In this document: positions 1-64,000 of the stretch, piece after piece
Position numbering within the stretch: position 1 is the first letter of the stretch
How the letters are laid out: each line of letters starts with the position of its first letter
Assembly (NCBI GenBank): GCA_907165135.1
Contig: OU015569.1
Location: 1,116,001 to 1,180,000 of the forward strand
Source: Oikopleura dioica
Taxonomy: Eukaryota; Animalia; Chordata
DNA: 64,000 bases
Direction: 5' to 3'
Notes under the pieces: model-generated
Database searches by the model: none
What the model saw: only the letters and a program-made list of their open reading frames with translations
What the model was told of the DNA's origin: nothing
Made by a program: the position numbers and the translations under genes

Positions 1-514
1 ATAGTCTCTTCCATGATATCATGGAGGAGATCGCTGATCTTCTGCAGTTTCAATCTCAATATAACTTTGTTCATATTACTCGGGTGCTGTTTTTCATATG
101 CTCTGCTTATTTCCTAATATTTATATGTTTAATAATTTTATGATTCGAGGGAATTTATTATGCACAAAGATCTTCAATAAGTAATGGAATCGAGAGTTCG
201 CCTAAATTGCATACATTATTTAGTAAAAAAGGAAATCAACAATATGACATCATAAGAATAAAATGACAGTTATCGACAGTATTCCTTTGATAAAAGTGAT
301 GCTACCTATAAGTGCAATGGGCCATGGCCATAGTTATGGGCCATATAAAAGCTTATTTTCCCACTTTAGTCCTTGCGTTTTCCCTTTTTCATTTCTGGAT
401 TTGATTTTCGAGCCGGACCAGCCGATATATAACTTGCGCACCGAGCCGGTTTTCCTCAGTTTCCTCAGAGACTCAACTTCAAATTGAATTTTTTTCAATA
501 AAAAACTTTTTACG

Positions 515-1425
515 ATGGATCAGGACAAGAAAGCTGCGCAAAATCGACGAAATCGGTTACGGTACTGGACGAAGAAATTGACGCCCAAACTCGGAGCGGG
601 GCATTTTCAAGGAAACGAGGGTTGGCCCGGAAAAAATGGACCCGAAGCTCGCGACCACTTCTACGACGAGGAACTTGAAAAGGTTCTGCTTCTTCTCGAT
701 TTGGGAGCAAAAGAGGTCAATTTCAAGGGAAGATGGTTAATTGTAACTTAAAATAGTATATAAGAGCCTTCTTTAACCAGTTTTAAACAAGATATTATAA
801 TATACAGTTGACTCGCACAATTCGGCCCTTGCGATTCTCACTAAAAATGATTAGCAACAATCTTATGATTCGGACCCGCACAATTGGGCCCTATTTTGAA
901 AAATTGGAAAAACAAAATAGGATGGAATTGTGTGAGTTGACTGCAAGTATACAAAGAAATTATCCACTCTTAAAAGTTCTGGGCCACTACTCAGGGGGAA
1001 CAGGACAAAGACATCGTTGCACACGGATGGCGAGTGAAATTTGTTGGCTGCTGCAAGGACCTGAATACTGATGTACTCTACGGCGATGGATTTCATCACT
1101 TTTCCCTCGAAAAAATCGGTATTTAGATTAACTATGACAATAACTAATTGTTGCTTCATTAGGCGGCGGTCCAAAGATCAAATGCGAGGCGACTGAATAC
1201 TGGTGGTACTACGACCATGTTGTTGGATCGGAGAAGACCAAGGTCACCGAAGGTGGCAAGATCGAGATGAAATTGAAGCGGCAAGTTCGATCCGCTTACG
1301 TGGTCGTCAACTGCTGGATTCTCCCAGAAGATTCTCCTGTGGCACCAACTGAAGAATCTTCTGACGAAGAACCCGACCATGATGCGGCGATCGACGTCGA
1401 CGAGGGGGGCTGCAGCGTTATGTGA
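515..1425 (+). CDS. Uncharacterised multi-exon protein ending in a CaaX prenylation motif (CSVM)
   Basis: Exon 977-1118 (FWATTQGEQDKDIVAHGWRVKFVGCCKDLNTDVLYGDGFHHFSLEKI) joins in phase via GT-AG intron 1119-1162 to exon 1163-1425 (GGGPKIKCEATEYWWYY...DEGGCSVM*). The link to upstream ORF 515-751 is plausible but not resolved. Confidence 0.5.
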
Positions 1426-1793
1426 AGTTAGATCTACTAATGCCTGCTTATCGGATCCATCGTGCCTGTTTTATGAGAATAAATCAAGTGCTTGAAATAA
1501 GTATAAATGCCCTAAAGTGTGATCTTGTTTACGCATTGAAATAAGTGCTAAAAGAGATAAATTTTCACTATTGAAAATTCATCAAATAAATTTCGGCGGA
1601 TATCAAGAAATATTTATTAGTCGACGGTTCGCCATTTGAAAAAAATAGATAAATGTGCAATATATTCAATATTCAGTAAGTTGGACAGTATTCGACAGGC
1701 GCTATAAATAATTTCAAGAAGTGGTTCTGTGTCGCCATTAGTCTTCGAGGATTCGCAATTTTACGGTTGAACTGAGGTAGAGGCAGTGGAAAT

Positions 1794-3525
1794 CTACTTT
1801 TTTTTCATGAAGAAGCTCGAGATACTTGGCTGGTGCTTTGGCTTGGCCACGGTTTTCTTCGCCGCTGGTTTTGGAGCTGACTGGATTTTCTGAACGAAAA
1901 ATGAGACTCAACAAAGTAAGATTAATAGAGAACCTGTGGAGCTGGTTTTGCTTTCGCCTCTTCCTCGATCTCGCTTGGATCTACTTCGACCTCTACGTAG
2001 TACTTTTCCGTCACCATGTTGCCTTCATCATCAACGTAAGTGCGCTTCTTCTGAACTTTCTGAACATGTATAGCTTTATTTTTGTCCAACATTGAGGGTT
2101 TACCTTCATGACTTTTCCCGGCTTGACTTTGGCCGTTCCAAACTTAGTGACCGGCGTCTCTTCCTTGATTTCTTTCTTTTCTTTCTTCTTCTTTGCCTGT
2201 TTTTTGTTCTCTTTTTCCTCGTCTGAATCGGACTTTGCTACTTCATCCTCAGACATGAGCGATACGTTCTTGACCGAGTCTTCTAGGTTCTCCTCTAAAG
2301 AAAGAGATGAATCAAGAAAACCAAGGGATGAGCATACCATCATCAGATCCACCAAAAAGAAGACGCCCGCCAGTATTGTCCATATTGTTTCCATCGTCGG
2401 ACTCCGAGTCCGATTCCAAAGCAACGCGACGCCGGTTTTTAGCCACTTTCAGCTTCTTTGGTGACTTTTTCTTCGGCGATTCCCTTGCAGGTTCCTACGG
2501 GCAAATTAAGCTTTTAGGGGAACTAAGATAAATCTACCTCGTCGACTTCCATTTCGTCCGCTTTATCGTTTTCCTCTTCGCTGTCATCGCTCATCACGAT
2601 CCGTGTTCTTTTACTGGGGTGATTTTTGATGATCACCGGAAATTTTCCGAATTGGATAAATTCCAGCGCTCTTTAGACACCCTTACTCCTTTTAGTCGGT
2701 TTCGATTTAGTCTCAAACACTTTTGATGCCCTTTTAGCAGCTTTCGGAGGTGTCTGTCGATTTTCCATAGGATCATCGCAGTCAGAAATAGATTCGGCTT
2801 CTTCTTTGGGTTCCTTTGGCTCTTCTTTGACCTTTTGTTCTGCTTTTCCTTTGGCTCTAGCGTTGGCGAAGAAGTCTGTTTTCTTGCTCGTTTTTGGCTT
2901 CGCAGCTGGTTTTGCTTCTTTCTTTGGCTCAGATGAAGGTTCTTTCTTCACAGTCGTTTTCTGTGAGAGCATGTCTTTGAGCTTGTTTTCTTTCTTTTTG
3001 CCAGTGTTTTTGAATACGTCGATTTCAGTTTTTTTCGGAGCAGCGACAGGAGGCGAGCTTTTGACTGTTTTCGTCTTTGGAACTTCGTTCGATCTTAAAT
3101 ACCAAACTGTCAGTTTTTAGCCGATAACAGTTATCTACCTTATTCCAAGGGAAAGTGGAGTGTCCGAAAAGGTGAAATTATCCATTTCCTTGTTGTAATC
3201 TTTCGTTTGGAAGCCCCAGATATGACACGAGAAAATCGACGAGTATTCATTCACTGCAGCGTCCTTGGATGTCTTGTTGAGAATGGAAACTTTGAAGGCA
3301 TCGTTGCACATGCCAGATAGATAAAATAATGCTTCGCCGTTAAATTCTTCGTGTTTTTCTTGAAACAAAGACTTGACATTATTGACGGACTCGCCCAGCT
3401 CCTCAGCTGCTTGAGCGAAGCTCTTAACATCAACTTAAACCCGTCGAAATAAAATGCCCTCTCACAAGTATATTCTTCTCTTCAAGCGCGTCTTTGAGCT
3501 GCTGGAGAGAGGAGTCGGAAACCAT
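1794..3525 (-). CDS. POLD3: DNA polymerase delta subunit 3 (p66/Cdc27 family)
   Basis: Spliced reading gives KRTYVDDEGNMVTEKYY (POLD3 C-terminal motif), a terminal PIP box QPSISSFFMKKK*, and a Lys/Glu-rich middle region. Confidence 0.9.
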
Positions 3526-3792
3526 CGACGAGTCGAACAAACGCGAATCTCAAGTGAAAGCATTTAGAAATCATTGAATATATGAATGGTATTAGTTGGT
3601 CTATTCTATCCCCAGCAGTGGAAAAGTGTTTATATCATATTATTATTATTATATCTGAAAATGAAGAAAATGGTTGATTTCCAGGATTGCACATAGATAG
3701 TTTTCAGGCGAGTGGTATCACTCGCCAATACAGAGAAAGGTAAAAAGCGATTTTCGAGGACTTGATAAGTGTGTCGCGGTAAAAGCAAACTG

Positions 3793-6700
3793 TTACTCCA
3801 GTTCGATGTCTTCGTCGTCTGTCACAGGTTGATTGGCCTCTTTTAGCCGGCTGCGGTAGTCAGAGATCTTCAGCTGTTGGTCCGAAAGCAATTCGAGCAG
3901 GTCTTCTTGGTCCTTTTTGAGCTCTTCTAGTTCTGCCTCGGTCTCGCTGCTGGAAACGCCTGAATTAGAAAATGATATATTTGCTGGCTAAATTGACAAC
4001 ACTTGCCTTCTGACTTTTGAGGCTGAGATTTTAGAGCTTTTATCTCTTTTTTACTGTTTTCGAGTTCGAGTTTCAACTTTGAGTTTTCACTCGTGAGCTC
4101 GCCCAGCTTAGAATGATCTTTTTCTAACTCCGTAAAGCGAGATTCAAGATTTTCTCGTTCAACTTCTGATTTTTCCAATAACTGCTGCAGCTGAGAAACT
4201 TGAACTTTTCTGTCGTTTTCTGCTGCGTCGATCTTAGCTGTCTTTTCCGCCAATTCCTGTTTCGAAGTTGTTTCGAGAAGCGCAAGCTTTTCGAGCAACA
4301 ACTCCATTTCACCATTGTCGCCGACCTCGGGCTCCAACTTTTCAGCTGCAGTTGATTCAAGAGCACTGACTAGCGATGAGAGACGTTCAATTTCTTTGTT
4401 CTTGGACTCGATCTCCATCTGCGCCGTGTTTTCCCGCTCACTCATCAAGCTTTCTATCGAGCTTATTTTCTCGAAGCTTTCTGAATTCTGTCCAGACAGT
4501 TGCTGATTTTCAGACTCGACTTTTTCTATGTGAAGTTGTCTTTCTTCGGCCTTAGCTTCTAGCTCTTCGATTGTTTTCTTTAGTTGATCAAGTTGCGACG
4601 AATCTTGGGGAGAATCGTGGCCTTCCGGAAGAACGGGAGTCATCGGGATAGCGGATTCAAGCTGGCTAATCTTTGCTTCAAGTCTGTTGATCATTGCCTG
4701 TTTATCGCCAATCGCTATCTTAGCCGTGTTCTCCAGCTTGACCATCTCTTGATTGAGTCTGGCGATTTCTTGGCTGTTTCCGGCGTTCGGAGAAGAAATA
4801 AGCTCTTGGATTTTCGCATCGCGCGCTTGAATTTCAGTTGTCGCCGTCTAACAAATCAGTAATTATAAATTCATGGACGAATAAATATACCTGAAGAAGC
4901 TTTTGCAATTGCAGGAGTTGATTTTCATGATGTTGAGCAACATTCGAAGTCGATTTTTCTAATGCCGAGTGCTTAGCTGCCAGCTCGTCGAGCTCCTTTT
5001 TCTGGGAAGTAAATTGAGCCGTCATTTCGTTCAACTGCTCAAGGAGAGAGCTCGATTGCTCGGTAGACTCGTTCAAGTCTTGCTCTAGCTCGGCTAGTCG
5101 CGCATCCTTCTGGGCAGCTTCAGGACCAGCAAGTTCCAATTCGACTTTGGCGCGGAGTTCTTCTTCCAACGCTTCTAGGACAGTCTCCTCCAGCTCTTTC
5201 CTAAATAAAATTATCATATTTTGTTCTAACTACGATGTTACCTTATTTCCGAAGCCAATGTTTCTCGTAGTTCGTCTTTGACCCCAGCGGAAAGATCTTC
5301 AGCGAGAGAAGCTCTCACTTCACTTTCAACTTCAGGACGGAGCTCTTCACTAAGTCTTTGTCGGATTTCATCCTCAGAAAGCCCCTCGGGGAGATCTATT
5401 TTCGGGCGATTGGCGAGATCTCGCTTGAGCTGCTCATTCTCCTCGCTCATTTGTTTCAACATGGCCTCGGCATTTTGAAAAGCAGCCGAGTTCTGTTGTA
5501 ATTCAGCGAGTTGCGATTCCAGGACTTTTATTTTCTCTTCATTTGCGTGCTTCACAGCCATTTCTGCCTGAACTTCTTCGAAATTTGCGACGTATCGGCC
5601 GACTTTGGCTTCGTATTGTCGATAAATTCTTGTGAAGGAGTTGAAAATGAGCAATTCTTCTGGGTCACTTGCACTGGGACAGGCGTTGCCAGCCGCAGAC
5701 GCGTAACTTGGACTCTTGGCGACTCCGGCGAGTGCGTCTAGGAATTGATCTGGGCCTGGTCTCTTTCTGAGAGAAGTGACAACTTGATCGGAATTGTCGT
5801 TTATAGCAAGCAAACCCATGACTAGTGCAGCTACACCCTGGATGAGAAGCATAATCGAGTCAGAAGGAGATCCATCGAGCATCAGTTGAAGAGTAGACAC
5901 AAGATTTCCCTCGTCGATGAATCTTTTCGCTGCTTCCTGGCAACCGGCACACCAAACAGCAATCAACTGGAGAATACCGAGCCGTGCGTGTGGAGATTGA
6001 CTGTGCGCGAGCGATCCGGTTAAAAATGAAGACAAGCTCGCAGTACCAGCCTGACTTGATAACTGGACCCGCGAAAGAGCAGCTTGTTGTTCTGGACAAT
6101 CGAAAACCGCTTCAGCCATGGCTGCGGCTGAGAGCCAACATGTTAGCGGATCAGCTTTAAACAAACCACCAGAAATGATGACTCCCGCAGTAAAGCTAGA
6201 TGGATTTTCAGACGGCAAGAGAGAGTCAATCGTCGCTTTCTGGCACTGCGGGTTTTTAATCAAAAGAGAACATGTGCAATAGAGTACGCCCAGTCGAAGG
6301 GAAAGCGGCTGCTTGGAATTGACCATCGATTTTAGAAGAACAACGAGTGCTGGAAGGTTTTTCGGTGGTGGTGCAACTAGCGCCGCCAGATCGGTCTGTG
6401 CTTCGTTGTATCGTCTTGCGCATTCGGAGACTAGTAAATAGATTCATTTGCGATCAAAGAGAGTAAACTGACCTGTAAGAATAACCTCAGTAAGGACCTC
6501 TTCGGGAACAGAAACGCCCATGATGAAATTCATGAGCTTGGCAAAGAGGCCCGTCTTTCGGATTGACTTCTGATTTGGAAGCGAGATGTTGCCAGGAAGT
6601 GTCGTCGAAACCAAACTGCGGATGATACCGAGAAATAGGAGACAACAGTTAATTTTTCCAGCGGTCCAGTTTTCATCCCCACTGCTAACTGCGTCGAGGA

Positions 6701-7562
6701 AAGGAATCAGGCGGGGGATGAGCGCTGTTTCGCGAAAGAAGGTGACGTTTGATTGATTGTCTTTGAGCAGAGTGAGGAGCAGCGCGAAGCAATCTTCTGA
6801 GACCGGCCCGCCATCTATTCCGCCTTCCGCGCCAGCGACATTGAGCGCGATCTCGAAAGTATTTTCAAAGGCAATAATCTTCTGCAAAATCTGGTTGTTC
6901 TCAGCCACGGCGATGAGAAGCAACAGGCATTCGTTTCTCAACAGCTCGTTAGCCGATCCAATGCCATCAACGAGCATTGACGAGCCACCTGGTCTTTCTT
7001 GGATGACATTTTGAACCTCGACTGGGTAGTTCCTCGCGAGTGCTGTTAAAAGTCGAAGACCGGAGAGTTTTGCTTTTGTTTCGCTGTGTTTTGGTTTAAA
7101 ATTTAAAATTACAGATTATCGCGTATTCTATTGTAAAACCATTCCCGTCATCAATAACATTGAAAAAAAGACTGATCAGGTCTTTACTTTGGCTTATATG
7201 AAGAGCAGTGTCGCGCGCAACTGGACAAGGGATGTCTTCCTCGTCATCGGCGCCGATCAGAATCAAAATGGCGTCGAGAGCTAGTGATCTGCACTCGCTA
7301 TCGTTTTCTTCACGGATGAGCTCTAGAATAGAGGCGAGGCCAAACTCGGTCACTTCCCGGCGGAACTTTTTCGACATCGACTTGAGCGCGCGGATTGAGT
7401 CCCGTCTGTCATCGAGCAAAGTGGCGGAAGCAACCCGAGCGGATAATTTCTTAAATCTTATTTGAGAAACTCTCTGCTCAAATAGATGATGCTAACCTTC
7501 ACTATTTCCGCACCATCAGGTTCATCCTGAGTCTGCCCCGCGCCGAGCCCGAACCAGGACAT
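3793..7562 (-). CDS. USO1: General vesicular transport factor p115
   Basis: Head motif LDDRRDSIRALKSMSKKFRREV, armadillo-like head (ANELLRNECLLLL), long coiled coil, acidic tail DQEDLLELLSDQQLKI...DDEDIELE*. Confidence 0.93.
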
Positions 7563-7599
7563 TCTAAGCAACAACCGGGTTAAAAGCTAAAATACTGAT

Positions 7600-9671
7600 T
7601 TACTCGAAGAAGATCTTCGGTCTATTGTCAAAGCGATCATGGGAATCGTCTCTGCCATATTTTCTTGTGTGTTTTTCTTTGATCTTCTTCGCCTTTTCCA
7701 TCTCCTCAGCTTCGAAAATTCCCGCCGCTTTCTTTTGTTGAACCGAGAGGCCTTTTAAATATGTTCGCTTTACATTATCATTCATAAAGTGGAAGTCATC
7801 GCTATCGACGAAGAATGTATCGAATGAAGCTTGTGGGGATGGAGCAGGAACTCTCTCACTATAATTCGATATTTTTCGGTTAATAAAATTTATTCATACC
7901 TGTAGTTGGGGATTTCTTCGGGGATCCGCTCCATTTTTGGAGCGATGTTGACAATAGGCTCGTTTTTCAATTCTTTCGTCAAAAAGTTAAGATTAACGTC
8001 GACCTTCTTCACCGCAAATGCTGCTTTTAATTTATTCTCCAGCGTGTTTCGAATGCGAATCATATATTTGCTAAAAGGATTAGGCATTGGAAGACGGTAA
8101 AATATGAGTACCTATATGTCTTTTCCATGTAAAGCATATCCTTCCCTGTGGATCTAAGATTCTTCTTGAGATGGAGTCGCTCAGCATCAGTTTTGAGAGA
8201 AAGATCGAGATCGAGACGAATCTCCGCTTCTGATGGGCTTCCATTCACTTCAACGTGGTTGATGTCGGTAACAGCGGCGAACTTGTGCTTTCCCTGCTTC
8301 GTCATTCCCAAACAAGCCATAGATACATTTTCCTCGATGAGTTCAAACGGGTCCAACTGGCCATCAAGGATCTCATTTACGTCCCATTCACGAGGAAGTG
8401 CTTTCTCCGCAAGTTTCTCAAATATAACATCCGTCGTTTGTGGCATTTCCATCGTCACTGGAAAGACCGATTCGAAATATCGCCAGCCTCGATTTCCAAG
8501 TTGATAAAGCCGCTTTTCGTGAAGATTAAGATCGTCCCAGCGCCAGGAATTAGCGAGACGAAGAATTGATTCTACCTGTCGAACCTTGGAAATAATAGTC
8601 TTTGAAAGCGCAAAGTTTAGCTAAAATCTACCTGCGACATTCTCCTAAAACGCATTGGTCGACGTTGTTCCAAGCCACTTTCTTCGATTTCAACTGTTGT
8701 CGGCTTCATTTGAATCACATTTTCCGGCTTGTTGAAGAACTTGTGTCTGCCAGACTCTGTCAGTTGCCCATTTAAATGCCCCTCAGTCACTTTATCTACA
8801 ATGTCGACGAGTTTCAGCAGCCTTGCGTTCTTTCTCTCCATATTTCGGAACTTGTAGTTTGTTCTGTACTTGAGTCGATCACTCTTGGTGAGCACCAGCA
8901 TAGCTGGAATGTGAGGATTTCTCTTCAGGAGCTTGTAGACCATTACAGTCAAGTTTCCGGCGAGCGTCATTCTACTCGTTAAATCCGCGCAGACGAGAAT
9001 GACATCACAATTTTTTACGAAAATGTCGTTTGTGGCGAAATTCGCGTTGTCTCGCTGAAATAGGGAACGATTTCCGGATTCATTATTCGCCGCAGCTTCT
9101 TTATTCCTTCTTCTGAAGGTGTACTCTCCAACCCCCGTTGGAGAAATCACATCTGGAACTCCTGGGAGATCGACAAACTCGTAAATGATGTTTTCTTTTT
9201 GCACAGAGTGAATACTCGTTCTGTACGTTGAATCGTTTTGATTCGCAACTGGGCACGCATTCCTTCCAATCAGTCGATTTATCAGCGTCGATTTTCCGGA
9301 ATTAGCGCGGCCGATGACAGCTACTCTGAAAATTACAGTCAGAAAAGGTGAACCCTCTTGGGCAGCTACCTTACAACCTTTTGTTGGTCTTTGGGTACTT
9401 TTAAGTTAAAATTCTTTAAAATCGCCAAGTTCTGCAGCTGCCAGAGCTTTTTGAATTCGGTTTCCTCGTTGACTTTTCTGTAAGGAGTTATTCGCCGTTC
9501 GATATTTATCAAATTGCCGCGATATTCCGAGGCTTTCTCAGCGGATGAGTATTTCGCGTTTTCTTCACCTCGCTCGATGTCATGTGCTTGGAGACGATGA
9601 ACAATTTGAGAGTCTCGAGCGAGTCGATCCGATACAACCAGTCTTCTACATCGAGCAACGCCTTTCCACAT
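7600..9671 (-). CDS. ERAL1: Mitochondrial Era-like GTPase
   Basis: G1 VAVIGRANSGKSTL, G3 FVDLPG, G4-like LTKSD, C-terminal KH-like region (FEKLAEKALPREW...; YMIRIRNTLENKLKAAF), and a basic N-terminal presequence-like exon (9671-9371). Confidence 0.8.
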
Positions 9672-9981
9672 TTCTGTCTTCTAAAAGCAGCCGCGATAAG
9701 TACAAGTGCAATTATTGCACTATTATAGTAAAATTAATTAGCGCATGTCGTTGATACAATTTACAATGCCATCAATTTCATGCTCGACAAACTTTGCCAG
9801 TACAATGCCGCTCCCTTATTCATAATTCGTCTACTTTGAGTTTGATTGAAAGGAAAGCGTTTCCGCTAGAACAATCAGAATCAAAAGAGGACGTTTTCTG
9901 CTCTTCCCCTCAGGCCAGTCTGGGAGTCAGCTTTCAGATGGTCAGCTGAAGAGAAAAGAAAAAATAGAAGTTGACTTGAAA

Positions 9982-10621
9982 ATGTCGTTTTTCAAAAATA
10001 TCGCAGGGACGCTTCCAACACCGATCTCCGTGGTTTTCGCCGCGGGCTCCTGGGCATCCGTGAATTGGAGAAAGTCAGAGATCAACACGCTAGAAAAGAG
10101 AAAGGCTGGAATCGAGAAGCGATTGAATGAGCTTTACGGGCCACTCTACGGAAACAGGATGTTATTCAGAGCGAGCATCGGCGCTCTGGAAAAGAAGGTC
10201 GGGACTAGCGTCAGTGAGCATCTCAAAGAAGTCGAGAGGAAGAGACTGGCAAGGTTTGCAAGAAGGGAAATATTAGTAAGAATTGCATGATTGATTTAGC
10301 GAGCTGGAAAACTGGCGGGACTTCTATCGTTCTCAACTTCGCCCGTTGGACATCAAAGTGAATGAGCTCATTCTACTCCACTCAGACTGCATCGTAGACG
10401 AAGAGAGCATGGCGAGAATTAAAGCATTCGCAGAAAAGAGCGCGGAGAACAACTACACAATGGAACATTGGCGGGCGGACGGCGAATGGGATAAACGCTC
10501 GCAATTTGACAGTAAAGACTTTGACTACTCAAATTCAAATGGAGACATGGAGGAACACGAGCTCTTTGAGGAGCATGTTTTGAGCACTTACCGAGGAAAG
10601 GGTCAAAGATCTCTTACTTGA
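9982..10621 (+). CDS. Uncharacterised ~197 aa protein with a bacterial-type LxELYGPL motif
   Basis: Two exons (9982-10253, 10300-10621) joined in phase by a 46-nt GT-AG intron: ...KRLNELYGPLYG...RLAS|ELENWRDFYRSQLRPLDIKVNELILLHSD... Confidence 0.7.
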
Positions 10622-11149
10622 ATACGAACAATTATGTTGAAAAATGGGTGTAGGGCGCCCAGGTTTTAAATTCTGCTTGCCTGAGCAATAGATTGACCCT
10701 AAAAAGCCCTGCGTGAAGAACTGGGGGAAACAACTACTCAATTAAAAGGCCTTGCTGATAAATCTTCATTTGTAGATGCCATGTTCGGACTGCTAATGTT
10801 AAAATAAGAAATAAACTTGAGACTCGAGATAATACATATATATTACCATTTGAACACACTTATAAAGCAGCTACCAATAACAGAAATAGGTTAACGTGTC
10901 GAACCAGATTGCAGTAGATTTGACCCGTTGTGTAATAATAGAAATGTGAATAAAGTTATCAGGGGAAATGAAAGGCACTTGAAGAAACTGGAACAAGAAG
11001 GAAACAGAAATCAGAAAGAGAAATTGAATGTGTTTTAGTGTTTTTTGTGGTTTTCTCACGCGGGCTCGCAGTCAGTGAAGTCATTCTCGTGGCTAGAATG
11101 GGAGCACTCACGGGAACTCGCGCACGCGTTTAACAGAATATATAGTTAG

Positions 11150-14100
11150 TTAGTTCTTTTGGGTGGAGAGCGTGTCCAGAGTGTTTTGAAGGGTTTCGGA
11201 CAGGGACTTGCTGCGTAAACTCGTCAACCAGGAGCCTGCGCGGTCGACACCAGACGTTATCGCCTCCTCAACCATCCGCCCACTGGAGGAACCCTGCAGC
11301 GTGGATGTGAGGCGCAACTTTAGGTCAGAAAAAGGGTTGATAGGCGGCACATGAGCAGGGTGTTCTGTCATATTGTCGTGAAACGAGGGCTAGTAAATAA
11401 GAAAGTTAAATTGAGACGGAAACACAAAGGTACTCTAATACCTTTGAGCTGAATCTCCAAACTTTGTGGCAGCGAGTTTTTGTGAAGGAATCGACGAACA
11501 TGCGCCCATAATCATCTTTGTGCTTCGAATCTGAAGTCATGGAAGCCGAGAGCAAGCCGATAAGGTATTGACGGAACTGTGAGCGGATCCAGGAGTCGGA
11601 ACCCTCCCAGGTTGCGCTGCCATCGTTACTGTCCAGCACCAGGAGGAGATTGTCGACAAAGCGTAGGTCTGCTTGTGTGAGTTTGCAAATGCGTTCGATT
11701 TTGGGGTCCCGGTAATTGATTTCGCCCTGGCCGTCGATTTCCACGAGTACATCGGATAGGTGTTTTTGCGCTATAAAACCGTGTTAAAAATTAATTCTTT
11801 TTTAGTTCAAAGAAGATATTATTCTAGCGACTGCACCTCTGAAAAGAACATTTGATGACGCGGCCGTGAAGCCAGAATGAAAATTGATATCGAGCAAGAG
11901 CGAATGCTGTTGAAGACAACAGTACGGCATCAAAAGATAATTGCCAGTGAAAATCGCCAGGGGAAAGCCAAACTCGTCGATTTTCAGAGGATTCTCGGGA
12001 ATTGACTGAAAATTGCGTTGGCGGGACAAGAACAAGGACTGTCTTGTGTTCACCTCTGGATTCGGGTCTTCTCGCGGAGGTGTTGGCAAGTCGAGCACCA
12101 GCGAGCCGAAACCGGCGACTTCGTGCAACCCAGGATCCTCCAAGCCAGAGGCGTTGTCAAAATTGTCCTCGTCGTCTAAGTCGACCATTTCGACTTCTAT
12201 GAGGTCTTTGAGCAGATGACTTCCGCGCCGGCCAAGTTTCGTTAGCCCGACGGTAATGTGGTCCAAAATAGGCGATCGAATTTGTTCTGAATAAGCTTTA
12301 GTAACAAATCGAGATCGGGAAATATAGAGTGGAAACAGTGGCCCTCCTTAGTTTAGTTTGGCCCCTTCCCCTATTTTCCCTGACCTATTCTCTCTTTCCT
12401 GTTTCTCACCTCAACATCGGCGCTTATAACCACGCCGCTTCTTCTCTCTCTGTACACTTTTACCAGTTACCACAACCACAACCATCTCATCACACCAATA
12501 AACTACACTTTTTACCATGAGTTCCGACGTTTATCTTCCCATTATATACTTGTGAACATTCGGTTGTTAGTTAGTTATCCTCTCATTCCGACCAATGTTT
12601 CCACAATATATAGTGGTGACTGAATAAACCTGATACGAACGACCATTCCCCGAAGAGAACAAAAAAAATAGAGGATAACGAAAATGCAATAACTACGGAT
12701 TCTACAACAATAAAGCAACAACAACTCCAACTTCATCTCATTATTCTTCACACCCGCCCCCTACCCCGATTTCTGACATCTACTACAACATCTCCGACTA
12801 CGACTACAAAAACAACTACTACTACCTCCACAAAAAAAACTTTCTTCTGCAACGACTACGAGTACAATCACAACAACTACAAATACCTTTTCAACAACAA
12901 CTTTATCTACCACTTATGACGTCAAGACAAAAACAAAACTTGGGTGCAACCCAAAACGACTACAACTACGTTTACGATGTTAGTTCCGATACCAAAGCAA
13001 CGATGCCGAACGAAATCGCTGAAAAGAATCATCTTTAAAACGATGGCCACAACATCGCACCTAACGTTACTAGCTTTCGCGACTATTAACTTCGGGTAGA
13101 TCCGGGCGCCTTACTTCTCATCATTTCCCTAGGGCGTGGAACAGATGACGTTTTCGATCTTAGACGCACCGCCGGTCTCATTCTTTTAATTATTATTCTT
13201 TAGGATCCGCCAGTTTACTTTATTCGACAATTTTGTTTTCGCGTATCTAACCTAACTCAGCCACCTAAACCTTATTTCTTATCTTATATTTTTAATTTTT
13301 TATCTCTAGTTCCCTTTATACAGCTCTTTTAAAGGGGGGAGAGGATGCATACACACTTTCAATAATTGTCAGCATGTATTTTAATCATAGACGAGTGATG
13401 AGCTTAAAGTCCCTACCGTATTCGAGGGGCGTGTACCTAGCCGAGGCTCGCAGATTTAATTGTGATTAAATTTACCTCTGCTGCAATTTTCAACCCTTTT
13501 CGATGACAAGTCGACCATTTTCCGCGGCCACTGCACGGCCCCCTTTTCCTACTCAACCTACCGATCCCTGTTCGATCGCCACTCAACGATTATGCATTCT
13601 CATACGAACCGATAATTGAGCTTGACAAAGAGTATTTTTGATTAACCCTTTCCGATTTCCAATTACAATTTTACACACACTCAATATTCCACTAAGTCTA
13701 CTCATTTCACGAATTTCCTACCGGAATTTCGCTCTTTTTTGTCCAAGGGAGGGATATAGAGTGGAAACAGTGGCCCTCCTTAGTTTAGTTTGGCCCCTTC
13801 CCCTATTTTCCCTGACCTATTCTCTCTTTCCTGTTTCCTGTTTCTCACCTCAACATCGGCGCTTATAACCACGCCGCTTCTTCTCTCTCTGTACACTTTT
13901 ACCAGTTACCACAACCACAACCATCTCATCACACCAATAAACTACACTTTTTACCATGAGTTCCGACGTTTATCTTCCCATTATATACTTGTGAACATTC
14001 GGTTGTTAGTTAGTTATCCTCTCATTCCGACCAATGTTTCCACAATATAGGAAATTTGTCTGAATGTTGAATTTACCGGATGTTGAGCGCTTAGAGAGCG

Positions 14101-15496
14101 TAAAAACTTCGTCGTTGTTGATTTCGGTCATGTCAGGCTCTGAGCTCCGCCGCGGGGGAGGATTGTCATTTCTGTCCGTAGCGGTTGCAGGCCTATCAAC
14201 GCAAGCATAGTAAAGCCCCTCTTCGATCATATTCGGGAAGAGAGAAACGAGACTCAGAATTGTGCTACCAATTCCGTCCGCGTCGCCGAAGAAAATATTT
14301 CTCTTTTCAAGCAGCAGCAGTTTGAAAAGAAGGAGAGTTCTGTGACGAAATTTCTGCAGAAGTGATCGAACAGACAAGTCGGCGAGGCACATTTCGGGCG
14401 TCCACCCTTGCACCGACATATTCACTTGCTGGTACAATTCTTCCAAAATCGACACCTAAAGAGAGACTTGTCAAATTTTGAAAATTAAAAAAAATCTCTA
14501 GAACAGGTCCTGCGCTGGCCTGTTTTTCATTTTAGTCACTTCACTTCAAGGAGTTTTAAAGTCCGAAGCGCACGATAAAGAGGTAATTTTGTGCATAGTT
14601 TTCAGTAAATAAAGTTAATTTTTGATTCAGGTTACCAACCGAGGAAAAGCAAAAAGCCGAAGCGAAAGACGCGGCTCTTAAACATGTTGTACACCAGAAA
14701 AACAGATGTACTCGAAGATGTTAGTGATAATCTAACAGATTGAAAGCCCTTCATGAAATGAAGATCACTCTGAATTCTGTCCAAGCCTGAATAAAATCAA
14801 TTTCCTTTCACCCCATTTCCAACAATTATCGCTTTTGCAAATAAAAAAGGCGATAATTGATTCGTGTCTTAGCGTTTTGCAGGGTACAACGCAGGTTTTT
14901 CTATTATGGAATCAAGGAGGAGTTTATTACCTGACTAAAGTCGCGTTCTTGAAAGAAAGCTTCAGAAACCATCTCCAGCTTTGCTTTCAAAACTCCAAAG
15001 AGAGGCACGCGCGAGATAATCAAAACCGATCTGAAAATTGTCGATGAAGATAATTTCTTTGTGGTTCTGCGGTTACTTTTGGACGGTCTCGCGGCATACA
15101 TCGGCAGTCTTGACTTTCAGCTTTTCTGTTTCAATTTGTCGGTAACAGGAGACGCCGAAGACACACCTGTCGCTGCCTGGCAGAGGGAGGAGGAAGTAGG
15201 AGCTGTCAGTTTCGTGGTGGTGAGCGCCGTCGGGCAGCGCCAAAGCAGGCAAGGACTTCCACTCGGGCGGCAGTGCTGACGAGCTGTGCGCCTGGCCAGC
15301 AACTAAGGGCGGGTAGGAATACTCGAGAATCGTACCTTTCTAATCGTAGAATTAGTCACATCACTTTCAAAATAGAAATATGCAAAATTTGACCTACTTT
15401 GTGATGAAAGCCCACGATAGCCACGTGCATGATTATGTTGGTCTCTTCCGATTTCGCTCCTTCATTTTCGAGAAGGTCGCTTTCCGAATCATTCAT
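11150..15496 (-). CDS. AVL9: Late secretory pathway protein AVL9 homolog (DENN-like)
   Basis: Motifs HVAIVGFHHK, EYSYPPL, EWKSLPALALPDGAH, FGVSCYRQI, KFRHRTLLLFKLLLLEK, FGFPLAIF, LTQADLRF, WEGSDSWIRSQFRQY. Contains a 1.79 kb intron (12287-14076). Confidence 0.93.
12323..12610 (+). repeat. 5' LTR (288 bp)
   Basis: Begins TATAGAGTGGAAAC, ends GTTTCCACAATATA; contains TATAA (12425) and AATAAA (12497). Confidence 0.88.
13755..14049 (+). repeat. 3' LTR (295 bp)
   Basis: Copy of 12323-12610 with one extra 7-bp CCTGTTT tandem duplication. Confidence 0.88.
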
Positions 15497-15863
15497 TCTT
15501 CAGAAAAATATATTATATCTTATCGTGTTGACCGGATCAATAAACCAAGAGATAAAAAATATATTTTTAAACACTTATTACGTATAATATTTTTTATTAC
15601 GGATGTGAACTTCCGTTAACGCAGTGGTTGGTTACTAGCCCTCGGAATGGCAAGAATAAATGAAGATATTGATAGACTTCGTAATTGGCTAATCGGTAAT
15701 TGAAGGCAGTTGTGGTATTTCAGAAGACGTAAATTGAACTATAGCAAGAAACAAATTTCGCATAAATATCTATGTACAAAAACTGGGTTTGATAACTTTA
15801 CAATACAGCTAAAGGAAGGTAAGTGGGTGGCAGAATTTTTCAATTTTTAATTCGAAGTAGATT

Positions 15864-18800
15864 TTACTTCTTTGCATTTTCCGTCGTCGGTTTCCAGGCA
15901 GTTTGATTTGCGGCATCAATTTCTTCCTGTTTTTTTCGTTCCTTTTCTTTCTCCTCTTCTCGCTTTTTCCTGTAGAGAATTCGATCGTAAGAAGGCCATG
16001 CCTTCGGCTTCTTCGGATTCTTTTCCTAAAAATTGTTAAGAAATGCTCAATAACCTCCTGTTTATCTTACCCATAATTTCTTGAAGACGGGAGATTTGGT
16101 TTGCTTGGGAATCGAGAGATATTGCCGCAAAAGTCTTCTATTGTTCTTTTGAAATTGCTCGATCTCTTTCATCCTTTTGAAGCGGTGATCTTTCTTCGCC
16201 ATTGTTCCGGCAGCGTAGTCGATGTTATCTCTCAGCTCGTTGATGATGTCGATATCTTCCTCTAGAATTTCCGCCTTCAGGAGCTGCTGGACATCGTACT
16301 CTGGAAAGAGCTGGTGTAGATGTGCCTCTTTGAGGCGTTCGTAGTGCTCATCAGTTTTGCCTCGTCGAACAAGACCACTTCCAGCGACGTAGCTGACAAA
16401 TGGATAGGGCTCGAAATCCTTGCCTTCGCGGCCCGGATGAATGTAGTGATTTGTGTCCCGCTTCTCTATCTTCGCCGTATCATCTTTAGGGTCACATGAT
16501 CTTCTGACATGATAAAGGGGACTGTACAATGCATGAAGGAAGAACAAACATTCTGGGATATCAGAGAAGAGGGTTGTAAGTCTCGGCTGGATGTTGTCAC
16601 GGTGCATTTCTACCATGTTCCCAAGAAGAACTGTCTGCCGAGCTTCTTCTGGTGTCTCGATACAGATCACAGAGTTGATAGAGCTTGCCTTCGTCTTGAT
16701 ATTATATGCTTGGGCACATTCGAAAACTGGCATAGCTTCGTACACCAGTGGACTGAACGGCCCCTCTACTCTCGTTGTCCCATCTGGGTAACCTTCTCGA
16801 ATGCAGAGCTTCTCCCTCTTCAACTCGAACGTGTCTTCTACGCCGAACATCAATGTTCCATCTTGGAACCTCGTCTTTCTTTCGCCGATATCTTCCAATT
16901 CGACGACATCGATATCGTCCTTGTAGTCACCTGGCTTTTTTCTAGGGCGATCGGGAACTTCTTTCGTCCATCTGAATTGATTCTTTTTCTTTTCGGATTT
17001 CGGCTTAGCGGGCGTCGACGCTCCATCGGATGCAATCGGAGTTGAGCCTTTTCCACTGTCAGTCCCCAATTCCTTTTTGGTCGGTGTTTCTTTGGTGGTG
17101 TCGCTTTTCGTTTCTACTGGACCGGGGGTGCTGTTGCCGCTGTCCTTGGATTCCTCTTCATTGATCCTTTTTTTCGTATCATCCGCTGGGTCCGTTTTCT
17201 TCTTGTTCTTCTGGGGCTCTGTTTTGTCGGCTTCCTTCTTGCGTTCCTTCTCCTCCTCGACCCCTTTCTTTTCAACGAACAGACCTTCGAGGCATTCGGC
17301 TTCAATAAGAACAGGGTTGGGCTTCTTCTTTGGCAGCGACTTTTGAATTTTCTCCCGGCCTCTCCACTCCCAAGACGCTTCGATGTCCAAGAAGTTATCG
17401 TCGATTCTACGGCCGAATCCTTCTTTGATATAGTAGTCAGCAAAACTGATTCCGCTCAACGTGTAAACGTCGGCGAGGATGACTGGCTTCGTTGATTTGG
17501 TGCTGAAGACGTTGACCAAAATTCCTGAGTCTCGGTCCACAAGCTGCTGAAGATATCTCTTCGGGGCGGCCGGTATCTGACGAAATCCTCTAATTTTGAT
17601 TTCCATAGCAAGATTCGGCTCACTCCTGGTAAATTCCATTTCTGGCGTTTTTGGAATCTCTAGGAGATCCTTCTTTGGCACATACTCAATGTTACCATAG
17701 TCGACAAATCTTACGTAAGCTTGTTCTTCCTTGTCGCCTCCTTTCTTTATGTCGGCTTGAAGCACTACGCATCGGTCGTACTGGAGGTCATAATGACCAT
17801 CTACTCGATGCGGAGCGAGGTATCGTTCATAATCTTTGATGTCGGATTGCAGCTTCTTGAGAGCCACTCCGCCCCGTCGTTCTCGTCTCTTCTTTGTTTT
17901 GACGTGTTTCTCGATTTCTTCTTGGATTTTCTCGTAGATCCATTCGTAACCTTGCTGGATGACCCACAAAGTCTCTAGGTTATCGTTCCACGTAACTCTG
18001 GCGCGAAATTCACTTCCACCTCCTGTGTCGGACTTGGTCAAGACTCGTTCATATCCGTTTTGATGCATGAACTTGACAGAATATACTTGATCTCTGTTGT
18101 ATTTGAATGGACCATTTTCCTTCTTCTGTTCCTTCTGGGCGTAGTACTGCTCTCGACGGATGATATTGTTATTCTCGTCGAGAACAACGGGCATTCCACA
18201 GTTTTTCTCCAGCTCTTCGATTTCTCTTCGTTCAAGGTAGTCTCCACATGCGTAGAATTCCTGGAAATCCTTGTTTCCATGTCCAGGTACTCCGTTTCGC
18301 TTGGCACGGGCCTTTTTTAAAGCATGCACCACTGCCTTGTTTACTTTTCGGTTCGGATCTCCTGCATTACGAAGCTCCCGATCATGCACTTCTATCATTT
18401 GGCGATGTACTCGACCTGAAAACGAGTATATTTACTTACAGTTTTATGGACTGATACTGACCGAGGTAGTCGTAGAGAGTGTTCGTATTATCAGCCTCAA
18501 AGACAATGAAGATCTTGTTCCCGTGGCAGATGACATTCTTGACATATCCGCACGACGAGTGATACTGGCATTTGATGTGTTTTGCCACGGCCCGAGCTTC
18601 TACTTCTGGCGGACATACGAAGTGGATCGTGTTTAGCGGGTTTAGGATTTGGCTGTCCGTAAGCTTCATTTCTTGAAGGCTAAAAATATAAAATAGACTA
18701 TTAAAAGAAGAGTTTACTTACTTGTGATGATTTTTTCCTTCATTTTGTAAATGTGCGGGAAGGCGCCAGCGGCAATGATCACTTTTATGATCTGGTGATG

Positions 18801-21709
18801 TAGTTCTTCTAGATAGGCACTGCATGTAGTTTTACATAAGATTACTCGGTAACTGAGTCTCAAATTGAGTTTCAAATACCGTATAAAAGAGGTAATATGT
18901 AATGAGAGACGAGTACCCTTCCTAATTTCAAATTGCCGATCATGTCGGCGCGCTGCTGTGCAATGTCAGCATCAGAAAGATTTCCGATAAGAAAACCGGA
19001 TGATTCCATTCGGTCTTTTATTTCATCAATCATCACGTGCATCTCTCTCACAGCCTTCTGATTAATGCCGAAATCTTTGCACCACTGGACTTCTTCATTG
19101 ACTGTTTCGAAAAGAGCATTAGAATTCAGCCAAGATTTCGGAGGGCGCATGTTCCTTGATCTTCGACGAACCTAAAATGTGAGGTTAAAAGTGTTCTAGT
19201 ACAACTGGAGTGCTCACATTTGGGTCGAGGTTGCAGTACGATGTGGACATCTTTCCATACCACTTCAAAAAGGCGTTCATAATGGCAATTGGATCGGATT
19301 GGGAGCCACAGGCCCAGTAGGTTTTAGCCTTGAAATTCTCCGAATTTTGGAGATTAACGTTCGTGTCTTCGAGCCAAAAGCCTTCCTGGCTGATTCCCGC
19401 AGCAAGAATAATGCCTTCGTAGGTGAAGCCGAAGAGGTATGCGTAGTAAAGCATCCTTGTGACTTCAATCTCCATTGGCATTATTGTCATCAGATGTCCA
19501 AGCGGCGTCAGGTCGCCATCGCCTTCGGCCTCTCCCTTGATCGGCCAAATTGTATCTCGAGTGTATCCGCCGGCTGAGACGTTCTCTGATGGGCAGCTCT
19601 CCGGAAATCGTGTCAAGGCGCCCAGTAGCTTCAAGCTCTGCACGGCAAAGTTGACATCAAGGTCTTTTGGCTTTAGAGAGGATTATATTTTCAGTCTGAA
19701 GGGAATATATAGAAGATCTATCAAACTGTTATGAAAAATCAGAAAATATCTATCCTTTCCTTTGCACACGTCTTTTGAATGAAGTCTTCGGGGCGCATGT
19801 TTGGATAGAATGTTTTCCCCAGGAGAATGAAATTCTCAAGGCGAGAGATCATGATCTCTGGTGTGACGGCGCGCTTCATTTCTTCTTTCATAAATTTTTT
19901 CGTAACCAGTCGGAACGCAAATCCCGGCTGAGTTCTTCCTGCTCTTCCGGATCGTTGGTCCGAGTTCTCTTCTGATGTCCAAATTGGAATCAGCTGCTCG
20001 AGGTTGGTTTGCTTGTCTCGGATCTTTCTTTTCGAGAGGCAAAAGTCGATGACGTAGACGACATCCGGAATTGTGATCGAGCTCTCACAAATATTCGTGC
20101 TCAGGATTATCTTTCGTCGTCCTCGAGCAGGGGGTGAGAGCATTTTCTTTTCTTCGGCTTGATCACGAGGGAGCATTGAGTGTGCTCTGTAGATGTCCAT
20201 GTTGGCGAAATCGAGTTTCTTATAAGCCTTGATCGCACTGAACACTCGGTTGATCTCTGCAAGTCCAGGACAGAAGACCAAAACTGATCCCTTTTCTTCC
20301 TTCTTTTGCTTTTTCTCGTAGAGGTCGATGTGCTCCAGTAATCCGACGAATGTTTTGATCGATTCATCCCTCAGATCAGCAACTCCGACGTTGCTGGAGA
20401 ACTCACGAATACATCTTTGTGCTCTTCTGTCTACAATGTACGGGGTGAATCCTCGAACGGACTCGGCGTTGTCGTCGCGCAGGTCGTCGAGGAAATACTG
20501 CTGAACTGGAAATGCGCGGCTCCTGACATCCACCAGTATAGGGCTGAAGTTCTGAAAACAGAACTGAATAGGGATCGCCAAAAAGGTTTACTTACTCGAA
20601 AGTATCTTTGGTATACTCCCGTCTCCACCGTCGCCGACATGATTATGACTTTGATATTTTTGTTTCGCTCGAGTACGTCCTTTGCGAGTAAAAGGACCAT
20701 TTCTATGTCCATATCGCGCTCATGGACCTCGTCGATGATGAGATGCGTGATGTTGTCCAGGCTTCGGTTTGTTCGGACGATTTGTAGGGCACATCCACTG
20801 GTCATGTAGGTGATTCGGGTGTCCTTGCTCACGCATTTGTCTAGAAGAAAGAATGTTATCCTTTATTATAAAAATTTTGCTGAACAGAGGAAATGAGTAT
20901 ACCTAAGCCGACTTTGTAGCCGATCAACCCGCCAACTTCTGAGCGGCATCTCCATTCGCGGGTTTGCGAGACATGTCGGGCGATGGAGGTTGCAGCTATT
21001 CTACGCGGCTGCGTCACCCATATATTGCACATTCTTGACCTTCGGTAGTCTCGATTTTGCGCGATATGGTCTAGGATGTATAATGGCACTAAGGTTGTCT
21101 TTCCACAGCCAGTTTCGCCCTTGATAATCGTAACTCGGCTGGATGGTTTGTCAAAGATGGCCTCCATGATCTCGTTTTTCTTTGTCGCGATGGGAAATAT
21201 TTCTGCTGATTTCTCGCGGAATGGGTAGTACTTCCGGTAGATATTCTTGTATTCCGCCTCCGTCTTGAGTACTTCGTCCAGCTCCGCCACCTTCTTGATT
21301 CCTACGCTTCCTGGTACACTGCTTCCCATTGCCGTGTAATTGTAGGAGGCGGAGTCTTCATCCCCCGAGATTTCGCCCTGAAAAATGAATTTAAAGAATC
21401 CTTCTGATAAATAAAACTTACGTGATTGACCGCCTCTTCTAGCCCCGAGTATTTATTTTCTTTTATTTTGGACTCGTCTTCTGAATCCTCATCGCATAGT
21501 GTGGATCTCGCCCCATGCGACGAAGCTGTTCGCCTGGTCACCACAGATGATCCGGTGACTCTGGATGATACTGATCGTTCATCCTCGTCTTTTCTCTTGG
21601 CTGGCTTGGTTTCTTTCTTCCTTGGTTCACTCTTCTCTGACCTCGCCTTGATTGAGGCAAAATCGGCGAACGCATCCGAGTCCGAATCCGAGTTCATTTC
21701 GATCGCCAC
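15864..21709 (-). CDS. TDRD9: Tudor domain-containing DExH RNA helicase (Spindle-E/TDRD9, piRNA pathway)
   Basis: Motifs GETGCGKTT, TQPRRIAA, IIDEVHER, MSAT, STNICESSITIPDV, QRSGRAGR; HA2 region (LTPLGHLMTIMPMEI); Tudor YVRFVDYGN. Confidence 0.9.
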
Positions 21710-22512
21710 TCTTAAAAATATAACTTGCCTTTGTCTGAAAATATCTGGCCAACCTCTTATCTTCCAAAAAAGTCGCCAAAAATTGAAAAAATCGCGAAAA
21801 ATTATAACTAAGCTTAAGCGCCAGGCGCACCCGTTTATATACGCTCATTTGAGAAGGGTTGATAATTCGTGATGGAATCCTCTCAAAGGCATTTGCCTTC
21901 TTTAGAATTACGTTTTCACGAGCAATTTGAACTGATCATCATGGCTCAAACGGATCTAAGATAGTTATCCTCTAACTTTGGGGCCCTAAGTCAAAAAGTA
22001 CTGCCTGTATAGGTATTCTAGCACTACAGTAGAAAAAGTAGTCGAAAATTCTAACAGATTACTAATGGACGAAGGTGAGAATGACTCGGTTATAAGAGAA
22101 TAAACAGAATGATACAGAGAGAGACTATTTTATGGAGAGTTTCTCTTTTTTGATTATGATTCCGAAGTAAATTGAATTTTTAAAGGAAGCCCCGAAAAAT
22201 TCGGAGCTCAGCGTTAGGCCCCAGCGTAGGCGCGCCGCGTCAATTCTCACAAAAAATCTTTCCTTTCTGAAATTCCTCGATACTGTATTTCGCTGCTTCC
22301 GCCAGAGAAGCTCTCTTACCTGATGGCAGAGAATGCTTAAGGAAAACATGCTCTTACAAAATTAAAACTAAAGTAAAATAATGGCGAAATTTTTATTTTA
22401 AAATGATAAATTCTTATACAAACTATATTTTGATGATTCGTCTTTTCGTAATTTCGGATTTATACTTTATTCAAAAACTGATCTTGCTCATATATTTTAT
22501 AATGGTTTTCGA

Positions 22513-22966
22513 TTATGTAATTACTCTGGAATCGATAGGAAACGGCGGTCTCAGCGGGGGAGCCGAAAAATGTTGCTTTGAAAAATTCATGACTGTATCA
22601 TTTTCTCCTCTATTTTTGCTTACTCGAAAGGGAGCAAAAAGCACGCACAGTCTCCCGAGACCGCCTTCCCAGGGGAGCATCCGACGTGGCTGAGGCTGCT
22701 CTTGACGGAGAAAGCCGCCTAATTCGAGAAAAATAGAAGCTCCTGCTTTCTTTCTACCGTCAACGAATTTACCTTTAGGGTGTGCCCCTCGAATGGCGGG
22801 TTTCTTTGTTCTTGGAACAGTTTCTTGAGAACCGGGAATAATGAAAATTGAAACTCGTTTTTTTTTCATCTTGTTTCCTTGACAGTTGATTGATGGAATG
22901 AAGAGCCTTGGGTTTTACGACGTGTCGAACAAAAAATCGAGAAAGAGATTGAGACGTACTCATCAA
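22513..22966 (-). CDS. Putative small spliced gene, exon structure unresolved
   Basis: ATG followed by an Arg/Ser-rich presequence-like N-terminus (MMSTSQSLSRFFVRHVVKPK) and two GT...AG intron-like segments; no unambiguous frame or homology. Confidence 0.3.
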
Positions 22967-23166
22967 AACTGAAATTGAAAATCAAAAGTTTTTAAGACGA
23001 AACTTCTTTAATTCAAATATCAAACGCATTTTTTACTATTTCTTTTTTTCGTTCTTTTGACTTCTGCTATCGATTTTGGAGAAAAAAGGTGGCTTTGCTG
23101 ACATTTCTATTTTGTAGAGAAGTGATGATTTGAAGTCGTTCCAAATCCAAAAAAAACAAGAAAAGC

Positions 23167-24841
23167 ATGCCTCTCACCACTCGTCAGTCCGAAGACCTAA
23201 AATCCGCCGTCGCCAGCTATTTACGGGAGCTTGGCGCCGATAAAGCATTCAACGCGTTTTTAGAAGAGCAAAATGTAAATAATGTAAGCTCGCATTCGCT
23301 CTCTTCTATCTTTTTCAAAGCTCTTCTTTTAGTCATCTGATAAAAAGTTTCACGGCTTGCTAGAGAAGAAATGGATCACTATTCCCAGGCTTCAGAAAAA
23401 GGTAAATTAGCGGTAGCAGAAGAGGATGAGGACTTTTGTTTCAGATAACTGATCTTGAACTACAATTAGAACAGGTGAAAAAAGAAGCGATCGGCGGCGG
23501 CTTCGCGCCAAGGGAGAAAAAAGACCAGTCCGAGTGGATTCCACGCGGCCCGGAGAAAGCCGAACTGCACGGACACAGAAGTCCAATCACCAGAACCATT
23601 TTCCATCCTCAATTCAGTCTACTCGTCACTGCTTCTGAAGACTCACAAATCAAGGTACGACAACTCTCCTTTCCTCCATTTTAAAGCGATCTAGATTTGG
23701 GATTCTGAAAGTGGCGAATATGAGAGGACGCTAAAAGGACATACAGACACCGTACAAGACCTCGCATTTGATTCCACGGGAAAATTACTAGGTAAAATCG
23801 CCAACTACTCGGTTCATTTGCTAAATAATTAATTGGTAGCTTCATGTTCCGCTGATCTAACAATTAAACTATGGAATTTTATCGACTACGAATGTATAAA
23901 ATCGCTGACAGGTAAGCACCAAAGCAGCAACTCTAGTTCATCGAAACTTTCAAGGCCACGATCATAATGTTTCGTCAGTGGCATTTCTTCCTTCTGGGGA
24001 TCATCTAGTCTCCTGCAGCAGAGATAAAACAATAAAACTTTGGGAAACAGCTACTGGGTAAGAAGCGAAAAAGCATTTCGGACGCAAGTAGAGCGTTTTT
24101 AGCTTCTGCGTTCACACTCTTTCTGGCCACGCCGAATGGATAAGAATGGTCAGGCCGAACGCCAATGGAACCCTCTTAGCTTCTTGCAGCAATGATCACT
24201 CGGTCAAAGTTTGGGACCTGGAGAAAAAGGTTGTCGCGAACACGCTCGGCGAAATGAAGTGAAACCGATTCTTTTAGGAAATAAGAGCGGATTTGCGAGC
24301 TCACGACAACGTCGTTGAATGCGTCGAATGGGCTCCTGAATCGTCATATGAATCTATAGCAAAATCAGTCAACTTAGACGCCAAATCCAAAGGAGGCCCG
24401 TTCTTGGTCTCTGGCTCTAGGGATAAAACAATCAAGGTTTGAATGCAAAAAAATACGAAAGTAACATGCCGCTCCGCTAGTTTTGGGACGTCACTTCTGG
24501 CATATGCTTATTGACTTTAAATGGACACGATAATTGGGTGCGGCAACTGCGTTTTCATCCTAAAGGTTTCTTCCAAAGGGTCCAAAATTGATTGAAATGT
24601 GGAATTTAGGAAAATATCTTCTCTCGTGTTCGGACGACAAGACGCTGCGGACGTGGCATATCGAAAATCAACGCAATCACAAAACGATCCATGCCCACAA
24701 TCACTTCGTCCAATCAATCGGTACTTACTTGTCCTATAGATTGTAGCCCTAACTCCTCAAATTCCAGATATTCATAAAACATGTACGTTCGCAGTCAGCG
24801 GCAGCGTGGACACCACAGCAAAGATCTGGGAATGCCGCTAA
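23167..24841 (+). CDS. PAFAH1B1: Lissencephaly-1 homolog (LisH + WD40 dynein regulator)
   Basis: [36 protein letters not shown]40 repeats ([23 protein letters not shown]), C-terminus KIWECR*. Confidence 0.96.
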
Positions 24842-25840
24842 GACGAAAGCAAAACGAAAAAAGGACACATTATAAAGAAAAAAAATCAAGTTCATTCAAA
24901 AAGAATATTTTTGTGACTGTCATTTTACTGTAAATTCTACCCGTTGTCTCATATAAAACATAACGATTACACTTCCGAAAGAAAAAAAAAAGAAAATTTT
25001 CAAAAGAAAGAAAACATTATTTGTGAATAAATTTCAACCAAAAAAAAAACAATCTTATCAGCTATTAAAAACTAATCTAGCGAGGACCCCATTCGTTATC
25101 ACTTGTATCCACTATTTTGGAATAGACAAAATTGCCATACATTCCGAGTTTTAGGTTACGAGGCTTCTCAATAATTTCAACTTATTATCTGCATTACTAC
25201 TTTAAAAATCAGCATCTGTGATCAACTTGAGCATGTCTATTCAAACCGTAGATCGCAAAACAAAACAAAAACAACGATCCTTCTCAAACAGTCCTAAACC
25301 ATTTTACAGAAAAATGACAATAAACTTTTCCAATGTATAACTTAGACAATTTTGTTTTTCTGCGACTCCAAGTCCCAGAAAACGAGAAAGAGAATTGAAC
25401 CAATTCTTGTTGCATTTTCACCCATCATACTATTTACTTCAGTGTTTTTATTAAATACTAACACCGCTACTTGTATAGCTTCACTTTCCCTTTTTCGTAT
25501 TGATTATTTGTCGATACTTTTCTAGCTTTTTTTTCTAAAAATATAATTCTTAATAATAAATTCTCAAAGTACCTTCATTCATAAAAAAAACTCACCGAAC
25601 GTGCTTAAAATTCAAAACTTGCTAAATTGAATTTAGTTACTAAAAATACTTTCATCTTCATTTTAATTCTACTACGCTTCTGGCCAAGTTTCTTGGTATG
25701 GCAGCGTTTCAATGTCCCGCTACATGTACCTATTTCATATTTGCTAGCCTGTTCTATTGACTGATTATTAAAAAAATAACGTTCGAAATTTTAATATTTT
25801 TAAACGACATCTCCAAACGAACTCCATTCAGATTTTCGCG

Positions 25841-27203
25841 ATGGGAAAGAAGCCAGAAGCAGGAACGCCAAAAGCGTTGTCCAACCAGATGAAGTCGAAG
25901 GGAATGCAAAAGCTGCGTTTCTACTGCCAGCTCTGTCAGAAGCAATGCCGCGACGAGAACGGTTTCAAATGCCATCTCATGTCAGAGGTAAACTAGTTCG
26001 TTTCAACTTTGAACTAACGAAAGAGATAAGGGTCATCAACGGCAGATGCTTTTGTGTGCGGATGATCCAGGCCATTTGAATAAAGTAACGTCCGAATTCT
26101 CGGCAGACTTTCTCGGCGGTTTCCTTCAAATCCTGCGCCTCTGCTACGCCGGGCAGCGGGTCTCTGCGAACAAAGTCTACCAAGACTACATCTCCGATCG
26201 GAACCACACTCACATGAATGCGACGCGCTGGCACACGCTTTCCGGCTTCGTCCAATGGCTCGGCAAAACTGGCTACTGCAAGATTGACTTTGTCGAAGAG
26301 AAGAACCAGTGGTTCCTCGAGTACGTGGATAACTCGCCAGAGACGCTGCAGCGTAAGGCGGAACAGGAGAAGCTCAAGAAAGCGCGGAAAGACGACATGG
26401 AGCGGCAGCAGGACGCGATTGCCCAAATGATTGAACGAGGAAAGCAGCGCGAAGTTGAAAAGGGCCTTGCTCTTCCTGAAAGCGTGGCGACAGAACTGAA
26501 GCGCGACGATTCCGACGCGCCGATCAAAGTCAACTTGGGATTGAAGAAACTGACGCAAAGCTCAGCCCTGAAAAGCGTGAACCCTTTCGAAAACTTGAAA
26601 CGGAAAGCGATTGAAAACGCGATTGAAAAGAAGAAGGCGATCAAGCAAGAGCCGGGAAAGACGAGCATGATGGAGCAGATTCGCCGCGCAGAGCAATCCA
26701 TGAAGAGACCGAAACTCGAACCCGATATTAAGACGGAGCCTGATATCAAACAAGAACCGGGTGTTGAGGCAAAACCGAAGGTCAAGGAAGAACCTGGGAG
26801 CGAAAAGGCGCCCGAAGAGAAATGGATCCATAAGAATATCGTCGTTAAAGTCATGAATAAAAAGCTGGGAGAAAATTTCTACAAGCAAAAAGGTCTCAGA
26901 ATGAGTTGAAACTTGAAATTATTGAAATTGGTTTTAGGCTTCATCCAAAAGACAGAAGACTTCATGGCAGTGGTGAAGATGCTCGAGAGTGGGAAGCGTG
27001 CGAAGATTGATCAGGTTGATCTGGACACGGTCATCCCAAGTGTCGGCCGAGAGGTCGTCATTTTAGTAGGGAAATATCGAGGCGAGATCGCAACGCTCAA
27101 AGAAATCCACCAGAGCAAGTTCAAAGCAACTGTCAAATTCGGCGACAAATACCGCGACTTTCCATACGAACACATATCCAAGTATTATTCCAACGAGAAA
27201 TAA
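25841..27203 (+). CDS. KIN: DNA/RNA-binding protein KIN17
   Basis: MGKKPEAGTPKALSNQMKSKGMQKLRFYCQLCQKQCRDENGFKCH zinc finger, HMNATRWHTL winged helix, KOW-like C-terminus (VIPSVGREVVILVGKYRG). Confidence 0.96.
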
Positions 27204-27315
27204 TAATGAACCGCTTCATCCCTGTTTCTTAAAATCTTCTTCGCTGCCAATATTCTTTTGAAAATTATGTAAATTACGCAAAAAGTGAAAGCAATCAATA
27301 ATCTTCAGATCTGAT

Positions 27316-28292
27316 ATGGCTGCGCTTCCTCCGAAATACAAGCCGATTCTGAATGCATTCAGAACAGCGCAACAGTTTGAGAAAAAAGACACAGTTGTTG
27401 CTTACTGGTCGAGGTAATTTAGACTCAATATTGCGGCGTCTTATTAAATCGAGAATAGGTTTTATTGCGTTCAAGAGGCGATGAAGATCGATTCGAAAGA
27501 CAAAGATGGGCGAATGTGGATTCTATCGCAAATGGACTGGCTCGAGCAGGTGAAGAAGGCGCACGCAGAAAACGAGGCGATTACCCAGGAAGTAGTCGGC
27601 CAAGCTCATTTTGAAAATGCAACACTGGCATTATTCGCGCGAGCAGATGCAATGGACCGCGCCGCACAATTCACAGCAAATCTGCCAAAAGTAAATAAAC
27701 TTGTGAAAATGCAAATAATCATTGAAAAATTCTGATAAGATCTTCGCTATGACCGCTTCACTCATCAATATCATGACAATCTTCGGCGAGGTATCTGAAG
27801 ACTGGGCGGAAAAGAAGAAATATGCGCTTTACAAAACGGTTGACATCACGAAATGTCTCAAAGAAGGAAGACAACCTGTGCCCGGTCCTCCAGGCGGTTT
27901 TCAGGGTTCGTTGATCATTATTTTGACTTGTGATATCGGATTTTAAAGATGAGGAAGACGAGCTCGATCAGCTCGGCGTAGAAGATACTCCTTCCTCCTC
28001 ATACGTACCGCCGCAAGAGCCAAGCACGAGCAGTTTTCAGCCGCCAGCAGAGCCAACTTTCACCCCTCCCGTCGTGCCCGAAGCCGCTCCTCGTAGTGTG
28101 CCTACTCCTAAGGCCGAGCCAGCTCCCGCTGCTGTGAATCCAATCGCAGGATTCCGCCCGGACCAAGCTCAAATCGACAAAGCCTCGAAGAACGCAAAAT
28201 TTGCCATTTCGTCGTTGACATACGACGATGTGCCGGGTGCAATCAGTTTCCTTCAAAAATCACTCCGACTTCTTCAAACTGGCCAAGAATAA
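27316..28292 (+). CDS. VTA1: Vacuolar protein sorting-associated VTA1 (ESCRT/VPS4 cofactor)
   Basis: MIT-region VVAYWSRFY and MDWLEQVKK; Pro-rich linker; VSL domain ASKNAKFAISSLTYDDV. Confidence 0.93.
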
Positions 28293-28409
28293 TTCCTCTC
28301 CTTTCGTTCAAATCCAACACAGAAATTATTCCCTTCTTTCTATTTCTAGAACAGCGCTTGTTTTGCAAGCTGAAATTCATTATTGCATTCAGTTAGAAAA
28401 AAGTCGAAA

Positions 28410-29669
28410 ATGGCGAACGAGGAGAGGCACTGTTTCATTACTGAGTGGTACGACACTCATGCTGAAATTCGGCGAAGATACCAGCTCATGCGATACCCAG
28501 TGAGTTTTGCTTCTTCGGGCTGAGATGATTTTGATTTTTAGGATAAAACCATTACAATGTACGACATCAAAAACCGAAGAAAGTTCCTCAGCCGAACCGC
28601 GATGTCTGACATCCCAGAGAAACTTTTCATTGGCACCAAGTTAAATATTCACAGCAGGCAGCACACAATTGTTGCATATGGTGACGATAAGACTGAAACT
28701 GTAAGCTCTCGTGTACCAGAATCATTTATAAACGGCATTTCAGGATCACTCCGGGCTCAACGAAGCGATCCTCTTCGTCTTTCCCGAATCGAAATGGAAC
28801 GCAGTTGGAGATGTCTTGAACAATGTCTACAAAAACGGACTCAAGATAACAAACGTAAAATCGCTTCACCTGAATAAAGATTGCGCTGAAATCGCCGGTT
28901 TCGAAGGACGAGCTCTCGCCATGGCTGTTCAAGGTTTGTCTCTAGCCTTGTTTCATTTTTCTTTACCGTTTCTTCAGGCAATGATTCATTCGCTCTTATG
29001 AGCAAGTGCACTAACCCAGCTGACGTTGGCTACGTTTCTACTGACAAGGAGGCAGTCCCAAGGTGCGTTTTTAATTCCCCAAAGCGCCTGTTTAACTTCG
29101 TCTTTAGACACTTGGAATCATTCTTCAGCGATATTTCCATGCAGAGCACTTCTCTTCGAAATGAACAGTGCACTTGCGCCGTAATCAAACCATCATTCCT
29201 TCATCGATCCGGAGAAATTATCAACGCCATTGAGAAAGCTGGTAAGTGCGCATTTATAATGCACGATTTTATCGTTTGTTTAGGCTTTCAGATCACCGCC
29301 ATGAGATTGAACTCGTTGGATAGAAAAGAAGTCGAGGAGTTTTACGAAGTTTACAGAGATGTCGTCACAGAGTACACTGGAATGGTGGACGAACTCAGCT
29401 CCGGGCCCAGTCTGGCTCTTGAGATTTCCACGATTCCCGAAGGAGAACATACGGTACTTGCGACATGGCTTTTCGGACTTAGATTTGCAGCACTTGTTTA
29501 GAGATTCCGCGAGTTCTGCGGCCCAGTTGACCCCAAAGTCGCAGCGGCTATTCGACCAGGAACCCTGCGCGCGATCTTCGGCATCAATCGCATCAAGAAC
29601 GCCATCCACTGCACTGATTTGGACACTGACGGAGCCTTCGAATCAAACTACATGTTCAACGTTCTATAA
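28410..29669 (+). CDS. NME7: Nucleoside diphosphate kinase homolog 7 (DM10 + two NDK domains)
   Basis: DM10 (EWYDTHAEIRRRYQL; MYDIKNRRKFLSRT); NDK-B CTCAVIKP ... FRE.CGP.DP..A..IRPGTLRAIFG...KNAIHCTDL. Confidence 0.92.
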
Positions 29670-29798
29670 GCTTCCTTCGACCACACGTGCCTCATGCTTT
29701 ACATAATCACACAATTATTTTCACTACTTTCTATATTATTTTTATAATAAAACTAAATCTTAAAAGAGAAAATCGAATTATCACGTGTTTGTTTTCAG

Positions 29799-31165
29799 AT
29801 GAGCTTCTTCGGATTCGGGAGGCCAGCGGACGTTTCGATAAGGTTGTCTGATGAAAGCACGCGGCGCAGGGTCTTGCATAATGTCTCAGATAGAAGTAAC
29901 CAGCAGCAGTGCGTCGACGGGTTAATTGAAGTGTTTTAGAAAAAGAGCCCTTGTTGCTCTACTACGACGGAGAAACCATCGCTGGCATGGTTGACGTCAA
30001 CTTAAAAAAGTCAAACGTGAAAAAAGTTGATCACAAGGTTTGCTAACACTCGAAGGAGACAACTTTTTTATTGTTCATTTCGGCAGGGAATTCGCGTTGA
30101 AGTCACTGGTCAGATTGAATTGTTCAACGATCGAGGGAACACCCATGACTTCCTGTTTCTCGTCAAACACTTGGCCGGTCCAGAGTCACTAACGAGCGAC
30201 AGGTCGTACGAATTCGAGTTTCCAAACGTTGAAAAGCCTCACGAAAGCTATCATGGAACGAATGTTCGATTACGCTACTTTGTCAAGGCTACTGTCATGC
30301 GTGGGATGGCACAGCCAAATATAAGTAAGCCTTTTCTATGCGCTTATTTACATGTAATTGATGAAATATTCTAGCCCAGGAGCTTGAGTTTGTCGTCCAC
30401 ATGCTCAGCGCATATCCCAATGTGCCTAACCCTCTCAAAATGGAGGTGAGTCATTCATATTGGGCCCAATGCTAATGTTATCATGATTTATTCAGGTTGG
30501 CATTGAGGACTCTCTTCATATCGAGTTTGAGTACAACAAATCCAGATATCATTTGGATGAGGCGATCATCGGTAATTGCTGTCATTCGACTTTAAATTCA
30601 CTTTTTTCCAAGGGAAAATTTCTTTTATTCTTGTGCGCGTCAAGATCAAACACATGGAGATCGACTTGATCCGAAGGGAACAAACAGGCAGCGGTCCATC
30701 CAACTACATGGAGCAAGAGTCCATCGGCAAATACGAAATCATGGACGGCGGGCCGGCCAAAGGCGAAGTCATTCCCATCAGATTGTTCCTCAAATCTTTC
30801 CAAGGGCAGCCAACAATGAAGGTGCCTTACTAACCTTTGTTCCGCCTAGTTTTATATTTTTATAGGAAGTGGCGAAGAAATTCTCTGTAAGGTACTTTCT
30901 GAACTTGGTCCTAGTTGACGAAGAGGACCGCCGCTACTTCAAACAACAGGTGACTGATTTTCTGATCCCCTTTTCGATTAAATGAATTCAGGAGATCACC
31001 CTCTGGAGAAAAGCGTATCTAAATGAGAACCGTATTCCAACAAATCAGTTTATATCCTCACAGCTTCCAAATGGCAATTTTGTGAACGAGAAGGCAGAGC
31101 AGCCTCCCGTTGACGACGATAAATCAGCGCTAGTGGCCTCTGAAGCGCCCGAAGCAGCATTCTAA
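29799..31165 (+). CDS. VPS26: Retromer subunit VPS26
   Basis: [97 protein letters not shown]. Confidence 0.96.
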
Positions 31166-31805
31166 GTTTCACCTACGTTTTGCCATGTCGAACTAGCCTA
31201 GGCCGCAGTTTCAAACCGCTCAAGCTCATTATCAAATTGTCAAAAAATATTCCTAGCTGATGGATAATGAAACAATGTCCCTAGATTAGCTTTATTTTCT
31301 CAGTTATCGAGTTTCATTTTCAATTTCAAGAACTGTCAAAATTCAGCAATTATCCAGCTTATTTTCTATTTATTTGATTCTGCATTTAAAATCATCAATT
31401 TATTCTATTATTCGAGAACTTAGTGCAATCATCAAAAGATCGAGTTCACACACCTCCAATTTTGCCTATCACCTTATCCGAGCCCGTTTCTTCTCACTGG
31501 TCTATTCTTTTATTCCTAGAATTCCTTACTATATTCATACTTGCTCGGCAACTTCAATTGAACATTGATAGACTCCATATGCTCACATGTTTACCGGTTT
31601 CTGTAAATAAATGCCCATTTCATTCATTTGCTCCTTATTTTGAACACCTTTCTATAATAATACACTAAAACTTCTTATTTAGAATGAGTACCGGTCAATG
31701 TAAACCGTTGGGCTATGCCGAAAAAGTATTGGAAAAGAACAGGAAGAGGCCAGTCTGGATGCCAACAATAGTACGATCAACATGGCCCAGATAGACATGG
31801 TCCTC

Positions 31806-32050
31806 TTCGAAAAAACCACCTAAAATGATTTTACTGTTCTATTTCCTCACTTTTTTTCTGCACTACCTGAGCATTTTTTTTTCGATGAAGGTTCCCACTG
31901 CTCCCCCCCCTCTTGGCTGAAAGTAAGTAAGTGTTTTGGCTCGGTAGGGGGCCCAGTGTAGTAGGAACCTTCATCGAAAAAACCACCTACTAGGTGCGTA
32001 ATGCCTTGGTTTTTTCGATGAAACCGACATCGAAAAAACCACCTATTTTT
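31806..32050. repeat. Cluster of direct and inverted CGAAAAAACCACCTA-type motifs (probable MITE relic)
   Basis: Motif occurs three times (~31808, ~31975, ~32030); inverted pair TTTTTTCGATGAAGGTTCC (31877) / GGAACCTTCATCGAAAAAA (31964). Confidence 0.5.
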
Positions 32051-32161
32051 GTCGGCAAAAACCGAATACTGACCTGCTAAAGGCGCATATAATCGGTTGC
32101 GCCTAGTAATAAACTTCATTTACAATCTTAATGATTCCTAACCTTCAATTTTTAGAGTCGA

Positions 32162-32854
32162 ATGGGTCGAAGATCCCGATCACGGTCTCGCGATCGCGAC
32201 AGGGACAGAAAACGTAAAAAACACAAGAAACGCTCAAGGTCTCGTTCAAGAGAGCGCAAGCGTGAACGGAAAGAGCGTCGCCGCGATAGAAGGTTCACAT
32301 TTTCTTCTTTTTGCTTGTTTTAACACCCATTTCAATAGATCAAGAACACGATCTCGAAGTCCAGTAAAATCAAAGAAATCGGAAGCAATCGTCATTCGAA
32401 GCCGCTCTAACTCGCCCGATGTTCAAATTATGAAAACAGAGAAGGCCCCGGTTCAAGACTCTTCTGCGGATCTTGGCGCGTATGCAAAACTGTTCTCCAA
32501 GTCAAAAGTATGCATTGCCAACCATTCCTCCCTTTATTGCCTTTTAGGAACTTGAAGAAGAACGAAAACGGATGAAGGAAGCGTCGGAAAGAGTTCTGAG
32601 TGAAAAAGAAGCCCTTCTTGCTCCTTTATCAAATGAGAAGTCGGAAGAAGAAATGATGGCTGAGATGATGGGCTTCTCAAACTTTGATACCACTCAGAAT
32701 AAAGGTTTTCTACAAACAGCTAGAGCCAAAAGTTTACCATTTCCTAGGGCATGAGGACAACGACGTAGGAGAGAGCCGCTGCATCAAACAGCGAAAGTAC
32801 CGACAATATATGAACAGGAGGGGCGGCTTCAATCGTCCGCTTGACTCTATGTAA
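32162..32854 (+). CDS. SNRNP27: U4/U6.U5 tri-snRNP 27 kDa protein
   Basis: RS-rich N-terminus; EEEMMAEMMGFSNFDTTQNK; C-terminal RKYRQYMNRRGGFNRPLD. Confidence 0.94.
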
Positions 32855-32972
32855 CCTTTGATAGAATAATTTTTCAATAATCCTGCCGACAATTTGCGTA
32901 TTTTGACTTTTTTCCTCTTTTCCAACTGACCTTTTGATCCTCTGATCTAAATTTAACAAGCGTATTTAGAAA

Positions 32973-33803
32973 ATGGGACTCTTTGGCTTCTTGAAAGGGA
33001 AGAAAAAGTCTTCCGAAGGGTCTGCCGACTATCCGAGGCAAGACGGAGGATATCCACAACAGCAGCAGCAGCAGTTTCAGCAGCCACCGCAAGAGCAGTT
33101 CGGCCAACCGCAAGGCTATCCTCAGCCAGGCTACGCTCCAGAAGGTTACGCTCAACAGGGATACCCTCAACAAGGCTATCCGCCTCAAGGCCATCCAGAA
33201 CATCAAGGATACCCTCAAGATCCTGGATTTCCTCAGCAACAGTTCCAGGGATATCCTCCACATGAAGAACACCGTCAAATCGACAATGTAGACCGAAATG
33301 ATTCGGGTAAACATGTCACCGTATCATTCTATATACATTTGTCGTATTACGTATGAAAAAAGAGCCCTCCGTACATATATTGTCATAGCTTGTCAGTACC
33401 AATTCAAGCCAGACGAAGAGACATATCGATGTCTTGACTGCGAGATAACTGAAGACTGCCCTGTTCTCTGCCGAAACTGTTTTGAAGGTAACGAAAGCGC
33501 ATATTTTCATGCATCCATTTAATAATTAAGCTTCGGAGCACAAGAACCATCGATGGGAAATGCTCCGAGACGAGGGTGGCGGATGGTGCGATTGTGGAGA
33601 CGGAACTGCTTGGCGTCAGCCTTTCGTTTTCTGTCAGTTCCACGCTCCCAAATACGAACAGCCTCAGCAAGATCCTGGTATGCCTTACCCAGTTGCCGGT
33701 GGAGACGTCGGTTACAAGTAAGCCTCGAGCGTCTTTGTACCAATTATCGACTTTTTCAAGCGCATCATACGGAAACCCACCACCATATGGCCAACAATAT
33801 TGA
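32973..33803 (+). CDS. Stand-alone UBR-box (zf-UBR) protein, ~220 aa, with GYPQ repeats and PPxY
   Basis: Exons 32973-33306, 33389-33487, 33531-33717, 33761-33803 (all GT-AG, in phase) give [70 protein letters not shown], a full UBR-box Cys/His pattern. Confidence 0.85.
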
Positions 33804-34067
33804 ACTCCCACAGAAAATCAACACCGTCGATTCAACAACGACTAACCCCTCTTTTCTTCATCTTACTTGTATGCCGTGTTTAACTCTCATTTCTTAACGA
33901 CCGTTGCTAAACTAACCGTGCTTCTCCGATTGTAAATGTCCTTTCCTATTTCTTCAATTTGAATCCGAACGAAACTGTATTAAGCCTGTATACATTTCAA
34001 CTCGTTTCTTTTCCAGGAACTCATTTTATCGAATTCAACTCACTCGTGTTCTTTTAGAAATTGTGCA

Positions 34068-34478
34068 ATGCCGATTCTTGGCGACTTTGCGAAAGCTACG
34101 TTGAAGGCGGCAGTTGTACAAGCGGAAAATCGAAATCGGTTATTGGAGGAAGACTCCTGCTGGCGAGAACGCGAGAAAGAAAAAGATCCGAATCGCCCGA
34201 AAAATCGCTTCAAATTGGAAAAGGTCCGTCATCATTACTAAATAACCTTTGACGACAGATATTATTTCCAGGAAAGTCCAGAAAAGAGACGAAAGCGAAA
34301 ACAAGTTCTGCCAGCAAAAGAGATCGGCCCTGATCTGCCACCCGACCGCTACCGGTTCTTCAAAGCTCCTCCGAAAAAGAACGAAGAAGAAAAAGCATCG
34401 AGCGCCGAGAAACAAGGCACCAAAAAGTCCCGTAGTCGTTCAAGATCTCCCGTAAGAAGAAAGTCCCGCGAGAAATGA
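34068..34478 (+). CDS. Small basic RS-tailed, probably nuclear, protein (uncharacterised)
   Basis: Two exons (intron 34224-34271): MPILGDFAKATLKAAVVQAENRNRLLEEDSCWREREK...IGPDLPP...KSRSRSRSPVRRKSREK*. Confidence 0.7.
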
Positions 34479-34648
34479 GCGACGGGTGCATATTCTTTTT
34501 ATTATCTTTTGCTGCCGAAAAGACACGCGTCTGTTATTTGTTTAGTCCTGAAAAATTTGACACTGAAACTCTGAAAGAATTCAGACAATATATTTGCATA
34601 CTTCAGCATGCTCATAACGAGGTAGTCAAAAACAAAAAAAAAGCAATC

Positions 34649-37600
34649 ATGGACGATCAAGATTCGGACGTTTGCCGAGTATGCCGAATGGAAGGCACAG
34701 GTAATTTGAAATCGGCTGCTTCGTACTTCCTTATCTATTTCAATTTTTCAGCCAAGCGCGCTCTCTTCCATCCATGCCACTGCTCAGGCTCGATTCGCTT
34801 CGTTCATCAAGAATGTCTTGTCGAATGGCTCCGTGTATCCAAAAAGGATTTCTGCGAGTTATGCAATCACAAGTTCGCGTTCAAGCCGATTTACTCGGCC
34901 GACATGCCCGCTAGAATACCCATCTCCGAGTTCATTACCGGCCTGATTCGTTCCCTCCTTCGTGCTATCGGCTGTTGGCTTCATTACACGGCCGTTGCTC
35001 TTGCCTGGCTTGGTTTCGTTCCGCTTCTAACTTGCCGTATATTCTACTGGTGAGAGGTCGCATCATTTAGTTTCTTAATCGGCTCTTTTAGTTTATTTTC
35101 TTCGTCTACTTCGTTCTACAAACTTGCAATGGAGCCACTTTTTTCCACAGAGTACTTTATGCGCGACATTGTCACCGGTGGCTTTATCGTTGGCTGCACC
35201 ATGGGTAAACCTATCGAACCTCGAAGGTTCACTATGCTTCTTTTTCAGGCATTTTTGTGTGTTTGCTCTATCTTCGGGAGCAATTCATCCAAGGCGCATT
35301 TCAAAACATGCTGCAGAACAACGCAGAAGAAGCGGTTAATATTCAGCAGCAGATGATAAACGATATTCTCGCGGCTGAAGATCACTGGAACCTTGAAGAA
35401 GAGATCATGGGTCCGATTCACGAAGGAATGCAGCGGCTCGAAGAACTTGCAGAGGAGCAAGCAGCGCTTGAAGACCGAATTGAAAATCCTCTGGAGGCCA
35501 TGCTTCAAGAAAATCTTGAGCAAGAAAGAGCCGCTCGAGAAGAGCTTGTTCGTGCTCAAAGGGAGCTCGACGCTCTACAACGCCGGATAGGCAACTTTCC
35601 AGCTCAAGAAGATGATGAAGTCATCTTTAACGAGGTAGATTTTGGGTTTCAAGAACAAAATGTTTTGGTGAAAAAAGAGAGGTCCTACCGAGATTTGAAC
35701 TCGGATCGCTGGATTCAGAGTCCAGAGTGCTAACCGTTACACCATAAGACCGCTGAGGGTAACTCAACTCAAACTCTTTATATTGCCTTTTGTTTCATAC
35801 TGATTCAAGCCTTCCAAACTAAAGCGAATCTTTTAGGCTGAAAATGTTGAGCCAGCTGAACAATGGAATCTGGAAGAGCTGACTTGGGAGCGTATGCTCG
35901 GCTTGGATGGCTCCTTCGTCTTCTTGGAGCATGTTTTTTGGGTTGTTTCGCTCAACACACTCTTCATTTTCGTCTTCGCGTACACACCCTATCATGTCGG
36001 AAAAAGCATTTACACCACATTGCACATTCTCTCGGTTGTTGAGTCTTCTCAGCTTGCTGGTGGCTTGTTTACACTCACAGGTACAGTGGCATCGAGTACT
36101 CGTCTAAATTTAATGGTAACTTTATTCGCTAGGCTACGTTTTCTTCGCGTTTATTTTCCTGATGTTCCACCTCATTTCCTCGAAGATGAACATGGAGAAG
36201 CTCAGTAACCTGGCGAAAATCTGCTACATGTGTATCAAAGTAGGAATTCTACTCGTTGTCTGTATGATTATCATGCCTATCATATGTGGCTGGTGGATCG
36301 ACATTTGTTCCCTTTCAATGCTCAATGCTACACTTTCGGATCGACTCGGTAAGATCAAAAAGATAGCTTCGAACCTAACCAAAAAACTTGAAGTTTCTTA
36401 TCGAGCATCTCCGGGAGCATCGTTTGGATTCCACTGGCTCTTTGGTGCGTTGTTTATCTTCTACTTTGGGACTTTTCTGATCTTCACGAAGGAAGTGCTT
36501 CGCCCTGGACTTCTCTGGTTCATGCCAAACTTGAACGAGCCGGACTTCAGTCCGATCAGGAGATTGATGAATCAACGCCTCGTCCATCATCTACGGTAAC
36601 TTTCGATTTTCGATGCATCGTAAAAGTTACTTTCTTTTAGCCGTTTCCTCGTTTACATCGCTGTCTTTGGATTGTCAATTTTGTTCATCATCGCCGTTCC
36701 TGTTAAATTCATCAAATGGGCAGTACCTGATTTTCTCCCCTATCGTGTTTTCGCGATTTCGGACGAGCCACTAAATCATGTATCTCTTGAGCTCGTCACT
36801 CTTCAAGTTTTCCTTCCTACCTTGCTCGAGCAAACTCATATCAAGGTAACGAAAGGGACGTAAAGTCAAACTAACGCCTTCAGTTTTTCTTGAAGTCTCT
36901 GATTCGTCTTTGGGCTGAGCTTGTCGGCTGGGCTCTTGGCTTGAGAGGATATCTACTTGGAGAGCGGCTCGCGGATAGTAATGAAGGAGACCAAAGAAAT
37001 CAGCCTGGCTTCCTACGTGGCGCGGTTGAGAACGACGAAGACGGACAAAATCAAGAGCAAGACGAGGATATTTTCTGGAACCCGGAACATATCAACGATG
37101 ACCGAAATGAAATCCGAACTCATCATCTTTTTCAAAAGCCATCCCGCTTCCGCGGCCGAGTTGGCGTACTCTTGTTTGTCGTTGCTATTTCAATCTCGTC
37201 CTGTGCTGCTTCTGCAATTTACTTTCCAGTGTTGATGGGTAGGAAGATTTTAGCGTACACTGTTGGCCACAAACGCAGGGTGCACGAAATGTATACGGTT
37301 GGTAGCTTCGATTTTATCTCTGAAATTGACATTTTTAAATAGCTCTTTCTCGGACTGTTCGTTTGCTGGCTGCCTCTGCTTGGCATCACGATCGTCTCAC
37401 GATGGGCTCCGAAGGGATGGAAGTTCATGGCGAAGAACCTCGCTCGATCTATCAAAATCGCCGTAAAAATTTCAACAGCATTCGTTCTCGTTGCTGGAGT
37501 AACTGCTCTCCTGATGGGCCTTCTCTTCGACTACGCAATATTAACGCCTCTGCGAGTGCAACAGTACCAAACACCTATAAGTATGAATTCAAGTTTCGAA

Positions 37601-38164
37601 TGGGCAATTATCCTATGATTTAGCCTATGCACTGGTTGACTGGGCGTTCGGCGCTGTTCACGTCAAAATCTGCATTGCATTTACTTTGCTGGGTCCGAAT
37701 TGGTGGCTTAGAGATGCTCTCGAGACAATTTATAATCGGGTAAGAAGGAACGATTCCATAAGTTTCTGACCGATTGGTTTTAGGGCGCTAGAAACTTTCG
37801 CTTGCGCAACTTCTTGTGGACAGTTGTCTGGCCAGTGGCGTCTGGACTTATTGTGCTTCTATCTGTTCCGTTTATAATCAGCTATTCAATTCTACCGCTG
37901 ATGTCATTCCAAGAAGACTTGCTCGTCCGCTTCCAGCGAAAAGTCTATCCCATGTTCTGTTTCGGTAATTAGTCAGCGAAATTGATTCGAGTTGAACCCT
38001 TCTTAGGAGTACTGGGAATGTTCCTTCTTCACATTCAATACCAACAGCTCTGTCGACTGATAGAAGGCATCAAAAATGCAAAGTACATGGTTGGCCAGCG
38101 ACTGGTGAACTTCGAGCCCGAGCGCAAAAAGGCAGCAAATCATTCTACCGCCATTTCAGATTAG
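34649..38164 (+). CDS. MARCHF6: E3 ubiquitin ligase MARCHF6 (TEB4/Doa10 family)
   Basis: RING-CH CRVCR...[23 protein letters not shown]...CELCNHKFAFKPIYS; TD domain WEELTWERMLGLDGSFVFLEHVFWV; many TM segments; C-terminal KYMVGQRLVNFE. Confidence 0.95.
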
Positions 38165-38449
38165 TTGTTTCCGCTTCTATTCAAAGTTTTGAAAAAAAAG
38201 TTTTCAAAATTACTTCAAAGTTTTTGAATTTCAAACCCAAACAAGGCAACTGTATATTTAAAGTCTCACGTACCTGTTCAAGCAGAAAGAGCTAATGGGT
38301 CCCGATCTGCTATTTCTTCAATTTAAATGATCTCGCTTCATGAAACATTTCATTTTCTTGCGTCAACAAAATAAAAATAATCACATTTCACGAGAATTAG
38401 AATTAAATTTCCTTGATAAAACTTCAATCGAATTTATTCATTCTCCATG

Positions 38450-39276
38450 TCAGTAAAAAGTAGCATGCCTATACTCGATACTCCGCAGATCCTGGCGCGC
38501 CCGCACGGCAGATATCAAGGACAGCAAAAGCAGCACCAGAGAAAGACAAGTGCCGATCAGTATGATCGCAAAGGTCAGCCCACTTGAATATAAGCCAGCG
38601 CATACTTATGAAACGTTAGTGAAAACATAATATCATCTTGAAAGAGACTTCGAGACGGGCAACAAGATGTCACCTGTGCCTCCGTGAAAAATATTTGATA
38701 GAAAATAATTTATTACCTTTTAGCACATTGCTCGCCATAAATATGAGCGACAGAATAAGTGCAAGAAAAGCAACTATCCCCAGAATATGCTAAAATCGAT
38801 TATAACAATATACCAAAGGGTTATTTAACTTACGTGGAACCAGAATAGAACTTTAGATGTTTTTTGGTCACTGGAGGCTCTTCTGCTTCCTTCGATGCCG
38901 AAAATAGCAACTATTATTGAAAGCAGATACGTACTAAAACATTTTCTTTCTTATTTCTTGCCGAGAAATAGGACTCACCTCGCAGCAAAGGCTATGCAAG
39001 TCACTGCATAACATGGTTCCGTTGAAGGATCCATCGATTCTACCACTGATACATTTCCACATATCGATTTGGTTGTATTTAAATGATGAGAAACTTCTTG
39101 GGGTGATTACTTATACTATTCAATTAGGGGACAAGTAATTAGTCACCCGGCCCTGTCGAAAATGCGGCTAACGAAGAAAGAACCAAAAGAATGGACAAGT
39201 AAAAGGTCAAAAATCTGGGCTATGGGATCTGTTAGTACCGAAAGACTTTCCTATAGTTTTTTACCTTGCAAGCCAT
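38450..39276 (-). CDS. Putative four-pass membrane protein (claudin/PMP22-like topology)
   Basis: Short exons encode hydrophobic segments FLTFYLSILLVLSSLAAF, VTCIAFAASTYLLSIIVAIFG, ILGIVAFLALILSLIFM, LTFAIILIGTCLSLVLLLLSLI; phase of the first exon is uncertain. Confidence 0.5.
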
Positions 39277-39647
39277 CACTCGTCTTCGCTGTCTCTCTTG
39301 ATCTTTTGATGATTGAAAAGAGAACTCTCGCTCGGCTAGTAAGAGGTCGTTAAATAAAAGGAGTCGCTATCTCACCCAGTCTAACTGGCCTCCTCCGGAC
39401 GAAATAAATTCTACCTCAGTATAGAAAGTGCCATTTTTAATTAGCGAGCAAAGTGTTGACAACAACAAATATTCGGTACTGAATCAAGGTATATTTATTA
39501 CAGAAGAGTCATTCGTCTCACGTCAGCGCGCTTTGAGAACGTTCTCTGCTGCTGAGCCGCCCAGTCATCTCCCACCGTTGTGCGCCGTTTTTCGACGTTG
39601 CGCTTTTTTGAGGCTCCATATATCACCTTTAAAGTTTTAAGCAGTCT

Positions 39648-42600
39648 TTAGTGAGCCCTCAGTTCCTTGGTCATCGCTTCGATTGCTTTTGCTCTCGCCG
39701 TTTCTGGACTCAACAGATCATCTTCAAACTTATCCATGTCTTCGAGTGCCGGAGGAATAATGACATCAGTGACCTTTTCTTGATCCTTTTCGAACTGAAC
39801 ACGCTATTTTTTTTTCAGAAAGAAGTTTTGGCACACCTCACTCGAAGAAGATCTGCGAACTTTCTCGGCTGTTGGATCTTGCTCAGCTTTTAGCTTCAAG
39901 TACAGCTGTGTAAAAAGGTTGGCATTTTTCTCTATTTGTGCCATGTATCTTGCACGAGTTTTAGCTAGAATTTTATGGAGTATCAGAGCTCATCTACCTT
40001 AAATCTTAAATCGAGAAAGTTATTTTCTAAACTCTCCCTAAGAACGTTTGACTCGTTGATTTCGTCGTTGTCTCCAAGAGATTTGCGAATGGAAGTCGTA
40101 TTACAACCCATGCGATCAGAGAGTTTTTGAATGGCATCAAAGAGATTGGTGAATAGCTCGTTCTGCTCGTCCAGCTGTTTCTTCAACTCTTCAAGATTCT
40201 CCTCCTCTTTCCCGTTTTGCGACGTCAACTCGGACATCTTCATCGCAACACTCATTTGGTCGTCATCGTTTGTTGACTGTAGCCGCTCGATTTTGTATTT
40301 CAAGTGGCCAATTGCTTCAATCTCTCTTTCAATTTTCTTCGAGCTCTCATTAACGTAACCAAACGCTGCGAAATTTTCCGACTCGTTCTTTGACAACTTC
40401 GCAATTAGCTCCTCGATCGGAAGGTGGCCGTAAGCCGCATAAATACGACTGAAGGAGTGTTCGAAATGCGCGAGTTTTTGCAGCTTGTGCTTCATTTTTC
40501 TAGTCACTTGGTTATTCCATTTGTTCTCGGAAAGGTTTACCTTGAGAAGAATTGCCGCTCGTTTGTTAATTGCTTCTTGGGCGATAGCTGCTTTATCTTG
40601 ACTCTTCAAGTCCATGAAACATTCGGTGATTTCTTCGTGGTCAAGATGCCGCTGAAGCTCTCGATATTCGAGACTATGCTGGAGAATGTCTTTTTCATTC
40701 TTGTCCAAAAGAGCTTTCGCCCGTTGTCGAGCATCTTCTGTAATAACAATTATCCCGTGCCCGGATAATATAATATAATATACAAATGCCTTAGGGAGAT
40801 TTCAAATTTTGCGGACGGGCCAAAAATTTTTTTCTTTTTCTTGCTGATATGAAAGAGCATGAAAATGAGGCAGACTAGTCCTCGTATCATCGTCCTAGCT
40901 TTCGTAATTACGAAAATATCTTGAAGACAAAGTCCAAAAATATGAAAACTTTTCTCGACGATTGTGAGTCATCGGTAAGAGGTACTTTCATTTTCTCTTC
41001 GGATATGAATTCCTCAGTGCCTAATCTAGTGGGGACGACTTTAAAAAATGAAAACCGATAAGGTTTTTCGTGATTTCAGCGATTCGAAAGAAGTGATAAA
41101 AATGCTTTATGAACGGGGCGAAAATAGGAACGAGCAGCTACTAAACGACCTCGAAATCAGGCGCTGAAAATCAGGCTCATCCCATTTTCGAAAACAAAAA
41201 TTCGGAAACAGGATTGTGCAGCAACTAAACCGGGTCGAAATCAGGGCCCTCGAAATCAGCCTGGCCCATTTCGAGTCCAATTTTCTGACCCTGATGATCA
41301 GCTGATGAATATTCATGCCGCGCTATTTTTAAGGTTGTCGAAGTTTTCAAGCCAACTTCCGCCTTATGAACCCGGATCATATCAATATCAAGAATTGCAG
41401 ATGACAACGATTTGAGCGATCGCATTGACGCGCTTTTTTAAGATGGGCGAAGTTTTCTAGCCCACTTGCGCCTTATAAACCCCAGAACACCATACCTTTT
41501 TGGAATCAGCAGAAAATTTTAAGATTTTTGACCGTTTAAAATTCTAGAAATCTACACTTCCGGTCGATTCTAGAGCCGGAAGTTGACGAAATTTAGGACT
41601 TAGGATGAAGTTGGACCTATCAAATTTACGCTCAGAAGATTTCCTATGATTTAAAATAAGAATACATCCTAACCGCGCTAAATTCTTGATATTGATATGA
41701 TCCGGGTTCATAAGGCGGAAGTTGGCTTGAAAACTTCGACAACCTTAAAAATAGCGCGGCATGAATATTCATCAGCTGATCATCAGGGTCAGAAAATTGG
41801 ACTCGAAATGGGCCAGGCTGATTTGACGCGCATTTTTAAGGTTGGGCAAGTTATTTCACCCACTTCTTGATTTTAAACCCTGGAACACCATACATATTTG
41901 GAATCAGCAGGAAATTTTTAGAACTTTGACCGTTTTAGTTTCCAAAATTTCCACTTCCGGTCCGATTCTAGAGCCGGAAGTAGACGAAATTTTGAGTTTG
42001 GCCAACTTGTGACCTATCAAATTGATTCTCAGAAGATTTCCTATCATCTGAGAGAAGAATCAATGCCGACCGCGGTCAAATCAACCGCTAAAAACTGAAA
42101 GAAAAACAGAAATTTATGCCTTTTTCCTAGTTTTGCCGGTCGGTTTGACTGCGGTTGGGACGGTTTCTTTGAATGATTTTAAGATGATTTTACTCAAAAT
42201 TTTCTGAGCATCAATTTAATAGGTCACAAGTTGGCCAAACTCAAAATTTCGTCAACTTCCGGCTCTAGAATCGGACCGGAAGTGGAAATTTTGGAAACTA
42301 AAACGGTCAAAGTTCTAAAAATTTCCTGCTGATTCCAAATATGTATGGTGTTCCAGGGTTTAAGATCAGGAAGTGGGTGAAATAACTTGCCCAACCTTAA
42401 AAATAGCGCGTCTTTCGAGGGCCCTGATTTCGACCCGGTTTAGTTGCTGCACAATCCTGTTTCCGAATTTTTGTTTTCGAAAATGGGATGAGCCTGATTT
42501 TCAGCGCCTGATTTCGAGGTCGTTTAGTAGCTGCTCGTTCCTATTTTCGCCCCGTTCATAAAGCATTTTTATCACTTCTTTCGAATCGCTGAAATCACGA

Positions 42601-43806
42601 AAAACCTTATCGGTTTTCATTTTTAAAGTCGTCCCCACTAGATTAGGCACTGAGGAATTCATATCCGAAGAGAAAATGAAAGTACCTCTTACCGATGACT
42701 CACAATCGTCGAGAAAAGTTTTCATATTTTTGGACTTTGTCTTCAAGATATTTTCGTAATTACGAAAGCTAGGACGATGATACGAGGACTAGTCTGCCTC
42801 ATTTTTCATGCTCTTTCATATCAGCAAGAAAAAAGAAAAAAAAATTTTTTGGCCCGTCCGCAAAATTTGAAATCTCCCTTACCTTGGTTCTCAAAGGCAA
42901 GATTTCCTTCATCAACCATCGCTGCCATAAGCGATCGTTTGTGCTGGATCGACTTTTCGAGGCGATCCAAATGGTTTTGGAATTTCACGTGCTCTCCTCG
43001 CAAATGCTGGATTTTATGCTTTTTGTCCTTGTTGACTGCGAGCAAGGAATTGTAACTGAGCATTTGCTGGTGAAGACGATTTTTGAGAATGGAAACTTTG
43101 ACTTCTTCATCCTTGGCGTTCGAAGCGGCATCAGAGGTGAGATTTGAAAGCTTCTTTGAAAGGTACAATTTATCTTCGCTTAGCTGCAGAATTTGTTGAT
43201 CGAGGCTTCAATTAATATTCAAAAATTGATACAATTCAAATCACGTTATAAATAATTGAATTAATTTCCTGAGCGATAAATTTGACTCTTTTTCGATTTG
43301 CGATTCGACGAGGTCTTTTGAGCTCACAACTTCCTATAAATAATATTTCTTTAACGAAAAACTTGATTAATTGAAAACTTGCCTTAATTGCATCGCAGTC
43401 GCTGTCCGCCTCAGCCAAGTTTTTCTTCGAAAGTGCCAAGGAAAGTTGAGTTGAAAGCTCATATTTTTCCTTGTTCAATAATTTGATCGTTTCATCTTGT
43501 TTTTTGGTGCAGTTCTCGTTTCAGTTTGTATATTTTGAAAAAGGATATTATTCGAAATTTTTGACTGCGGAACTTTAAAAACTGTTGTCTTGAAATTAAT
43601 TTGCAGCTGTTGCCGTTTTTGTGCACTTTGTTTGATAGCTCGGTTGATCTTGGCTAGTTCCTTTTCATTCGAGCTATTCTTCCGTAAGAAAATTTCATCC
43701 GACTTTTCAATAAGGAAAATATGCAGTTTTGTGTTTGATAGTAGAATAGCAGTTCCTGATTATTAATTTCAGAATCGTCCTCGGAGAACTCCGTCCATCC
43801 GTCCAT
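39648..43806 (-). CDS. Outer dynein arm docking complex coiled-coil protein (ODAD1/CCDC114-CCDC63 family)
   Basis: Coiled coil with IQHLRGEHVKF, YRELQRHLDHEE..ECFMDLK, ENFAAFGYVNE, LSDRMGCNTTSIRKSLG, typical of this family. The 3' end may extend to ~39520; contains a 2.1 kb TE-filled intron. Confidence 0.75.
40794..42878. mobile_element. Non-autonomous PIF/Harbinger-like foldback element with ~460 bp TIRs and nested internal hairpins
   Basis: TIRs 40794-41255 / 42413-42878 beginning GGGAGATTTC; TTA on both flanks (40791-40793, 42879-42881); internal inverted pairs ~41253-41398/41681-41823 and ~41826-42040/42195-42412; no transposase. Confidence 0.85.
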
Positions 43807-43866
43807 TTTTCCTGATTCTCTAATTTAGTCCTCTGTCGTGGATAATCCAAGAAGAAGAATCATTCT

Positions 43867-44547
43867 TCAAAGTCGTTTTTTTTCTTCAAGAAAGAAGAAT
43901 GCGTCAGATAACGTTTCATGAATCCACAAAGGGGCTATTTTGATGTCCAAAATAACCGAAAAGAGTCGTGCTGAAGGATGGATTGGCTTGATATCGAATG
44001 AATTGAAAAGTTCGAAGTTTTCCAAAAATTTTTTGCGCACATGGAAAATTGAGTGCCCCGGAAATTCATCTTTAGGCACGGTTTTGCCCTTGATGTCCGG
44101 CTCAAAGTGCTAATTTGATCTACTTTCGTGGCGTATTAATGTCTCGCTGTTAACAGCTCTTGGTCTGACAAGAAAGATGGTGACTTTGTCAGATTGTTGC
44201 TAAGGTGAATGACCTGTTTCTTGTGACCTGTTTGGGTCACTGTTGGGGCTTCGCACTTTTTCACTTTTTCCCGACGAGGTGCCCAGTTTTTCCCGTTGGA
44301 GATCTCCTTCCCACGAGGCAAAAAATCTCAGCATTTGGAGGAGTACTTTAGTTGTCACTGGACGCTGGTTTTCAAAAGGGATGAGTGCTTTCGAAAGAGT
44401 ACCATACAGCGAATAAGACATTTCAAACAAATCAAAACAACCTTTACCAATATACGCCCGTGGACAATGCTCCCTCTTGAGCCATTCAATACATTCATCC
44501 TTTGTCTGAATTTCCCTTGTAAACATTCTTAATATTTGTATAAACAA
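43867..44547 (-). CDS. Uncharacterised gene directly upstream of the ODAD1-like gene
   Basis: ORFs 44547-44200 and 44079-43867 read as protein-like exons; the stop lies 60 nt before the next ATG on the same strand. Confidence 0.45.
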
Positions 44548-44640
44548 CGCGAAAATCTACGTTAATGTTTACGAAGATATCAAATGCACACATTGAAATT
44601 TGATGCAAGTAATTTTTTCTTCTTTGATGTTATCACTTAA

Positions 44641-44697
44641 GGACCCCCCCCCCCCTTCAACAATTTCGAAAAGTGTTGACGGGGGGGGAGGGGGTCC
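44641..44697. mobile_element. 57-bp palindromic mini-element flanked by TTAA
   Basis: GGACCCCCC...GGGGGTCC inverted ends with TTAA on both sides (44637-44640, 44698-44701). Confidence 0.6.
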
Positions 44698-45080
44698 TTA
44701 AAGTTGATAAAAAATTCAATGAATTAACTCTACAAAAACTCTAAGACTGCAATTATTTGATATTAATATCGACATATGCAAAGGGGAAAATCAAGAATTG
44801 GGAACATATTCCTTACAGAAATCAGCCTGAATCGCCATAACAGTCAAAAGTCTTCACTGAAGACGGGAGCACCCGCTGATGTCACATTAGCCGCTAATAG
44901 TCGCACCGTGAGATTTTCACCCCATAAAGGGGTGCGTGCCCAAGTGTGTACCTAATACACCACCCATGCTCTTTAGCGCCAAAAGACGATTGAAAATAAA
45001 CTTAAAACATTACCCCTTACACAATCACAAAAATACCTCCGAAACGCAAGGACAACAAGAGAACCAAAAAAATACCGGAA

Positions 45081-46359
45081 ATGCTAGGCATATTCTTTTT
45101 ACAGACGGCGCATTCGATGATCATTCATCAAGAACTCTTAGGTGAGCATGGATAAAGGCTTCAGTTACCTTACCTCAGTTTAGTGGAGCCAGAAGTCATC
45201 GTTCCTGAGGATACAATTTACCTCCCGCAAGTTTACAGAGAGATTGATTTGACCTGCTCTGGTCAAGAAGACTTACCAGACGGCGGGCGTTTCTCGTCGC
45301 CTGGTTGGACCGAGGTTAGTGAACGGACAAGTGAAAGATATTCTTACTCAATTCAAAACCACAGGAATTTGTCTACGCAAATAATCTCAACTGCAGCTGG
45401 ACTCTTGGTCGCCGTGGCTGCACTACGGAAGTTGACTTCTACGAGATCGACATTGAAGATCTCCATCTTCTCCGAAAGTGCCCTTACGACAAACTCACTA
45501 TCTCAACAGGTTCAAGTGCCTGCCCACAGCTCTCTATCTAATCAACTTTTCTAGGCGACCAGCAATTAAACCGGGAACTGTGTGGTCGCTCTCCCCAGAA
45601 ATATTCCGCGTTTTTGGCCCTATTAGTGTCAAATTTTCATCAGACAAGACGGTGCAACGACGAGGATGGACTGCTGTTGTCAATGTCTATGATTGCCATT
45701 CTCCATTGGAAGAAAAGAAAAGCGCAGTTCCCAAGAAATCTACCTCCACGACGATTGAACCATCCCGAGCCGAGACAACAACAACGACTTCTTCTACACC
45801 TTCATCAACTACAACTACCTACACGACTACAACAACAGTCACAACAACGACAACCTTGCCCTCAACAACAACGACGACCGCTACTACCTCTTCTACCACA
45901 ACAACTACAACAACATCAACGACGAGCTCTACCACGAGCACCACAACAACAACCACAAAAACAACAACAACAACGACAACAACATCATCATCAACGACGT
46001 CGGAACCCTCTACAACAGTGACAACAACAACGACTCCTCTTCCCACAACCAATGAAGCAACAACGAGCGGATTGATAACCACCACAACAGCAATCAAGAA
46101 CGACGAGATGACACTTATTGTTAATCTCAGCGAAAACGACGTAGAGTATGAAGCCATCATACTCGAAAGGTAGTACTATTAGATTCCTAGATTCCTTTTT
46201 CCAACGATTTACTGTAGTTCTGGAATCGGCTCTGGCGACGGCTCCGGAGAGGAAATTCAAATCGACGTGCTTGACTTAGTAAACGAAGAAAGTGTTTTCC
46301 TCGAGTACAATCCATTCGACTACATGTCGGATTTCCCCATCAGATCTGATCAAAAGTAA
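45081..46359 (+). CDS. Secreted CUB-domain + Thr-rich mucin / Ser-Gly proteoglycan-like protein (oikosin-like candidate), with an apparent frameshift
   Basis: Signal-like MLGIFFLQTAHS; CUB motifs CSG..GRFSSPGW, LNCSWTL, FYEIDIE, CPYDKLTI, LCG, VKFSSD..VQRRGW; ~85 aa poly-Thr; SGIGSGDGSGEE. The frame changes at the T5 run 45611-45615. Confidence 0.75.
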
Positions 46360-46763
46360 AGAACAAATTTATGCACTTCTATCTGCCCAAAATGCCATGC
46401 AACAGAAATAAAATTGCCAGCCCCAAAGCTTGAGTGTTTTTTGTTTGAATAAACAGTCAAATTACCGGACTCTATAATCTCTGAAAGAAGAGCCATTTGC
46501 AGGTCGAAGTCTGAGAGACGATGAGTTGTCGCTGAAAGAATCTCTAGACCTCGTGGTTTCGAGCCGAAGCGCGTGTTGGGAAAATATAAAATCGAAGGTT
46601 TTGCCTGAATTTTGTCATATTTTCTTTTGCTTTTTCAAAGAAGATATTAATTTATTCTCGCCAAGAAAAAAGAAATGTAAGAGAAAAGAAAGATATATCA
46701 GTGCTCTATGATTACGCTCAAAAGTTTCAAAAGACTAAGAATCTTAACACTTTTTCTAGCCAG

Positions 46764-47856
46764 ATGAAACTGCGATCTCGATCAATCGTTACAAATGATC
46801 CAAAGTCGACTCCGAAAAGAGCCAGAACTCAGCATCAACCAAACGAGTTTGAGAAGATTTTCCCCGATAAAGTGACTTCCTACGGCCAGTTTGGAAAATG
46901 CGAAGGATCTGAGTGCGATGGGTAAGGATTAATTTTCGTAAAATTAAAATAGTTATCCATGAATATTCAGAGTACCCGCTGAAACGATCCAAATAAGTAA
47001 AGGAAGATTCTGCGAAATCTGTGTCGAAAAGGAACGCGGCGAAGAACAAGTCGAAGGCCGAAAATTTGACAAATCCGACGCAAAATTTCGATGCCCAGCG
47101 TTCTCTGCAACTGAAAGCTGCAAATCGGAGAATCTCTCGTTCCAAGAGTTCTACCTCGGTTCTTGCTGTGAGCCGGGCTCAAAGTGGTTGACGGATAATG
47201 AAAAAGGTAAATGGTCATTTTTTGAACCTTGTGGTTTAAAATAAAATTTTAGCGCAGAGAAAGAAGCTTATCATCATCAAGAATATCCATGCCGAAGCGA
47301 AGCGTGAGCAAACGAAACTTGAGGCTGAATCTAAACAGCAAAAGTGGACCGTTCAGAGAATGGAGAAACTGCAAAGCAAGAAAAAACAAATGGCAAACAC
47401 TTTGAGCGAATGCTATCAAAAGATTTTGGAGGAGATTGAGGAAATCGCACCAAAAATTGAAGACGCCAGGAAAACTCACGAAGGAAGTACGAAAAGGCTG
47501 CTTGAGAAGGAAAAAGAAGTTGACATGGTCGCGAAGCGTTACAAACAGCTCTCTTACGAGTATCACGCTGTTGAAGTCAAGGAGAAATCTGCCAAAGAAA
47601 AAATGAAAGGTAAAAAAAGTTTTCTTACAGATTAATAACTATATTATCAATTGAAGGTAATGGGAGGTGCAAAGTATGCCTGGAAGAATACAGCAACAAT
47701 TCGCTCCACCATAAATGCGCTCTTCGCAAATGTGGGCATGTCTCATGCAAGGAATGCTTGGAACGGATTCTTACGGAAAGCTACAACGATTACGCGCTTT
47801 GTCCCCACTGCCGAAAGAGCTTTACCGGTTTTGACCTCGTCCGTATCAATGAATAG
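46764..47856 (+). CDS. Cys-rich N-terminus + coiled coil + C-terminal C3HC4 RING protein (putative E3 ligase)
   Basis: Last exon CKVCLEEY...CALRKCGHVSCKECLERI...CPHCRKSF; coiled coil 47360-47610; N-terminal CEICV...FRCPAF...CC. Confidence 0.8.
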
Positions 47857-48528
47857 ATGTTTCATTTCCAAGGAAATTGAGACTCATTAATTGCATTCGA
47901 TCTGTCATTTTCTCCAATAAACTAAACGAAACATCCATTCGAGCCATTATTTTTTCTCTCTTAAGCCACCTGGTGGACGCAGATTTTCTTGCCTCATATA
48001 AGCAGGTAAAAACTTTTATCCACAAGAAAAAACATCAGAAGGACTGTAGGCAGGCCGATGTTTTCAAAAATGAGCGCCCGTCTCTAGAACTCGCGCTGAG
48101 CAGCTCATGTTTTTCACTTCTTCTCATTAACCGCCAAACCAGCTCTGGGGTAATCAGAGTCCGAACGGACTGCTTTTCAGGTAAATTTAGCGTTTTTGAA
48201 GATAACCAAGTGCTTACAAAATTGTTTTTAGTGCTCTCCGAAGTCCATGGGCTCTCCCTATTGTTTCTGTTACCTGGAAGGCCTTCTTTTAGGGGGTCTT
48301 CCGACAATATTCGGGAAAAAAAAACCGATAAAATCTTTATCATAAGCAAAATTGCTAATGATAGAGTCTATCACCGCAATTCTTCACTGAAAACCAATAA
48401 ATAATAGCAGTAATTCCCTAAATAGGGAGATACGGCAAAAATTCATAATTTAAAAATCCTGTGTCATTGTTTTGTTCTGAGCGGTTGAGTGTAGAGATGT
48501 CTACTGTTAGAAAGGCTACTGAAGGGTT

Positions 48529-48961
48529 CAGAGTTGCAATTTTTGCTGAGCTGAGCGGACCTGAGTATAGATTTCTCTGAGCTGAGATGGCCTATTTCGG
48601 AGGAAACTGAGCTGAGCTGGCCTTTTTCAGAGGTCATTGAGCGGAGCTGAGCTGAGAGACCTTTAGTTGAGCTTGATAGTTGAGCTGAGCGGACCCTAAT
48701 TAGAGCTGAGCTGAGCTGTTTTTCCTGTCTTTTAAGTAGTCAAATTGTGTCAAAATCATTGAGCTGAGCTGAGCTAAGTGATAATTGTCTGAGCTGAGCT
48801 GAGCAGAGCAGAGCAGAAAAGATTATTTGAAAATAATTGAGCTGTCAGCTCAGAGCTGAGCTGAGTGAAAATAGTCTGAGCTGAGCAGATCAGATCATTT
48901 TCAAAAATCACTGAGCTGAGCGACTGCTCAGGTCACTCAGCTCAGCAAATTTGCAACTCTG
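48529..48961 (-). mobile_element. hAT-like MITE with GAGCT pentamer array (copy 1)
   Basis: TIRs CAGAGTTGCAA...TTGCAACTCTG; homologous in reverse orientation to 62123-62493. Confidence 0.85.
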
Positions 48962-49288
48962 GAGCTCAACGGTATTTTTCATTAAAAAAACAATCCCGAG
49001 GCTTTAGTTGGGCTGGAATTGTAGGAAAGCGTGGCATGGGTTTCAAGCGGCTGTTGTGGATTCACACATTTCTGTCAGTGAAAGGGGAACATGCAAAAAA
49101 ATTGCCTCGGAGTCTTACTTTGGCGCTTTTATCATCTGTCGCGGGCTGTGCGAAAAGTTGTCTGTTTTTTCTCTTGATTATATTTCCTTCCACAAACTAG
49201 TCGCTCTTCAAATCATCCAAAAATAAATAGGAAAAACCGTCCTTCAACAACTTTTATTCTCAATTCCGATTCAAGAGCATCAGATTCA

Positions 49289-49462
49289 ATGTCAGCGACA
49301 GAGGACGAATGCTTGAAGAAGCTGCAAGAGATAATTCCGGAGCATATCTTTTCCGAGCTGAGCGGTTTCGACGCTCTCAACTGTGCTCAAGACGAGCAGA
49401 AGACGATTCTAGCGGCGATGATGTACATCAGGGACCTGGAAAGACAAGTGAACAACATGTAG
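49289..49462 (+). CDS. 57-aa helix-loop-helix protein without a basic region (Id/emc-like)
   Basis: MSATEDECLKKLQEIIP...EQKTILAAMMYIRDLERQVNNM*: helix-1 (CxxKLxExxP) and helix-2 (TIxxAxxYIxDL) patterns. It falls below the ORF-track length cutoff. Confidence 0.6.
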   Translation: MSATEDECLKKLQEIIPEHIFSELSGFDALNCAQDEQKTILAAMMYIRDLERQVNNM

Positions 49463-49708
49463 AGCCTCATTTCTAGCGCTGTTTAAAAATTCTTTCAGAT
49501 ACCCTGCTGGATTTCGAACGACAGGCTAGCCTTCAATCATTTTCAGACAAGCACTTGTCCAATAAATAATCCTGAAAAAAGTAAATAAGCCTTTTCTAAA
49601 GTTTATGGGGCCCAAGCAGCTCAAGCCACATAAACAACGAATTTATTGGTATTTTCAAGATTTAAAATCGGAAGCTTTTCTAACAATTTGAAGGGCAGTT
49701 GATAGATT

Positions 49709-50331
49709 TTATAGTGCATCTTTGACCATGTAAGGCGAGCCATCGAGTAAGTGCGCAGTTTCAAGGCACTTTTTCTTGTCCTAGAGAGAAGTTGAGAGAT
49801 CAAGAAAAAGAAGACGATTGAAATTCTAACCTTGAAATTGGCGAACTTGACGACAATGTCCCGTGGTCCCTCCTCACTCTTCAGGCCGAGTCGCGTTGCG
49901 GACTCAATGTCCTTCACATCAAAGTCGACTTTTAACTTCTTCGAGAACAACTCGCGAATCATATTTTCGGGGTTTTCATCTCGCCGCTCGGGAATACCAG
50001 TCACATGAACATTTCGTTGCGAAGAGAAGCGTTCGATTTCCACCAATTTCTCGTGCTATTCCGCGAATTTCAATCGGCAATGGAGATAATAATCGTTTAC
50101 CTGGCCTTCGATGATGTCTGAAAGACCATCGACTCCTCCAGTCAGCTGGTTGTGGCCCTTGGCGAGTGTTTCGTGTGTTTTGTGTAGTTTCCTCACGTCA
50201 GTAACGAGCTTTTCCAGTCGCTGATTTGTGTGGCGCTGTTTCTCAGTCAGGAAAATGGTCGAAAAGGCGAAAATCGCTCCCATCAAAATGAAGGGCGAAA
50301 CGAGGAAGCCCGCAACCGCCCGAATCGACAT
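49709..50331 (-). CDS. Membrane-anchored LINE ORF1p-like (L1 RRM-type) protein, intron-containing, ~175 aa
   Basis: Exons 50331-50101, 50055-49831, 49780-49709 (GT-AG, phase 0): N-terminal hydrophobic helix, coiled coil, then RNVHVTGIPE...ENPENMIRELF..KLKV...IESATRLG....PRDIVVKFANFKDKKKCLETAHLLDGSPYMVKDAL. Confidence 0.75.
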
Positions 50332-50481
50332 ATTTTCTGAAATAAGAAAAATAGGTTGATGAAGTTCTTAAAATTAATACTAATAGGTTGATACAAATAG
50401 ACAAAAGGAAGGACTGCAGCAATTCGAAATAAATAAATACTAAATGGGAAGACACTAACAATGAGAATTACTTCCACTTCC

Positions 50482-52455
50482 TCAAGTTATCCTTGATGCG
50501 TATGTTCGTTTGATTCTGTTGTTGCGAGAATTGATGTGAGCCAAGGCTTTAAAGCCCTTCGGCACGAACGTCTCGATCGGCGCGCAGCTGTTCGGATTTT
50601 GGTACATTTTCAGAAGGACTTGCTGGTAGTGGAAATGGAAGAGAACCCAGTTTCGCGAGCGCCGACGGTTTTGCAGCTCTTTGATCTCTTTATCAGGGAA
50701 TTTCCAGCCCTGAACTGAGAGTTAGAATTTCAAAACGAATGGAAAACCTACGTCGTGAACCAAAAAGGCTGTATTAAGAACTGCAAATTGGTAACCAGCT
50801 ACGTGGAGCTCGCAAATTTGCTGGATTCGATCAAAGCCATAAACCATAAATCGCTGAATAGTACTGTAAACAACTGTGCTACAATTTAGGTATTGAAACT
50901 TACCTCGTCGAAATATGGAACCTTGCGAGTGGCAATATAAAAAGGCTCCCAAGACTTGGTCCACGACGAGTTGAAGCTTATTTCGAGTCTTTGTTGGCCT
51001 TGAATTTGCAGCCACTTTTTCGGCTGCTCCGGTTCATGGCACCATTTGCAAGTCTGAATTTTTTAACATTGATTGATACCGATGATAGCAGAGTCTGACT
51101 CAAATCCGGGGTTACGCCGCCACTAAGAGAATCCTGTCTTGTGATTGGCTGACAGGATAACCTGTTCGCCATCTGTGGCGAACAGCTTCAAATCCCGGGC
51201 AAAGGCCTGCTATCATCGGTATCTAAGATGCTCACCTCTTCGTGAAAACTGCGGACTTCGTTTCTATTGCACGAATCTGCCAGTTCTCGCTTATCATCAG
51301 GACAGCTCGAGCCTTTCTTCTTTTCAAAGACAGGGACGACAAATACCGTCTTTTCGTTCTCGTTCTTGTCGTAAAGACTGTGCCGTATCGCGAAATCGTT
51401 AAAATCCTCGCGTAGATTGAGACTTTAAAATTTGGGAATATTAATTGTATATAATCAAAATAAAAAGTACCTTGGCATCACGTCAACATCGATCAAGAAA
51501 ATGAAAGCAGTCGGAGCTCCGCGACGAGCAGCGTTTCGAAGAACATTGTGGGGAAATGGTATGTCTCCGCCGTAGTTGGCCCGATCATCTTCGTCGCCGC
51601 CGTAGCTCTTGATCTGCTTGCGTAGATCTTCGCAGTCGTTGTACTCCAATCTTCCCGTCGACTGACATTTTAATCGCGAAAGTTTCATAATTAAATTCCT
51701 ACCTTTGACAAATCGGCTGGCAAATTAATTGGATAGACGAGATGGAAAAGGACTCGTTCCCGCACCGCTGGGAAACAACTTTTGATGGATTCGATTGCGT
51801 CTGTCGCGAAGGATGCTTCAAGGCCTGGTCCAAAGACGCCGACTGAAATTGGACCAGTCCACCGCTCAGCAAGCGAGATGACGTGATGCAAGTGGTTGGC
51901 AGAGCACATTGTGACCAAAGTCACATCCTTTGATTTTTCAACTTTAATTTTTAAAAATATGACTCGCGCTACCTCGTATCTCCAATTTGAAAAGTACTCT
52001 GGAGAGATGAAGAACATTCGTATCATATAATCGCCAGAAAAGCTTGGCAGCACTCCGGCGGGGACGTGGATTTTTGACGGATTTGAGAGAGAACTCGAAA
52101 CTGGTAACGAAGAAAATGGACGAGAGCCACGCGTGGACAAGGATGAAGATTTGGGTAGACTTGGCAAGGATTCCCAAACGCGGGTTGTGAAAGAAGAAAT
52201 GGAAGAAAAGCCTGGTATCAGTTGAATCAAGTTTGGCAGTGATTTTGAGCTTGAATTTCGAGCGATGAGAAAATGAGAGAAATGAGTTCTGGCGGATTAC
52301 CTTTTAGGCTTTGGAGAGTCGGTATCTGTAGCTGTGTCTATTCTGTACATGAGGTAAAAAGCGATAAAAAGGGTGAGCGAGACGAGTCCATAGAGAGCTC
52401 TTCTTATTCTTTGCGCCTGTGTTCTGAGTCCGCGTCTTTCTCTCCTTCGTCGCAT
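50482..52455 (-). CDS. B4GAT1: Beta-1,4-glucuronyltransferase 1 (GT49, LARGE-related)
   Basis: Type II TM N-terminus; [36 protein letters not shown] (DxD), [22 protein letters not shown]. Confidence 0.85.
51079..51219. mobile_element. Tc1/mariner-type MITE (141 bp) in a B4GAT1 intron
   Basis: TIR CCGATGATAGCAG...CTGCTATCATCGG with TA on both sides; second copy at 60727-60861. Confidence 0.88.
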
Positions 52456-52656
52456 TTCATCGCAAAGGCATTAAGTTAATACAAATGTCACTGTATTTTC
52501 TGTTATTCTAGAGTATTTTTGCCTTGGACTTAGGCCTTATTTGGTCTTCAAGCGTTGTTGGAATTTGAGATTTGATGGCGGGGCCGCGGGCAAGACACCA
52601 ACCTTTGCCTTTGCACCATTTAGCGCTCCTGGACACCTCGTAAAGCTTTCTCCTGT

Positions 52657-54489
52657 TTAGGCCTGGATGACCCTTGCCCGCAAGCTGAGCGATTGAGCGA
52701 TTGAGTGTGTTTGATCTTTATTACAAGTGTACAGGAGTTTAATAGGAACAGAACTGAGATCTGGATTATTTGCAAAGTTTGTAGCTGAAGCAAGCCAATT
52801 TTTGGAGAATTTTCGAGAAGAGAGTGCTCTGTACAAGGATTTAGATATTTTTCATAAGCAGATAAAAAATTGCTTTTTGGAAGAAATAATCTAATTTCAA
52901 AACCCTTTCAAAACATAATCAAGAACTCCGACTATCGTCGAAGCTGACATGCCGAGAATGAGACCAGCTGCGCCTCCAATGTCAGACATTAACGCTGCTT
53001 TCGTGTACTCGGGATGTTCGTGGATGTTAACTGCTTCATTGTCAAGGTTGAACATGACGGAGGTGAGTTTGAGATCGGGCAAGGCGTTAGGGTCGTGCGC
53101 GTAGTGGCCATATTGAATCGCTTCTACTTTCGTGATTCGAACGTCGCACTGATCAGAATACTCAACACTCAATAGCGAAACTTATTCGAACCTCTGGCGG
53201 ACAAACGCAATCGCTGTAGTCATATTTTTCTTGAAACGGGACGATACACTGCGCGTGCTGCTTAAATGTACAAACTGGAAGACGGCCGTCCTCTTCCTTG
53301 ATTGCAGGCGGAAAATACGTAGCTAGTAATGGCAAGTGATTGAATGGAAACGCATCGTATGAGTGTATACCTGTGCAGTTACAGTAATTCTTAGCTGCAT
53401 TTATCAGGCATTCGTGCGTGCACTGGTTTTGCGTGTAGTTTTCGTAATGCACAAGAGACTGCGATGACTTTATGCATTCGGAATAGGGCTCACCGAGAAG
53501 GACTTTCCGTTGCTGTTTCAGGTCCACAACTGGTATCCCTCTCGTGACATCTGTGAGCATGATGTATTCTGGGCCCATGAGTGCTCGATCGTGCCGACCG
53601 CTGAAAGAAAGTAGCTTAGCTGCAGAATTCAAAGCTTTTAGGCTCACGTGATGTATATTGTGAATCCATCTAAGTGATGATTCCATCCTATAAAATAGAA
53701 TTATAAAATAGAAATAAATTTAAGTGGCTTCCAACCACAATCTGTCCAGTCGGTTTTGTTGAATGCAAGAACCATCGACAGCGTCAACCGCCTCGAATAG
53801 GGTAGATTGTCGAATCTCTGCGGCTGAAAGCGCAAACAGGACCCCTTCATATTGTCGTTTATATCAGCGGAGGATGAATTTTTTACGGACCTGCTTCGAG
53901 CGGGCTAGGAGCCAACTCCTGCTGCAGTCTTGCCCTTGAAATTTGCACGCTACCATCAAAAAGGTTGATCGTATTCGCTTCTGTACACGCCCCATGTCGA
54001 TCGAGTTCAAATAAGTCCAGTTGAGCATGCTTCCATGGCTCTCCTAATCCGTTCATATAACATTGGAAAGACTTTTTGTCAGTTACGTGTCGAAATTGCG
54101 AGAAAAATGTGGGTTAATGCGTACCTCGTGTTTTCCGCCATAGTAGTAGGGAAGAGCTTCTTCTAGCCCTGGGTATTCTTCTGCGAGTTTGAGCTTGGAA
54201 TGGAGTGAGTTGAGGCACACGACTAAGCTAGGAAATTCGGCGAAGGAAGGCAATTGTTGCTTCAGGAGCGAAGGATATGATGAATATCTAAAATTTCAGC
54301 TCGTTTTTCACGGGAATTTTACCTTGCAGCATTTTCTCTTATGACGTTAAAAGAAAACGTTCCACCAACAACAAAGAAAACCACCCAGAATATCCGCCTG
54401 CATATCGAAATATTTCCATTGAGCACATACGAAAGACCTTGCGGCAAGTGTGCGACTAAAATCACATGTTCATCTAATTCGGAGGACAT
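52657..54489 (-). CDS. DEG/ENaC (ASIC-like) sodium channel subunit
   Basis: Pre-TM1 region then RRIFWVVFF TM1, FPSLVVCLNS, Cys-rich thumb (YTQNQCTHECL..AKNYCNC, CVCPPEC), TM2 ALMSDIGGAAGLILGMS. Termini are approximate. Confidence 0.85.
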
Positions 54490-55885
54490 GTTATGCCAGC
54501 CGGAATTTTATTCATTCGCTGTTCACTTTTTCAATTTATTAGAAAAAAAGAACCTTCCGCGCTGCTCTCTGATTCCGATACAAATGAAAGACTGTCTCTT
54601 CAGCTAACTAGTAATAATAAATGTAGTATTAGTATTTAATAGCGCCCTGAGTAAATTTATCTTCACGTGACTTTTCTCGTGAAAATGTTTCGTAAAATTT
54701 TATTGTTCAATAAATAATTTTCAACAACAGCTTTGATGTTTTCTCAAGGTCAAGAAGAAAGTTACCAAACTCACTCACCTCTTATATCATTTACTCGCTG
54801 GCGGATGATGGATATTCTCGAATGACGCTATGTTGGGTTTTGAACTCGATTTTTTAGTTAATTATGATTCTAGTGAAAGCACAATTAATTCTAATTTACT
54901 AATTCAGAATTAAAAAAATAGCCATAGTCGCCATAAATTCGGGTTAAACCAATTTATGGAAGTGATTTTGAGAATCAGAGTTTTGATTGGCCGGCAGGCC
55001 AAATACAGCAATCTTATTGGTAATCCAAAAATGCATTTCCATAAATTGGTTTAGTCTGTTTTTAATGTTTAAAATGAAGAATGTAAGATTTTGGGAACAA
55101 AGCCCTTCTGTAAGTTCTTTTTGGATTGTGATTTGGTTTGAAATTTAGAGTGCGAGCTTGACTGACTGAGAGATTGAAACGTCTCACATGAATGTGTTGA
55201 AAAGTCTTTAAAAAAAGGCTCACCCGTCACTTGGCAACTCTCTTTCAGCAATTACCGCCGAGAACACACATTCAAGTGTGTTGCCTGCAGCAAGCCTTTC
55301 CTGATCTCTTAGCTCGAACTGATCGCAAGATTGTTTTTTCTTGATAGATCCACCCTTGACTAGCATATTTGTCTCTCTACTGTGCAATTCAGAATGAATG
55401 AATTTCTATTGATTAAACACGATCAAGATTTAAAAATTTATTTCTTTCGAAATCGAGTATCGTTTTGAGTCGCAGCGTTATTAAAGACACCGCTTGCAAT
55501 CTGTTCATAACAAAATTAATAAATTATGAAAACAGTACAACTAGAGCACCCTCATGCGATTTTGGCAGTCGATTTCTTCATTATCGATTCTTGCTGCGAA
55601 TTCAGATACATAAATACAGTTTCTTATTAATAGCAGAGCGGCGGCGTAGTATGTCTTTTCTAATTTATAAGTAATTTGAAAATGACATCAATTTCACTTT
55701 TCGGAGGACAGCTGGGTACTATTCAGTGTTTATTAATGCACAAACCTTTACAAGTAGGGTGGTAAGATTTCGTTAGGTGAATATTATCATTATTATCGGG
55801 CACTCAATAATTAACAAGAGGGCGAAGGAAGTTTAAAATACAGGGGCCAGATGTAGAAGAAGTGGAAAGCAGCAGTCTTCAACTC

Positions 55886-56489
55886 GTAGAGAGGGGTTAT
55901 CATTCGAGCCTCTAGAATCTAGGCTAGTGGTTAGGGTTAGGGACTGGGAACTCTCAAAGGGGGCGGGCGGTCCGGGGGTGACGGCGGAAACCATTCTTTA
56001 TAAAGAATGGTTCTTTTCGCAAAGAATGGTATCCGCCGTAATTAGCGCGGTGACGGCGGAAACCATTCTTTGTTCTAGAAACAATTTGTTTACCGAAAAT
56101 GAATTTTTTATTGAAATTTATTCCAAAAAAAAATATTTTTTTTATTTAAATATCTGTTTTAATGAACTGGCTAAGTCACAGAGTTTCCTCGAAGACAGGC
56201 GCGGAGCGCACACCCGCTCGTTGACTGAATTTCACATCGGCTGCTTAGCCCAATTCTGATTCCCGAAAAGAACCATTCTTTATTTTTCGAAAGAAAAAGA
56301 ACCATTCTTTGATTTTCAAAGAATAGTTCTTTTGCAAAGAACCATTCTTCATAAAGAATGGTTTCCGCCGTCAACCTCCGGGGGCGAAGCCCCCTGGTTT
56401 AGGCCTTAGGTGGGGGGGTGGTCCTGGGGGGTGTAGCCCCTGCGTTAGGTTTAGGGTTGGGGGCAGCTCGAATGATAACCCCCTACTAC
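55886..56489 (+). mobile_element. TTAGGG-bearing palindromic MITE, copy A (expanded by a nested insert)
   Basis: 24-bp imperfect TIRs GTAGAGAGGGGTTATCATTCGAGC / GCTCGAATGATAACCCCCTACTAC; TTAGGG-type units near both ends; homologous to 58090-58261. Confidence 0.75.
55979..56373. mobile_element. Nested MITE with AAGAATGG/CCATTCTT subterminal repeats
   Basis: ~38-bp TIRs TGACGGCGGAAACCATTCTTTAT..AAGAATGGTTCTTT; absent from copy B. Confidence 0.75.
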
Positions 56490-57127
56490 CCAACAGTCTT
56501 CAATTGGGAGCTCGAAGCTTCACTTTCTAACATGCGTGAAAATCATGGTCGACATATGTACCAGAACATCAATGATGCAATCGCGAATTTCCTGATTAGA
56601 AGGACTGACGAGAGTCCGTTTTTTTTTTGACATTTGCGAGAAATTTGAACGAGAAAGATGAAGAGATGAGAAGAAGTATTGCGCGAGTGACTACTTTTTA
56701 TTATGTAGCAGAATTCGTGATGTGATGTTTTGCTTCTTTTGACTCTTCGTAAACGTAATGAAGCTTCTCATTTTCAGGCCTTGAGAAGAGGAATTGCGTT
56801 TATTCTGGCCCCAGCGACCACGAAGAAAACAGCAAACAGCGCAGAAGAATTCTCCAATGTCGTCGACATAAAGCCATCTAGCGAGCATTCTTTCATCATA
56901 TGTACAGGGCAGCATCAGACGCTAGCTATATTTACAAAAAAAAAACGAAAAAATTGTGTGAAATGAAAGTTTTTGAGTTTTTCAAAAAATCGCTTTCATG
57001 AATTTGAAAAAAAAAAGAATATTGCGAATAAATCAATTATCCGCAATTATCAATGTATCTGAATATAAAGGGTGATTCATAGTTAGTATTTAACTGTAGT
57101 TTCTGTTCTTCGTCTTTCAGGGTCTTT

Positions 57128-59143
57128 TTAGCTCAAGCATTCGCCGTTCTGAAACAAGTGGTTTAAACTTTTATTTTTTTCGGCTCGAAATTTTGTACCT
57201 CGGCGATGGTTCCGTCTCTGCAGCAGACTTGATTCTTTCCCAAAGAGTAGACATTCATCTTGTTGCAGCAGCGCTGGCCCATTTCGGGTCGGTAGGGAGA
57301 GCTAAAAAGCAATTTATGCTTCTCTCTTGTATCCGGCCTATGTTTTTGGAGAAAACAAAATCTGCTCGATTTTCTAAGGCTCGCTGCCCTCAGAAACGTC
57401 AACTCTATCATCTGAACACGTCGAAAAAGTGACGAACGGTGATCTTTCTTATTCTCCACCCAAGTGGCCACTCTCCCTTTCCCCGGCATAATTTTAATTC
57501 AAGGATGTGATTGAAAAAAACACGGTGGATTCAAGGGGGATAATGGCGAAATTAACGACGCAGTGGTACTTTCCGGCCCACTTGATTTGACACTTGCTTG
57601 TGTAACTAAAGACGTGCAATCCCTCCTATTACTAAATCGGCCCCACTAGAATGCAACAAGTACAATTTGTTTTGATTATCGAATGAGCTACTTACTAATT
57701 TTCGAAAGAATCTCCGCAGCAGGCAAATCCATTGTGAACATTAACTTCTTTGGCGAGTTGGTAATCCTCCTTAATTTATTCGAGAAACAATTTTTCGATT
57801 TTTTCTTACCGAGAAAGTATGATGTGCGCGCTGAAAGCCCTTTGAGAAGGAATTGCCCTGGACCTGGCAGCTTTCGTCCGCCCTGAATCCGTTCGACTTG
57901 GCATTGTCGCTCTCTGCCACTTCATCGAGCGTGTCGGGCTGGACCTTTTCGGCCATGTCCAGCGCAAAAGCCAGGTCACACTCGCACAGATTCCGCTCGC
58001 AGCTGCCCTCCGCATCTGAACGTAACGTTTTCAAATGAGCATGTATGAGGTTTTAAGTTCATCGCCTGCCCTTTTTACATGTTTCATAAGTAGAGAGGGG
58101 CTATCATTCGAGCCATCCAATATCTCTAGAATCTAGTAGTTAGGGTTAGGGACTGGGAGCTCTTAGGGGTCCGGGGCGAAGCCCCTAGTTTAGGCCTTAG
58201 GTGGGGGTCCCGGGGGTTAGGGTTAGGGTTAGGGGCAGCTCGAACGACAACCCCCTACTACCGTTTCATTAGTAGTGCATGCTTCCGCTTTTTTTTGAAA
58301 GAAAATCATAGCGGGAAGTTGTGTAATGAGGAGTGTAATGTTCGTCAATTTAAAAAATGTGAGGCGAAAAAAGTCGGAGCAGGGATCCTTTTGTAGGGAT
58401 GCTTAAGACTTGGCTGTGATTGGGGTGAATGACCGCAGCGACAACTAGCAGTTGGGTTTTGGACGCCCCGCCAAGGAAGCCACAAAGAAAGAATCAGACA
58501 GCGCTAGAATCTAAATTCGTGGAGCGAACTTATCACTTCCAAAAATATAACATTCATTCTCAACAGAGAAGGAAGGGATTCACTTCAGAAGTGGAGTGAA
58601 TTTTGCCTGATAGAGAAAAAAAAACGTGTGCATTGGCACTCAGGGCCGGATAAAACTTGATCCGGCCAAATTTAAGCAATCGGTAAATGAGGAAGGTGTC
58701 AGTTATGGGATCAGCAACGTGCTCGTAACTGTTCACAAATCTTGAGCACCGTAAAGAGCACTTCAATTATCCACGTGAGCGTCTTTTTCCAAAAAGTATT
58801 ATCCGCTTTGGGCTTACCTCCGCAGCTCAGGACACGCACGCCCGGGGCCGACTCGTATCCTCGAACTTTGTATTGCGTCGCGTCTGGGGAGCAGGAGCCA
58901 GAAGAGTTGATAAAGTTGCACTTGTGGCAGTTGTACAAGCGCTTGCAAGTTCTGAACGTCCCCGTTGGAGCCGATTTGTTGAAAATAAAAAGCGATTACC
59001 TGTCTACTTCGTCTTTTGGGCGACCTTGTCCACCAAGAATCGTCCGACCACGCGGCCAGCAATGGCATCCATATTTCTTGAAAAAAAAAATTTTATCTCG
59101 CAATAACGAAAAAAAGATTTGCCTTGACTGTGGATCGAACACA

Positions 59144-59187
<44 letters not shown>

Positions 59188-59721
59188 AAGGCAGTGAAGG
59201 ATGGCTGTCTTACGAAAATTATATAATATTCTTGCGCTCAGCTCAGCTCAGTGATTTTTGAAAATGAGCTGATCTGCTCAGCTCAGTTCAGACAATTATC
59301 ACTTAGCTCAGCTCAGCTCAATGATTTTAACACAATTTTACTGCTAAAAACGCAGTAAAAAACGGCTCAGCTCAACCAGCTCAGCTCTAATTAGGGTCCG
59401 CTCAGCTCAGCTCAACTACCTTAAAAAAGGTCTGCTCAGCTCAGCTCCGCTCAATGACCTCTGAAAAAGGCCAGCTCAGCTCATTTACCTCCAAAATAGC
59501 CCTGCTCAGCTCAGAGGAATTTTAACTCAGCTCAGCTCAACAAAAATAAAGCAAAATTTGCAACTCTGGTATGCGCTTACCTTGAAGATAGAAATGAACT
59601 TGTTGGGCGGCTTCTGCAGCATGAACATGGTCATTTTCATGATTCTGCCCATATTTCGAACCCTGATTCCTCCATCAACAAAAGTCGGCTTCGGCTCACT
59701 AAAAACAGTGTTGATACTCAT
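57128..59721 (-). CDS. Secreted phospholipase A2-fold protein, probably non-catalytic, with a Cys-rich tail; 5' exons probably extend to >=60700
   Basis: Spliced: ...FISIFK|KYGCHCWPRG...GQGRPKDEVDR|TCKRLYNCHKC...Y...LSCG|DAEGSCERNLCECDLAFA...ACCGDS...RCCNKMNVY...VCCRDG...GECLS*. Confidence 0.7.
58090..58261 (+). mobile_element. TTAGGG-bearing palindromic MITE, copy B (in PLA2-like intron)
   Basis: Same TIRs as copy A; (TTAGGG)2 near the 5' end and (TTAGGG)3 near the 3' end. Confidence 0.75.
59109..59115 (-). terminator. RNA polymerase III terminator (T7) of tRNA-Phe
   Basis: Run of 7 T on the minus strand, 4 nt after the tRNA 3' end. Confidence 0.8.
59120..59192 (-). tRNA. tRNA-Phe (GAA)
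   Basis: GCCTTGATAGCTCAGTTGGGAGAGCGTCAGACTGAAGATCTGAAGGTCCTGTGTTCGATCC ACAGTCAAGGCA: acceptor stem GCCTTGA/TCAAGGC, anticodon arm TCAGA-CTGAAGA-TCTGA, T-loop GTTCGATCC. Confidence 0.97.
59235..59568 (+). mobile_element. hAT-like GAGCT MITE, 5'-truncated copy 2
   Basis: Homologous to 62123-62493; retains the right TIR TTTGCAACTCTG. Confidence 0.82.
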
Positions 59722-60425
59722 TGATGATCAGTGTTCAAAAAAGAAAGTTGTTGTGGAAAGCGCGAAAGAGAGATGCTGTGGGACTCGTGTTCCCTTCGCC
59801 ATCGACACAAGTTACAAACTTTTTCGCGTGTTCTAAAAGTCGAACACGGGGTAAAAACTCGCCGCTCCAAAACGCCTGTTTTACTTTTATATAAAATTCA
59901 ACTTTCAATTTTGTAATGATTATGATCGTTGATTCGGGGAAGAAACGATTAACGTGGCTATCAGTATCAATGTTCCAAGCGGAAGCGTAAAATCTTACAA
60001 ATGAGCGATCCTCCTCACAGAGAGGGAAGCGACTTCTCGAAGACTGGAACTAGATAATTACAATAACCAGCGCGTCATCGAAAAACTGCCTGTTCATCAC
60101 AAATCATGACATCGAAATCAACATCGAATTTGTCAATTATCGAATTTACCATCAAAAAATTTAGCGAAAAAGCTATTTGAGAAAAGCTATTCAGAAATTT
60201 TAAGCATTTGCATAAAGTCTTATTTAGCTTTGCTTGTCACGTTTTTGGGAGACGGCGTCTCGTTGAATTGAGGCCATGAGATTCTGATTAATTCTAAGAG
60301 AGCTAGAGCTTGATGCAATTTCCATATCGACGGGCAGTGGTGTATTTCACGCGCAGCACACACGTACTTTTTGCTTCTACACCTCGCGCGCTTATTCTAT
60401 TACTCCAGGCGAATAACTTTACGTA

Positions 60426-60486
60426 CAATGGGTTCCTCTACTCCCGCCCCGACCCTAACCCTAACCCCCAGTAGAGGAACCTATTG
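60426..60486. repeat. 61-bp hairpin element with a (CCCTAA)2 loop
   Basis: CAATGGGTTCCTCTACT / AGTAGAGGAACCTATTG inverted arms around CCCGCCCCGACCCTAACCCTAACCCCC. Confidence 0.6.
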
Positions 60487-60726
60487 TCCAACAAAGGAAG
60501 GAAGCATTCTACTAGTAAAAACGGCGACTTACGAGCTCTTGAGAACAGGAAAATCGTCGAGAAACTTGGTAGTAAGAGAAGTGTCGTTTACTTGGTACAT
60601 CCAGACTTGATCGTCGTCGAATGCGTCCATGTAGTCTGGGTATTCGGGCTCATTTCTTTCGATGACGAATGAGCTCTCGTCTTTTCCATGGTCAGAAAGC
60701 ATTTCAAAAAGACAAAAAATAGACTA

Positions 60727-60861
60727 CCGATGATAGCAGGCCTTTGCCCGGGATTTGAAGCTGTTCGCCACGGATGGCGAACAGGTTATCCGGTCAGCCA
60801 ATCACAAGAGAGGATTCTCTTAGTGGCGGCGTAACCCCGGATTTGAGTCTGCTATCATCGG
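60727..60861. mobile_element. Tc1/mariner-type MITE (135 bp), copy 2
   Basis: Reverse-orientation copy of 51079-51219 with TA flanks; lacks a 6-bp duplication present in copy 1. Confidence 0.88.
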
Positions 60862-62122
60862 TATTTTACATATTGGAATCTACTCTATCTCTAAATCTCT
60901 TCTTCTCTCTCTCTCTTTTGCTTTCTGCCACTCTCCTTTGTCCATCACTATCGATCCGAGAGCTCCCATGACCAATCCTCCATAAGAAAAGAGTTTCATC
61001 TTTGCTTTTTGCGTTTGTTTGTGTTGAAATATAAAAAAGGCGTTTCAAACTAGTGTTTCAAGTCGTGCGCCAGGGAGTTGTCACTGCTCGTCTCTCGAAG
61101 TGGATGATTCTGCTCGGCAGGAGACGACGAGATTCTCCTAAAAGTGAGCGCGCACGATCGTCTCGCGAGCGCCCCACTCCAGGGCGCCTGCGCGACGAGC
61201 GATGGACCATCCATCCGATCAACAGCTGAGCATATCTGATTGAATCTGTCAGAATCGCACTCAAGACGTGGAAACTTTTCTCAATCCTTCCCGGTTACTT
61301 TCTCATTAATTTTCTTGACGGCCTGGACTCGTTACTATTTATTTTCCCAGAAGCAAAAAAAAAAGAAAAAGTGAAAATTTGTTCCATCAGGTCTAAATTT
61401 CGTTCCCTTCCCCGCAAATGAAAATTTAAAAAATGTGGATTCCTGAAAAAGAAGATTCCAGACGAGCAACTGACTGGAAAAGCCAAAGCCTTTTTCTGAC
61501 TGTAGCGCGCTTCTAACTAAGTAACATAATTAGCAGTCAAGAAATATTCAAAATATTATACTTTGCTTTTGAGGTAATGCATGTTTCGGAGAAGTGAATA
61601 AATACTGTAGCTTCAACACGTAGAATCGCAGAGACAACTGAACTTTGCATAAGAGACGCTACTTAACTTACACTTTTTTTTTCACAAATTGGCACCGTAA
61701 TAAACTGTTTGGTGCTCTAAAAACACGTTTGCCGCAATTGAATCTTATTAACTTGGTGCCATACGGAAACCGTCCTGCGATCGCAATCATTGTTGTATTC
61801 ATTGTTTTTGATCAAAATTAATGGAAAACCAAATGGAGCGTTTCGCGCAGTTTGGAAGGTGCGAGTTCGTGAACGTGAGATGACGCGCAAACACTTCAAT
61901 CGCAAAAGCATTCTCCAAAGTGTTTCCTTATTTTCTAAGAAAATTTCTAAAAAATACCGCTGAGCTTTTCTAATCTAAGGAAAAATATGATGTCACATCA
62001 TCGTCTTCGAATAAAATAAAAAATCATGAAGTTTTTCCTGTAGATCTCACATATCCAGAAGTACACTCTTGATAATTCTTTCAAAATGGCTGACTTGGGA
62101 AAAACTGTGGAGGGAGCTGGAC

Positions 62123-62493
62123 CAGAATTGCAAATTTGCTGAGCTGAGTAAGCTGAGCTGGCCGAGTGAGCTGAGCAGTCGCTCAGCTCAGCTCAGTGAT
62201 TTTTGAAAATGATCTGATCTGCTCAGCTCAGCTCAGCTCAGACAATTATCACTTTGCTCAGCTCAGCTCAGCTCAATGATTTAAACACAATTTTACTACT
62301 AAAAACACACTAGAAAACAGCTCAGCCAACCAGCACAGCTCCGCTCTAATTAGGGTCCGCTCAGCTCAGCTCAACTACCTTAAAAAAAGGTCTGCTCCGC
62401 TCGATGACCTCTGAAAGAGGCCAGCTCAGCTCAGCTCAGAGAAATTTTCACTCAGCTCAGCTCAGCAAAAATAAAGCGAAATTTGCAACTCTG
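62123..62493 (+). mobile_element. hAT-like GAGCT MITE, complete copy 3 with 8-bp TSD
   Basis: CAG..TTGCAA TIRs; AGCTGGAC on both flanks (62115-62122, 62494-62501). Confidence 0.9.
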
Positions 62494-63321
62494 AGCTGGA
62501 CTGCATGAAGAACGAAAGTAAATCATATAGTATGATTCATATTTGAAAAAAATCCAGATGTCTTTTATTCTGAAAAATATTATTTTTAAAAATAAATATT
62601 TATAATTTTAAATGAATTTAATTTTTTTTTTTAATTTTTTAAATATTTATTTTGAAAATAAAGTCGATCTTTTTTAGTCTTTTTTCAAGATAGTAAAAGC
62701 TTGTGAATTCACTCAGCAGGGGTCTTATTGAATCATGAAAACACGAGTGAGAGCAGCTCAGTTATTTCTTAATATAACCTCAATGCGAAGAGTAAATTCT
62801 TTACCGGGAAGGGACGAGTCATGCTTGTGCGTCTTACTCCGGAAGAGAGTCTTTTTTTCCCGAGTGCGAAATTTCATAAGGCCGTGAGAAAAATGAGCTT
62901 CTAAAATTGTAAATCCCTTTGTAAATCTTCAGTTCTTGTCTTCCCGTCCGTCCCGAATTCCGACTGAGGTGGCCGATGACGACTAATCGTGTGGAATATG
63001 TGAACCCTCTCATCAAATCACTCAAGAAAGAAGAACCGTTCACTCTCAAAGCATTTTTGATGGGAATTTATTTGACACTATAAAACTAGAAAAAGAAGGC
63101 ATGAAAAGAACATATCGACGAGTTACTTATGAATGGTTCGAATCAATTTTATTACCGGTTTCATGTTCCGACTAGAGTCCCCTAAAATGTGAGTGTGTGT
63201 GTGTCGACAAGTGAAAATGCGCAAGTACAGGTTTACATACAAGTCAAAGCGTAAAGAACGCGTGATCTTTACGCTTATCGGTGAAGGGTTTATAAAGGGT
63301 GCATCGCAGGGGCTGCGTGAT

Positions 63322-63756
63322 TTATTCTTCTTCCTGACCGTGGGTGATGATGTAGCAGAGAGCCTTAAAAGTGACTGAAAAAAGGGCTTCGAGGAAAAGG
63401 GGCGTACCTTGTAGTCGAGGTTGCCGGAAACATCAACTGGGGCGAATTCCATGAGAGCATCGACTTCTTCTTTGGAGAATCGAGTGGCCTCGCAGGTAAG
63501 GGCTTCGATAAGTTGGGAGGAATGGATCTTTCCAGTGCCAGCGGGGTCGAGAACCTTGAAAGCTAGAACGCGCGAATTGAATCAAAAACCATCGGTGTTC
63601 AGAGTACCTTCGATCATGACGTCCTCGGGGTCAGTGCCGTGGAGCTTCTCAGCAAGCATGTTAAGGAAGGTAGTGAAGTTAAGAGCGCCAGAAGCTTCGT
63701 TCATCATCTTTTCGATATCAGCATCTTCAACGTTTCGGACACCGAGGGACATGTAG
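63322..63756 (-). CDS. Myosin regulatory light chain (EF-hand), 3' portion; 5' exons not identified (likely beyond the window)
   Basis: [30 protein letters not shown]|[13 protein letters not shown]...[25 protein letters not shown]|[13 protein letters not shown]. Confidence 0.93.
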
Positions 63757-64000
63757 CTAGAAAAAAGCGTTCCGTTTTAATTTTCCCTTTTTGCGCGATA
63801 TTATTTAGTTAGGAAGGTAGCTAGCTTGATTGGCCTCTCACGCCTGTTTGGATTAATAATTTGAAAAAAACGCTTTCGGGTGGTTTTGGCCGAGTGGCCT
63901 CGAGAGCGTTTTTCTTTCATGGGGCCGAGCAGCGGATGGAAGGAACCTTTTATTACGCGCTCGAGAATCGTAATTACGCGGAAACATTGATTTTCACGCT

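Follow-up and report, generated by a model that had tools for sequence, protein, structure and literature searches.

The locus and its transcripts

Between positions 32973 and 33803 on the + strand of the window (i.e. the whole stretch of 64,000 nucleotides of Oikopleura dioica DNA that was analysed) lies a gene of four exons that encodes a small protein with a single UBR box. The spliced coding sequence is 663 nt long, giving 220 amino acids followed by a stop codon. The product is letter-for-letter identical to an annotated protein (CAG5094445.1, Oidioi.mRNA.OKI2018_I69.XSR.g13563.t1; termed P0001 here) from the X-specific region of the Okinawa O. dioica assembly, to which UniRef gives the automatic name 'E3 ubiquitin-protein ligase'. 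The coordinates and splice model of the initial annotation, which was made from the sequence alone, are correct. The features of the locus are collected in Table 1.

Table 1. Features of the UBR-box gene and its immediate surroundings, in window coordinates.
Feature	Position	Strand	Basis
SNRNP27, last exon and stop (upstream operon gene)	32753..32854	+	Pfam SNRNP27, E 8e-15
Trans-splice acceptor AG (32968-32969) and 3-nt 5′ UTR 'aaa' before ATG	32968..32972	+	sister-lineage cDNAs L004-L006
Exon 1: residues 1-111 and base 1 of codon 112	32973..33306	+	splice model
N-terminal start peptide (12 residues), exon 1	32973-33008	+	
Q/P/G/Y-rich region, predicted disordered, exon 1	about 33030-33272	+	pLDDT 44-59; 78% Q/P/G/Y
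Intron 1, 82 nt, GT..AG	33307..33388	+	Norwegian homologue (L001 6344-6432) absent from cDNA L002
Exon 2: first half of UBR box (C113, C126, C129, C139, C142, loop EITEDCP)	33389..33487	+	zf-UBR E 2e-5
Intron 2, 43 nt, GT..AG, lineage-specific, predicted	33488..33530	+	colinearity with Norwegian gene after removal
Exon 3: second half of UBR box (H148, H151, W163, C164, D165, C166, D168, C179, H182) and Pro-rich linker	33531..33717	+	zf-UBR E 1.5e-7; PDB alignments to UBR1/UBR2
End of UBR box, within exon 3	33643	+	
Intron 3, 43 nt, GT..AG	33718..33760	+	Norwegian homologue (L001 6719-6760) absent from cDNA L002
Exon 4: C-terminal micro-exon, PPPY (33777-33788) and TGA stop	33761..33803	+	
3′ UTR and intercistronic spacer, up to ATG of next operon gene (34068)	33804..34067	+	

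Intron 2 has no counterpart in the Norwegian gene (L001), where exons 2 and 3 are fused. Its retention would lead to a stop codon and its exact excision makes the sequence colinear with the Norwegian gene again, so it is predicted to be a lineage-specific intron. In three other lineages (L010, L012 and L015) an intron lies inside the Cys-loop of the box instead of at this position, and that of L012 appears to have GA-AG ends. Intron turnover is high within one small gene.

Expression was judged from orthologous cDNA contigs of sister lineages. One of these (L002, JGI 3300032617) matches the Norwegian genomic sequence exactly, minus the introns, and runs from the 3′ part of the spliced leader (SL) through the spliced SNRNP27 frame and a spacer of 101 nt into an uninterrupted UBR-box frame of 223 codons. 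In three Logan contigs from independent runs (L004-L006) the 3′ end of the SL (...GATTGTCTAACAG; the O. dioica leader sequence is printed in PMC6883708) is joined directly to AAA-ATG-GG, and is followed by a frame of 227 codons and a 3′ UTR of ~220 nt. Poly(A) is found about 220 nt past the stop codon in L005 and L006, and L004 continues into the ATG of the next gene. The window carries the matching acceptor arrangement, tatttag/aaaATGGG, where the slash marks the junction.

As seen in these sister-lineage cDNAs, the UBR-box gene makes its own SL-capped, polyadenylated mRNA, and it is the second gene of an operon, following SNRNP27; the read-through transcripts L002 and L004 cross the first two operon junctions. 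The mature mRNAs that extend from SL to poly(A) encode just 223-227 amino acids, and the gene is therefore not the beginning of a longer one for a ligase. The proposal of a stand-alone protein had been made on the understanding that cDNA might reveal a set of 5′ exons of a longer UBR ligase, or an unexpressed fragment. It survives that comparison, and this is almost certainly a real stand-alone UBR-box protein.

The order of genes in the window is SNRNP27, UBR box, small ORF(s) and RINGv/MARCHF6 (32753-35053), the last being identified from positions 34775-35053 together with the orthologous Norwegian locus. The same order from SNRNP27 to MARCHF6 is found in L001 (5165-11048) and in a more distant lineage (L010, 54-3819; L011, 106-3829). 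We note that it is kept although these genomes are otherwise scrambled. The operon gene that directly follows (34068-34455) starts MPILGDFAK..., is rich in Lys, Arg and Glu, encodes about 113 amino acids in L001, and has no match in Pfam.

The UBR box and its pocket

A search against the Pfam family zf-UBR (PF02207) had been proposed as a check of the domain. The whole protein matches it with E = 9.3e-18, above the curated threshold (64.5 bits, cut-off 25.2), aligning residues 112-182 with profile positions 1-69. The two halves of the box match separately, exon 2 covering profile positions 2-32 and exon 3 positions 35-69. All 11 zinc ligands are present, comprising eight cysteine (C113, C126, C129, C139, C142, C164, C166 and C179) and three histidine residues (H148, H151 and H182). 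C113 aligns with C99 of UBR1/2, and the series runs to the last ligand, H166 in UBR2. A histidine as the last zinc ligand marks the UBR1-3 subfamily, while the boxes of subfamily 2 (UBR4-7) have cysteine there (PMC10687169). With H182 in this position the box of P0001 belongs to subfamily 1, i.e. the UBR1/2/3 type. In the PDB the sequence comes closest to the boxes of human UBR1 and UBR2 (E 1e-18 to 1e-16, about 46-51% identity over ~72 residues), with plant PRT6, yeast Ubr1 and FBXO11 far behind. The description of the domain as a UBR1/2-like box that keeps every zinc ligand is thus borne out.

An AlphaFold2 model of P0001, built on an alignment of 68 rows, is confident for residues 111-185 only (block pLDDT 88-96), with values of 44-64 in the flanks. 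The top Foldseek matches of this segment are again the human UBR1 and UBR2 boxes (TM 0.88-0.94, rmsd 0.9-1.7 Å). A Pfam search with the whole protein finds zf-UBR alone, with no RING, HECT, F-box or other family. Both analyses agree with the earlier view that the box is the only folded domain and that no ligase domain accompanies it. None of the features of the large ligases (a length of about 1,700-2,000 amino acids, a ClpS-like N-domain and a RING) is found in this protein of 220 residues, in which the remainder is disordered. Feature search of the ESM Atlas returned generic zf-UBR clusters only, with a score of 0.78.

In comparison with the human UBR1 and UBR2 boxes of known structure (PDB 3NY1, 3NY2/3NY3 and 5TDA-5TDD), P0001 has the same ligand set and predicted fold, and also the same pair of pocket aspartates. 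In UBR2, D150 contacts the α-amino group of the bound N-terminus and D153 confers selectivity for Arg, with the D153A substitution abolishing binding. The equivalents in P0001 are D165 and D168, within the sequence WCDCGD at residues 163-168, and both are nearly invariant in the 68-row alignment. However, P0001 lacks the ClpS-like N-domain, the RING and the other roughly 1,600 residues of these proteins, and the box itself differs from theirs in the D118/T120 loop, at Phe148, and before the last Cys.

These departures were scored by aligning the family against 54 canonical UBR boxes. Between the third and fourth Cys, family members have a loop with one residue more than any of the 54; its pattern is C-E-[ILA]-T-[DE]-D-[CT]-P-V-L-C in the family compared with C-x-x-D-x-T-C-V-L-C in the canonical boxes. 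The part equivalent to D118/T120 reads T-E-D-C-P in P0001 and T-D-D-T-P in the orthologs, so that acidic residues are present in an uncertain register. HMMER places the gap after the non-ligand Cys, while an equally good placement brings D-D-T (E-D-C in O. dioica) into register with the canonical D-x-T. The initial annotation described the D118-equivalent loop as altered to ITEDCP; the loop does differ, and is better described as a one-residue insertion in which two acidic residues are kept. The position of Phe148 is occupied by Trp in all members of the family (W163 in P0001), so of the pocket equivalents listed there D150 and D153 are retained and F148 is replaced. In addition, D-E precedes GGG in the family (DEGGGW) where canonical boxes have S-x (S-x-GGG-F/Y), two residues past CDCGD Thr takes the place of Glu or Asp, and one extra residue precedes the last Cys. 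Since the loop is longer by one residue and Phe148 has become Trp, the specificity for ligand may have shifted.

Relatives and flanking sequences

A comparison of the coding sequences of four O. dioica-like lineages gives the box a dN/dS of about 0.02-0.03 (pN 0.03-0.05, pS 0.58-0.71), with synonymous sites near saturation. The repeat region (pS about 0.8) has accumulated indels and substitutions while keeping its composition, and the first ~25 and last 12 residues of the protein are nearly fixed among O. dioica-like sequences.

Used as query in an exhaustive, profile-free search, the box matched 1302 proteins at E ≤ 1e-3, among which the close matches (>70% identity) beyond O. dioica were marine metagenome or metatranscriptome fragments only. 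Word-based searches contributed P0171-P0176, and P0187 and P0188 came from a look-up of clusters; none of the members found by these two routes lies outside the larvacean-like group. At least six further lineages, probably appendicularian, were read from contigs of Tara data. The MERC transcripts start with the translated full SL (T-H-P-I-F-E-S-D-F-D-C-L-T) and would therefore come from Oikopleura-like animals. The family is apparently restricted to larvaceans. In the literature searched on UBR boxes in Oikopleura or tunicates, or with PPxY, NEDD4 or myristoylation, the protein is not described. Many shorter matches (200-340 amino acids, 40-50% identity) were rejected as stand-alone proteins, being N-terminal fragments of canonical UBR1/2/3 that are recognised by the conserved helices before and after the box. 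A protein of 73 residues that shares the first 31 (P0004) was likewise rejected as a paralog or isoform, as its tail is not encoded in the window. The Tara metagenome scaffold L008 (730 nt; gene at 368-589) equals the window at about 32600-33070 up to a CAG run, beyond which it has an unrelated coding sequence rich in Q, M and P that is absent from the window. The scaffold was most likely assembled as a chimera at the low-complexity repeat, and is the source of the spurious P0004.

The architecture noted in the window was sought in other lineages, and is shared by the at least six probably appendicularian ones in the form of an MG and basic start, GYP(P)Q repeats and a C-terminal YGxPPPY. The starts have MG followed by Ser-rich and then Lys-rich sequence (MGSSSSKKK, MGSNGSKGK, MGGTSSKGK and MGANSSKK), after which comes a common motif G/S-YP-[KR]-Q-[DE]. 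Depending on the lineage, the repeats lie N-terminal or C-terminal to the box. Directly before the box is a second common motif, D-[ND]-V-x-R-x-[DH]-S-A-C. In P0001 YP-[KR]-Q-[DE] occupies residues 20-24 (window 33030-33044), right after the basic N-terminal patch, and the second motif residues 103-112 (33279-33306). Both are found at the same positions in L010, L012, L015, P0171 and P0175, and neither has a known role. A caspase-like site ahead of the box (DNVD/R), which would expose an N-terminal Arg, was considered and dropped because some orthologs have VTR or VGR.

A possible N-myristoylation start had been suggested for the window's protein, and here the orthologs and O. dioica part company. 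The criterion was PROSITE PS00008, i.e. G-{EDRKHPFYW}-x(2)-[STAGCN]-{P} after removal of Met. The pattern, with following Lys residues, is present in all non-dioica orthologs tested by script (P0171, P0172/L010 and P0174), and the MGxxxSK starts of L012, L015, P0175 and P0185 fit it on reading. In the P0171 lineage the MGxxxSK start comes immediately after the SL. By contrast, P0001 and all O. dioica-like lineages (MGLF[GS]FL) do not match the pattern because they have Phe at position 6; their start is instead hydrophobic-plus-basic, LFxFLKG(G)KKK. Anchoring to membranes may be kept in O. dioica by other means, but P0001 itself is not predicted to be myristoylated. We note that in L010 (691-706) a second in-frame ATG directly precedes the MGSSSSKKK start (ATGATGGGA). 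The context of the first ATG is weak and that of the second strong; were the first used, the N-terminal Gly required for myristoylation would be lost.

Residues 20-100 of P0001 are 78% Q, P, G or Y and include six GYP units. A likeness to annexin A7 and other ligands of ALG-2 had been drawn, and this is compositional only. ALG-2 binds type-1 (PXYPX4YP) and type-2 (PXPGF) motifs (PMC3397542), and both are absent from P0001. They occur sporadically in the orthologs, as PQPGF in P0003, P0011 and P0014 and as PGYPPQQGYP in L014.

The C-terminal PPxY motif (NPPPY) fares better. PPPY is formed by residues 213-216, in a tail that AlphaFold2 predicts to be disordered, and is kept in every lineage with a readable last exon. 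The micro-exon ends YG-x-PPPY-[GA] followed by 1-4 residues across lineages, and YGxPPPY is C-terminal in L010, L012, L014, L015 and all O. dioica-like lineages. The absence of the tail from P0171 is due solely to the transcript being cut. A longer cluster member (P0187) reaches QPPQNPA[FY], which in L012 and L014 lies ahead of the PY motif. Judged by presence and conservation of the motif, PPPY is the best supported of the three claims made for the flanking sequences.

A putative reader of N-termini with a borrowed ligase

To our knowledge every characterised UBR1/2-type box sits within a giant E3 ligase. P0001 places a known domain in a new architecture and is encoded by a real, well-constrained gene. 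It is probably not a ligase itself but a reader of protein N-termini that makes use of a separate ligase. Its closest functional parallels may lie in two groups of proteins. NDFIP1/2 and the ARRDC/ART proteins are small PPxY adaptors with a client- or membrane-binding part, which bring a WW-domain HECT ligase to clients that have no PY motif. P0001 resembles them in pairing a conserved C-terminal PPPY with a start that looks like a membrane anchor, but it has no transmembrane helices or arrestin fold, and its client-binding module would be the UBR box. The combination of UBR box and PY adaptor was not found in the literature searched. ClpS and the ZZ domain of p62/SQSTM1 are N-degron readers that are not ligases, and that hand their clients to a separate degradation machine. 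ClpS differs from P0001 in fold and delivers to ClpAP; the p62 ZZ is a different zinc domain that serves autophagy, with no homology beyond the treble-clef likeness of UBR and ZZ. Other short UBR-box proteins lacking RING and HECT are known, namely UBR7 and S. pombe Mlo2, but theirs are Cys-type boxes of subfamily 2 accompanied by a PHD finger, whereas the P0001 box is His-type and has no second domain. D129 of p62 ZZ has been compared with UBR D153 (PMC10687169).

In the model that we favour, the N-terminus would hold P0001 and its orthologs at membranes, on the cytosolic side, by a myristoyl-plus-basic signal in most lineages and by the hydrophobic-plus-basic LFxFLKGKKK in O. dioica. The box would capture free basic N-termini (type-1, i.e. 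Arg, Lys or His), and the conserved PPPY would recruit a NEDD4-family HECT ligase with WW domains to ubiquitylate the client so bound. On this view P0001 would act in trans as an N-recognin adaptor, resembling ClpS or NDFIP/ARRDC rather than UBR1. Taking the steps individually, it is somewhat more likely than not that the box still binds type-1 N-termini, the odds of association with membranes are similar, and recruitment of a ligase through the PY motif seems slightly favoured. For the whole chain, as read from sequence, we estimate a probability of about 0.4. Of the features on which a putative adaptor or decoy role was originally put forward, the stand-alone UBR1/2-type box, the lack of a ligase domain and the conserved PPPY are supported, but a myristoylation consensus in O. 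dioica itself and a likeness to ALG-2 ligands beyond composition are not.

The lack of a ligase domain and the retained aspartates of the pocket could also be read in another way, with the box shielding or sequestering type-1 N-termini at membranes in competition with canonical N-recognins. PPPY would then act on P0001 alone, in its turnover or its sorting, for instance into multivesicular bodies or vesicles in a NEDD4-dependent manner. PY motifs are common in NEDD4 substrates and not just in adaptors, and a membrane anchor combined with PPPY would recall the late-domain proteins of budding. The strongly conserved box and PY motif fit a decoy as well as an adaptor, and nothing computational separates the two models; we consider the decoy unlikely.

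The changes within the box raise the further question of whether its ligand is a classical N-degron at all. All family members have them and none of the 54 canonical boxes does, the UBR4 box provides an instance of ligands being recognised differently (PMC10687169), and the conserved YP[KR]Q[DE] and D[ND]VxRx[DH]SAC motifs are additions of no known role. The protein could thus be a scaffold in membranes or trafficking, with the box as its general module for binding peptides. Yet the equivalents of D150 and D153 are invariant, D-D-T (E-D-C in O. dioica) falls in the register of the canonical D-x-T in the alternative alignment, and the model superposes on the UBR1/2 boxes at about 1 Å. Such repurposing appears rather improbable.

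A third possibility is that the protein is the N-degron-reading subunit of the ER ligase MARCHF6/Doa10 encoded in the same operon, the two being co-transcribed and acting jointly at the ER membrane. The gene order is kept in the window, in the Norwegian locus and in the more distant L010/L011, and transcript L004 reads through towards the next gene. However, operons of O. dioica often join unrelated genes, no interaction motif is known, and the conserved PPPY points to WW-domain ligases instead; we regard this as very unlikely. Finally, it is scarcely credible that a canonical UBR1/2 ligase gene is represented here by a remnant in decay or by a 5′ end annotated in error, a reading prompted by the position of the box ~110 residues from the N-terminus as in UBR1/2, by the automatic UniRef name and by the many short database matches that are N-terminal fragments of long UBR ligases, and already contradicted by SL-capped polyadenylated mRNAs that stop after 223-227 codons, a stop codon and last micro-exon conserved across lineages, the low dN/dS of the box and an unrelated gene downstream.

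Returning to the adaptor, a more general proposal is that larvaceans have split the Arg/N-degron recognin, with a ligase-less UBR1/2-type box, anchored by a lipid or by hydrophobic residues, that reads basic N-termini at membranes and passes clients to a NEDD4-type HECT ligase via the conserved C-terminal PPPY. We put this forward tentatively, as it is on balance doubtful. If true, P0001 would be a eukaryotic analogue of ClpS, the first UBR-box protein in such an adaptor role. Such a split recognin might compensate for a reduced set of canonical UBR ligases in compact genomes, and might be functionally coupled to the MARCHF6 of the same operon. A natural protein of 220 residues that retains just the box, under strong purifying selection and with a conserved anchor-like start and PY motif, suggests that the reading of N-degrons is separable from the ligase and can be plugged into another ubiquitin system. 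It would offer a minimal natural N-degron reader for biochemistry and engineering (targeted degradation and N-terminome probes), and a test case for the rewiring of proteolysis in compact genomes. If instead the specificity of the box has changed, the range of ligands for UBR1/2-type boxes would be wider.

Unusual arrangements of UBR-like boxes were also encountered elsewhere. Proteins of Mucoromycota have up to seven UBR-box-like stretches (P0021/P0169 from Haplosporangium, 1838-1879 amino acids; P0022/P0170 from Funneliformis, 448-459 amino acids), and P0023 and P0016 are also among the proteins with several such repeats. P0024 (516 amino acids, Logan) combines a RING and a coiled-coil with two UBR-like boxes.
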